From the NCBI GenBank assembly GCA_027067085.1, contig JAMOMM010000261.1, forward strand, positions 1-39,422: a stretch of DNA of 39,422 nucleotides. The letters are read 5' to 3'. The translations under genes were made by a program, and so were the position numbers. Position 1 is the first letter of the stretch, and each line of letters begins with the position of its first letter. Source of the stretch: Hyphomicrobiales bacterium. GTDB lineage: Bacteria; Pseudomonadota; Alphaproteobacteria; Rhizobiales; Aestuariivirgaceae. Under the pieces are notes generated by a model. The model did no database searches, had not been told where the DNA came from, and saw nothing but the letters and a program-made list of their open reading frames with translations. This document shows, piece after piece, positions 1 through 39,422 of this stretch.

Positions 1-180
1 AATGCTTCAAATACGTCATTGCGTTCGTCTTGAGAATAGCTGGCCAAAAAGTTTTGACAGTAATTATTACAAGCTCTCCAATGTCAAAACATCCAATAGG
101 CGGGTCAAGTCCAACAAGAAATTTTTGGGTGCACTCTCAGAGACAGACATACTTTTCACAGGTGCCACAACCACTTTCTC

Positions 181-641
181 TTAGCTTAAGACAACACGCT
201 GTCGGGCACGCACTGAAACAGTGCCAATATTGAATACAGCGACTTCGTTTTCCACCAGTATCACCGTCCGCAAACCCAATACCTTCATACTCAAGAAAGC
301 TTATCTCAAAATCAACATTCCATAGGCCAACATTACTTAACCCTACCACCAAATTTGCACCGTCAAAAGCTTTTGCCTTTAACCTTGCACGATCAGCACC
401 AATTTTTGGTGACCCGCTGACCAAGACTTCCATCAAGTGAACACCATATAACTGGATATCTACATTGTCAGAAACTTTCTTAGCTGGTGGCAGCAAAAAA
501 TGTTTCATACCGCCAACACACACAACAGGACCATTTAAACAAACAGCAACATATGACCCCAATACAATACTGGATTTTTCGAAACAAAGCCTCTCCTTGC
601 AAAATATGAATTATGTTTTTTGACTGGAGGGGTGTACTCAT
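181..641 (-). pseudogene. cheD: cheD-like chemoreceptor glutamine deamidase, disrupted by two frameshifts
   Basis: Consecutive CheD-like segments lie in three frames. First is MSTPLQSKNIIHILQGEALF (ATG at 641). Second is SSIVLGSYVAVCLNGPVVCVGGMKHFLLP..YGVHLMEVL..GADRARLKAKAFDGAN..GGKRSRCIQYW (ORF-track 137..562). Third is TVSVRARQRVVLS, ending at TAA 181-183. The first shift is near the T5 run at 575-579. The conserved LGSC cysteine reads Tyr (GSY). Confidence 0.75.
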
Positions 642-944
642 GCAAGCTTACCAACCACACCTTCCAAACAAGCCTTGATCCCAGCGGTTGAAAATGGTTT
701 GGTTAGAAAGTTATTCTAGCCCCAATTGGCGCCCTTGCTCAATAAGAGCTAGGTCATTACGCCCCGAAATTAAAATGAACCCTACTTTAGCAGTTTGTTG
801 GTGGCTTCGCACTGCCCGCAAGAGTTCTAAACCGTTCATTTTGGGCATATTATAATCTAAAATAATTAGATGGACGGGGTTCGCTAAAATAGTTTGCAAA
901 CCTTCTGCGCCGTCTCTGACAATACGTTGATTAATGATACCTAG
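638..944 (-). pseudogene. cheY: cheY-like receiver gene, 3' part (left of the IS insertion), with an additional break near 708-716
   Basis: Translation gives LGIINQRIVRDGAEGLQTILANPVHLIILDYNMPKMNGLELLRAVRSHQQTAKVGFILISGRNDLALIEQGRQLGLE, then a stop (TAA 711-713). The expected C-terminus NNFLTKPFSTAGIKACLEGVVGKLA continues in another frame, itself preceded by a TAG. The final TGA overlaps the cheD ATG (ATGA at 638-641). Confidence 0.8.
941..944. repeat. target-site duplication CTAG, left copy
   Basis: CTAG directly abuts the left inverted repeat of the IS. Keeping a single CTAG restores the cheY reading frame across the junction (..NGLTELGIINQRIV..). Confidence 0.8.
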
Positions 945-1764
945 GCTCAGGACCTATTAAATTTCATGATTCACTATTTGGAGAAAGAGATTTCATCATG
1001 AGCAATTTTTATTATTTAACACCTGAACAGATATCGCGTATTGAACCATATTTTCCGTTGTCTCACAGCGTGGCCCACGTTGATGATCGGCGTGCTATTA
1101 GCGGCAATTATCCATATTTTGAAACGTGGCCTTCAATGGCATGATGCGCCTCGTTAATACGGCCCCTACAAGACCTTATACAACCGCTTTATCCGCTGGA
1201 GTAAAATGGGTGTGTTTGATAAAATATTCAAAGCTCTTGTCCAAGCCCAAGGTGCGCCTGAACGATTGCAAATAGATGCAACCCATTTAAAGGCCCATCG
1301 AATCGCAGCAAGTCTGCTAAAAAAAGGGATGTTCCCCGCGCTATTAGACGGATAAAAGGTGGTTTAACGTCAAAATTGCATGCGGTTTGCGATGGCTAGG
1401 CGCGCCCTGTTTTGTTACTTTTATCGTAAGGTCAGATGAGTGATTATAAGGGTGCAGAAATATTGTTAGATGAATTGCCACGTGGCAAATTCATGTTGGC
1501 TGATCGCGGTTACGATACGTTCTGGTTCAGGGATGGGTTGAAAAGAAAAAGCATAAAGCCTTGTATTCCAGCAAAAAAGAACAAAAAAACTGATATTCCA
1601 CACGATAAAACATTGCACAAACAACGCCATAAAATTGAAAATATGTTTGACAGACTGAAGGACTGGCGGCGCATCACAACGCGCTATGACAGATACGCCC
1701 ACACCTTCTCTCGGCCATTTGCATCGCAGCTTTCGTTATATGGTGGCTTTAATGAGTCCTGACC
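945..1764 (+). mobile_element. IS5-family insertion sequence (IS427/IS1031-like), 820 bp, transposase degenerate
   Basis: Terminal inverted repeats are GCTCAGGACCTATTAAA (945-) and TTTAATGAGTCCTGACC (-1764), with 3 mismatches. Transposase-like segments are MSNFYYLTPEQISRIEPYFP..VDDRRAISG, IIHILKRGLQWHDAPR*YGPYKTLYNRFIRWSKMGVF..LQIDATHLKAHR, and RRIKGGLTSKLHAVCDG*ARP..S*GQMSDYKGAEILLDELP..ADRGYD..MFDRLKDWRRITTRYDR. There are three in-frame stops and one extra frameshift. The CTA AAA AAA GGG site (about 1317-1328) resembles the programmed -1 slippery site typical of this IS group. Confidence 0.85.
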
Positions 1765-1768
1765 CTAG
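1765..1768. repeat. target-site duplication CTAG, right copy
   Basis: CTAG immediately follows the right inverted repeat of the IS. Confidence 0.8.
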
Positions 1769-1860
1769 TTCCGTCAAACCATTACAAATCAACGCTCGAC
1801 TTACGTTTGTGTCGTCCACAACCAAAATTTCTATTTGCTTAGGGTATGAACCAATTTTTT
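1765..1860 (-). pseudogene. cheY: cheY-like receiver gene, 5' part (right of the IS insertion)
   Basis: Translation gives KQIEILVVDDTNVSRALICNGLTELG up to the IS junction. No clean ATG start is visible, and the frame is open into the upstream MCP remnant. The upper boundary is approximate. Confidence 0.7.
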
Positions 1861-1875
1861 TCCATAAAATATGAT

Positions 1876-2540
1876 TTACCTGAGTCAGCTTGATAACCTT
1901 GTTTAGTATATCGCACTCAACTACGCTTGCGATTCGACATGATGCTAACTCCTCAATAGCATCCATTGAATCAATAGTTTTCTCTACATTTCTGACACTG
2001 TGTGAGCTCGCAAGAACAATCGATGTAATTCCCTTTGCGACATCTTCAGACGCAAGCTTTTATTCTGCTAGCATTGTTGCGATCTGCGCCATATTATCTG
2101 TAGTTTTTTCTATTTTTCACGGATACCACTCATTCGTTCGCTGGCTTTTCAATAGCATACTTGCCAGTTACAACTGAGTTAGTTGTACTGTCCATTTCCA
2201 ACAAAACACCCTTACTTTCTTTTTGTAAACTTTTTATTATGCCATCAATTTCGTCGGTGGAGCTTTCCGTCTACTCGATTAAACTTTTAATTCCACCTGC
2301 TAGTACCGAAAACCCTTCACCAGCATCTCCTGCTCAGGCTGCTTCAATATTTGCATTTAACACAAGCAATTTCATCCTGTAAGCAATTGATTTAATCACA
2401 TCTGCCGTTTCGGCAACTTCAATGGACAAACGCGCCATCTGACTCAAATCAATATTTGAGTCTTGAGCGAGTTTATTGTTCAGCTAACGCAACTCCCCAG
2501 ACACATCACACTCACCCAAGCATCCAGCCTCACACTAGAT
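1876..2540 (-). pseudogene. methyl-accepting chemotaxis protein remnant (cytoplasmic signalling domain only)
   Basis: The highly conserved MCP hairpin region reads IAYRMKLLVLNANIEAA*AGDAGEGFSVLAGGIKSLIE*TESSTDEIDGII (TGA at 2334-2336, TAG at 2271-2273). Further stops and a frameshift follow before IEKTTDNMAQIATMLAE*KLASEDVAKGITSIV..DAIEELAS. No transmembrane or ligand-binding part was detected. Boundaries are approximate. Confidence 0.75.
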
Positions 2541-2643
2541 TTAAAAACGCCTTACTCAGCAAAAAAACCAATACGTTAACTCCCTTGAAAGTTTTGTTTT
2601 TTAAACTCAAAGAATACGGATGCTTAGAACATGATATTCTAAT

Positions 2644-2682
2644 GGCATGAAGCCGCGCAGCCGTGTAGGTTCAATCCGACAT
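2644..2682 (+). promoter_or_regulatory. degenerate copy (A) of the flagellin-type bipartite motif
   Basis: The sequence is GGCATGAAGCC-gcgcagccgtg-TAGGT-tcaa-TCCGACAT. It has the same block order and the same 11-nt spacer as the copies at 22570-22609 (minus) and 28925-28964 (plus), with 3 substitutions and a 1-nt deletion. Confidence 0.45.
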
Positions 2683-2843
2683 TTTTTCAATACCTATCGC
2701 TCTTTGCACTGATTTTTTTAGTACAATTCATAAGGCGTTCGATTTGGCATGCAGCTGATTGGGAATATTTTCCTATCTGTTGACCACAAATAGGAAATTG
2801 AAACTTAAACACCACTTTCCTTTGTCAGTAGATTGGAAGATCA

Positions 2844-3023
2844 ATGATTTATTTTGGAATACCTGGCCTAGTTGTTTTTTTGATCCTGTTTTTTGGTATC
2901 GTAAACCTTGTGCTTTATAAAATCCTATGGGACAAAATAAACTCTAGGCCCGAGCGGTCAATAGTAGTTTTTGATTCAAAACAATTTCACACGTCTGACA
3001 AGTCAAAAAAGCATCCAATGTAA
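2844..3023 (+). CDS. small hypothetical single-pass membrane protein (59 aa, below the ORF-track cutoff)
   Basis: ATG at 2844 is preceded by GGAAGA (2835-2840). The protein is MIYFGIPGLVVFLILFFGIVNLVLYKILWDKINSRPERSIVVFDSKQFHTSDKSKKHPM, a hydrophobic helix followed by a basic tail. No homolog recognised. Confidence 0.3.
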   Translation: MIYFGIPGLVVFLILFFGIVNLVLYKILWDKINSRPERSIVVFDSKQFHTSDKSKKHPM

Positions 3024-3045
3024 AGTATATACTGATCTTGTAGAC

Positions 3046-3555
3046 TCATTCTGATATTTCACCATTTGTTGTCACAACAACCCATTTGGCTCCATTTTTC
3101 TTAATCTGCAATACTCGGCCAGTACCTGGTAGGATGTGCCCAGGTTGAACACTCCATAGTTTACCATTACCTTCTAATAAAGCCATATCTCCAGTGGCAA
3201 GCCTTAGGATGTACAAACTTTGGGGATCTTGGGGTGGTAGTCTGCCAATTTTTAACATGTCTTGCTTTACAGAGACATTGGTACCTGAGTTCAATTGTTT
3301 AGAAATAGAGCTGGTTCGACGCACTGATTGGGGGAGCATGATGCTGTTTGTAAACTTTGGCCGCCTAGGAACACTTGCTGTTGTCAGCTTACTGTCCAAA
3401 GGGTTCATTACGGGCACGTGAGCAACTACAACATTCGGTAAGTCTTCTTTTTCCTGACCATTAATAAACATATACAATGCAAAGGTTGTAGAAATGCTAG
3501 CACCAACAATGCCAACAATGTATGTTTTAAGAAATGTAGCGATCACCGTAATCAT
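3046..3555 (-). CDS. membrane-anchored hypothetical protein, last gene of the flhA-fliR operon tail
   Basis: It has an N-terminal TM helix (VIATFLKTYIVGIVGASISTTFALYMF) and a C-terminal beta-rich domain (LWSVQPGHILPGTGRVLQIKKNGAKWVVVTTNGEI). A 4-nt start/stop overlap links it to the upstream ORF. Confidence 0.6.
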   Translation of the reverse strand: MITVIATFLKTYIVGIVGASISTTFALYMFINGQEKEDLPNVVVAHVPVMNPLDSKLTTASVPRRPKFTNSIMLPQSVRRTSSISKQLNSGTNVSVKQDMLKIGRLPPQDPQSLYILRLATGDMALLEGNGKLWSVQPGHILPGTGRVLQIKKNGAKWVVVTTNGEISE

Positions 3556-4022
3556 TCTTTCTTTCGCCCTCTTTTACGCAATTCACTTTTGGGAATATAG
3601 CTAATAGAATCCACCAGAACATCTTTCACTATCTCTACTCCAATTCGAGCATTGGCGTTCAGACGCATTCGTTTAGTCAAGGTTGCTAGATCATATTTTT
3701 CCAACTTTTTGAAATCCTGTAATGATCCACTATAAATCGCTCTAAATGCCTCATCAGACAAAATTAATTCTGGTGGAACAGACATTAATTTTAGCAGAAT
3801 AGCATCTGCTAGGAACGTAAATTTTGCCAAAACATAGCCAGATATTTCTCCGTTAGATATAATTGGTACACTTATAGTTTCTGTTTTTATTTTTTCTACT
3901 TTTCCAAAAAATGACGTTGGCGCCATTTCTGGTGGTTGACCTGATACCCAAACCATTGACCCATAAAATGACCCTAAAGTTATAATGGAAACCCACACAC
4001 CAACCATAACCATTTTAATCAT
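3552..4022 (-). CDS. FliL-like basal-body-associated membrane protein (second FliL-type paralog, putative)
   Basis: It has an N-terminal TM helix, then a pattern like the FliL domain (ISVPIISNGEISGYVLAKFTFLAD..LILSDEAFRAIY..LTKRMRLNANARIG..VLVDSISY). Both junctions have 4-nt overlaps. Confidence 0.45.
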   Translation of the reverse strand: MIKMVMVGVWVSIITLGSFYGSMVWVSGQPPEMAPTSFFGKVEKIKTETISVPIISNGEISGYVLAKFTFLADAILLKLMSVPPELILSDEAFRAIYSGSLQDFKKLEKYDLATLTKRMRLNANARIGVEIVKDVLVDSISYIPKSELRKRGRKKE

Positions 4023-4417
4023 ACGATTATACCGTTTACACCGTTAATACCAATTAAGCGCGAATAGGTACCGTCTGTTTCATGACGTCGGTTTTCTTCT
4101 TCCAAGAAATTAGCAAACTCCTTAGTAGCCGACAAATGTAATTTGATTGCGGACTGATTGCGCCCAATTGCCGCTTTCAAAACCTTAGCCCGAGAAATCA
4201 ACGCAGAAGATTCACCTACTCCGATTAATGTTTTTTGTGCCCTTTTAAATTCAAGAAGGATACGGTTTTTCTTTTCCAGTTGGGACGCCAGTTGACTAAC
4301 GTCGTGGACGCGAAGGCAATCGGTTTCATCTTCTACAACATTTATGAGCCGTTGCATGACTTCAAGCAAATCCGTTTCCACCCTGTTGGGGTAAACAGTA
4401 GCCTCAGGAATAACCAT
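4019..4417 (-). CDS. hypothetical helical protein, possibly a FlgN-like export chaperone
   Basis: A 132-aa ORF with predicted coiled-coil character (LLEVMQRLINVVEDETDCLRVHD..LEKKNRILLEFKRAQ). The call rests on operon position only. Confidence 0.35.
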   Translation of the reverse strand: MVIPEATVYPNRVETDLLEVMQRLINVVEDETDCLRVHDVSQLASQLEKKNRILLEFKRAQKTLIGVGESSALISRAKVLKAAIGRNQSAIKLHLSATKEFANFLEEENRRHETDGTYSRLIGINGVNGIIV

Positions 4418-5057
4418 TTGACATCACTTTACTGACTAAGTTTTCGCGACGCTGTTGGTTTTGATCGGGAGCCATACCAAGATCACTCATAAATAGTTTT
4501 TCAAATTGCATGCCTATATTTGAATGGCTAGCGGAGTTGATTACTCCTGCATTTTTTGCCGCTGACAGTGATGGTGTGCTCATTGCTTTTGATATCCCAA
4601 CGCCTTGGCCTTGTGTCAACTCGCTTGCAATAGCTTTGGCCATAAAGGACTTCCAATAGTCAGCCGAAACCCCTTTACCGAACATTGTCCCTTCTTGCCC
4701 CCTTAACATTGATGCAATAACCCCCTGTAGAAACAGCCCTTCTAGTTCTTGGTGGGCTTTTTTCAAATTATCCCCTGGAACCGCATCGTGGCGTGCATAA
4801 GCGTTAATACTCTCTGCGGGAATCTCGGTATTGACTTTTACTGTATTCGAAATATTTTTACCGTTTGGTGGCGAAACCACATTGGTCACAGGCGGCAGTG
4901 TTTTTACAATTTTGCCAAAACTATCACCATTCAACTCTGCCGCACTTTTCACAGGCGCCATTGCCGCAAAACGTTTATTGCCTAAATGAACTTTTGTTGG
5001 ATCTGCGGCGTTTATAACGTCCATTATTATATCTGTTGGAGGTGAAATTGACATCAA
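4404..5057 (-). CDS. flgJ: FlgJ-like rod-binding protein without a muramidase domain
   Basis: The rod-binding motif is AHQELEGLFLQGVIASMLRGQEG..GKGVSADYWKSFMAKAIASELTQGQGVGISKAM. No glucosaminidase or peptidase domain follows. Confidence 0.7.
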   Translation of the reverse strand: MMSISPPTDIIMDVINAADPTKVHLGNKRFAAMAPVKSAAELNGDSFGKIVKTLPPVTNVVSPPNGKNISNTVKVNTEIPAESINAYARHDAVPGDNLKKAHQELEGLFLQGVIASMLRGQEGTMFGKGVSADYWKSFMAKAIASELTQGQGVGISKAMSTPSLSAAKNAGVINSASHSNIGMQFEKLFMSDLGMAPDQNQQRRENLVSKVMSNGYS

Positions 5058-5126
5058 AACAACCCTTTCTAAGCAATTACCCTGACCAATTATTCCAAGG
5101 CTAGCTTGCGGGAGGCTTGATAGACT

Positions 5127-5522
5127 TTAGCTCTTTTTCATCAACGATATTTCAATGACTTCGAGAAGGTCTTGTTTAGCCTCTTCAGCCATACTAACAT
5201 TTTTCGCATCGATGAAAGCGCGCTCAATTTGTACTACTTTTCTTTGTTGACCTTGTAGGACTTTGGATTGACTTGAATAGATAACATCTAACGCTAAACC
5301 TTTTTTGGACACGGCAGTTAACTTTCTTCCGATCAAATCGGACAACAAAGCGCCATTAGAGTGGAAGTGATTTAGCGCAGAAACCAGAGTATCTTTATCT
5401 TCAATAACCTTATTTTTCTTTACCTGAGTATCAGATACTTTCCACTCATGTAGTTGCCTTAACTGCTTTTGCACTTCAAGCATCCGCTTTAATTTTTTCA
5501 GTCGTATTTTCAAATCAGCCAT
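5127..5522 (-). CDS. coiled-coil protein of the flagellar operon (possibly FliJ-like)
   Basis: A 131-aa charged heptad-like protein (LKIRLKKLKRMLEVQKQLRQLHEWK). It overlaps the fliR stop by 8 nt. Confidence 0.4.
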   Translation of the reverse strand: MADLKIRLKKLKRMLEVQKQLRQLHEWKVSDTQVKKNKVIEDKDTLVSALNHFHSNGALLSDLIGRKLTAVSKKGLALDVIYSSQSKVLQGQQRKVVQIERAFIDAKNVSMAEEAKQDLLEVIEISLMKKS

Positions 5523-6279
5523 TTAGCAACCAATCTCGAAAACCTTGCATGAACAATATCAACATTTCATCGGAAACAATAAATAACAACATCAAACCAC
5601 CTAGCAATACAAATGGCAGCGAAATAAAATAAATTGGAATCTGAGGGGTCAGCTTATTGGCCAACCCGATAGCCAGGTTAACCAAAACGGCGTATATAAA
5701 AAAGGGAGCACTAGCTTGGATCGATACAAACATCGCTTTTGATAAATTTCTCACAATATCATTTAACTGCATTTTCATTTGCGGCCATTGGCCCACTGGG
5801 GAAACATCATACGAACCTAGCAATGCATAGATTATCTCTAAGTGTAAGTCGGTAAAAAAAACCAATGCTGTCGCGGTAACTGTAATTAGCGAAACCAAGG
5901 CTGGAACTGCTTCTTGACCTTCAATTGGTGTTCCTGGCATCGCCCCCATACCAATGAACATTGCTATTGTCGATGCAGAAAACTGGATCGAAAGCATAAA
6001 CATTCTTCCCATCAAGCCTATTAACAATCCCTTTGAAATCTCACTTACAATCAACAAGGTTATTCGGCTTGATCCTGATTTCAAAAGGCTCTCTTCAACG
6101 GTATCAAGCAATAATGGAGTTAGTGACAAGGTAATTGAAATAGCTATATAAAGTCGTATTCGCATCGGAACTCGAGAAGTCGAGAACCCTGGAATCACCA
6201 TTAGGCAAGATCCGATTCGGCAAAAAAATAGGAATACTAAAATGACGATACTTGGCAAATCAAACATCATGCCTGTCAC
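5515..6279 (-). CDS. fliR: flagellar export apparatus protein FliR
   Basis: A polytopic membrane protein of 254 aa ([36 protein letters not shown]), immediately downstream of flhA with a 4-nt overlap. Confidence 0.9.
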
Positions 6280-8366
6280 GATATTTCCCCAAGATTGACA
6301 ATTTCTACGCCCCGTGCAATTTCAAGCTGGGAGAGCACAGGCAGTGTTGGGAAAAGCCGTTCTGTTATCATACGCACAAACGGCCTCGCGTCTGGTGCAG
6401 TTACCAATACAAACTGCTCGCCCGCATCCATCAACTTTCGAATCGATGTTGAAGCATCCGTCGAAAACTCTTCAATCATTGCAGGATCAATACTGAACTC
6501 AACAGCATCGCTTACATCATCTCGTTTTATACTTTCGTGAAAAGCAAGGTCCCAACGATTACCTAAGCGCAAAACATTTATTGCACGTCCTTGGGTCAGG
6601 TCACCACAAATTTGACGCGAAATCCTCACTCGCACATGCTCTACAATTTGTTCAGGACGCTGAGCATGAGGTGCAATTTCAGCAATCGCTTCAAGAATCA
6701 AATCTAGATTTCGAATTGATACTCTTTCGCTCAGCAATAATTTGAACACTGCTTGAATACCCGAATAAGTAATTTGCGCAGGGCAAATTTCATCAATCAA
6801 ACGTTGATACTCAGGGTCAAGTCGATCAAGAATTTTTCGCATATCTTTATAAGACAAAAGCGTCGCTAGGTTATTACGAATAGTTTCGCTTAAATGCGTC
6901 AACATTACAGACATGGCGTCAACAGGCTGGAAGCCTGCCACTTTTGCTTCGTTTTCAAACACTTTTGAAATCCAAAGCGCCTTCATGCCAAATGCAGGCT
7001 CTCTAGCTTCTTCACCAGGGATATCTGGTGCTTGGCGTTCACCTATAATTAAAAGCAGTTCATCTGCTCTAAGTTTTTGAGAAGCGGCAACAGTTCCATG
7101 CATCTTTATCTGATAACTTTTGGGATCCGTATCAAAACTGTCAGAGAGTTTTATCTCAGGAAATACAAATCCAAAGCTTGTGGCAAATTTGCGCCTCATT
7201 TTAGCGACCCGATTAGTCAATTCACCTTGCGAAGCATTGAATGTCAATGCTAGTTGCTTACCAAGACACAGTTCAATGCTGGGCATTTTAAGAAGCTCTT
7301 GTATATTGTTCTGCGCTTCGAGGGTTTTTTCCTGAGTTTCTTGGTGGGCCTTTTCAAGTAATTTCTCATGGTTTTTCTCTTTGTTTGAGGAAATTGTATA
7401 TGCAGAAAAACTTAAAATCCCAGCTATTGTTGCAAAGGGGAAAAATGGCATCCCAGGCACAACGGCCATTAACAACATCAACAAGGCGCCAACATTTAAT
7501 GCCTTTGGATAATTACTCAACTGCCCCAAAACAACATGCTCGGCAGAACCTCGATTTCCCCCTTTTGAAACCAGAAGGCCTGCTGCAAGTGATACGATCA
7601 ACGCAGGTATTTGCGATACCAGCCCATCACCAACTGATAGTCGCGTAAAAACATCTGCGGCTTCACTAATCGGCATGTCATATCGCGTTACACCAATAAT
7701 AATGCCACCAAAAATATTAATTGCAGTGATGATTAATCCAGCAACGGCATCTCCTCGTACAAATTTTGATGCACCATCCATCGCACCAAAAAAAGAACTT
7801 TCTTCTTCCAATTCTTTACGACGAGATTGCGCTTGTTTTTCATCTATCAAGCCCGCTGATAAATCAGCGTCAATTGCCATCTGTTTTCCTGGAATCGAAT
7901 CAAGCGTAAAGCGTGCGCCAACTTCAGCAATTCGCGTTGCGCCCTTGGTAATTACCATAAAGTTAATAATGACCAAAATTGCAAAAACTATTAATCCAAT
8001 TACAAAATCACCACTCATAACAAACGTGGAAAACCCGCCAATAACGTTTCCTGCAGCTGTATACCCCTCATTTCCGTTCGCTAAGATCAACCGTGTCGAA
8101 GCAATATTTAAGGATAGACGCAACATGGTCGCAATCAGTAAAATTGTTGGAAACGCCGAAAAATCCAATGGCTTCTCAATCCACAAAGAAACCATTAAAA
8201 TCAATACTGAAAGCGCAATTGACAATGCTAATCCCAAGTCCAGTAATGTGGCAGGGACGGGCAAAAATAAGATCATCAATATGGCAAGAATACCAATCGC
8301 AAATCCTGTATCTCGATAGTGGGACGTTTGGCCCATGCCAGCGGCGCCAAAAGGTTCTTCTGACAT
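6276..8366 (-). CDS. flhA: flagellar export apparatus protein FlhA
   Basis: A 696-aa ORF with hallmark motifs [34 protein letters not shown] and [19 protein letters not shown]. Confidence 0.97.
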
Positions 8367-8404
8367 AAAAAATCCTGACGGTTGAAAAGTAACCGTTTGT
8401 TATT

Positions 8405-8674
8405 TTAACCAAATCCGCTTTCAATGCGGCCATAAACAATGTCTGTAAACTTTTGAATTTCAGCACCGATAAATGGAGCTGTTGCGATAAGAACAAAAAA
8501 GATAACAACAATTTTGGGAATAAAAGTTAACGTTATTTCTTGAACTTGTGTCAGCGCTTGGATCAAAGCAATCGATAGTCCAATCACCATTGCAGCCAAG
8601 ACAGCTGGACCAGATGCAGTTATCACCACCCAAATTGCGACCCTAACAAGGTCGAGTGCATCGGCTTGATTCAT
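8405..8674 (-). CDS. fliQ: flagellar export apparatus protein FliQ
   Basis: An 89-aa, two-TM protein (VITASGPAVLAAMVIGLSIALIQALTQVQEITLTFIPK). Confidence 0.92.
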   Translation of the reverse strand: MNQADALDLVRVAIWVVITASGPAVLAAMVIGLSIALIQALTQVQEITLTFIPKIVVIFFVLIATAPFIGAEIQKFTDIVYGRIESGFG

Positions 8675-9075
8675 TAGTTTGAAACCCTAACCCCGGGACC
8701 AAGCTTAACTTGCGCGCCGCTCTCCAGTGTTGCCACAACAGAATCTGAGAAAAACTGGACGCTCGTTACCACACCAGTCTGGCTACCATCAGCAGAGGTA
8801 ACCGTTTTACCTATAGTTGCTGGTCCTTGGGCCATCGCGAGATTAGCTATCACTGTATCAAGTCTTGCATTTGTTTGAATGGCTTGCTCAACAGAAGAGA
8901 ACGAGGCAAGTTGAGCCATATACTGGCTCGAATCCATCGGTTTTGTTGGATCTTGATATTGCATTTCCGCTACCATTAATTGCAAAAAAGCATCATAATC
9001 CAAGGTTGCTTTTTGTGAGGCCTCACTCACGCTTTGTGATTGGGTGGCTTGCGTTCCAACAGCTTGTACAGGCAT
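8674..9075 (-). CDS. flgD: hook capping/assembly protein FlgD
   Basis: Contains the motif DYDAFLQLMVAEMQYQDPTKPMDSSQYMAQLASFSSVEQ. The junction with fliQ is a TAATG overlap. Confidence 0.9.
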   Translation of the reverse strand: MPVQAVGTQATQSQSVSEASQKATLDYDAFLQLMVAEMQYQDPTKPMDSSQYMAQLASFSSVEQAIQTNARLDTVIANLAMAQGPATIGKTVTSADGSQTGVVTSVQFFSDSVVATLESGAQVKLGPGVRVSN

Positions 9076-9077
9076 AT

Positions 9078-9533
9078 TTAACTCCTTTGCATTGTTTTAA
9101 GTTCTTCAATTGGCTCATCGTTCTGTGCTTGCTCACGTTGCATCGCCTTCAACATCATGTCCTCGATAACAAATAGTTTTCGTAGAGTTTTAAGTGCTTC
9201 AAAGTTACGAGCAGAATTAACTAAATTTTTCACCTCTATTAAACCCTCTGCAAGGTCATCGCTTGGGCACATCGCGACAATTTGAGTGTGCATTTGATAG
9301 AAGTTTTGACGCGTTTCAAAACCCGCTTCTGGGTCAACGAGTAACTTTTGTAAATTAGTGTACATTTTTTTAAGTGGTGTTGTGGCTTGACTCGGCTTCA
9401 ACATATGGCTTTCAAGAAGAAAAGTGACGGTGTTGAGAAATTCCAATGAGGTCTTTCGATCAACGCGAACCATCGCTCCATTTATGAAAATAGTTTCACC
9501 AGCCCTCAATGATATTTGAATAGTATGCTTCAT
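9078..9533 (-). CDS. flbT: flagellin synthesis regulator FlbT
   Basis: The N-terminus is IQISLRAGETIFINGAMVRVDRKTSLEFLNTVTFLLESHMLKPSQATTPLKKMY, typical of FlbT. It is adjacent to flaF. Confidence 0.85.
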   Translation of the reverse strand: MKHTIQISLRAGETIFINGAMVRVDRKTSLEFLNTVTFLLESHMLKPSQATTPLKKMYTNLQKLLVDPEAGFETRQNFYQMHTQIVAMCPSDDLAEGLIEVKNLVNSARNFEALKTLRKLFVIEDMMLKAMQREQAQNDEPIEELKTMQRS

Positions 9534-9877
9534 GATAAGCCCTGTTTCAACATCTTTGAAACCTCTATCAAATTTTTAAAATCTTTACTTTGGCCCTGGC
9601 GTAAACGCTCTATTTCTTGCAGCACCCAAATTCCCACTGAAATGATATCTGCCTTTAAAATATCATCGAAACCATTTTCTTTTTTTGTCAGGTCCTCGAT
9701 AAAGAACACCCAAAGCCGGTGGACAAAAAACTGCGCCTCAATAGCTTGCATCGACCCAATGCCATGTTCTTGGGCAGCGTATAAAAGTTCTAATGCTTTA
9801 TCAAAAGCTACAGATTCATTTTCGCGCTCAGCTTGACTGCCGTCATTTCTGATTTCTTGGTAACTACTTTGGTACAT
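9530..9877 (-). CDS. flaF: flagellin synthesis regulator FlaF
   Basis: A 115-aa protein with FFVHRLWVFFIEDL..ADIISVGIWVLQEIERL..IEVSKMLKQGL. It has a 4-nt overlap with flbT. Confidence 0.85.
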   Translation of the reverse strand: MYQSSYQEIRNDGSQAERENESVAFDKALELLYAAQEHGIGSMQAIEAQFFVHRLWVFFIEDLTKKENGFDDILKADIISVGIWVLQEIERLRQGQSKDFKNLIEVSKMLKQGLS

Positions 9878-9911
9878 AATTCACAAATCCAACCCTATGT
9901 TCAATTTAAAT

Positions 9912-10961
9912 TTAGAAATATTTCAGCAATGAAAGCTGATTTATTTTGCCAGTCAATACATATGCAGTTTCAAGTTGAGTGCTCAACGAATTGATCCTGA
10001 CGGCAACTTCAGTTGCATCAACTCCCTCATAGTTCCCAATTAGTTTTTGGAAAATATTGCTTTGCACATCTAACCTTTCTTCAGCCAACTTTACCCGCTC
10101 TTCGATAACACCAACTGTCGCTCTAACTTGATTTAATTCATCAATTGTGTCGCTTATCATTTGCGCGGATTTATCCATGACCATTTGAAAAACTGCACCA
10201 TTTTGTTCAGTTGTTCCAAGATCACTCGCCATTGTGTATGCCATGGTAAGCTTGCGCATTGCTGACGTGTTGGCATTCACCGATGTTGACATCGTTTCAT
10301 TAAAGCCAATTCGTGTCGCTAAATTATTGCTTGATGCTTTTGACCAATTGGTTTCCCAGTCAGGGCTATCAAAAAGGTTCGAAAACGCATTATCGATAAA
10401 GCTTTCCATCGCTGCGACACTAATCGTTGAAACTGCTGGACTTGATTGTGCGAACCCAAATTCAGCGAAGAAAGCTGCATCAACAGCCTGTTTCGAAGCA
10501 GGTGGTGGAGTTTCAAAGTAGTTTTCAAATGGTGGTTGCTCTACGTTGATACCAGAGAAAATCGAAACACCATTGACACTTGTGTTAAGTGCTCCGAGTA
10601 CAGACTTGTAGCTTTCAGAAATACTCGACAGCGTAACCTCGGCAGAAAGTTGATTACTGCGCGATGCAATAGTTGTTGCCAAAAAATTTTGAGCCTCATT
10701 CGATATTACCGATAGAGCTTCTTGAGTAAACTCAGCGCGAATTTTTACAACCGCATTGCTGCTCTTTATTGTTTCAGACAATGACAATTGAGCCCGGTAA
10801 TCAAGGACTAGCCCAGTATTTTCGGCAAGCTTGTATCCAACATCCTGCCAACGGCCGCTCGAGAGCTCAACTTGTGCTTCATTTAAATTTTTTTGTATTT
10901 TACCAATTGATAGCAACGTATTGTTCGATGCTACATGGAATGGTACAAGAGTTGATCTCAT
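9912..10961 (-). CDS. flgL: hook-filament junction protein FlgL (HAP3)
   Basis: It has flagellin-like termini (LNEAQVELSSGRWQD at the N-terminus, coiled-coil C-terminus ..INSLSTQLETAYVLTGKINQLSLLKYF) and lies directly downstream of flgK. Confidence 0.85.
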   Translation of the reverse strand: MRSTLVPFHVASNNTLLSIGKIQKNLNEAQVELSSGRWQDVGYKLAENTGLVLDYRAQLSLSETIKSSNAVVKIRAEFTQEALSVISNEAQNFLATTIASRSNQLSAEVTLSSISESYKSVLGALNTSVNGVSIFSGINVEQPPFENYFETPPPASKQAVDAAFFAEFGFAQSSPAVSTISVAAMESFIDNAFSNLFDSPDWETNWSKASSNNLATRIGFNETMSTSVNANTSAMRKLTMAYTMASDLGTTEQNGAVFQMVMDKSAQMISDTIDELNQVRATVGVIEERVKLAEERLDVQSNIFQKLIGNYEGVDATEVAVRINSLSTQLETAYVLTGKINQLSLLKYF

Positions 10962-10963
10962 AA

Positions 10964-12445
10964 TTATCTCATCGAGGCTAACAGGGTTGAAAACATCGAG
11001 TCAATCGTACTTAGCAAACGGGCAGATGCTTCATACGATCGTTCCAATTCCATCATCAATGCTAATTCATTATCAAGATTAACACCTGTGGACTGGGACA
11101 AGGCCTGCGAAGACCGAGCCAACAAAGTCGCTTTGTATTCCGCATCATTTGTCTGATTGGCCCTCATACTTTCAAACCAGGAAGCTGAAGAATTTGAAAA
11201 CGCAGCCAACGATTGGCTAACACCTAGGTTTGCGTTCCCATCAAATGTACGATCGCTAGATAATGCATCAAACAGCGATGATACTCTATCTGAGAAACCA
11301 GCCGCTCCTGTCACGTTATAAGTATAAGCAGGATTACCTGGGTTTGAAATTGATCCGTCTCGTAGTAAATTCACATTCCCTCCGACGTTGGAGTCAACGT
11401 TAGGATTAATAAAAATTTGTCCCGCAAGCCCAACGACTAGCGTACCCGTTGGGGGAACTGCTGGCCCACCAGTGTAACTAAACAAGCCCGCGGCATCAGG
11501 TAACGTAGGGACCGCACTTTGATCTGTTTCGGCAAACGCCTCAATAAGACCTCGAGCAACTTCATCCAGCTGATTTTGGAATGTAATAGAGATAGTATCA
11601 CGCACCTCAATCAAACCACTGAGTCTACCTGAATTCATCCCCATTGTTGCTGGGTTTCCAGTAACCCGAACACCATCAATAAAGACCTGATTTCCAACTG
11701 TATTTGGCGAATATATCGATACAGGTTCAAAAGAAACTAGGCGTGGTTGTTTTTCATACAAAACCGCTCCGCCTTGAGCGTATACTGCCAAATCATTATT
11801 TTTTCCACTGACTGTACGAATATCAAGTTCTTGGGAGAGCTGTGCCAAAACACTGTCACGTTCATCTAAAAGCGAAACCAATTCACTAGGAGATCCTGAA
11901 CCTCGCACAATATCGCTGTTTGCGGCGTGAAATCTTGTCAAAAGAAGGTTTATTTTATCGACAGATTTACCAATATCGGCATCAGCTTTTGCTCTAGTTT
12001 GCTGAACGACACTAGTTGCATCATTAAGCCCTTTTGCAAGGTTATTCGCAGTATAAATTGCATTTTCAGCAACAACTGGATCGTGAGGAATGCTCGCATA
12101 TGCTTGCAAAGCATTTTGAAATTTTGTTATCAAAGCAGCTGGTGACATTTCTGTTTCAGGATCACCAATTGTTCGTTCTAGACTCCTCAAGCCATCAACA
12201 ATAACTTGGCTACGAGTGCTACTCGAAGTCACTTCCAAGAATTGCCGGAACTGGGCAATATCATCGGCGCGTGAAATTTTTACTTTCAGTACGCCTCCAC
12301 CTGGCACACTTACAGCTTCTGTCTGTCGTCGTGTAAAATTCGGGTTATTTACATTGCTTATATTTTCAGCCGTGGCTGCAGATTCCACCGATCGCGCAGT
12401 AATTGATGAGCGAGCGGCATTAATAGCGGCTGTTAAATTCATCAT
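10964..12445 (-). CDS. flgK: hook-filament junction protein FlgK (HAP1)
   Basis: The N-terminus carries AATAENISNVNNPNFTRRQ and the C-terminus carries GVNLDNELALMMELERSYEASARLLSTID. Confidence 0.92.
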   Translation of the reverse strand: MMNLTAAINAARSSITARSVESAATAENISNVNNPNFTRRQTEAVSVPGGGVLKVKISRADDIAQFRQFLEVTSSSTRSQVIVDGLRSLERTIGDPETEMSPAALITKFQNALQAYASIPHDPVVAENAIYTANNLAKGLNDATSVVQQTRAKADADIGKSVDKINLLLTRFHAANSDIVRGSGSPSELVSLLDERDSVLAQLSQELDIRTVSGKNNDLAVYAQGGAVLYEKQPRLVSFEPVSIYSPNTVGNQVFIDGVRVTGNPATMGMNSGRLSGLIEVRDTISITFQNQLDEVARGLIEAFAETDQSAVPTLPDAAGLFSYTGGPAVPPTGTLVVGLAGQIFINPNVDSNVGGNVNLLRDGSISNPGNPAYTYNVTGAAGFSDRVSSLFDALSSDRTFDGNANLGVSQSLAAFSNSSASWFESMRANQTNDAEYKATLLARSSQALSQSTGVNLDNELALMMELERSYEASARLLSTIDSMFSTLLASMR

Positions 12446-12471
12446 GAATCACATCCCTCACAAATAGATTT

Positions 12472-13734
12472 TTATCGTTTTAGGTTAACAACAACATCCA
12501 ATAATTCTGAGCCAGCCTGAAACACTTTTGAATTGGCTTGATACCCTCGTTGGGCTTCAATCATTTGTGTTAACTCCGTTGCCAAATCAACAGTCGAACG
12601 TTCTTTAGCACCTGATATGATGGAGCCACGGCCGCCTGTCTTTGCAAATCCAACAAGAACATCACCAGAATCTTTTGTGGTTTGGAAAACATCTCCAGGA
12701 AGCATGCGCAAACTATTTGGACTTGAAACCGTAGCAATAGGAATGATGAAAGTAGTTACCCTAGATGCATCACTAAATGAACTGTACATCGTCCCAGTAT
12801 TATCAATTTCTAACAAATCAAATCCTGATGCGGTGTTGCCATCAACTTGGGCATTTAGAACGGTAAAGTCTGCGGCCAACTGGGTTGTTCCCGATATGTC
12901 AATTAACAAATTTTGCCCATTTGGAACCGCAATTGTAAGACTTGTTGGGCTTGCACCTGTCAATCCTCCTGTACTTGGATCAAAAGTAAGAGTATCTGTG
13001 AGAAGTGCCGCTGTTGAATAAGGAAAGCCACCACTTGGGGATGCATCGGTTTGAGAATATACTGATACTTCCCACGTATTGGCCGCCGTTTTAGAATAAT
13101 AGACATCGACTAATTCTTCATTGCCTAAATTGTCAAAGGCAACCAACGACGTTTTTGCCGTATATTCGGAAAGAGCGCCATTGGTTGATGGCAACAATGC
13201 TGCACCAATCGTTGCTGCGTTAGATGGAATATTTGATTTTAAGGTACCAACTATTGAAGGGCGCGCCGTTAGTGTGGTGTCAGACATTCTAGTGCGGGTC
13301 AACCCAGCAAATCCATTAGCCGTCGGCGATGGGCTCTGGCCTTCTGTTACATCATAACTTAGTAAATAAAATCCAGCCGCGTTAACAAGATACCCTTCTG
13401 AATCTGGGACAAATGAACCTGCCCTCGTCAGGACCTTTGCACCTGTTGGGTCTTCAACTACGAAAAACCCATTTCCACGAATGGCTAAATCAGTAACAGA
13501 TTCCGTGTATTGTAAACTTCCTTGTTCATCGACAGCGCGCCGCAAGCGCGTATCAACGCCACCAGACACATATTCTCCAGTAACCGACTGGGGAATTCGA
13601 GAAGAAAATTCAGTCTCAGCTCTTTTGTAACCAGTGGTATCGGCGTTAGCAATATTATCAGCAACCGCTGAAAGTTTATTTCCTTGAGCGTGCATGCCAG
13701 ACACCCCAGTTCTCATTACATTTCCAACACCCAT
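12472..13734 (-). CDS. flgE: flagellar hook protein FlgE
   Basis: Contains MGVGNVMRTGVSGMHAQGNKLSAVADNIANADTTGYKR and C-terminal TELTQMIEAQRGYQANSKV. I prefer the start at 13734, where a GAAGGAGA Shine-Dalgarno lies 5 nt upstream. The ORF track extends 9 codons further, to 13761. Confidence 0.93.
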   Translation of the reverse strand: MGVGNVMRTGVSGMHAQGNKLSAVADNIANADTTGYKRAETEFSSRIPQSVTGEYVSGGVDTRLRRAVDEQGSLQYTESVTDLAIRGNGFFVVEDPTGAKVLTRAGSFVPDSEGYLVNAAGFYLLSYDVTEGQSPSPTANGFAGLTRTRMSDTTLTARPSIVGTLKSNIPSNAATIGAALLPSTNGALSEYTAKTSLVAFDNLGNEELVDVYYSKTAANTWEVSVYSQTDASPSGGFPYSTAALLTDTLTFDPSTGGLTGASPTSLTIAVPNGQNLLIDISGTTQLAADFTVLNAQVDGNTASGFDLLEIDNTGTMYSSFSDASRVTTFIIPIATVSSPNSLRMLPGDVFQTTKDSGDVLVGFAKTGGRGSIISGAKERSTVDLATELTQMIEAQRGYQANSKVFQAGSELLDVVVNLKR

Positions 13735-13806
13735 AACTATCTCCTTCACTAAAAGAATCACTGCCTAATCAAACAAACTCAATCTTGTGTTAAGCTTGGC
13801 GAGTAA

Positions 13807-14487
13807 CTAATTGATTGAAGGTACGTTTAAGCAATATCCTAAGAAACGTTTTGCATCCACAGGATCATAGCCAAGCACTTTACGTAGTTTTTTGCGTAGT
13901 TTGGATACATGGCTTTCAACAACACTTTCATCGACTTCGGTTTCAAACAAACCATAAACCACATTGAATAACTGAGCTTTGGTGATACGTTTTCCCTTGT
14001 TACGGACAAGATATTCAAGAATTCTATACTCACGCCGTGGCAACTGAAACGCGGCACCATTTATAACTGGTGGACGCCCATCGAGAAATATTTTGATTTC
14101 GCCAGCATTAAACTCTTTGGCAAGTTCTTGTTGTCTATTTATTATTGCTCCCATCCGAGCAATTATCTCTTTGACATGGACTGGCTTACGCACCACGTCA
14201 TCAACACCAACTGAAAATAATTGTAAAATATTTTGCAAACCTGAGTTTTCACTCATCACAATAACTGGCGCGCTAGAACGTTTTTTTATTGTTTCAGGCA
14301 GTGCTAAGTCTTGCGAGTCCCCCGAGATCAAAAAGGCCTCAACAGCTGATAAGTCATTGGGTGAAACTGACCAGATCCATTCATTAAATTCCAACGGGTC
14401 AAACCCAGCCGAAGAGATACCTTCACGGTTGAAACCCATTTTATACCCATCAATAACTAGTGTGCGCTCGTCCACAATGACAATCAT
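13807..14487 (-). CDS. ftcR: OmpR-family flagellar master regulator FtcR/Rem-type
   Basis: A receiver domain (MIVIVDERTLVIDGY..VVRKPVHVKEIIARM) plus a winged-helix domain (REYRILEYLVRNKGKRITKAQLF..VESHVSKLRKKL). Its position between the fliK-side operon and flgE matches Brucella ftcR and Sinorhizobium rem. Confidence 0.85.
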   Translation of the reverse strand: MIVIVDERTLVIDGYKMGFNREGISSAGFDPLEFNEWIWSVSPNDLSAVEAFLISGDSQDLALPETIKKRSSAPVIVMSENSGLQNILQLFSVGVDDVVRKPVHVKEIIARMGAIINRQQELAKEFNAGEIKIFLDGRPPVINGAAFQLPRREYRILEYLVRNKGKRITKAQLFNVVYGLFETEVDESVVESHVSKLRKKLRKVLGYDPVDAKRFLGYCLNVPSIN

Positions 14488-14714
14488 GTTTAACTCCCCA
14501 GCTTAACATTTAATTAACCGAATCAGGTCATTAGAATCGGTTAGATATTTTTCCACACCTGCGCAAACCAACAGTTGATATGTTTTTGATTTTAGGTATA
14601 TATGCGTTGGTTGTTGATTCGTACGTTGGGTGCGTTTTGCTTTTTTGACCAAAAGGTCCCCGCAAAAAAATTCGACTTCAAGCTCAAATTTAGGTCAAAA
14701 CTCGAACCTAAGCC

Positions 14715-14739
14715 GTTAAAAATATTGAATATTTTTAAC
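14715..14739. promoter_or_regulatory. perfect 25-bp AT-rich palindrome in the ftcR upstream region
   Basis: The sequence is GTTAAAAATATT-g-AATATTTTTAAC, with 12-bp perfect arms. It lies 10 nt beyond the transglycosylase stop and about 230 bp upstream of the ftcR start. Confidence 0.5.
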
Positions 14740-14749
14740 TTGGTGATCG

Positions 14750-15322
14750 TTACATACAAAAAAATCTTGATTCTTTTGTCCATTTTCCAAAGCCACTCGC
14801 GACTAAATTTCTAATAACAGTGCAAACATATTTTTTCTGCGCAACCACGTTTTTAGGACCTGCGTGATAACGCGCTGCTGCGAGTGTCCAAGAGCCTTCT
14901 CGTTTAAAGAGTTTTTGTAAAAAACGCGCCGCATAGTCAACGTTTTTGCGCGGATCCAACATCTCCTCAACCGAATTAAATTGTTTGGAATGATAATAAT
15001 AATTTATCTGCATACAGCCTAGGTCGATCATCTTAATACCACGGGCTCTAGCATCTCTAAACACGTTTAATGCTTTGGTTTTATTTGAGGGATAAAAGCC
15101 CTTGCCAGCCACATTAAGGGCGTAAGGGTGCATTGATTTAGCATTTCCTGTCTCTGTCAAGCCAATGGCATAAAGGAACCCCAAAGGTACCCCATGGGTT
15201 TTGGCACTGGCTGCTATATGAGGTTCGCATTTTTGACGAAATGTAGCAGAAAAACTGGAGCTACTAAAGATACTTAGCTCCATCCAAACTAACGCGAGCA
15301 GAATGCAAAACATCCTCATCAT
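14750..15322 (-). CDS. flagellar-cluster lytic transglycosylase (SLT domain), secreted
   Basis: It has a signal peptide (MMRMFCILLALVWMELSIFSSSSFSA) and an SLT-like core (LYAIGLTETGN..HPYALNVAGKGF..DLGCMQINYYYH..YAARFL..AARYHAG). The 246-aa ORF-track form overlaps fliK heavily. I chose the start at 15322, but 15319 and 15313 are also possible. Confidence 0.8.
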   Translation of the reverse strand: MMRMFCILLALVWMELSIFSSSSFSATFRQKCEPHIAASAKTHGVPLGFLYAIGLTETGNAKSMHPYALNVAGKGFYPSNKTKALNVFRDARARGIKMIDLGCMQINYYYHSKQFNSVEEMLDPRKNVDYAARFLQKLFKREGSWTLAAARYHAGPKNVVAQKKYVCTVIRNLVASGFGKWTKESRFFCM

Positions 15323-16694
15323 TACTCGTTTGTTGGAGGTCCTGATCATAATTCTTACTTTCGTTTTTAGCAGCCCTTTGGTTCTTACTTTGCCCAGGGT
15401 TTTGATCTGTACTTTGTCCTTGCTTAGGCATTTCTCTATCAAAAGTTTTTGATGCTCCACCATCTCCAATATCCTTACTAGTCGTACCAAGTTCAGAGTC
15501 TTTTATACTGACAGAAATATCATCTACGATTAATCCTGCCGCTTGAATTTGAAGCTTTAAGTTTGCAACATCAGCATTAATTCGACCAGCAATGTTGTGG
15601 TTTTCAGCAATGATGGAGACCACGAATTTTTGACCTACCAATGACATTCTCACCGAAATTGTACCCAGATTCTCTGGCTTGAGTTGAATCGTTAAAAATT
15701 TTACTGATTTAGATACAGTCTTTGTTTCCACGTTTTCAAACTGCGAAGTCAATAACGTTTTCGGCTTCAAACTATGGAGTTCTTGTGACACCAAAATACC
15801 TATTTTTTCGGGTATTTGACTTATAGCGTTTGGAGAAACTTGCCCAGTTTGTCCAACAGATAAAATTTTGACTAGTGGCTGTGATTTATCTTTTTTTTGC
15901 GGCTCGAAGATTTCGACTTTCTTGCTGACTTCTTGCATTTCTCTGATATTAATTGGCATCGTCTTATTTTTTGGAAGTAAATTCGACTTATCAACTTCAC
16001 CAACATGTCGATCCATACCTAACTCACGATGAGATAAACTAATGTTTCTTATGTCTAGTTTTGCGAATCGATTACGTTCATCAACTTGCGTCATCCGATC
16101 TGGAATTTCAGTTCCATTTTTTCGGGGTTTATTGGATAGAGTTTTAGATTGAAAACTCTCATTTGGCCCGAAAGATGTTGGCATCTTAGCTTTGTGCGTT
16201 AGAGCTAAAGAAATTTGTTTCAAATCTACATCATATTTTTTATCTATATTTGAAATACTAGTTACCTTAACAAACGGTGCTTCTACAGCACTTTGTTTTT
16301 GAACAGCATGATTAGTCTCGCCAACCACCTGGTTCTTAAGACGTGCCTCACTCATGTGATTTCGTAGGTCTTTAATTACCAGACTTTGATGTTCCATTCT
16401 AAAGCCCTTTGGTTCGCGATGCGCTCTCTTGTTTTCACCAAATGCCAAGTCAGTTTCAGATGCTTTCAATGCTCTTTCATTAATTGGTTTCTTTAAATCT
16501 AATTTGTCTACATCGCCCCGCTCAATAACTTTTGTCACATCATGAGACAGTTCAGTTTTATCCTTTTCTTCTATTAACTGAGAAAACGTTTTGTCATCCT
16601 TCGGGCCATCATCACGCACTTCTTTTAAACGAAAACCATCGGAACGCCTGTTCGCTTTAGCAGCAATAGGAATTTGAAACTCAATTTGGGCCAT
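15264..16694 (-). CDS. fliK: hook-length control protein FliK
   Basis: A low-complexity N-terminal part plus a C-terminal Flg_hook-type domain (LTIQLKPENLGTISVRMSLVGQKFVVSIIAENHNIAGRINADVANLKLQIQAAG). Confidence 0.8.
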   Translation of the reverse strand: MAQIEFQIPIAAKANRRSDGFRLKEVRDDGPKDDKTFSQLIEEKDKTELSHDVTKVIERGDVDKLDLKKPINERALKASETDLAFGENKRAHREPKGFRMEHQSLVIKDLRNHMSEARLKNQVVGETNHAVQKQSAVEAPFVKVTSISNIDKKYDVDLKQISLALTHKAKMPTSFGPNESFQSKTLSNKPRKNGTEIPDRMTQVDERNRFAKLDIRNISLSHRELGMDRHVGEVDKSNLLPKNKTMPINIREMQEVSKKVEIFEPQKKDKSQPLVKILSVGQTGQVSPNAISQIPEKIGILVSQELHSLKPKTLLTSQFENVETKTVSKSVKFLTIQLKPENLGTISVRMSLVGQKFVVSIIAENHNIAGRINADVANLKLQIQAAGLIVDDISVSIKDSELGTTSKDIGDGGASKTFDREMPKQGQSTDQNPGQSKNQRAAKNESKNYDQDLQQTSNDEDVLHSARVSLDGAKYL

Positions 16695-17883
16695 AAGTTT
16701 TATTCTCCAGTATTTTGGACGCCCCTTTTATCAGATCAATAGCTCGATCAACAGTTTTCGAATTCTGCATGCCGTTACTTTCACCAAGCTTTCCATTTGT
16801 GATTTTGCTCATGGCTTTCTCACCGACAGAATGCGTCGTAATCAATGGTTTCCGAATTTCTGCAAGAATAAGGATAATTGCATCAAGCAACTCTTGATCT
16901 TGGACATCTAACAGCTGGCGATCTACCTTATCAATCAAGTCACTTCCTTCTTTTTCCTTACCAGAAACGATGAGTGTACCGCCAAGGTATAAGTTTGACT
17001 TTGCGACAAATAGCGGTTGTTTTTGCAATATGATAATCGCTTTACGCCCCAAAATTGTCGCCAGTTGAACTTTTCCATCAAGCATCGCAGCTCTTGTGAC
17101 GGTTATGTAAATTGCGGCACGGTTTTCTTCGCTTAACCGATTCATTATTTCTTCTAAGTCTTCAATGAACTTTGAATCAAAACCAAAGTCGAGTATCGAA
17201 ATATAATAAGAAAAGTTTGAGATAAAATCTTTTCGATAATAAGACTTGTTAAACCGCCTAGAATACAAGCGTGACATTCTAATGAACGCTTTTTTATCTC
17301 GATTTGCTCCCGCAATAGCAACGGAACGTCTTAATGCAGCTTCCTCCAACAAAGTTCCAGGCTTGAGCAACCGCACCAACGCAAGTTGTTCCATTGCACG
17401 GCCAGAACCATCATCTCGCCCCGCATACAAACTGGCTCTCGCAAGCGCAATTTGAGCTGCCACATTTGTAGACAAGCCTTCTAAGACAATAGGTTCGAGA
17501 AATTTCAATGCTGCCTTTGGTTCACCAGAAACAAACGCTAACGCGCCTGCTAACACCCCTTTAGGCAGATTTGGTTGATTCTTGATTGCTAGCAATTCAA
17601 TGGCGATATTTGGATTACCACCGCTCAACAAGAAGATAAGTAATGCTTCGGCATTTTTGCGCTCTTGCCAATCAACAATACGGGCTTGCTTAAAACTCTT
17701 ACTCATAAGTCTCAACATCTTGAGTTGAGCTTGATGGGCTTCTAAGTTGCCCAACACGATCTGGTCTTGCAGTTTTTGCAGAGCTAGCGCATATTGAAAG
17801 GGTTCAACTTCTTTGGCAGCACTTACGTTCATAAAGGTGAAAAACATAAGCAGCATACGTAATATGCTTTTTAAGAACTTCAT
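16681..17883 (-). CDS. motC: periplasmic motor protein MotC
   Basis: It has a signal peptide (MKFLKSILRMLLMFFTFMNVSAAKE), is a 400-aa helical repeat protein, and sits between motB and fliK as in Rhizobiaceae. Confidence 0.75.
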   Translation of the reverse strand: MKFLKSILRMLLMFFTFMNVSAAKEVEPFQYALALQKLQDQIVLGNLEAHQAQLKMLRLMSKSFKQARIVDWQERKNAEALLIFLLSGGNPNIAIELLAIKNQPNLPKGVLAGALAFVSGEPKAALKFLEPIVLEGLSTNVAAQIALARASLYAGRDDGSGRAMEQLALVRLLKPGTLLEEAALRRSVAIAGANRDKKAFIRMSRLYSRRFNKSYYRKDFISNFSYYISILDFGFDSKFIEDLEEIMNRLSEENRAAIYITVTRAAMLDGKVQLATILGRKAIIILQKQPLFVAKSNLYLGGTLIVSGKEKEGSDLIDKVDRQLLDVQDQELLDAIILILAEIRKPLITTHSVGEKAMSKITNGKLGESNGMQNSKTVDRAIDLIKGASKILENKTYGPN

Positions 17884-17885
17884 AG

Positions 17886-19124
17886 TTATTCTTCCAGTAA
17901 CAATATTTCAATTCGACGATTACGCGCATCAAACGGTTTTTCGGGAAGAAGCAATTTACGATCAGCATACCCAACGATTCTGGCAAACCTTGTTTCTGGA
18001 ATGCCACCACGTATCAGCATAAATCTCGCAATTTGGGCACGTGCTGTTGAAAGGCGCCAATTATCATATTTTTCAGAATGAAAAGGGCGAGCATCGGTAT
18101 GTCCTCTGATAACCAATTTAGCACTACGCTTGCTTAAAACCTTCGCAATTTTTTCCATAAAAAGAACAAGCTCTCTGGTTGGCTTGGCTGACGCTACGTT
18201 AAACATCCCAAACTCAGCCTTGTCAGTTAAGCTTATCAAAATGCCTTCACTCGTGTTAGTAACGTTGACGCTTGGCTGTCCTTTCAAATCAGTGTTCTTG
18301 GTTGTAACAGAAATATCTTTTAGGAGCTTTTGAACTTTTTTTCGCATACGCAATTGCGGTGTTTTTGATTTTATCAGTTTTTTCTCAAATTTCTCAGGTT
18401 TCTCCTCAACAGTTAAAATCTTTACCTTTTTTTTCAATTTTTTCATTGCTGCCAGTTTGGCTTTTTTTGAGATCGACTTGGTCTTTTTTGCTTCTGCATT
18501 TGTTTTTTTATCCAGCGAAGGTTTTTTTACTTGTTTTGCAGACATGGATTTATTTGAACGCGGTTTAGTTTTCACCTCCAAAACCTTCCAACTCTTTGGC
18601 GCAAAAGGATCCCTATATTGGTGCTCAATACTTGCCCTTTTTTGCGTCTTTGAACTGCGCGTGCCCGCCCCTTTTGCCCCCAAGACTATTTCATTCAGCA
18701 TTTTCAATGGTTTTTGGAGGAGTTTTTCTTCCCGATCCATTTTTTTGCCAGATCCATTTTTGACCAGTCCACCAGTTTCCTGTTTCACATTTTCACCACT
18801 TAGAGGCTTAGTTGCTGGCGGGACTTCATTCGATTTTTTATTGGTTGTGCTATCATTACCTTTTTTATCATTCAATCCCCTTGGATTAGTCGACGCATCA
18901 ACTAATTTGACGGGATTGAAGTAACTTGCAACCTGTGCCTTTGTTTCTTCATTTGAAGCATTGATTAGCCACATCACCAAAAAAAACGCCATCATCGCAG
19001 TCATAAAATCAGCATAAGCAATTTTCCAAACCCCACCATGATGAGCAGGTTCACCACCACGTTTGCGTTTGATAACAATTATTTCGGGTACAATAACAAC
19101 TTCGTCTTTATCTTGCGTATTCAT
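17886..19124 (-). CDS. motB: stator protein MotB with an extended Lys-rich linker
   Basis: Contains the TM/plug region WKIAYADFMTAMMAFFLVMWLINAS and a C-terminal OmpA-like domain (IRGHTDARPF..NWRLSTARAQ..GYADRKLL..RNRRIEILL). Confidence 0.92.
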   Translation of the reverse strand: MNTQDKDEVVIVPEIIVIKRKRGGEPAHHGGVWKIAYADFMTAMMAFFLVMWLINASNEETKAQVASYFNPVKLVDASTNPRGLNDKKGNDSTTNKKSNEVPPATKPLSGENVKQETGGLVKNGSGKKMDREEKLLQKPLKMLNEIVLGAKGAGTRSSKTQKRASIEHQYRDPFAPKSWKVLEVKTKPRSNKSMSAKQVKKPSLDKKTNAEAKKTKSISKKAKLAAMKKLKKKVKILTVEEKPEKFEKKLIKSKTPQLRMRKKVQKLLKDISVTTKNTDLKGQPSVNVTNTSEGILISLTDKAEFGMFNVASAKPTRELVLFMEKIAKVLSKRSAKLVIRGHTDARPFHSEKYDNWRLSTARAQIARFMLIRGGIPETRFARIVGYADRKLLLPEKPFDARNRRIEILLLEE

Positions 19125-19777
19125 TCCCCCGCCTCAGCTTGAGAAAAACCCGAAAGCATTTCCTCCCATTCTTTGAAACGGGTCTCAATCCACATGTCAT
19201 CGATTTCCAAGGTGATTTCATTTTGCTCAGTGACAGTACAGCTTACTTTAAACCCCATATTTTCTAAAAGTGTTTTGATACCCTGAATTTTGCTTTCACT
19301 CCCACTTAATAACACTTCTGATGTCTTTAAATTATGACTGACACTTTCAATAGTCTCAATTAAGTCTGTCATGATTTTATTCTTAATCGAGCTATCCACA
19401 AAAGGTTTGATTGCATTCAGCACAGCACCTGAAACGTTGTTTTTTATCCGATATAATCCTTGCTCAAATTGTTGCCTGACATTTTCTGCAAGTTGTTCAG
19501 CCAACTCAATCTTTAGTTTCTCAATTATTTCTTGATATTCAGCGCGTAAATGGCTTTCCTGCAGCGCAAGTTTTTCCGAGACGGAAACCGCACTTAATCC
19601 GCCTTCTTCAAAGCCAATATTGCAGTTCTTTTTATTTGTCTCTTGTTTAGGAGCTATCTCAACCGCATCAAGCATATCCTCATGAATCTCAGGAACGGTC
19701 GGATTAATCACCACTTTATCTTGGATGTCTTCTTGTGAAAAGTCGGCCAAATAAACCGATGCAGGGACAATATTCAT
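19121..19777 (-). CDS. putative FliH-like flagellar assembly protein
   Basis: A 218-aa acidic protein directly downstream of fliF (4-nt overlap). It has the pattern GFEEGGLS..LRAEYQEIIEKLKIELAEQLAENVRQQFEQGL, which resembles FliH. The call rests on position and a weak motif only. Confidence 0.4.
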   Translation of the reverse strand: MNIVPASVYLADFSQEDIQDKVVINPTVPEIHEDMLDAVEIAPKQETNKKNCNIGFEEGGLSAVSVSEKLALQESHLRAEYQEIIEKLKIELAEQLAENVRQQFEQGLYRIKNNVSGAVLNAIKPFVDSSIKNKIMTDLIETIESVSHNLKTSEVLLSGSESKIQGIKTLLENMGFKVSCTVTEQNEITLEIDDMWIETRFKEWEEMLSGFSQAEAGE

Positions 19778-21462
19778 GCCGAACCTTCCTCATGAACCCA
19801 ACTTTTAAGCACACCTGCTGCTTTACTTTCATCAAATTCTATAAGTTGCTCTAAGCGTTGCATGGGCACTTGAGAGACATTTCCAACCACGTCTTCAATT
19901 AAATTATTGGATGCAGATGATGCATTGTCCAATGGGCTCACCGTACCACCACTCATGCCATCAAGAGGGGGCAAAGCTTCAATTGGTTCAAGTGCAAAAT
20001 TATTATCAGATTGGCTGCTTAAATCTGGTAAACTGCCAGCCTTATCCTGTGGCTTATTACCGATCTCTACTAAGGCCCGTGTTGCTGGGCGAATACCTAA
20101 AAAAATCACCAGACCCGTAACAACCAGAACAATTATTCCGTTCATTAGGTTTGGTATAAGCCGAACAAAGTACGAAGAAAATGTTGGTGCCAGGATTGGT
20201 GCCATTTCATTGTTTTTTTGAAAAAAATTAACCAACGTTACTTTAATATTATCATTCCGATTTTTATCAAATCCCGCTGCAGATGCAATCAATTCTTGAA
20301 TATCTTTTTGATGTTTTACTTCGAGTTCTGGAGTCAGCTTTTTGCCATCTATCGTGTTCAACATCTTCTTGTTAACGACCGCTGCAACAGAAATTTTCTT
20401 AATTATGTAACCATCACCAACGGTATCAACCGTTTTAGAACTAATTTCATAATTAATAAGTTTTTCCTTTTTTTCTTTGCTTTCACTATTTTTATTGCCA
20501 CTTCCATTTTCTGATTTTACCGAAGGTATCTCTTGATCAACGCTGGCCTTTTTTGAAGAAATCGAGTTTTTTGCAGAACCCTTTTCCTTTATCTCACGCA
20601 CAGATCGCTCAACCCGCGATGCTGGATCATAAGTTGTTTCTTTAACCTGTCTCCTATCAGTATTAAGCCTGACAATTACTGAGAGTTGAAAATTATTAAG
20701 TCCCAAAAATGGCACAAGAGTTGCTCGAATATTTTGTTTAATCTCCTTACTCATCGTTCGTTCTAGGCTCACCAATCGGCGCGGCGCTAAAGATTGCTTA
20801 TCTTCGCCAGAAGCAAGTAGTGATCCATTTGTATTCATCACAGTGACTGCATCCACACTTAAGCTTGGCACGGCTGCCGAAACCAAGTGACGGATCGATT
20901 CAGCCGAATTTTCTGAATAACTTGAGTCCGTACGAATAACGATCGAGGCAGTCGGTGTACGAGACGATCGTCTAAAAGAACTATTTTTAGCCATAACGAT
21001 GTGCACACGCGCAGCCTTCACACCTTGAATAAGTTGAACTGTGCGTGCAATTTCGCCCTCTAAAGATCGTACTAAAGTAACCTCTTGCATAAATGATGTT
21101 AGACCGAGAGATCCCATATTATCGAACAATTCATATCCTGCCTTTGAACTTCTGGGCAAGTTTTTTTGAGCCAAGAGCATTCTGGCACGCGAGGTCTGAC
21201 CAAAATCAACTTTTATTGATTTTGCATCTTCGCTCACATCAAAACCGATGTCAGTTTCATTCAAAACGACACCAATAGCAGCAATGTCTTGAGGGTCTAA
21301 TCCTGTGTATAGAACTTCAAACTGGGGCCGCGATAGGAAAACGCTTGCAAATGCTACCAACAGAAAAACCGTTAGGCCCACTGAACCCAAAACGGCAATA
21401 CGTTTACCACCGAGTTTACCAATATTCCCCGTCAAAACACCAAAACGGTCAATCCAAGCCAT
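19774..21462 (-). CDS. fliF: MS-ring protein FliF
   Basis: A 562-aa ORF with an N-terminal TM, then the motifs LYTGLDPQD..ARMLLAQKNLPRS..GYELFD, ELARTV-like EGEIARTVQLIQGVKAARVHIV, and a second TM near the C-terminus. Confidence 0.95.
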   Translation of the reverse strand: MAWIDRFGVLTGNIGKLGGKRIAVLGSVGLTVFLLVAFASVFLSRPQFEVLYTGLDPQDIAAIGVVLNETDIGFDVSEDAKSIKVDFGQTSRARMLLAQKNLPRSSKAGYELFDNMGSLGLTSFMQEVTLVRSLEGEIARTVQLIQGVKAARVHIVMAKNSSFRRSSRTPTASIVIRTDSSYSENSAESIRHLVSAAVPSLSVDAVTVMNTNGSLLASGEDKQSLAPRRLVSLERTMSKEIKQNIRATLVPFLGLNNFQLSVIVRLNTDRRQVKETTYDPASRVERSVREIKEKGSAKNSISSKKASVDQEIPSVKSENGSGNKNSESKEKKEKLINYEISSKTVDTVGDGYIIKKISVAAVVNKKMLNTIDGKKLTPELEVKHQKDIQELIASAAGFDKNRNDNIKVTLVNFFQKNNEMAPILAPTFSSYFVRLIPNLMNGIIVLVVTGLVIFLGIRPATRALVEIGNKPQDKAGSLPDLSSQSDNNFALEPIEALPPLDGMSGGTVSPLDNASSASNNLIEDVVGNVSQVPMQRLEQLIEFDESKAAGVLKSWVHEEGSA

Positions 21463-21530
21463 AGTCCCTCAATATTTCTAGTGGAAAATACAAATAATCG
21501 CTGCTTGGGCTTGCGTGAGGGTTGATCTGC

Positions 21531-21566
21531 CCAAAAAAAATGCCGCGAGTTTAGAACTCACGGCAT
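21531..21566 (-). terminator. rho-independent terminator of the flagellin gene
   Basis: The minus-strand RNA reads UGCCGUGAG-uucuaaa-CUCGCGGCA, a 9-bp stem with one G-U pair, followed by U8. It begins about 30 nt after the flagellin stop. Confidence 0.8.
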
Positions 21567-21594
21567 TATTCGGTACTATTAGATTAAGTAGAAA

Positions 21595-22518
21595 TTATCT
21601 GAACAAGGACAAGACGTTCTGACTTGATGAGTTTGCAATGCTTAGCGCTTGCACACCCAACTGTTGTTGAACTTGTAACGCTTTCAAACGAGTTGATTCA
21701 GCGGTCATATCAGCATCAACCAATTCACCTACTCCACGCGAAATTGCATCCATAAGATTGGAAACAAAATCTTTTTGCATATCAACACGTTTCTTAGTTG
21801 CACCAAGGTTACTCGCCGCTGTCGTCATTGACTGATGTGCGCCATCAACTGTAGAAATAATTTCATCCAAGTCTGCAAGATCAGCTACGGAATCTGTGTA
21901 AGCAGAAACATCTACTGTCGCTACAGAATACGTTACTGCTCCATTGGTGGTTGTACTTGTAGTGTCAAGTATACCAGATCCGCCAGCATCAGCATCATAG
22001 AGTTTAACGTTGGCGGTGTTTACATCAATCGTACCGACCGTAACGCCCGTTGCAGAACGCGTGAATGATGCAACTATTGACTTACTGGCATTGTAACCAA
22101 CAGCACCAGAATCAACTGAAAGCCAGTTTTCACCAGAAAATGATGCAGAACTAGCAATACTGACCAACTGATTTTGCAACTCATCAACTTCAGCTTGAAT
22201 TGCAACACGATCAACACCCGGTTCACGTGCAGCCACAATTTTTGCTTTAATTTCGTCGACAACTTCTAAGCTAGACTCCATCGCAGTATAGGCCACATCA
22301 ACTGTTGCTGCACCCAAGCCAAGTGCATCGGTTACTGTGCCTAAAGCTTTGTTATCAGAGCGCATTGTTGTCGCAATTGACCAATAGGCTGCGCTGTCAG
22401 ATGCTGTAGCTACTTTATAGCCCGTAGCAATACGGTTTTGAGTTGTTTCTAAGTTTGAATTTGTTTGATTAAGCGTTTGTAGCGCCGTCATCGCTGATGC
22501 ATTTGTCATAATTGACAT
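21595..22518 (-). CDS. fla: flagellin (rhizobial type), single copy in the window
   Basis: The N-terminus is MTNASAMTALQTLNQTNSNLETTQNRIATGYKVATASDSAAYWSIATTMRSDNKALG. It also has SFSGENWL, and the C-terminus is ESTRLKALQVQQQLGVQALSIANSSSQNVLSLFR. Confidence 0.96.
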   Translation of the reverse strand: MSIMTNASAMTALQTLNQTNSNLETTQNRIATGYKVATASDSAAYWSIATTMRSDNKALGTVTDALGLGAATVDVAYTAMESSLEVVDEIKAKIVAAREPGVDRVAIQAEVDELQNQLVSIASSASFSGENWLSVDSGAVGYNASKSIVASFTRSATGVTVGTIDVNTANVKLYDADAGGSGILDTTSTTTNGAVTYSVATVDVSAYTDSVADLADLDEIISTVDGAHQSMTTAASNLGATKKRVDMQKDFVSNLMDAISRGVGELVDADMTAESTRLKALQVQQQLGVQALSIANSSSQNVLSLFR

Positions 22519-22569
22519 AGTTTCAAGTCCTTTACGTTACTTACTAGTTTATACTATTTTTGTAAGAAC

Positions 22570-22609
22570 ATATCGGACTTGCACCGACACAGTGAAACGG
22601 CATCATGCC
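22570..22609 (-). promoter_or_regulatory. bipartite motif upstream of flagellin (candidate promoter/operator)
   Basis: The minus strand reads GGCATGATGCC-gtttcactgtg-TCGGT-gcaag-TCCGATAT and ends about 50 nt upstream of the flagellin ATG. The last block resembles a CGA-type -10 element such as GCCGATAA. The three blocks are identical to the copy at 28925-28964. Confidence 0.6.
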
Positions 22610-22688
22610 ATTGGGCTAGAGTTAAAAAGCGCCCAATCCACTATACTCGGACACATTATTCAATAGGTGTTAAAATTTAGTTAAAAAT

Positions 22689-23450
22689 CTAAAAGAACGA
22701 CCTAACCAACCCTCCAACCAACAAATTCCAACCATCAATCAATATGAAGAACAATATTTTGAATGGTAATGAGATCACTGTCGGCGGCAACATCATCATT
22801 CCCATAGACATGGTAATAGTTGCCACAACCAAATCTATAACCAAAAAAGGCAAAACGATTAAGAAACCAATTTCAAAACCTCTCCGTAATTCTGAGATCA
22901 TGAAAGCTGGTATTAAGATTCTCAAGTCAATCTTGTCAGACTTGCCATTCCTTGCCTTTTCATCCTTGTTTTCCCTTCCAAAACTCTTACTAGCTAAGTC
23001 TTGAAACATATGAATATCTTTGGCCCGCACTTGATCCAACATAAAGCGGCGAAATGGCTGTACCACATTTTCGTAGGCTTGGGCTTGTGATATCTTATCT
23101 TCCATCATTGGTTTGATGCCATTTTGCCAAGCCTTATCTGTCGTTGGCCCCATTATGAAAAATGTCATAAACAATGCTAGAGAAATCAGAATTAGATTTG
23201 CTGGCGTTGTCTGCAAACCCATCCCAGAACGCAAAAATGACAATGCCACAATGATACGCGTAAAACTTGTTACCATAATCAAAAGCCCAGGTGCTACAGA
23301 CAGCACCGTTAGCAAAACAACCATTTGGATAATTTTTCCCGTTGCTGAATTTTCAACAGGTGGTAAAAAGTCCCCAAAGGTTACATCTTGTCCCATAGCT
23401 GGCATCGCTAAAAACATAAGTGCCGAAAGAGCTAGAATGATATATTTCAT
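22689..23450 (-). CDS. fliP: flagellar export apparatus protein FliP
   Basis: Signal peptide plus the motifs LLTVLSVAPGLLIMVTSFTRIIVALSFLRSGMGLQTTPAN and FMISELRRGFEIGFLIVLPFLVIDLVVA. Confidence 0.96.
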   Translation of the reverse strand: MKYIILALSALMFLAMPAMGQDVTFGDFLPPVENSATGKIIQMVVLLTVLSVAPGLLIMVTSFTRIIVALSFLRSGMGLQTTPANLILISLALFMTFFIMGPTTDKAWQNGIKPMMEDKISQAQAYENVVQPFRRFMLDQVRAKDIHMFQDLASKSFGRENKDEKARNGKSDKIDLRILIPAFMISELRRGFEIGFLIVLPFLVIDLVVATITMSMGMMMLPPTVISLPFKILFFILIDGWNLLVGGLVRSFF

Positions 23451-23965
23451 TCCACGACCAACGAGCTAATCACAAATTCTAGAATTTTCCCTTTGGAACG
23501 AATACGAGCTCTTTCTGTTAGATCATCTCGCAGATATGCTAATGCACTTGCACCCTCCAAATCAATCATCCTTAAAGTACGTAAATAAGCCAGAGTATCT
23601 TCTGAGATTCTTGCATTCAACGCATCAAAATTCATCGATTCATGGTTGCTTAAAATGATAGCCCCCTCCAACCGCACCCACGCATTCTTTGGCTCTGCCA
23701 AATTGGTTACAATTGGTAATAATATTTTGACTATTCGGTCACCAGCATAGATTCCGTCGAGTTTTTTAGTAGCTTTATTCGCTACGCTTTTTGGTCGCAC
23801 TGTTTGGGTTTTAGAGCTCGGAACTAACGAAGAAAATTGTGTACCCATCCCTCCGCCAACCATAACAGCAATTAGCGACGCTATAACAACACCAAAAATA
23901 GTCCCTTTTGAGGAACTATCTCCTTTCTCAACTTGCGACAAAACATCATCTGATACAGGCATCAC
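23447..23965 (-). CDS. fliL: basal-body-associated protein FliL
   Basis: It has a TM helix followed by KILLPIVTNLAEPKNAWVRLEGAIIL, and lies upstream of fliP with a 4-nt overlap. Confidence 0.85.
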   Translation of the reverse strand: MMPVSDDVLSQVEKGDSSSKGTIFGVVIASLIAVMVGGGMGTQFSSLVPSSKTQTVRPKSVANKATKKLDGIYAGDRIVKILLPIVTNLAEPKNAWVRLEGAIILSNHESMNFDALNARISEDTLAYLRTLRMIDLEGASALAYLRDDLTERARIRSKGKILEFVISSLVVE

Positions 23966-23976
23966 TTCATTCTCGC

Positions 23977-24696
23977 TTAAAAGGGGTTCACATTGGTTAT
24001 TATTTGCTGCAAAAACCCTGGTTGCTGAACTTCCATTGAACGCCCACGTCCGCCGTATGAGATTCTAGCCTCAGCAATTTTTTCATATGTGATGGTATTT
24101 TCTTGAGTAACATCTTGCGGGCGCACAATTCCTGCTACCGACAACACCCGCATTTCAAAATTGACCAACACTTCCTGAGTACCTGCAATTATATAATTGC
24201 CATTTGGTAAAACCTGGGTAATCACTGCAGCTATTGAGAGTTTGATTTTTTCAGAGCGAACAACAGAACCAGATCCATTAAACTTTGTACCGTTGTCAAC
24301 ATTGGCACCGATACCGCCTTTATACTCTCCACCACTGGAAAACATCGAGCCGTCATAAGAAAAATCTGCCCCTGCCCGCCATTTATTATTGGAAGCCCGT
24401 GAACGTTTGAACTTGTTCGCAAGGTCAGCCTTATCATCGATTTGGATGTGTACCGTTAAAACATCACCAGTTAATTTAGCTCTTTGATCGTGAAAAATGC
24501 TCTCGCGATTACCTGGCCATAAAGAATAATTTATTGCTTTAGTACGCGGTTTTATTGCAACTGTAGGTGCAATGTAGCGCGCTGATGTAATCCCTGATCC
24601 GACGTTCGACATTTTGGGTGCAACGCCAATTTCATCCACATGTGCTGCGCATCCACCTATCGTTAAGACGGCACTTAGAGCAATGAAGTACCGCAT
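23977..24696 (-). CDS. flgH: L-ring lipoprotein FlgH
   Basis: It has a lipobox (LTIGGC) and the motifs DQRAKLTGDVLTVHI and NYIIAGTQEVLVNFEMRVLSVAGIVRPQD. Confidence 0.93.
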   Translation of the reverse strand: MRYFIALSAVLTIGGCAAHVDEIGVAPKMSNVGSGITSARYIAPTVAIKPRTKAINYSLWPGNRESIFHDQRAKLTGDVLTVHIQIDDKADLANKFKRSRASNNKWRAGADFSYDGSMFSSGGEYKGGIGANVDNGTKFNGSGSVVRSEKIKLSIAAVITQVLPNGNYIIAGTQEVLVNFEMRVLSVAGIVRPQDVTQENTITYEKIAEARISYGGRGRSMEVQQPGFLQQIITNVNPF

Positions 24697-25250
24697 CAGT
24701 TATTTTCCTTTTTTTGAAATTTCGTTGAGCCGCTGATAACACTCACTAAACGACTTGCCTTTTGAGGTGACATTTCGTTCAAAATTGCACTTGCTTCACG
24801 TGGCTTTAACTTGATTAAAATAGATATCGCCGTGTCATAATCCACCAGAGAAATTTGAGCTGCTGCTGTATCTGGTTCCATGATCGAGTAAATTGCCACC
24901 AAAGATAACGTCATTTTACTGACAAATGCCTCACGGCGTTCAACCCATTTTTTATACTCTGCTTGCTTTTTTTCAAATTGTAGAATTACCTTTTTTAGTT
25001 TTTTTTCCATTTCTGCAAGCTTCTTAGCCTGCCAAACATTTTTAGCATCTTGCGCTGCATCTCCATTATTGAAACAAAACTTGTGGAAATCCTTTTCAAA
25101 AGTTGGACTGACTGATTTTATAACAGTTGGTTTCTTTTGCGGTTCTACCGCTATCGACATACTGACAAAGAAAACCAGCCCAATAGGGATTAACGCTAAT
25201 TTTATAAGCTCTCTCAACAACCAGTTTCTAAAAATTTTCTGTATAATCAT
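24696..25250 (-). CDS. motE: MotE-like periplasmic chaperone (MotC-specific in Sinorhizobium)
   Basis: It has an N-terminal TM or signal sequence, a coiled coil, and a C-terminal motif PREASAILNEMSPQKASRLV. It lies between flgI and flgH, as motE does. Confidence 0.6.
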   Translation of the reverse strand: MIIQKIFRNWLLRELIKLALIPIGLVFFVSMSIAVEPQKKPTVIKSVSPTFEKDFHKFCFNNGDAAQDAKNVWQAKKLAEMEKKLKKVILQFEKKQAEYKKWVERREAFVSKMTLSLVAIYSIMEPDTAAAQISLVDYDTAISILIKLKPREASAILNEMSPQKASRLVSVISGSTKFQKKENN

Positions 25251-26353
25251 TGGACAATTAAATCTGCTTGAAGCGCGCCTGCTGTTTTAATCGCTTGAAG
25301 AATAGCGATCACACCTTTAGGTTTTAAGCCGATACTATTTAAGCCTGCCACCAAATCGTAAAGATCGGTGCCAACGAGGATAGCTAAACTACCGCCCTTT
25401 TCTTTCCCCGTTACAAAGGTTTCTGGTGTCACCGTGGTTTTACCGTTGGAGAAAGGCCCTGGTTGCGATACACGAGGTACTTCCGTTATCCGAACGGTTA
25501 GATTTCCGTGTGTTGCAGCGACAGTTGAAATCGTAACTTGAGCGCCGATAACAACGGTACCAGTCCTCTCATCGATCACAACTCGGGCAGGCGAATCTGG
25601 GGTAACTGTTAAGTCACCAAGTTGGGCAATAAAGTGAGCAACCGATATTTTCGACGGTTTTTGAATCTCAATGGTTCTCATATTCTTTGACCACGCCAGC
25701 GACTTTCCATAACGTTTTCGAGTATATTTATTAATCGCCTTGGAAATCATTACTGATGTTTTAAAATCTGGATTTCGCAATTCAAATACAATTTTTTTCT
25801 GTTTGAAAAATGAACCGGTGACCTCGCGCTCAATTATTGCACCATTGGGAATACGCCCACTTGTTGGCACGCCTTGCGTTACACTTTCAGCCAGTCCTTG
25901 TGACACAAACCCTGTTACAGTCAAGGGACCCTGAGCTACCGCATAAATTTTACGGTCAGCCCCTTTCATTGGAGTCAAAATAAGAGAACCTCCAACCAAA
26001 GAAGACGCATCTCCCAAAGAAGAAACATTTACATCAATTTTTGACCCTCTATTAATGAAAGGTGGCAATGTCGCCGTTATCATGACGCTCGCAACGTTTT
26101 TAGTTTGCGAAGTAGAGCGTTCGAATTTCGCGCCTAAGCGTTCAAGCATTATCCGCAAAGCCTGCTCTGTAAATGGTGAATTTCGTAAATTATCACCTGT
26201 ACCATTTAGACCAACAACCAAACCATAACCAATAAGTTGATTGTCGCGAACACCGCGAATAGTCACAATATCTTTTATGCGCGCCGCCGATAAACTTGGC
26301 AAAACATTCAAAAACATCGCGCATAGTAAGAAAAATGGCAGGAATGATTTCAT
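25247..26353 (-). CDS. flgI: P-ring protein FlgI
   Basis: Signal peptide plus the motifs RIKDIVTIRGVRDNQLIGYGLVVGLNGTGD and GAQVTISTVAATHGNLTV. Confidence 0.96.
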   Translation of the reverse strand: MKSFLPFFLLCAMFLNVLPSLSAARIKDIVTIRGVRDNQLIGYGLVVGLNGTGDNLRNSPFTEQALRIMLERLGAKFERSTSQTKNVASVMITATLPPFINRGSKIDVNVSSLGDASSLVGGSLILTPMKGADRKIYAVAQGPLTVTGFVSQGLAESVTQGVPTSGRIPNGAIIEREVTGSFFKQKKIVFELRNPDFKTSVMISKAINKYTRKRYGKSLAWSKNMRTIEIQKPSKISVAHFIAQLGDLTVTPDSPARVVIDERTGTVVIGAQVTISTVAATHGNLTVRITEVPRVSQPGPFSNGKTTVTPETFVTGKEKGGSLAILVGTDLYDLVAGLNSIGLKPKGVIAILQAIKTAGALQADLIVQ

Positions 26354-26814
26354 TTGGTCAGCACTTCCACCGAACCGTCGGCCCGTACAGTACCGATAAC
26401 CTGTAAACCAGTATCGATATTACGCGTTTGGATAACTTGCCCGACGGTCGCAGATTTTAAAGACATCGCTTTTGTGACGATTGAGAGACCACCTAATTTA
26501 TAACGAAGAGTAACAACCTGCCCTACTTTTACAGTATATGCCTGGCGTAAAAATCGCCGCTCAATCGGGCGCCCCGCGACCAAAGTTCTGTTAGCTACTT
26601 TTCCAATAACTTCTGCCTTGCCACGCACCTTGCCGCCACGGGCAATATACACATCTACAAAACGCGCTTCTCGAAGCATATTAATTTGAATTTTTTCGCC
26701 AGGATAAATTGTAATTACTGGTACAATTAAAATGCCTTCAGCTTGAGCTTGATGGCCAGTCAATAAGACAGTCCCAAAGGCCAGATTGCCAACAATCATC
26801 AACCAACGTCGCAT
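26350..26814 (-). CDS. flgA: P-ring assembly chaperone FlgA
   Basis: A 154-aa protein with a signal peptide and a SAF-like C-terminus (VGQVVTLRYKLGGLSIVTKAMSLKSATVGQVIQTRN). It overlaps the flgI start. Confidence 0.8.
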   Translation of the reverse strand: MRRWLMIVGNLAFGTVLLTGHQAQAEGILIVPVITIYPGEKIQINMLREARFVDVYIARGGKVRGKAEVIGKVANRTLVAGRPIERRFLRQAYTVKVGQVVTLRYKLGGLSIVTKAMSLKSATVGQVIQTRNIDTGLQVIGTVRADGSVEVLTK

Positions 26815-27603
26815 TTAGCGAATACCTTTTGCAACTGTTCCAGCCATTTCATCTGCTGCTTGGATTACCTTTGAGTTCATTTCATAGGCACGTTGTGCCG
26901 CGATCAATTCAGTAATTTCGCGAACAGGATCAACATTTGAACTTTCCAAATACCCTTGATTGACTGTTGCAAACCCAACATCACCAGGGACGCCAGTAAC
27001 AGCGGCACCTGAAGCTGCGGTTTCACGAAATAAATTACCACCCAATGGGTCTAAGCCACTGTCATTAGCAAAATTAGCCAAAGAAAGTTGACCTAGTTCT
27101 TCCAATTCTGTTTGCCCGCTAATTCGAGCAAAAACTTGTCCAGTCTTATTGATTACAACTTCCAATGTATTTTGAGGAATGGTTATTTCTGGTTGTACAA
27201 CATAGCCATCTAGCGTCACTAATTGGCCAGTTGAGCTTTTATTAAAGGCACCCGCCCGCGTATAAAGAGTCTCTCCAGAACTGTTATTAATTTGAAACCA
27301 TCCCCGTCCTGTTAGTGCCACGTCAAGTTTGTTTGAAGTATGGGCTAACGCACCTTGAAGGTGCAGTTTACGCACGGCAGCAGATCTAACGCCTAGCCCT
27401 ACCATAGCACCTTCAGGAATAGCATTTTCACCGCCGCGGTTTGCAACGCCAGGAAGTCGCTCTGCTTGGTAAAGTAAATCTGTAAACTCTGCCCGAGCCC
27501 GTTTGAATCCTGTCGTATTGATGTTGGCAATATTATTGGCAATAACCTCTACGTTAAGTTGCTGGGCGGCCATACCAGTTGCTGCAATTGCGAGGGCTTT
27601 CAT
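26815..27603 (-). CDS. flgG: distal rod protein FlgG
   Basis: Contains [30 protein letters not shown] and C-terminal [26 protein letters not shown]. Confidence 0.96.
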
Positions 27604-27625
27604 TATTCATATTCTCCTAAATTCT

Positions 27626-27931
27626 TTAGATCGCCATACGGCTAATTTCTTGATAGGCTGATACCACTTTATCTCGAACAGCGATTGCAGTTTGCAGCGT
27701 GCGCTCAGCTGCCATTACTTGGTCAACTACTTGCTGAATTGATGCTTTATCAGATATGCCCGCAATGGCCGTTGTTTCGGCCTTAGTGATGGTATCCACT
27801 GCCGTTGACGCCACATTTTTCATTACTTCGTCAAATCCACCCGACGGATTTGTTGCTATATTATTGCCAACTGAAACTTTCGAAAAACTTGTTCCCGAAA
27901 CAAAATTCGTATTACCGATTGCATCTATCAT
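27626..27931 (-). CDS. fliE: hook-basal body protein FliE
   Basis: A 101-aa protein with the C-terminal motif VMAAERTLQTAIAVRDKVVSAYQEISRM. Confidence 0.88.
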   Translation of the reverse strand: MIDAIGNTNFVSGTSFSKVSVGNNIATNPSGGFDEVMKNVASTAVDTITKAETTAIAGISDKASIQQVVDQVMAAERTLQTAIAVRDKVVSAYQEISRMAI

Positions 27932-27935
27932 CTAT

Positions 27936-28349
27936 CTAGGTCCTCATCAGGTCTAAGGTCATAGAGACTAACTCTCTTGACTGTTTGTAAATCTGCAGAT
28001 TGGCTTGGTAAATTCGATTGGCTTGGCGCATATCAGCCATTTCAATCAACGGATTCACATTTGGTAATTTCACATAGCCATTCTGATCTGCAGCAGGACT
28101 TCCCGGATTTAATTCAACTTTAAATGGTGAGCGATCAACACCATAGCTTGAAACTTTTATTAAGTTTACGCCTGATGCTCGGTCAACCTCACTGGTGAAA
28201 CTAATCGTTTTCCGCGCATAAGGGTTGGCACCTGGCGTATTTCCCGTTGAGCGCGCATTGGCAATATTTTCTGAGATGATAAGCAAACGTTCAGACTGAG
28301 CGCTCATACCAGATGCTGCTATCCTTGCTGGGCTTAATAGTGGGTCCAT
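27936..28349 (-). CDS. flgC: proximal rod protein FlgC
   Basis: Contains [17 protein letters not shown] and C-terminal [21 protein letters not shown]. Confidence 0.95.
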
Positions 28350-28351
28350 CT

Positions 28352-28747
28352 TTAACCTTTCACACTCATCAATAACATACGATGAAATGACTTCACTATA
28401 TTTGCGTTGAGCGCATACGATCGCGCAACTTCACTACCCTTTATTAATTCAGCTTCAATAGAAACAGAGTTCCCTGAGTGTGATATTTCAATGCTTTGAG
28501 TTGTACCTTTCGAAGCATGCGAACGATCAGTAATTCCTTGCGCATTAAGATGCTTTGAATGAGTTCGACTTAAGCCACCAGAAAAACCTGATGCTTGAGA
28601 TTTTAAAATGCTTGAAAATGGTTCAATTTCACGCGATTGATATCCAGTAGTACTTGCATTTGCAATGTTACTTGCAATAACCCCTTGCTTCTCTGTAAGC
28701 CACTGGGCCTTTTGCGAAGCTATCGAAAAGAGTTGTACGCTGCTCAT
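28352..28747 (-). CDS. flgB: proximal rod protein FlgB
   Basis: Contains the motif [23 protein letters not shown]. It is the first gene of the flgB-to-fliP operon. Confidence 0.9.
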
Positions 28748-28924
28748 AACACCCCCAAAAAGTTTGTTAAGGAATTGTTAAGAGTTAAAGCTTGCCCGAA
28801 GCTTAAATCGAACCAAGAACTGTCCGAATATTGGGGAGTGCCTCACTTTTACCTTTTGTCAACTTTTCAAGGTTAATTTAATTTGTGGCTAGTTTTCGCA
28901 TATACCAAATAGCGAACAATTAAA

Positions 28925-28964
28925 GGCATGATGCCAAAAAGCCACATCGGTTCAAATCCGATAT
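28925..28964 (+). promoter_or_regulatory. bipartite flagellin-type motif (copy B) oriented toward the small-ORF/diguanylate-cyclase unit
   Basis: The sequence is GGCATGATGCC-aaaaagccaca-TCGGT-tcaaa-TCCGATAT. All 24 block positions are identical to the flagellin copy, and the spacer has the same length but an unrelated sequence. It lies about 150 nt upstream of ATG 29113 and about 180 nt upstream of the divergent flgB. Confidence 0.55.
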
Positions 28965-29112
28965 TTCCTTTCATAAGTTTTTATCCACATTGTTTTGTGC
29001 GCTTGTCACCCCAGTTTGTTTTTTAAGGTGGTAATCGATAGTCGTTGCTTAATTGCGATAGCTAATGCTTGGCCATGCTTGCATCCAACTCAATTCCGAC
29101 AGAGGAAGAAGC

Positions 29113-29376
29113 ATGTCCTTTTTTACTATACTTGCGATATCATCAGTTGCCTTACCAACCCAATTACCTCAGAGCAATGAATTCGGGTTTTTATTTCAAA
29201 TAGACTCTTTTAGCCCACTGGTCGTCGAGTATGTGGTTTCTTGTTCACGGTTAACACCAAAGGGAAAAGGCTACGGAATTATATCGTACTCGAGTGTCGA
29301 TCGTTTTTACTGCACACCCTCTCAACACTGTTTTAAAAAACTGAGGATAGCACACAGGGAAACTTGTGGTTTCTAA
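29113..29376 (+). CDS. small hypothetical Cys-containing protein (87 aa)
   Basis: ATG at 29113 has an AGAGGAAG Shine-Dalgarno 4 nt upstream. The protein starts MSFFTILAISSVALPTQLPQSNE.., a weakly signal-like N-terminus, and has 4 Cys. It ends 41 nt before the GGDEF gene. The ORF-track form (29065) starts upstream at a non-ATG codon. Confidence 0.4.
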   Translation: MSFFTILAISSVALPTQLPQSNEFGFLFQIDSFSPLVVEYVVSCSRLTPKGKGYGIISYSSVDRFYCTPSQHCFKKLRIAHRETCGF

Positions 29377-29417
29377 GTCCGCTAAACAAAACAATTTTAT
29401 TTTCAGAGTGACAAAAT

Positions 29418-30479
29418 ATGCTACAAAAAAACTATCAAATATCCATTCCAGATATCGACAATACAGATAACATCGATTCCGAGTATGCCCACTCTGTTAA
29501 GGTGGCAAATGATGTTTTTAAATTGGTAGAAACTCACACGACACCGCCAGTCCCACAAACGTACGACCTTTGGTACCAATATGTACAAGGAAATGACAAA
29601 GATCTCAATCAGCAAATTGATGCCATCATAGATCGTGGAAAACACCTAAGTCAGCAAGATATTGAACTTATTCACCAGAGTTTTGCTGATAACAATCACC
29701 AACAAATAAATGAAATTGGTGAAGATCTGGAAGAGGCGTGCCTTCAACTAATGAGCATGCTGACATCGCATATAAATCTCAATGACGGCTATGAAAACTC
29801 CCTGATAGAGGCCAACGCTGAACTGAACGCCAACCCCACTCCCGAGAATTTAAAGCTCGTGGTCAAAGCATTAATTTCTGAAAATGAGAAAGTTACAAAA
29901 AACTCTTCGAAACTCAAACAAGAACTTTCAACAGCAGTAAGTTCATTGGAGGAGCTAAACGAGGACCTTAGAAAGTCAAGAAAAAACGAACTAACAGACC
30001 CATTGACACTTATAGGAAATCGTAAAAAGTTTAACATATCACTTGCCCAAAACCTTCAACTTGCCCAAGAAAAATGTATTCATTTTTCTGTTATCATTGC
30101 TGATTTAGACAACTTTAAAATCGTTAATGACAATTTTGGACACCTCGTCGGCGATGCAATTTTGAAATTATTTGCAAAAATAATGATTAAGAATGTCAAA
30201 GGTCGAGATATCGTTACGCGTTATGGCGGAGAGGAGTTTGCGCTCATACTTCCCAGCACAGACCTGAACGGAGCATTCCTTGTAGCCGAACAAATCCGCC
30301 TTGACCTTTCTTCTCAAAACCTTCAAGTCACAGAAAATAAAAACCCAGTTGGAGTTGTCACTGCATCGTTTGGCATTAGCCAGTACCGCAAGGGCGACAC
30401 ATCTCAATCCATAGTCGCGAGAGCCGACAAAAGGTTATATGAGGCAAAGAGGGGTGGACGGAATCAAGTAAAAAAATAG
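29418..30479 (+). CDS. GGDEF-domain diguanylate cyclase with an N-terminal coiled-coil region
   Basis: Contains ELTDPLTLIGNRKKF, FSVIIADLDNFKIVNDNFGHLVGDAIL, RYGGEEFALILP (intact GGEEF) and ADKRLYEAKRGGRNQV. The I-site position reads KGRD rather than RxxD. No TM segments are present. Confidence 0.92.
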   Translation: MLQKNYQISIPDIDNTDNIDSEYAHSVKVANDVFKLVETHTTPPVPQTYDLWYQYVQGNDKDLNQQIDAIIDRGKHLSQQDIELIHQSFADNNHQQINEIGEDLEEACLQLMSMLTSHINLNDGYENSLIEANAELNANPTPENLKLVVKALISENEKVTKNSSKLKQELSTAVSSLEELNEDLRKSRKNELTDPLTLIGNRKKFNISLAQNLQLAQEKCIHFSVIIADLDNFKIVNDNFGHLVGDAILKLFAKIMIKNVKGRDIVTRYGGEEFALILPSTDLNGAFLVAEQIRLDLSSQNLQVTENKNPVGVVTASFGISQYRKGDTSQSIVARADKRLYEAKRGGRNQVKK

Positions 30480-30530
30480 ATCAAAATTTGCGTAAATCCT
30501 TGTACTCTCCCCAAAGAGATTAGGGCGCAA

Positions 30531-30560
30531 GCTGGATTGTGGCACCCATCACAATCCAGC
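30531..30560 (+). other. stem-loop downstream of the GGDEF gene
   Basis: GCTGGATTGTG-gcacccat-CACAATCCAGC forms an 11-bp perfect stem. No U-tract follows. Confidence 0.4.
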
Positions 30561-30618
30561 AAACTATTTAGGCAAAATTGACAAGCAACACTCTCTCTGT
30601 CCAAACTGTTGTTTGTTT

Positions 30619-30668
30619 AAACGGTCAGGTTTGATGTAAAATCAAATCTGACCGTTTGTTTTGTAATT
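30619..30668 (+). terminator. rho-independent terminator of the GGDEF unit
   Basis: AAACGGTCAGGTTTGAT-gtaaa-ATCAAATCTGACCGTTT forms a 17-bp stem with one G-U pair, followed by GTTTTGTAATT. Confidence 0.7.
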
Positions 30669-30851
30669 ATGACAATAAGGCATTGGGTGAACTGCCGAAT
30701 AAACGATATCCTTGTTTTCGATCCATGCTCGCACACGAGCTGATCTAGATTCAGTCATGTGAACTGTCTGCAGTTTTTATAATGAAACACCAGGCTTTCT
30801 CTGCACGCGGATAATTTTTTTAGAGTGCGCTGTTCGTCCATCATAACATCA

Positions 30852-32216
30852 TCATTGCGATAGAGTTTTAGACAGTTCAGCAAATACATCTAAAACATGA
30901 GGTGCATCAGCTTCTTGCTGCAGAGTCTTGTAAATTTTTGGAACCCAGACGATAGCTTGGTCGATATCTAAATCTACACCAGGCGTATACCCACCAATTA
31001 ATCTCAAATCCCTAGAATCTTCGTAACGAGCAATAAAAGAACGCAACATTAAAATCAATTTTTCCTGCTCAGCTGTCCAGCTATGCTTTGCCAAACGCGA
31101 TACAGACGACAAAATATTTACCGCTGGATACCGACCTTGCTCAGCGATTGACCGATCTAGCACAATATGCCCATCTAGAGTCCCACGAACATTATCCGCA
31201 ACTGGGTCATTAATATCATCGCCATCAACCAAAACCGAAAAAATACCTGTAATCGCACCACAGTCTTCATATCCTGTTCCGGCTCGCTCAAGCAATTTAG
31301 GCATTTCAGAAAAAACTTCGGGCGGATACCCGCGCGACACTGGCGTTGCACCCGATGCTAACAACACATCACGACTGGCATGGGCAAACCGCGTAATTGA
31401 ATCGACAATCAACAAAACATGCTCACCACGATCGCGAAAATATTCGGCAATCGTAAGCGCAATTTTTGGCGCCATTCGCCGCATCATTGCACTTTCATCA
31501 CTTGTTGAAACAACACCAATTGCTTTACTCGCGTTAGAACCAATTGCATCTTCAATAAACTCTCTGACTTCGCGTCCTCTTTCACCAACCAAAGCAAAAA
31601 CCACTCTATCAAATTCTTGGGAGCGAGCAAGCATGGTTAAAAAAGTAGACTTTCCAACACCTGACCCAGCAAAAACACCAATCCGTTGCCCTTGACAAAT
31701 TGGGGTAAACAAATCGACTGCTTTAATCCCCGTTTTAATAGGAACATTTACTCGTTTGCGCCTCATTGCATCGGGTGGTGCGCGATCCACACTCACCGCA
31801 CAATCGCCTTGTTCAAGCTCTCCAAGCCCATCGATTGGCTGACCAAGTCCATTGAGTATTCGCCCACTCCAACTCTCATCAGGCCGCAAAGTGAGTGAAC
31901 CCTTTCTCCAAACTGGTGTACCAAGCCTAATATCCAAGTTAGACTGAAAGGACTTTACAGTTACTGTCGACTTATTAATGGAAATTACTTGGCCAAGATA
32001 CTCGATTTTTTGACGGCCTTGTTGGTTCACATCAAGAGAAACACATTCGCCAAGTTTGACAAACCGCGACAAGCCAGAAACCTGATAACTTGATGGTGTA
32101 ATCTCAACGACATAGCCTTTTACACGTATGAAGTTATTTTCTTCAACGACACTTTTGACGATATTATTAAAGCGTAATAAACGGTCAAAATTAGAGTGCT
32201 CAGGCTGAAGGTTCAA
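30852..32216 (-). CDS. fliI: flagellum-specific ATPase FliI
   Basis: Contains Walker A (GVFAGSGVGKST), Walker B (VLLIVDSITRFA) and PPEVFSEMPKLLERAG. Confidence 0.97.
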   Translation of the reverse strand: MNLQPEHSNFDRLLRFNNIVKSVVEENNFIRVKGYVVEITPSSYQVSGLSRFVKLGECVSLDVNQQGRQKIEYLGQVISINKSTVTVKSFQSNLDIRLGTPVWRKGSLTLRPDESWSGRILNGLGQPIDGLGELEQGDCAVSVDRAPPDAMRRKRVNVPIKTGIKAVDLFTPICQGQRIGVFAGSGVGKSTFLTMLARSQEFDRVVFALVGERGREVREFIEDAIGSNASKAIGVVSTSDESAMMRRMAPKIALTIAEYFRDRGEHVLLIVDSITRFAHASRDVLLASGATPVSRGYPPEVFSEMPKLLERAGTGYEDCGAITGIFSVLVDGDDINDPVADNVRGTLDGHIVLDRSIAEQGRYPAVNILSSVSRLAKHSWTAEQEKLILMLRSFIARYEDSRDLRLIGGYTPGVDLDIDQAIVWVPKIYKTLQQEADAPHVLDVFAELSKTLSQ

Positions 32217-32938
32217 ACTCTTGCCCCAAGGGTTTTAATCGCTTCTAACGCTGCTTTCTCACTTTCATTAGTCAGTGTATTGAGCATATCAAAAGCACGC
32301 GAGACCTGTATAAGGTGAGACATTTCCATTATCGCATTTACATTTGATTGCTCAACGAAACCTTGCAAAACGCCCGCACTAGAAAAATCAACAATGCCAA
32401 CCACAGCGTCACCTGTTGTAACACTGGAAGTATCATATCGCACTAGATTTGCATTAGGAGGTATTTTAAATAACCCAATAGCACTCACCTGCTTTTTATT
32501 CTGGGTAATCATACCATCAGAAGAAATTTTTGGTGGACCAGCTTTAGGGTCAAGCTGAATCGGCGCGCGGCCGACATCCAAAACCAGATGCCCAGTCAAC
32601 GTTTGCAACGAGCCATCAGGAATAATTCTAAACCGCCCGTCTCGGGTATAGGCTGTTCCATTTGGCGTTTGAATTGCAAACCATCCATCGCCTCGTACTG
32701 CAACATCTAACACATTTCCAGTTTTTACGATTTCACCTGCATTACGGCTTATAAAAGTCTCGCCTGAGGATGCATAAGAGACAGACCGTGAACCTACCGT
32801 TGAAATAACCGACGAAAACTTCAAGCCCTCACCGCGAAAACCAACAGTTTGTGCATTAGCAACGTTATGAGCAATTGAATCCAATTGCTTTTCAAGCCCA
32901 ATCTGCCCTGACAGCGTAACAGGAAATCCAACTTTCAC
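32213..32938 (-). CDS. flgF: proximal rod protein FlgF
   Basis: Contains LDSIAHNVANAQTVGFR and C-terminal GFVEQSNVNAIMEMSHLIQVSRAFD. Confidence 0.9.
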   Translation of the reverse strand: MKVGFPVTLSGQIGLEKQLDSIAHNVANAQTVGFRGEGLKFSSVISTVGSRSVSYASSGETFISRNAGEIVKTGNVLDVAVRGDGWFAIQTPNGTAYTRDGRFRIIPDGSLQTLTGHLVLDVGRAPIQLDPKAGPPKISSDGMITQNKKQVSAIGLFKIPPNANLVRYDTSSVTTGDAVVGIVDFSSAGVLQGFVEQSNVNAIMEMSHLIQVSRAFDMLNTLTNESEKAALEAIKTLGARV

Positions 32939-32942
32939 GAAC

Positions 32943-33722
32943 TCAACTCCCGTTTAATTTTAAACTTTGAAGTGAACTTAATAAATCTTGATTGATACCA
33001 GCTTCGATAGGCTGAGAAAACAATAAGCCAATATTTGTGACCGAGGTGGCTGTCGGTTCATTTAATTCCCACATAGATGTAAACCTAATTAGTAACTTAT
33101 CTAGCTTTTCTGGATCGTGAAGATCCGCAATATCCAAGCGTTTTTCTATTCGAGCAATATTTTTGTCTATACTGCCGCTAGACAAACTTAACCCAAGCAT
33201 TGTCTCAACAACTTTCAACAATGCGGGCTCACCCAATAACTCAATGGTACTATTCACACTTGGTGCTTTTCGCTTAAAGTATAATGCTAGGCGAACGCCT
33301 TCGTTGTCAGCGCCTGCATCTTCTTCTAGAACCTGACGTACAAATTTATCCACAGTACCTTGACGGGCTTTTGTGAAAGTTGTGGCCGTTTCACCATAAC
33401 GCTTGAAATTGAAATTTTCCGCAAACTCTGCATAGCGTTTATCGGCCAACTGATTTGCAAAACTTGTATTGTCATCCGTGCCTTCCGTTAAAACTTTTCG
33501 CATAAATGCTTTAGCATACGTCATCTCTTCTAAGCCCATCGCACGCATCGCATAAGAGTAAACACGATCATCTTCTAAGAATTCATCAATTGAGTTAATA
33601 TCCCCAATCTTGGAAAGATAATACGCACTTTCGCGCGCTACAACAGGCTTCTCAGATGCAAGTTTAAGAGAGGCATCAATATCGCGCGCTATAAATTGAT
33701 AAGAAACCGAAGCAGTCAACAT
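32943..33722 (-). CDS. conserved alphaproteobacterial flagellar-cluster protein (DUF1217-like, from memory)
   Basis: A 259-aa ORF that is the first gene of the flgF-fliI unit and is divergent from motA. The segment YQFIARDIDASL..ESAYYLSKIGDINSIDEFLEDDRVYSYAMRAMGLEEM resembles that family. Confidence 0.6.
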   Translation of the reverse strand: MLTASVSYQFIARDIDASLKLASEKPVVARESAYYLSKIGDINSIDEFLEDDRVYSYAMRAMGLEEMTYAKAFMRKVLTEGTDDNTSFANQLADKRYAEFAENFNFKRYGETATTFTKARQGTVDKFVRQVLEEDAGADNEGVRLALYFKRKAPSVNSTIELLGEPALLKVVETMLGLSLSSGSIDKNIARIEKRLDIADLHDPEKLDKLLIRFTSMWELNEPTATSVTNIGLLFSQPIEAGINQDLLSSLQSLKLNGS

Positions 33723-33900
33723 AATTACAAACTCGTTCTAAGCTAATACGAACCACAACCTTTCACAGTCAGCTTGCCCTAACCTTACCTTACCTGATTA
33801 CTGAAGATCAGCATTTGCTTGCCAAGCCTCACACAAGGCCTAAAAAATAAAAATTAGTTTCGTAGCTAAATTCATTGAGACTAAATTCTGGAGAACTCAT

Positions 33901-34782
33901 TTGACAATACTTTTGGGATTAATCATCACTCTTGGTTGTATGCTTGGTGGCTTTATGGCCATGGGTGGCCATGTAATGGTTATCTGGCAGCCATGGGAAT
34001 ACGTCATTATTTTTGGCGCATCATTCGGTACGTTTGTCGTTGCTAACCCCATGAAGACAATCAAAGATTCTGGAAAAGCGCTACTAGAAGCCTTTAAAGG
34101 AAAAATCCCTAAAAATGACGACTTTCTTGCAGTTTTGGGACTTCTTTTTTCGTTAATGAGAGAAATTCGGGCAAAATCACGAAACGAGGTCGAAGCACAT
34201 ATCGATGCGCCAGATGATTCCAGTATTTTTCAAAAGTACCCAACAGTTATGAACAACAAAGATCTAATGACTTTTATTTGCGATTACTTCCGTCTAATTC
34301 TGATCGGCAATGCTCGAACACACGAAATCGAAGCCTTAATGGATGAAGAGATTGAAACATTGCAATACGACGCAATGAAACCTTACCATTCAATGGTGGC
34401 GATGTCTGAGGGTTTACCAGCGCTTGGTATTGTTGCTGCGGTGCTTGGTGTGATTAAAGCCATGGGTGCACTTAATGAGTCTCCTGAGGTATTAGGCCAT
34501 CTTATTGGCGCGGCACTTGTTGGCACCTTTGCTGGTATTTTTATGTCGTATGCTGTGGTTAGTCCAATCGCCACAAAAATCAAAACAGTTAGATCCAAAC
34601 AACTGCGTTTGTACATTATTGTAAAACAAACATTATTAGCATTTATGAACGGAGCCATGCCACAAATTGCACTGGAGTATGGGCGCAAAACAATTTCCTC
34701 ATATGAACGTCCAACCATTGATGCTGTTGAAGAACAGACGCTCTCAACAGGCAGTAATGAACCCGTTCAACAAGCAGCCTGA
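33901..34782 (+). CDS. motA: stator protein MotA
   Basis: TTG start with a GGAGA Shine-Dalgarno 7 nt upstream. Contains [14 protein letters not shown] and the conserved [22 protein letters not shown]. Confidence 0.95.
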
Positions 34783-34790
34783 GTAAATAA

Positions 34791-35807
34791 ATGTCCCTTT
34801 CCCAAACATCAACAACTCAAGCTAAACCCAACCAAACATCTGCTTCAACCCACCCCCCTGAGCTAAGCCTGCCGCCTGTTTTAAATCAGGCAACCACTGG
34901 TTTGCTCAGCGCCTCGGAATTATCTGTTGATCGATCTCCTAGATTACACACGATCTTTGACAATTTATGCGTGTTAACCAGCCAGCAATTAATGTCACTG
35001 TCCCACACTCCCATTGAGCTAACGCTTGAGCGTGTATGGTCAGGCCAAATGCAAGACATCAATATCAGTGATAGCGATCACATTATCGTCCAATTTGAAA
35101 TTCAATCATGCCAAGAGCCAATTTATTTCTCTATCGATCGCCCTGCCTTATTTTTGTTAATAGAGGCACTGCTCGGCGCGACCAGCAGTCCACGCCCCTA
35201 CACAACAGAGCGTAATTTCACTTCGTTAGAATTGGCCTTTGCACAGCAAATCGCTAAAAAAATATTGTGCCAATTTCATCAGCAATTTTCCTCTATTACC
35301 GACATGACATCAACATTCAAGCAATCGTTCACAGGAAATGAATTAGAAAATGGAGACCATGTTAACACGGTTTTCTTAACTGCAAACATTGCCTTAGATG
35401 TATTTGGACGCACGGCGCAAGTTCGAGTGTTTTTACCTCTTTCAGTTCTCTCCCCTTACAAGTCCTCTTTTGCAGTAGAAACCGCAGATACCAATGAAGT
35501 CGTTGACAAAGTTTGGACAGACCATATTAAAAACCAATTCGCTTCAAGTGAAGTGGAATGTCAGGCAATTCTTGAGGGTGGGCAATTGTGTTTGTCGCAA
35601 ATCGCCCAATTAAAAGTTGGTCAAGTCCTTCAATTAAATGTCGAAGCTGGTAACAGCATAAAACTAAACTGTGAAGGCAAAACGTTATTCATGAGCAAAC
35701 TGGGACAAAGCAATGGCGTATTTACGGTCAAAGTAACCGAGTTCCCCCAACCTCAAAAAACACTTCTCGAGACAATCCTTACTGAATCGAAAAACGCTAC
35801 CATTTGA
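34791..35807 (+). CDS. fliM: C-ring switch protein FliM
   Basis: A 338-aa ORF with a middle domain (IYFSIDRPALFLLIEALLG) and a SpoA-like C-terminus (LKVGQVLQLNVEAGNSIKLNCEGKTLF). It lies between motA and fliN. Confidence 0.85.
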   Translation: MSLSQTSTTQAKPNQTSASTHPPELSLPPVLNQATTGLLSASELSVDRSPRLHTIFDNLCVLTSQQLMSLSHTPIELTLERVWSGQMQDINISDSDHIIVQFEIQSCQEPIYFSIDRPALFLLIEALLGATSSPRPYTTERNFTSLELAFAQQIAKKILCQFHQQFSSITDMTSTFKQSFTGNELENGDHVNTVFLTANIALDVFGRTAQVRVFLPLSVLSPYKSSFAVETADTNEVVDKVWTDHIKNQFASSEVECQAILEGGQLCLSQIAQLKVGQVLQLNVEAGNSIKLNCEGKTLFMSKLGQSNGVFTVKVTEFPQPQKTLLETILTESKNATI

Positions 35808-36337
35808 CAACAAATAACGCACCAAAGGACCAATACATGACTCAAGATCAAGTAAGGCAAGAACCAATCATTGGACAAGAGGAAAGCATCGGCCATCAGG
35901 CTACCCCTGAAAAGGACGACGGACCTATGAACCAGAGTCAAGTTCAACCTCAGCCCTCAATTGCAGGGCCAGAACGTATTGTCCAACAAGAAATAAACCC
36001 AAGCCCATTAGTTTCCTCAGATACTGCGACATCACTAAGTCCAGAATTAGCTTCGAAAAGCTCTCAAACTAGCGCAAGTTCAGCAAGCAACGATTCGAAT
36101 CTTGACTTAATTATGAACATTCCAGTCACAGTCCAAGTTATCTTGGGGACGACCAAAATGCCTGTTTCCAAAATTATGCAACTTGGTCGCCATGCAATTA
36201 TCCCACTTGATCGAAATGTAGGTGACCCAATTGATGTTGTTGTAAACGGACGCACAGTCGCACGCGGCGAAGTGGTTTTAATGGAAGATGACGATACTCG
36301 CTTTGGTATTTCGATAACCGAACTCGTAACTAATTAA
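35804..36337 (+). CDS. fliN: C-ring switch protein FliN
   Basis: The SpoA domain reads LDLIMNIPVTVQVILGTTKMPVSKIMQLGRHAIIPLDRNVGDPIDVVVNGRTVARGEVV. The TTG start overlaps the fliM stop; ATG 35837 is an alternative start. Confidence 0.9.
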   Translation: MTTNNAPKDQYMTQDQVRQEPIIGQEESIGHQATPEKDDGPMNQSQVQPQPSIAGPERIVQQEINPSPLVSSDTATSLSPELASKSSQTSASSASNDSNLDLIMNIPVTVQVILGTTKMPVSKIMQLGRHAIIPLDRNVGDPIDVVVNGRTVARGEVVLMEDDDTRFGISITELVTN

Positions 36338-36400
36338 TTTTCACTATGGCGATGCACAGACAAACGTCAAAATAAAATTTAATTGCAGGGTTGATTTCAC

Positions 36401-37387
36401 GTGAACAGGTTTGAAATTATGACAGGTATTGAAAAAGCCGCTACAATTTTGAATATCATCGACCCAGAAATAGCTGGGCGATTACTTCAACTATTCAATG
36501 CCGAAGACATAGAAAAAATCTCTAGTATCACCAAATCGCTTGAACCAATTGACAGTTCAGACTTCGCCAATTTAATCGAAGAATTTTCAGCCCTTTTTGC
36601 CAATGATTTGCAAATGCTGGGCGTTAGTCGCGATGTAAATAACCTATTAGAATCTGTTCTCACACCCGCGCAAGTATCAAAATTGAAACCACAAAAAGCG
36701 GCTAAAGGTTCTGTGTGGACAAACGAGAGTTTTGCCAAGCAAGAAATTTTAACACCCATAGTTAGAACTGAACATCCTCAGTTGGTCGCAGCGATACTAT
36801 CCCAACTTGACTCTGATTTAACTTCTGAATTGATTGCATCTTTTAGCAATGAAGAGCGAAATGATATCTTGCAAAGAATGCTAAACATGCGAGAAATCAA
36901 AATGGAAGTTACGAGTATTATTGAGGACCATTTTCGAACAACCATCATCGAAAATGACGAAGAAGAAAAGGGCGGAAAGTCTCGTGCGCGAATGGCAAAT
37001 ATAATCAATAAAATGGACAAAACGCAGGCTGATAAATTCCTTTTTGAACTGGCGATCGAAGAACCAGAAGAAGCCGCACGACTTAAAAAGTTATTATTTT
37101 CTTTTGAAGATATCCCTATCCTTTCCCAAAAAGACCGCCTTATTTTATTTGATTCAGTTGAAACTGACACCAGCATCTTAGCGCTTGATGGAATAAATGG
37201 AGAGATGAAAGAGCTAATCTTGGAATCATTTGGAACCAGAGTGAGGAAAATGATCGAATCTGAACTAGCAAGTTCAGACCCTAAAGATGCCGAAAAGGTT
37301 GATAAAGCACGGCGCAAAATTGCCAATATAGCACTTAATTTGGCATCTAAAGGCAATATTACGATTGTCATAAAAGAAACCAATTAG
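36401..37387 (+). CDS. fliG: C-ring rotor protein FliG
   Basis: The N-terminus carries GIEKAATILNIIDPEIAGRLL and the C-terminal domain carries FSFEDIPILSQKDRLILFDSVE..ILESFGTRVRKMIESEL. GTG 36401 and ATG 36419 are both possible starts. Confidence 0.9.
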   Translation: MNRFEIMTGIEKAATILNIIDPEIAGRLLQLFNAEDIEKISSITKSLEPIDSSDFANLIEEFSALFANDLQMLGVSRDVNNLLESVLTPAQVSKLKPQKAAKGSVWTNESFAKQEILTPIVRTEHPQLVAAILSQLDSDLTSELIASFSNEERNDILQRMLNMREIKMEVTSIIEDHFRTTIIENDEEEKGGKSRARMANIINKMDKTQADKFLFELAIEEPEEAARLKKLLFSFEDIPILSQKDRLILFDSVETDTSILALDGINGEMKELILESFGTRVRKMIESELASSDPKDAEKVDKARRKIANIALNLASKGNITIVIKETN

Positions 37388-37479
37388 ATGCAGATGGCAT
37401 CATCAGACAGCTTTGAACTCAATTTCCACTTATTATCTAATTTCCGACACTCTTTATTTTAAAGTATTGACCAACAATC

Positions 37480-38544
37480 ATGTCCGATGCACCTGACGAG
37501 GAAAGTAAAACCGAAGAGCCGAGTGAGAAGAAAATCTCCGATGCGCATAAAAAGGGAAACATTCCTGTCTCACGGGAAGTCGGTATTTTTGCTTCCTTAT
37601 TTGGGTTGGTGATTGTAAGTCAGTTTTTTATTTGGGAAAAAACAAAAGGACTCGTTATATTTTTAGCGCAGTTCATTGAGAACCCAGGAAGTTGGCGCTT
37701 AGACAATACTCAATCAGTAACAAATCTACTTGAATTAGTATCTAACGCCATTTTCTTTTTCCTGATACCCATTTTTGTCATTCTAACGACCACCAGTCTT
37801 ACGGCAGCCTTCTTGCAAAACCCGCCTAAAATTATCCTACACCGGATCAAGCCAGACTTTTCCAAGTTGTCCTTGGCAAAAGGAATGAAGCGTATATTGG
37901 GCACTCAAGGTTGGATTGAATTTAGCAAAGCTTTGTTTAAATTCGTAGCCATTGGTATCGTCGTTACAATTTTTTTAGAAGCAGAGCTAGCTGGTGTTTT
38001 TAACACATTATTGAGTCATCCAAATTCAATTCCACGAGTCCTTTTGGCGCTATCCTCAGACCTACTCTTATCAGTTTGCGTTGCAACAATTCTTCTTGCA
38101 GGTGCCGATTTTGTTTGGTCCCGAAAGCAATGGTTTAAAAATTTAAAAATGACCCAGCAAGAAGTCAAAGACGAGCGAAAGCAAATGGATGGAGACCCAA
38201 TCGTGAAAGCAAAGCGGCTGTCTTTGGCACGCGATCGGTTAAGAAAACAAATGATTTCTGCAGTACCTAAAGCCACTATAATCATTACAAACCCAACCCA
38301 TTATTCGATCGCGTTAGCCTACAATCATCACGAAGATGCCGCTCCGAAGGTCATAGCAAAAGGAAAAAATCTTATCGCTCTAAAAATTCGGGAAATTGCC
38401 GAGAAAAACAACATCCCACGAGTAGAGAACAGACATTTGGCGCAATCACTTTACGCCCAAGTAGAAGTAAACCAAACGATACCAGAAGAGTTTTATCGCG
38501 CTGTCGCTGAAATCATTCATCATCTATCGGCCAAAAAGAATTAG
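37480..38544 (+). CDS. flhB: flagellar export switch protein FlhB
   Basis: Contains EESKTEEPSEKKISDAHKKGNIPVSRE, the NPTH autocleavage site (IIITNPTHYSIAL) and PKVIAKGKNLIALKIREIA. Confidence 0.96.
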   Translation: MSDAPDEESKTEEPSEKKISDAHKKGNIPVSREVGIFASLFGLVIVSQFFIWEKTKGLVIFLAQFIENPGSWRLDNTQSVTNLLELVSNAIFFFLIPIFVILTTTSLTAAFLQNPPKIILHRIKPDFSKLSLAKGMKRILGTQGWIEFSKALFKFVAIGIVVTIFLEAELAGVFNTLLSHPNSIPRVLLALSSDLLLSVCVATILLAGADFVWSRKQWFKNLKMTQQEVKDERKQMDGDPIVKAKRLSLARDRLRKQMISAVPKATIIITNPTHYSIALAYNHHEDAAPKVIAKGKNLIALKIREIAEKNNIPRVENRHLAQSLYAQVEVNQTIPEEFYRAVAEIIHHLSAKKN

Positions 38545-38750
38545 CAGTACTATCGTTTTTTCGTTTTTTTAGGACGTGTTTTTTTTCAATCTCCCCCTCA
38601 ATCAGGTACGAGACAAAAACCATTGAGTGGCCTGCAATGCTCTTTTTAATTTTGCTTGCAGACTTTTTCTTTTGCACATGATTGAGCACATCACCAAATA
38701 TTGGGGTTTTTGATTTCAGGGTCTTGAGTTGATTGACTCGCGCCCGCGCC

Positions 38751-39086
38751 CTACGATCCGTCAATTGAATAATACTTTCCACTCAAGCGCGCATGAATTT
38801 CACCACAAGTAACCTTGTTGTCTTCGCCATCATCAAACAAAATACCAATTTCATTTTCTTTGCACCAAATTATTTCACCAATACGTAGAACTTGGTGCTC
38901 ATCATCAAACAACTGAATTTTCTCTGGCAAATCAAAAAAATGACTCAACCTTAATCTCGCGCCAGATTCTGATCTATCAAAAATTTGACAGTCAGCAATA
39001 AATTTACCGTTAATATGTGCCACCTTACCCGAACGCAAGCGCACGCGCTGGCGGTTTTTCACTCGTCGACGTTTAAATATTGCCAT
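38751..39086 (-). CDS. single-domain PilZ c-di-GMP receptor
   Basis: Both PilZ signature motifs are present: RRRVKNRQR (RxxxR) and DRSESGARL (DxSxxG). The C-terminus carries IGEIIWCKENEIGILF. The start at ATG 39086 (MAIFKRRR..) is preferred, although the ORF is open up to TTG 39149. It is convergent with flhB. Confidence 0.8.
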   Translation of the reverse strand: MAIFKRRRVKNRQRVRLRSGKVAHINGKFIADCQIFDRSESGARLRLSHFFDLPEKIQLFDDEHQVLRIGEIIWCKENEIGILFDDGEDNKVTCGEIHARLSGKYYSIDGS

Positions 39087-39263
39087 TATTTTATTCTTTA
39101 TGTTGTTAGATTTTTTATGATAAGCAAAAAATTTATTAGGTTTTAGCAATTAGAGGCTTTTTTATAGCGGAATCCAAGGGTTAAGACATGCACTACTTTC
39201 ATAGAATAAGAGAAAACTTCAGATATCAAAGCGCAAATTATCCGATTGCGAACTCCACTGATT

Positions 39264-39422
39264 TCATTGGATATATTGATTGAAAGTCATACCAAACTCA
39301 CCCTTACCTATCCATACAACAACCCCATTCACCCTGCCTAAATCCTCTTGGCATAAACAGACTTTTTGATGGATTTCTAGTTTCAAAATTGAAGCAATTC
39401 TTGCTGAAATGCTATTAATAGA
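39264..39422 (-). CDS. partial ORF (3' end only), possibly a second PilZ-like protein
   Basis: The frame is open to the window edge and reads ..ISARIASILKLEIHQKVCLCQEDLGRVNGVVVWIGKGEFGMTFNQYIQ, ending at TGA 39264-39266. The VVW..G..F ending resembles a PilZ C-terminus. The N-terminal motifs lie outside the window. Confidence 0.3.
   Translation of the reverse strand, partial: SINSISARIASILKLEIHQKVCLCQEDLGRVNGVVVWIGKGEFGMTFNQYIQ

Follow-up and report, generated by a model that had tools for sequence, protein, structure and literature searches.

A candidate structured RNA leader shared by flagellin and other late motility genes of Hyphomicrobiales

The 40-base motif found upstream of a flagellin gene in the window, i.e. 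the whole stretch of 39,422 nucleotides analysed here, is, judged by comparison of homologous sequences, the 3' half of a structured RNA of 63 to 85 nt (about 75 nt) with the order P1-P2-P3-P1'-P4-AU. We hold with high confidence that this unit is transcribed and serves as a structured cis-regulatory leader. In the best-supported reading the element is shared by late motility mRNAs across the Hyphomicrobiales, namely those for flagellins, for chemoreceptors and che operons, and for enzymes of c-di-GMP turnover. The proposal in its entirety, a structured leader of late mRNAs operated through the FlbT/FlaF system, we consider an even call.

The window, from an AT-rich bacterium of the order Hyphomicrobiales, carries a cluster of flagellar genes. 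The following genes are referred to below.

21595-22518, minus strand: flagellin gene, presumably controlled by the first element (Pfam Flagellin_N and Flagellin_C)
22689-23450, minus strand: fliP
28352-28747, minus strand: flgB
13807-14487, minus strand: gene of an OmpR-type regulator
9078-9533, minus strand: flbT (Pfam FlbT, E 8e-31)
9530-9877, minus strand: flaF (Pfam FlaF, E 1e-26)

The nearest relatives of the flagellin were those of uncultured Hyphomicrobiales, Thermopetrobacter and Aquibium; a Bartonella origin or a relation to Bartonella sRNA families was discarded on these grounds.

The original prediction had described three copies of a motif made of three conserved blocks. Upon re-reading of the window the coordinates and sequences were as quoted.

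22609 to 22570, minus strand: flagellin copy of the motif, GGCATGATGCC-gtttcactgtg-TCGGT-gcaag-TCCGATAT
28925-28964, plus strand: copy B of the motif, matching the text of the prediction
2644-2682, plus strand: copy A of the motif, degenerate, with three block substitutions and one deletion

The claim that the flagellin copy and copy B agree in all 24 of 24 block positions, while their 11-nt spacers share 1 base of 11, was confirmed. A search of the window with the block pattern and up to three mismatches returned the flagellin copy and copy B only, and the same pattern had no match in 100 dinucleotide-preserving shuffles. The window copies are far from chance. A fourth GGCATGATGCG at position 1138 was rejected as a copy; it represents block 1 only, without blocks 2 and 3, and is located within a decayed transposase reading frame.

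The 40-base motif is real, yet it is incomplete, because the conserved unit extends 25 to 40 nt further in the 5' direction in every copy. The complete elements with their scores in covariance model R1 are as follows.

22568-22646, minus strand: complete flagellin leader element (57.3 bits, E 2e-15)
28883-28966, plus strand: complete element of copy B (55.3 bits; P1 UGUGGCU/AGCCACA)
2614-2684, plus strand: complete element of copy A, slightly degraded (49.4 bits)

With filters off, R1 detected no further copy in the 39 kb beyond these three and no element at the starts of the class II operons in the window.

Copy B is situated in the divergent region between flgB and an operon that comprises a small ORF and a GGDEF gene.

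29113-29376, plus strand: small protein, conserved and hydrophobic at its N-terminus, encoded first behind copy B after a gap of 146 nt
29418-30479, plus strand: GGDEF diguanylate cyclase (GGEEF motif; Pfam GGDEF, E 7e-41), encoded second behind copy B

The small protein had no match to a Pfam family and is 39% identical to an 81-aa ORF at the equivalent place in a related MAG (E 2e-12); the GGDEF protein is 59% identical to its orthologue there. In this MAG, which is syntenic with the window, the element is found before both flagellin genes and, as the orthologue of copy B, before the operon of small ORF, GGDEF and MCP genes. Copy A carries an A-G mismatch and a 6-nt loop in P4 as well as a 1x1 mismatch in P1. 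Its P1 (GCAGCCG) matches the Hyphomicrobium copies that are linked to chemoreceptors. In its surroundings we found a DDE transposase fragment, an MCP fragment on the other strand and no intact gene downstream; copy A is probably an orphan.

In the predicted architecture P1 closes a three-way junction that holds the variable hairpin P2 and the near-invariant hairpin P3; P4 and a conserved AU follow. The single-sequence MFE fold of the flagellin copy was the same as the architecture of the covariance model. Its parts are assigned as follows.

22637-22644, minus strand: 5' strand of P1, AUAGUGGA, predicted to pair with 22589-22596; the best complement to the 'spacer'
22611-22636, minus strand: hairpin P2, UUGGGC, a 14-nt loop and GCCCAA; sequence and length differ among lineages
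22599-22609, minus strand: hairpin P3, GGC-AUGAU-GCC, equal to block 1 of the motif; the best-conserved part of the element
22589-22596, minus strand: 3' strand of P1, UUCACUGU, the core of the 11-nt 'spacer' of conserved length
22572-22588, minus strand: P4, a 5-bp stem with the 7-nt loop UGCAAGU, equal to blocks 2 and 3; similar to a tRNA T-arm
22571-22570, minus strand: conserved AU 3' of P4

The flanks of matches from a genome scan (see below) showed the 'spacer' to be complementary to a segment of 6 to 9 nt which lies 25 to 40 nt upstream, with a hairpin in between. The two strands of P1 read AUAGUGGA/UUCACUGU in the flagellin copy and UGUGGCU/AGCCACA in copy B, CAGCGGA/UCCGCUG in Microvirga, UGACGGG/UCCGUCA in Phyllobacterium and CAUGACGAA/UUCGUCAUG in MAGs. 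Independent MFE folds of about 55 sequences recovered the same architecture. In a plain MAFFT alignment double changes were present in 8 of 8 pairs of P1, as was also seen among 82 covariance-model hits. In the MAFFT alignment 88% of the cells were paired compared to at most 54% when the partners were slid against each other, and none of 500 shuffles reached the observed covariation. Among the 82 model hits P2 had compensatory changes in all five pairs, and two of the five pairs of P4 covaried with exchanges of GC and AU and, in 17 sequences, of UA and CG. The taxa that contribute to the covariation are Microvirga, Phyllobacterium, Hyphomicrobium, Sinorhizobium, Methylorubrum and uncultured relatives. 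Because G-U pairs occur in the helices of these hits, where the opposite strand would have A-C mismatches, the fold is strand-specific. The constant length of the spacer, which had been ascribed to protein contacts, finds a different explanation in the 3' strand of P1, which changes together with its upstream partner.

P3 varies least. Its GGC/GCC is invariant in 79 model hits and positions 3 and 5 of its loop vary, with the qualification that in the first 61 loci the conservation of P3, P4 and the AU is in part imposed by the search pattern and the invariance of P4 is a product of it. A weak match before a flagellin gene on R. etli p42e carries AGC...GCU in P3, i.e. a compensatory change.

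The distribution of the element was assessed by scanning one genome per species from 185,579 species with the pattern GGCATNANGCC-N10-12-TNGGT-N4-5-TCCGAYAT. The scan returned 61 genome stretches, against a chance expectation that we put at about 3. Every stretch classified to the order level belongs to the Hyphomicrobiales, and the remainder are MAGs labelled only as Alpha- or Proteobacteria. Matches were obtained in Microvirga, Phyllobacterium, Hyphomicrobium, Thermopetrobacter, Rhizobiaceae and other MAGs. In a test independent of the pattern, flagellin loci were picked from a plasmid/chromid collection by protein similarity alone and then scanned with the covariance model. Phyllobacterium sp. 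T1293 had a match of 65.9 bits directly before a flagellin gene, and Methylorubrum extorquens CM4 had two tandem copies before flagellin with 37.8 and 24.4 bits. In Sinorhizobium sp. M103 three of the four fla genes were preceded by matches of 29.5, 19.2 and 14.8 bits. The flagellin loci of Paracoccus, Sulfitobacter, Cereibacter, Erythrobacter and Azospirillum, representing Rhodobacterales, Sphingomonadales and Azospirillum, gave no model match. In the copies from the loci picked by protein similarity, GGCAUGAUGCC is kept together with the CGG/CCG core of P4 and the AU behind it; the outer pairs of P4 and its loop change, and loops of 5 and 13 nt were seen in Sinorhizobium. In Microvirga, and likewise in Methylorubrum, most main copies are accompanied by a second, divergent copy about 6 nt upstream.

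As to the genes behind the element, 45 of 62 pattern copies are located 35 to 53 nt (median 36 nt) before the start codon of a flagellin, all in sense orientation, and the rest mostly precede GGDEF-EAL or chemoreceptor genes. Proteins of the GAF-PAS-GGDEF-EAL type follow 7 to 9 of the 62 copies and a CHASE4-GGDEF-EAL protein follows one. A methyl-accepting chemoreceptor lies behind three Hyphomicrobium copies (in locus L005 it is a HAMP protein), and single copies stand before a response regulator and a PepSY protein. In the flagellar and chemotaxis region of Sinorhizobium a copy of 44 bits stands upstream of the che operon, before its first gene. The notion of a single cis control element common to a flagellin and a c-di-GMP enzyme is supported and extends across the order, since in genera other than that of the window the element likewise stands before genes for flagellins, GGDEF-EAL proteins and chemoreceptors. 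In the hierarchy of S. meliloti flagellins and chemotaxis genes constitute class III.

For S. meliloti 1021 transcription start sites have been mapped and CtrA-type boxes were listed at flaC, flaD and mcpE (Schlueter et al. 2013; PMC3616915). We transferred these start sites to another Sinorhizobium strain by means of the published box strings, which have identical spacing there, and from that strain, by analogy, to the window. The transferred start sites are upstream of P1 by 6 nt for flaD, 3 nt for flaC and 2 nt for mcpE. One of the published 'CtrA motifs' of flaD (GAAGAAGCGGTTAAC) corresponds to the 3' strand of P2. The respective features in the window are given here.

22655-22684, minus strand: putative flagellin promoter, sigma-70-like, TTAACT-18-AATAAT, from a promoter scan
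22669-22684, minus strand: TTAA-N7-TTAAC box (CtrA-type), overlapping the promoter

According to the promoter geometry, transcription of the flagellin gene is predicted to start at about 22646-22648, 1 to 3 nt before P1, and the spacing from box to start to P1 is like that of the mapped starts of S. meliloti flaC and flaD. Because mapped starts are 2 to 6 nt upstream of P1 and the window has the same geometry, we infer that the element forms the 5' end of the mRNA, for the window on the basis of promoter geometry. The starts expected originally, downstream of block 3 at 22560, 28972 and 2690, disagree with the published S. meliloti starts, which lie upstream of the whole element. A sigma-54 promoter was dismissed as TGGCAC-N5-TTGC is absent.

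Downstream of the element the flagellin leader continues to the start codon.

22519-22569, minus strand: rest of the flagellin leader, folded by whole-leader MFE

A hairpin is predicted between 22562-22569 and about 22533-22541, adjoining the RBS AAAGGA (22528-22533). In addition GGACUUG (22524-22530) is complementary to CAAGUCC (22575-22581) in the loop and 3' strand of P4, which offers an alternative fold. In other genera, too, a C/U-rich stretch directly 3' of P4 can pair with the RBS, i.e. GUCCCC/GGGGC in Phyllobacterium, UUCCCUGAA/UUCAAGGAA in Microvirga and CCCUUU/AAAGGG in Sinorhizobium. In 31 of 42 flagellin leaders the P4-adjacent region forms a stronger duplex with the SD window than with shuffled versions of that window (mean z of -1.27), a result which is only indicative as the sequences are related. 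Sequestration of the SD next to P4 cannot apply in the same way at copy B, because there the first gene is 146 nt away. Two further candidates were rejected for this region. An upstream ORF from the AUG after P4 would read AUG UUC UUA CAA AAA UAG in the window, and many homologues have AUU. P4 as an intrinsic terminator was weakly flagged by a scan at copy B; its stem has 5 bp and the T-run is not conserved.

How might such a leader operate? Our proposal is a trans-acting factor that binds to the invariant surface of P3, P4 and AU. The most likely candidate would be the FlbT/FlaF system or a complex that contains FlbT/FlaF, because both proteins are encoded in the window and an action of this system on flagellin 5' UTRs has been suggested before. 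Once bound, the factor would alter the anti-SD/SD hairpin next to it and perhaps also the stability of the mRNA. In this manner translation of all mRNAs carrying the leader might be switched together and be tied to the state of flagellar assembly. FlbT has been proposed to bind the 5' UTRs of flagellins in Caulobacter and Brucella, with the RNA target being undefined according to a 2015 review (PMC4347634). A point against FlbT/FlaF is that flaF-flbT also exists in Rhodobacterales (Cereibacter) and in Azospirillum, next to flagellin in loci L069 and L071; no element is detected there at the sensitivity of the model. Because flaF-flbT loci exist in which no element was detected, the element seems to have a narrower distribution than FlbT; its absence beside flaF-flbT in Cereibacter and Azospirillum could be due to divergence or to a different target. 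For this translational mechanism, where both the proposed factor and the direction of its effect are extrapolated, we see an almost even chance.

The main rival to control by a protein is that the element constitutes the aptamer of a new riboswitch class for a small molecule of the motile/sessile decision, c-di-GMP or a related compound, with the anti-SD hairpin as the expression platform. The design is aptamer-like, with covarying stems around invariant nucleotides of loops and junction, and the anti-SD is directly downstream of it. Flagellin, chemoreceptor and GGDEF/EAL genes are the typical targets of known c-di-GMP riboswitches, and the gene set behind the element resembles them. The tandem copies of Microvirga and Methylorubrum with a distance of about 6 nt are reminiscent of several riboswitch classes. 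On the other hand, no model of a known riboswitch matches; conservation is highest in a small hairpin whose stem bases are invariant, a feature typical of protein sites too; and the length of the P4 loop varies in Sinorhizobium. Furthermore, post-transcriptional control of flagellin in this order is already accounted for by the FlbT/FlaF protein system. An aptamer of this kind is rather unlikely in our opinion. The same applies to the broader formulation of a Hyphomicrobiales riboswitch class, sometimes tandem, that senses a second messenger or metabolite and gates translation of flagellins, chemoreceptors and c-di-GMP enzymes, which we rate as unlikely.

Alternatively, the element might be a ligand-independent stabiliser at the 5' terminus which shields the mRNAs of abundant late genes from decay that depends on the 5' end. 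The mapped starts merely 2 to 6 nt before P1 would suit such a function, flagellin mRNAs must be abundant, and FlbT of Caulobacter was reported to affect mRNA stability (PMC4347634). Yet, a generic hairpin requires neither an invariant GGC-AUNAN-GCC, nor a P4 similar to a T-arm, nor an AU that is kept across families, and the tandem copies and the restriction to one functional gene set are left unexplained. We regard this possibility as quite improbable.

The original prediction itself had understood the motif as a bipartite DNA promoter or operator which is bound by a sigma factor or FtcR/Rem and drives flagellin and diguanylate cyclase. Indeed, the two copies of the window that match best have a palindrome in block 1, block 3 is similar to the -10 of sigma-28 promoters and the element is close to the transcription start, leaving room for the role of a downstream operator. 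However, the 11-nt palindrome GGCAT-N-ATGCC is broken in 28 of 80 homologues, of which GGC...GCC alone is kept, and the likeness of block 3 to a -10 is incidental, CCGAYAU being the 3' strand of P4 plus the conserved AU. A sigma-28 (FliA) promoter with a -35 TAAA and a -10 GCCGATAA about 15 nt apart was rejected for two reasons: neither the spacing nor the -35 is conserved, the positions equivalent to the -35 being in the freely varying 3' strand of P1, and transcription should start behind the -10, whereas the orthologous S. meliloti copies are transcribed from 2 to 6 nt upstream of the element. The compensatory changes and the G-U pairs take effect in the RNA, starts are located upstream of the element, and a separate promoter with the TTAA-N7-TTAAC box is found further upstream (22684-22655, minus strand). 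A DNA operator is thus very improbable.

Finally, a descent from tRNA fragments, a relic of an integration site or a dispersed repeat of the REP/MITE type has almost negligible probability: P4 of copy B (AUCGG-UUCAAAU-CCGAU) does look like a T-arm and copy A is beside transposase remnants, yet ARAGORN found 0 tRNA or tmRNA genes, Rfam gave no tRNA hit and P1 to P3 have no counterpart in tRNA, while the element, with only three copies in the 39 kb window, is always directed at a downstream gene in other genera and its pattern copies are in sense orientation at a fixed distance from one functional gene class.

To our knowledge, Rhizobiales do without a FliA/FlgM checkpoint. These bacteria may use the shared leader for post-transcriptional control of their late motility genes. 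It would provide the questions of class III restriction and of recognition by FlbT/FlaF with a concrete cis-element whose base pairs are testable, and it would define the late regulon by sequence. The position of the element before GGDEF/EAL genes suggests a coupling of c-di-GMP enzymes to the post-transcriptional switch that acts on the filament. With Sinorhizobium, Rhizobium and Methylorubrum, the element is present in genetically tractable models.

The element appears to be undescribed. No family of Rfam 15 matched it at gathering or permissive thresholds in the window and 23 related loci, and literature searches for the motif string and for flagellin-leader RNAs in Rhizobiales returned no description of it. 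Among the closest known RNAs is flg-Rhizobiales (RF01736; Weinberg et al. 2010), which differs in sequence and context and is likewise a candidate cis-regulatory RNA in 5' UTRs of flagellar genes of Rhizobiales and has three hairpins. Its seed, from Bradyrhizobium, Rhodopseudomonas and Oligotropha of the Bradyrhizobiaceae, differs in a sigma-54 promoter upstream and in loops of the CUUGGGAGAGC type. Unlike the window copies it precedes a gene whose product starts with MQNALL and which we take to be a rod protein. None of these features, i.e. the sigma-54 promoter, the UUGGGAGAG-type loops and the rod-protein gene, is present in the window copies. RF01736 gave no hit at E<=10 on 22450-22750 or at E<=5 on the whole window; 18 loci scanned at the gathering score and 5 additional ones at E<=0.1 were negative too. 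Identity with flg-Rhizobiales was rejected since the model scans were negative and the seed alignment differs.

Other likenesses are partial. The c-di-GMP-I and -II riboswitches (GEMM) have in common with the element the classes of downstream genes, a tandem arrangement and the location in the 5' UTR; the fold is different and the models had no match at the three sites, so that the likeness is in the regulon only. P4 resembles the T-arm of tRNA in its 5-bp stem closed by G-C and in its 7-nt loop U-(U/G)-N-R-A-N-(U/C), yet it stands outside any cloverleaf and its loop changes length in Sinorhizobium. Flagellar promoters with a CtrA-box (TTAA-N7-TTAAC) carry the box upstream in the window and in S. 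meliloti flaC, flaD and mcpE, where it represents a separate DNA element, distinct from the 40-base motif. The leaders under control of FlbT/FlaF, those of Caulobacter crescentus fljK and Brucella melitensis fliC, share with the element post-transcriptional control via the flagellin mRNA leader, in our case as proposed above. In contrast to them the element is, at the sensitivity of the model, limited to the Hyphomicrobiales, with no copy at the Rhodobacterales and Azospirillum loci that contain flaF-flbT, and is also found before chemoreceptor and GGDEF/EAL genes.

Upstream of the flagellin leaders, the structured RNA elements at the 5' end of these mRNAs, a CtrA-type box of the form TTAA-N7-TTAAC was found 22-23 nt from the downstream start site, mapped or predicted (L-numbers denote comparison loci from related genomes with their own coordinates).

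CtrA-type boxes
Window 22669-22684, minus strand, TTAA-N7-TTAAC box
L062 7337-7351, TTAA-N7-TTAAC box
L062 8833-8847, TTAA-N7-TTAAC box
L076 15836-15850, TTAA-N7-TTAAC box

The same boxes were given for flaC, flaD and mcpE of S. meliloti by Schlueter et al. 2013 (PMC3616915). One of the flaD 'CtrA motifs' of that paper, GAAGAAGCGGTTAAC, is the 3' strand of the variable hairpin P2 and lies within the RNA element.

The plasmid-borne flagellin gene of Rhizobium etli CFN42 p42e carries a divergent element scoring only 10 bits in the covariance model (L063 2385-2461), in which the P3 hairpin reads AGC-AUGAG-GCU with a compensatory change at the first P3 pair, a pair that is invariant elsewhere. A TTAAC box with a GGCAUCAGGCC-like hairpin is present at secondary flagellin-like genes on chromids of Rhizobium sp. 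CB3171 and S. fredii.

Box and hairpin sites
L064 about 5900-5990
L072 about 7900-7990

A clear outer helix P1 or T-arm-like hairpin P4 was not found at these secondary genes, which possibly carry the leader in reduced form.

The flagellar cluster of the window and the region following copy B, the element preceding the GGDEF gene, encode the following proteins.

Protein-coding features
13807-14487, minus strand, OmpR-type response regulator within the flagellar cluster
14750-15490, minus strand, SLT-domain reading frame
15264-16694, minus strand, FliK-like reading frame
29113-29376, plus strand, small protein of 87 aa, encoded after copy B and ahead of the GGDEF gene

The receiver domain of the regulator scored under the Pfam cut-off; the protein is probably a master regulator of the Rem/FtcR type, FtcR having been named in the original prediction. 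As listed, the SLT-domain and FliK-like frames overlap by about 230 nt, and the true start of the former is probably further downstream than the listed TTG. The small protein, its length counted from an ATG with a good ribosome-binding site, has a hydrophobic N-terminus and conserved cysteines. It matched no Pfam family, and a counterpart with 39% identity occupies the same place in a related MAG.

In the gap separating the GGDEF gene from fliI, which run towards each other, a 40-nt stretch (30618-30658) gave weak Rfam matches to the Wolbachia sRNA mel02 on both strands (E 0.26 and 1.4). This symmetry points to an inverted repeat that may act as a bidirectional terminator.

Window 137-2600 is a chemotaxis region in decay.

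Remnants
137-562, minus strand, CheD-like fragment
About 998-1400, frameshifted transposase reading frame
1436-1762, DDE transposase fragment
2199-2426, minus strand, MCP signalling-domain fragment

Loss of chemotaxis genes appears to be under way in this organism, with its flagellar genes retained.

In Methylobacteriaceae two elements stand in tandem, spaced by about 6 nt.

Tandem elements
Microvirga: L002, L003, L010, L013, L016, L017, L028, L032, L035, L036, L038, L044, L045, L059, L060
Methylorubrum: L070 2308-2455

The upstream copy of the pair is a conserved variant of its own, with P1 AUGG/CCAU and P4 CCGG-UNNNAGC-CCGG followed by AUG. In contrast to these tandem pairs, the copies of the window are single.

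Follow-up and report, generated by a model that had tools for sequence, protein, structure and literature searches.

The question raised by this locus is whether a diguanylate cyclase gene that lies within a flagellar gene cluster works with the flagellum or merely sits beside it. The window, i.e., the whole stretch of 39,422 nucleotides that was analysed, carries between flgB and fliI a plus-strand unit consisting, in this order, of an 85-91 nt leader, an 87-aa ORF, a gene for a 353-aa GGDEF protein and a terminator (Table 1). An earlier note had described such a unit, including a "strong terminator", and had regarded the cyclase as apparently co-regulated with flagellin; all parts were found where it had placed them, and an 18-bp stem with a T tail at 30618-30658 confirmed the terminator. 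The host lineage is uncultured, low-GC, apparently marine and Rhizobiales-like.

Table 1. Coordinates of the leader copies, of the unit and of the genes referred to in the text (positions within the window).
Feature	Positions	Strand	Remarks
Fourth leader, truncated remnant	1119-1147	+	CM partial hit, E 0.25-0.34
Leader copy A	2613-2690	+	CM R2 43.5 bits, E 2e-9; P2 with one A-G mismatch
59-aa ORF	2844-3023	+	downstream of copy A; hydrophobic stretch
flbT	9078-9533	-	Pfam FlbT, 8e-31
flaF	9530-9877	-	Pfam FlaF, 1e-26
Flagellin	21595-22518	-	start codon 44 nt after the end of copy F
Leader copy F	22562-22647	-	CM R2 66.2 bits, E 7e-15; fold z-score -4.7
flgB	28352-28747	-	Pfam match; first gene of divergent rod operon, left boundary of unit
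Leader copy B	28882-28972	+	upstream of small ORF/GGDEF unit; CM R1 56.9 bits, CM R2 49.8 bits, E 7e-11
Copy B, P0	28885-28890 (GUGGCU) with 28940-28945 (AGCCAC)	+	fold
Copy B, P1 hairpin	within 28892-28923	+	fold
Copy B, invariant junction	28925-28935	+	GGCAUGAUGCC; "block 1" in DNA (GGCATGATGCC)
Copy B, P2	28946-28950 (AUCGG) with 28958-28962 (CCGAU)	+	fold
Copy B, U/C-rich tail	28964-28972	+	after P2
Small ORF, 87 aa	29113-29376	+	Shine-Dalgarno GAGGAAGAAGC just upstream
GGDEF ORF, 353 aa	29418-30479	+	PF00990 at E 7e-41
Intrinsic terminator	30618-30668	+	18-bp stem, 5-nt loop, T-rich tail; between convergent GGDEF and fliI genes
fliI	30852-32216	-	Pfam match; convergent right boundary of unit

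The GGDEF domain of the 353-aa protein was matched by PF00990 over residues 193-350 (profile positions 3-161 of 161) with 140.1 bits against a cut-off of 23.8 bits. Alignment and position confirmed the GGEEF signature (270-274) and the KGRD sequence at the I-site position (261-264), which had both been reported before. All active-site and metal-/substrate-binding residues (DxD, NDxxGHxxGD and KxxGRN) are kept: D229, D231, N237, D238, G241, H242, G245, D246, K344, G347 and R348 are invariant in the 41 family members and N349 is conserved to at least 90%; alignments A1 and A6 show no variation at the catalytic residues. With its catalytic residues intact and invariant in the family, the cyclase looks catalytically competent. 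RxxD inhibitory sites are frequent in GGDEF cyclases and not obligatory; here the canonical RxxD, five residues before GGDEF, is absent, with a lysine at the arginine position. K261 and G262 are conserved to at least 90% and D264 is invariant within the family; with KGRD in place of RxxD, product feedback may differ.

The domain plan comprises a helical N-terminal domain (approximately residues 21-138) with a TPPxPxxYxLWY motif, a coiled-coil stalk (142-191) and the GGDEF domain, and the AF2 model has a pLDDT of 81. Caulobacter crescentus DgcB was the top PDB match both by phmmer (6ttr, E 2e-29, aligned from residue 165) and by Foldseek (6ttr/6tts, TM 0.94 over the target, rmsd 1.4), and family members share 43-48% of their residues with the CcDgcB fragment over the same coordinates. 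Homology of the N-terminal part was judged via a Phenylobacterium DgcB orthologue and not via the C. crescentus N-terminus. This orthologue, 57% identical to the CcDgcB fragment, aligns with its residues 3-341 to residues 17-351 of the 353-aa protein (E 5e-53), and within this alignment WPTPINYELW stands opposite TPPVPQTYDLWY. By these alignments, the cyclase is homologous to Caulobacter DgcB over its full length and belongs to the DgcB family. Caulobacter DgcB is a stator-associated cyclase in flagellar surface sensing (PMC7885107; preprint 10.64898/2026.08.21.746235). It associates with the MotAB stators and fires on flagellar obstruction, and a coupling of this kind to the stators is known for Caulobacter only (PMC7885107). 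Membership in this family would favour a motor-coupled role in surface sensing over that of a simple timer or brake.

The 87-aa ORF encodes a protein with a hydrophobic N-terminus, a probable signal peptide, and with four invariant cysteines (C44, C67, C73 and C85); LVVE and G.IS.S..D...CTP..C are likewise invariant in its family (alignment A3). By these features it is probably a small periplasmic protein. Just 8 homologues were found among 5.8 billion proteins searched, and each of those whose context was read adjoins a GGDEF gene between flgB and fliI; the ORF is missing from the L093/L094/L095 sub-lineage. An alternative start at 29065 (103 aa) was rejected, as the homologues align from the 29113 start.

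The unit lies at the same fliI-flgB position in eight metagenomic relatives, each with a leader and with GGDEF proteins that are 47-59% identical (loci L006, L008, L009, L010, L093, L094, L095, L296 and L297; the leader before the GGDEF unit was located in the first seven of these). It is not a recent insert; the divergence of the GGDEF protein (48-59% identity) is in step with that of the neighbours FlgB (46-55%), FlgF (56-60%) and FliI (71-72%), and the GC content shows no anomaly across the unit. One relative bears the label hydrothermal vent metagenome MNBD_ALPHA08. The GGDEF unit of L006 has gained a chemoreceptor gene. Among 80 Rhizobiales fliI loci, none has a GGDEF gene within 5 kb of fliI, which agrees with the earlier note, by which this interval carries in Sinorhizobium, Agrobacterium and Brucella just a small conserved hypothetical gene co-oriented with fliI, and no leader was found near fliI in the 9 of these loci that were tested for it. 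In about 50 of the 80 loci, flgB is found 0.6-2.1 kb downstream of fliI on the same strand without the unit. The synteny comparison across Rhizobiales supports the unit as a lineage-specific addition to this interval. The dgcB-family genes outside the present clade, namely those of Pannonibacter, Undibacter, Phenylobacterium, Ensifer and one Rhizobiaceae MAG, are neither in a flagellar cluster or otherwise flagellum-linked nor behind the leader. The gene without the motif in relatives had been named as the arrangement that would speak against co-regulation; the relatives carry gene and motif together.

The motif upstream of the unit, leader copy B, is genuine, and its score lies far above what chance would give with CM R2, a model that was built from other Rhizobiales genomes only, with the window and its clade excluded. 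The presence of the motif as first described thus stands, while its start at 28925 does not, as the element begins approximately 43 nt further upstream. Likewise, block 1, taken before as a free-standing palindrome, is instead the junction strand of an RNA fold. The leader is composed of the closing helix P0, the P1 hairpin, the invariant GGCAUGANGCC, a 10-nt spacer and the P2 hairpin; copy B has all of these elements and its minimum-energy fold recovers P0, P1 and P2. Further copies in the window precede the flagellin gene (copy F) and a 59-aa ORF (copy A), and all that is left of a fourth, truncated leader is P1 with the larger part of its junction strand (GGCAUGAUGC); a block 1 copy with one mismatch lies at 1138-1148.

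The leader is a structured RNA, probably transcribed in copy B too, and not a palindromic DNA operator. P0, P1 and P2 are 88-89% paired compared with 32-50% in slid controls, 14 of the 17 pairs show double-sided compensatory changes, the long-range helix P0 covaries at all 7 pairs, and the observed values were reached in none of 500 shuffles. G-U pairs are far commoner than A-C pairs in the helices, and this tolerance of G-U and not of A-C makes the leader strand-specific. For Sinorhizobium meliloti icpA, published start-site data together with sequence identity in the Sinorhizobium loci place the start site at 701951, with the GCAUGA block following after approximately 37 nt and the CDS after 221 nt, by which the icpA leader was shown to be within the transcript. 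By homology, transcription of copy B would likewise start ahead of the leader. The strand-specific RNA character, the compensated pairs and the position of the icpA start upstream of the element all speak against the earlier suggestion that the palindrome also serves the divergent flgB promoter.

Across Rhizobiales, the leader stands before the genes of 58 flagellins, before icpA-type MCP genes at the head of che operons, before a further MCP gene and before GGDEF-EAL genes of Microvirga. An anti-SD pairing is present in flagellin leaders and in the GGDEF leaders of L093 and L094; it is not part of the minimum-energy fold of copy B, where the partner of the SD and the AUG is another segment close by, and is no more than a possibility for this copy. 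In the literature on Rhizobiales flagellar genes, no such leader or class III motif was found described. No family of Rfam 15 matches the leader (window at E up to 5; 16 leader-bearing loci). RF01736 (flg-Rhizobiales), like the present leader a candidate cis-regulatory RNA from Rhizobiales, was named for flagellar genes (PMC2864571); its model does not match the present leader, neither in the window and 4 leader-bearing loci at E up to 5-10 nor in 12 further loci at the gathering score. Some other readings of the motif were rejected: a sigma-54 reading of TGGCAT...GCC by inspection (GG-to-GC spacing of 6 nt, not 10), and a mimicry of the tRNA T-arm by GGTTCAAATCC because the loop is not conserved among the copies.

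Three other explanations have to be weighed against a leader RNA that ties the cyclase to the flagellum. The motif could act as DNA, as a class III promoter or operator for a transcription factor or an alternative sigma factor that possibly also serves flgB. In favour of this, the motif stands in front of genes, some copies show GGCATGATGCC as a palindrome, CCGATAT looks like the -10 element of sigma-28 promoters and class III control in rhizobia was mostly described as transcriptional (PMC8429497). However, block 1 is free to vary at its central base, conservation is lacking where a -35 element would be expected and a simple sigma-70 consensus scan found no promoter-like site at the motif. 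A sigma-28/sigma-70 -10 reading of CCGATAT was rejected on account of compensated changes (CCGGTAT and CCGACAT); in L093, the change to CCGGTAT is compensated in the 5' arm, which breaks the -10 reading and keeps the hairpin. In S. meliloti icpA, both the start site and its -10 element are upstream of the whole leader. Together with the strand-specificity and the covariation of P0, this makes action as DNA very unlikely. We give as little credit to the idea that the leader is a ligand-sensing riboswitch, e.g., for c-di-GMP or another motility-linked metabolite, which would place the cyclase in a feedback loop. In size (approximately 85 nt) and form it is aptamer-like, as it combines a closing helix with two hairpins and a junction strand of 11 invariant nucleotides, and CGU can pair with the 5' ACG (P0) or with the 3' AUG (extended P2), a hint of a switch. 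Furthermore, c-di-GMP-I/II (GEMM) riboswitches are likewise structured leaders, which stand before flagellar, chemotaxis and GGDEF/EAL genes, and the gene set found here (flagellin, che/MCP and GGDEF-EAL) is of a kind that occurs with c-di-GMP riboswitches in other phyla. The architecture of the GEMM riboswitches differs, however, from that of the present leader, and neither they nor any other riboswitch model matched it in sequence or structure in the Rfam scans. In addition, the junction is short for a pocket binding a nucleotide second messenger, and post-transcriptional control of flagellin in relatives is already explained by the genetics of FlbT and FlaF.

The linkage might also have little functional meaning, in that an ordinary or inactive GGDEF protein was placed there by chance and plays no flagellar role. 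Genomes carry many GGDEF genes, which are mobile within them, the I-site of the cyclase is non-canonical, its N-terminal sensor domain is uncharacterised and its homologues elsewhere are not flagellum-linked. This reading is unlikely: lineages from several environments, with protein identity down to 47%, agree in the place and orientation of the unit and in its leader, the catalytic residues are all invariant, the family holds the one cyclase known to work with stators, and the unit of L006 has been joined by a chemoreceptor gene.

The most probable reading is that the cyclase shares a post-transcriptional control with the late flagellar genes. The leader, as the element shared with flagellin, is conserved in every relative examined, so that the co-regulation proposed from the shared motif appears a sound conclusion at the level of sequence. 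With the leader of flagellin on its mRNA, the cell most likely makes the cyclase only when it builds a flagellum. The best candidates for trans-acting regulators of the leader would be FlbT and FlaF, whose roles in the control of flagellin mRNA were described (PMC4347634, PMC8781033, PMC8429497). Production of flagellin after transcription requires FlbT in Brucella, as does that of the lateral flagellins in Bradyrhizobium, and the RNA determinant of FlbT is still undefined in this literature (PMC4347634, PMC8781033, PMC8429497). No link of FlbT to che, MCP or GGDEF genes is reported in the literature. In the FlbT/FlaF system of Caulobacter, Brucella and the lateral flagella of Bradyrhizobium, flagellin control acts post-transcriptionally via the 5' UTR, and the window has both flbT and flaF. 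The leader precedes the approximately 300-aa tandem flagellins of Bradyrhizobium, which we take to be of the FlbT-dependent lateral type.

The explanation that we favour, and that as a whole we consider reasonably probable, is that of a relocated DgcB-family cyclase that is co-controlled with flagellin via the leader and provides motor-linked c-di-GMP. A gene of the DgcB family would have been relocated to the flgB-fliI interval of the flagellar cluster, preceded in most members by a gene for a tiny, cysteine-rich and probably periplasmic protein, and the unit would have gained the structured 5' leader by which, across the Rhizobiales, mRNAs of late ("class III") flagellar and chemotaxis genes are marked. 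The leader may serve as binding platform for a post-transcriptional regulator, with FlbT and FlaF as candidates, and the cyclase mRNA would be translated or stabilised together with that of flagellin; thereby, the enzyme would be confined to cells in which a flagellum is being completed. If it acts as Caulobacter DgcB does, it would be linked to the flagellar motor and turn motor or load status into c-di-GMP, which may move the cell from swimming to attachment or act as a brake on the motor. The chemotaxis genes of the window look decayed, so the physiology may differ from that of model rhizobia. A wider reading, which we offer as a tentative possibility, is that the leader represents a structured cis-regulatory RNA family not described before and is the device behind "class III" control in Rhizobiales, in which a sigma-28/FlgM checkpoint is lacking. 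It might read the status of flagellar assembly or export via FlbT/FlaF or bind a small molecule directly, and a DgcB-type cyclase plugged into it would make the c-di-GMP capacity flagellum-gated. The shared leader, a by-product of the analysis, may matter more than the cyclase, as it is conserved, covarying and outside Rfam, and it offers a concrete, mutable target in S. meliloti, Agrobacterium, Brucella or Bradyrhizobium.

The class 3 flagellar regulon of E. coli and Salmonella includes the c-di-GMP genes pdeH/yhjH and ycgR. The present unit resembles it in that a c-di-GMP module is co-expressed with flagellin at the last tier of the hierarchy. In contrast, E. coli and Salmonella use a phosphodiesterase and a PilZ brake behind a sigma-28 promoter, by which c-di-GMP is kept low, whereas here a cyclase stands behind an RNA leader. 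No flagellum-specific sigma factor is known for the present lineage (PMC12826043). DgcB of C. crescentus (CC1850; 6ttr/6tts) shares the three-part architecture, with a helical N-terminus carrying P-x-x-Y-x-LW, a coiled-coil stalk and GGEEF. However, identity to the Caulobacterales DgcB orthologue is only 29% over the full length, and PPRF is found in Caulobacterales DgcB, that of Caulobacter included, at the position of KGRD. Caulobacter DgcB is furthermore opposed by the phosphodiesterase PdeA (PMC3764195), a control that is not known for the present lineage. That the flagellar machine includes DgcB-type cyclases is supported by gene position and the shared leader, as evolutionary evidence of an independent kind. 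Flagella are increasingly viewed as surface sensors with c-di-GMP as output. In Caulobacter, DgcB is linked to the motor through proteins alone. In the present lineage, a member of this enzyme family is tied to the flagellum at two further levels, by a gene position between the rod operon and the export ATPase gene and by the mRNA leader shared with flagellin.

The DgcB-family cyclase of the unit between flgB and fliI is linked to the flagellar programme in two ways, through its gene position and through an mRNA leader of about 85 nt, which comprises helices P0, P1 and P2 and an invariant junction strand. The plus-strand unit claimed by the earlier note was found as described, with both ORFs, the GGDEF match and the stem-loop in place, and GC content across it is not unusual. 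Outside the unit the window carries a flagellar cluster of Rhizobiaceae type (flhA, flgD, flbT, flaF, flgL, flgK, flgE, a Rem/FtcR-like OmpR regulator, fliK, motB and fliF; one flagellin, fliP through flgB, fliI, flgF and motA-fliM-fliN-fliG-flhB). Some 40-55 nt before the start codon of flgB, the window and its relatives share a conserved element; it can form a short hairpin on the flgB strand, does not match RF01736 and could serve as promoter of flgB, as a Rem-type site or as a leader.

Coordinates of the cyclase unit, the leader copies and further features (window positions unless a clade relative, L006, L008 or L093, is named)
Feature	Position	Strand	Remark
CheD-like ORF, short, 141 aa	137-562	-	chemotaxis end
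Truncated fourth leader	1119-1147	+	P1 and most of junction strand (GGCAUGAUGC) only
DDE transposase fragment	1436-1762	+	chemotaxis end
MCP signalling-domain remnant, 66-79 aa	2199-2432	-	chemotaxis end
Leader copy A	2613-2690	+	complete; before 59-aa ORF
59-aa ORF	2844-3023	+	
Leader copy F	22562-22647	-	before flagellin
CtrA-type box	22669-22684	-	
flgB	28352-28747	-	left boundary of unit
Element AAGCTTGCC[CT]GA[AG]GCT[TG]	28788-28804; L006 7285-7301; L008 7384-7400; L093 6650-6666		
Leader copy B	28882-28972	+	
Copy B P0	GUGGCU 28885-28890 with AGCCAC 28940-28945	+	
Copy B P1	within 28892-28923	+	
Copy B junction strand	28925-28935	+	
Copy B P2	28946-28962	+	
Small ORF, 87 aa	29113-29376	+	preceded by GAGGAAGAAGC
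GGDEF ORF, 353 aa	29418-30479	+	Pfam GGDEF match, E 7e-41
Terminator	30618-30658	+	18-bp stem-loop and T tail
fliI	30852-32216	-	right boundary of unit

In the 353-aa protein GGEEF occupies residues 270-274, and alignment to PleD and DgcB puts KGRD (261-264) at the RxxD inhibitory-site position. Among solved structures, the coiled-coil and GGDEF fragment of Caulobacter crescentus DgcB is the closest in both sequence and fold; it shares 43-48% identity, at corresponding coordinates, with further proteins of the family to which the window protein belongs. A Phenylobacterium protein, 57% identical to this fragment, aligns with window protein residues 17-351 (E 5e-53), and the alignment covers the N-terminal P-x-x-Y-x-LW motif, which makes the window protein a full-length DgcB-family member. 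All catalytic residues are invariant across the family, and in the AlphaFold model (pLDDT 81) the N-terminal domain is helical, followed by a stalk helix of 50 residues and the GGDEF fold. The small ORF is an accessory part of the unit. A search of 5.8 billion proteins gave just eight members of its family, and those with readable context all lie directly upstream of the cyclase; the sub-lineage of L093, L094 and L095 lacks the ORF, and its cyclase gene follows the leader directly. Four cysteines are invariant among the homologues of the ORF, which also have a hydrophobic N-terminus in common; this suggests a small exported, disulfide-bonded protein.

The closest database relatives of the cyclase are 47-59% identical, plus one 95% copy. 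Context was read for six relatives (five GGDEF homologues and one small-ORF homologue), whose records are three NCBI MAGs, ENA, JGI and Logan contigs and a bin labelled hydrothermal vent metagenome; in all six the unit occupies the flgB-fliI interval with unchanged orientation. Identities of the neighbours to the window are 46-55% for FlgB, 56-60% for FlgF and 71-72% for FliI; the GGDEF protein diverges in step with them, so inheritance of the unit has been vertical within the clade. The synteny comparison was extended to 80 fliI loci of GTDB representatives with FliI at most 59% identical to that of the window, including Agrobacterium, Rhizobium, Ensifer, Shinella, Hoeflea, Neorhizobium, Bradyrhizobium and Lichenihabitans. 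None has a GGDEF domain within 5 kb of fliI, and flgB, where present, follows fliI on the same strand at 0.6-2.1 kb, so the map given in the earlier note, with only a small co-oriented gene in this interval, is correct. Distant cyclase homologues (25-39% identical) occur in a Rhizobiaceae MAG, Pannonibacter, Undibacter, Phenylobacterium and Ensifer; no flagellar genes adjoin them, except in L219, an alphaproteobacterial MAG outside the clade, where a DgcB-family gene (~7659-8997) without leader lies 2.6 kb from flgK and flgE, apparently another instance of flagellar linkage that arose independently. Neither the fliI loci of the other Rhizobiales tested nor the dgcB-family genes outside the clade have the leader nearby, which indicates that relocation of the gene and acquisition of the leader are both innovations of this clade.

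The flagellin-type motif is an RNA leader. Its three window copies carry GGCATGAWGCC, 10 nt and a short hairpin, and the closing helix P0 forms between the last seven bases of the 10 nt and a conserved box that lies 29-44 nt before them, which rules out a mere spacer. P0 covaries in 7/7 pairs, with arms such as ACGACAG/CUGUCGU, AUGGCAG/CUGCCAU, AUAGCAA/UUGCUAU and GUGACAG/CUGUCAC; P1 is a variable hairpin between the P0 5' arm and the invariant GGCAUGANGCC (UUGGGC/GCCCAA, UGGGAA/UUCCCA and UCGAC/GUCGA, among others). P2 shows compensatory changes at pairs 35-52 (A-U 28, G-C 13, G-U 11, other 2) and 36-51 (C-G 38, U-A 15, U-G 1, other 0), where the search pattern permitted every combination; G-U pairs are common and A-C pairs hardly occur, the asymmetry that RNA from the leader strand should show. 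Aligned by MAFFT without fitting, 36 leaders show pairing in 89% of cells and both-sided changes at 14/17 pairs, values reached by 0/500 shuffles, and slid partners pair at 32-50%; a model-based alignment of 103 sequences gave the same result. Copy B scores 49.8 bits (E 7e-11) with a model built from other genomes only, and all its helices reappear in the minimum-energy fold. In S. meliloti, the start of icpA was mapped by dRNA-seq to 701951, 221 nt before the CDS, with a -10 element (CCATAA) and a CtrA box just upstream (PMC3616915 supplements). This promoter text recurs in S. saheli and in a second Sinorhizobium/Ensifer-type locus (L212), and by this sequence identity the icpA start falls 2-3 nt ahead of P0, which puts the entire element of icpA inside the transcript. 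CGU at the P0 3' end has two potential partners, the 5' ACG, by which P0 is closed, and the AUG directly after P2, by which P2 grows to 8 bp (columns 32-34 and 53-55 of leader alignment A2, 4-6 of A4); these mutually exclusive pairings could form a switch beside the anti-Shine-Dalgarno stretch.

A sequence-pattern scan of GTDB genomes yielded at least 120 loci, nearly all in Rhizobiales, and 148 leader instances were classified, window and relatives counted in. Flagellin genes follow at 16-55 nt in 58 of these 148 (among the matches listed), including tandem arrays in Bradyrhizobium; many leaders precede icpA-type globin-coupled chemoreceptors heading the che operon (Rhizobium, Ensifer, Neorhizobium), and others an MCP in Hyphomicrobium and PAS-GGDEF-EAL and membrane GGDEF-EAL proteins in Microvirga, so c-di-GMP enzymes were placed behind the leader more than once. 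This flagellin/che/MCP-type gene set is the 'class III' of rhizobial workers (PMC8429497). Across the Microvirga loci L106, L110, L134 and L155 and the loci L166 and L173, the genes behind the leader encode these large GGDEF-EAL proteins, an ABC/type I secretion-like ATPase and, at L173, a 1391-aa repeat protein. The covariance model found copies missed by the strict pattern (L172 5346-5428 and 7774-7859, L139 1809-1891), so the regulon per genome is larger than the scan suggests. No Rfam 15 family matches, RF01736 flg-Rhizobiales included, and no description was found in the searchable literature; the leader appears to be an undescribed RNA family.

With every window position scored, exactly three full copies (F, B and A) and one truncated remnant were found. 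Copy A precedes only the 59-aa ORF, whose hydrophobic stretch is apparently membrane-spanning and which is either a real late flagellar gene or a leftover after chemoreceptor/che gene loss. The remnant precedes the transposase fragment by ~290 nt and probably stems from a late gene that was disrupted. The cluster appears degraded at its chemotaxis end, and no intact che operon or MCP gene is among the window ORFs examined; the relative L006 carries an intact NIT-HAMP-MCP gene directly after the cyclase. Upstream of the flagellin leader, ~22 nt from its 5' box, lies a CtrA-type box (TTAA-N7-TTAAC in the window, TTAR-N7-TTAAC in L006, L008, L093 and L094), an arrangement resembling S. meliloti icpA and flaD with CtrA motifs 8-23 nt upstream of their start sites (PMC3616915 supplement); a weaker form, TTAC-N7-CAAY, stands at the equivalent site of the cyclase unit in relatives.

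Co-regulation of cyclase and flagellin, as proposed in the earlier note, holds as an inference, since the leader is common to both and is kept before flagellin and cyclase unit alike in relatives. Its companion idea, a palindrome that would also serve the divergent flgB promoter as DNA, was not borne out, and a DNA-level promoter or operator is disfavoured by the strand asymmetry, the long-range covariation and the mapped start site. The gene set behind the leader and the possible alternative CGU pairing make a riboswitch with a putative ligand attractive, yet we regard it as improbable. That the cyclase is a functionally meaningless neighbour is disfavoured by the deep conservation of the unit's position, orientation and leader.

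A DgcB-type cyclase gene with intact catalytic residues has become a stable part of the flagellar cluster, and its mRNA would begin with the leader that flagellin mRNA also carries. The leader, the lead most worth following, would serve as the site at which a post-transcriptional regulator recognises the mRNA. Obvious candidates are FlbT/FlaF because they are encoded in the window, because flagellin 5' UTRs in Caulobacter and Brucella and the lateral flagellins of Bradyrhizobium are among their targets (PMC4347634, PMC8781033, PMC8429497), and because their RNA determinant is still listed as unresolved in the literature. In flagellin leaders AUGUCCC after P2 complements the Shine-Dalgarno region GGGACAU, with matching changes in both stretches apparent by eye in Microvirga, and in L093 and L094 UUUUCCU complements the cyclase Shine-Dalgarno AGGAAAA, which suggests control of ribosome access; the minimum-energy fold does not predict this pairing for copy B, and it is therefore given low weight there. 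Caulobacter DgcB, described as the main motility-dedicated cyclase (PMC3764195), associates with MotAB stators, and the 'mechanical' branch of surface sensing by the flagellum depends on it (PMC7885107; 10.64898/2026.08.21.746235). The 'delay or brake' on motility suggested in the earlier note is a compatible alternative to such sensing; in analogy to Caulobacter DgcB, the enzyme would convert stator or load status into c-di-GMP.
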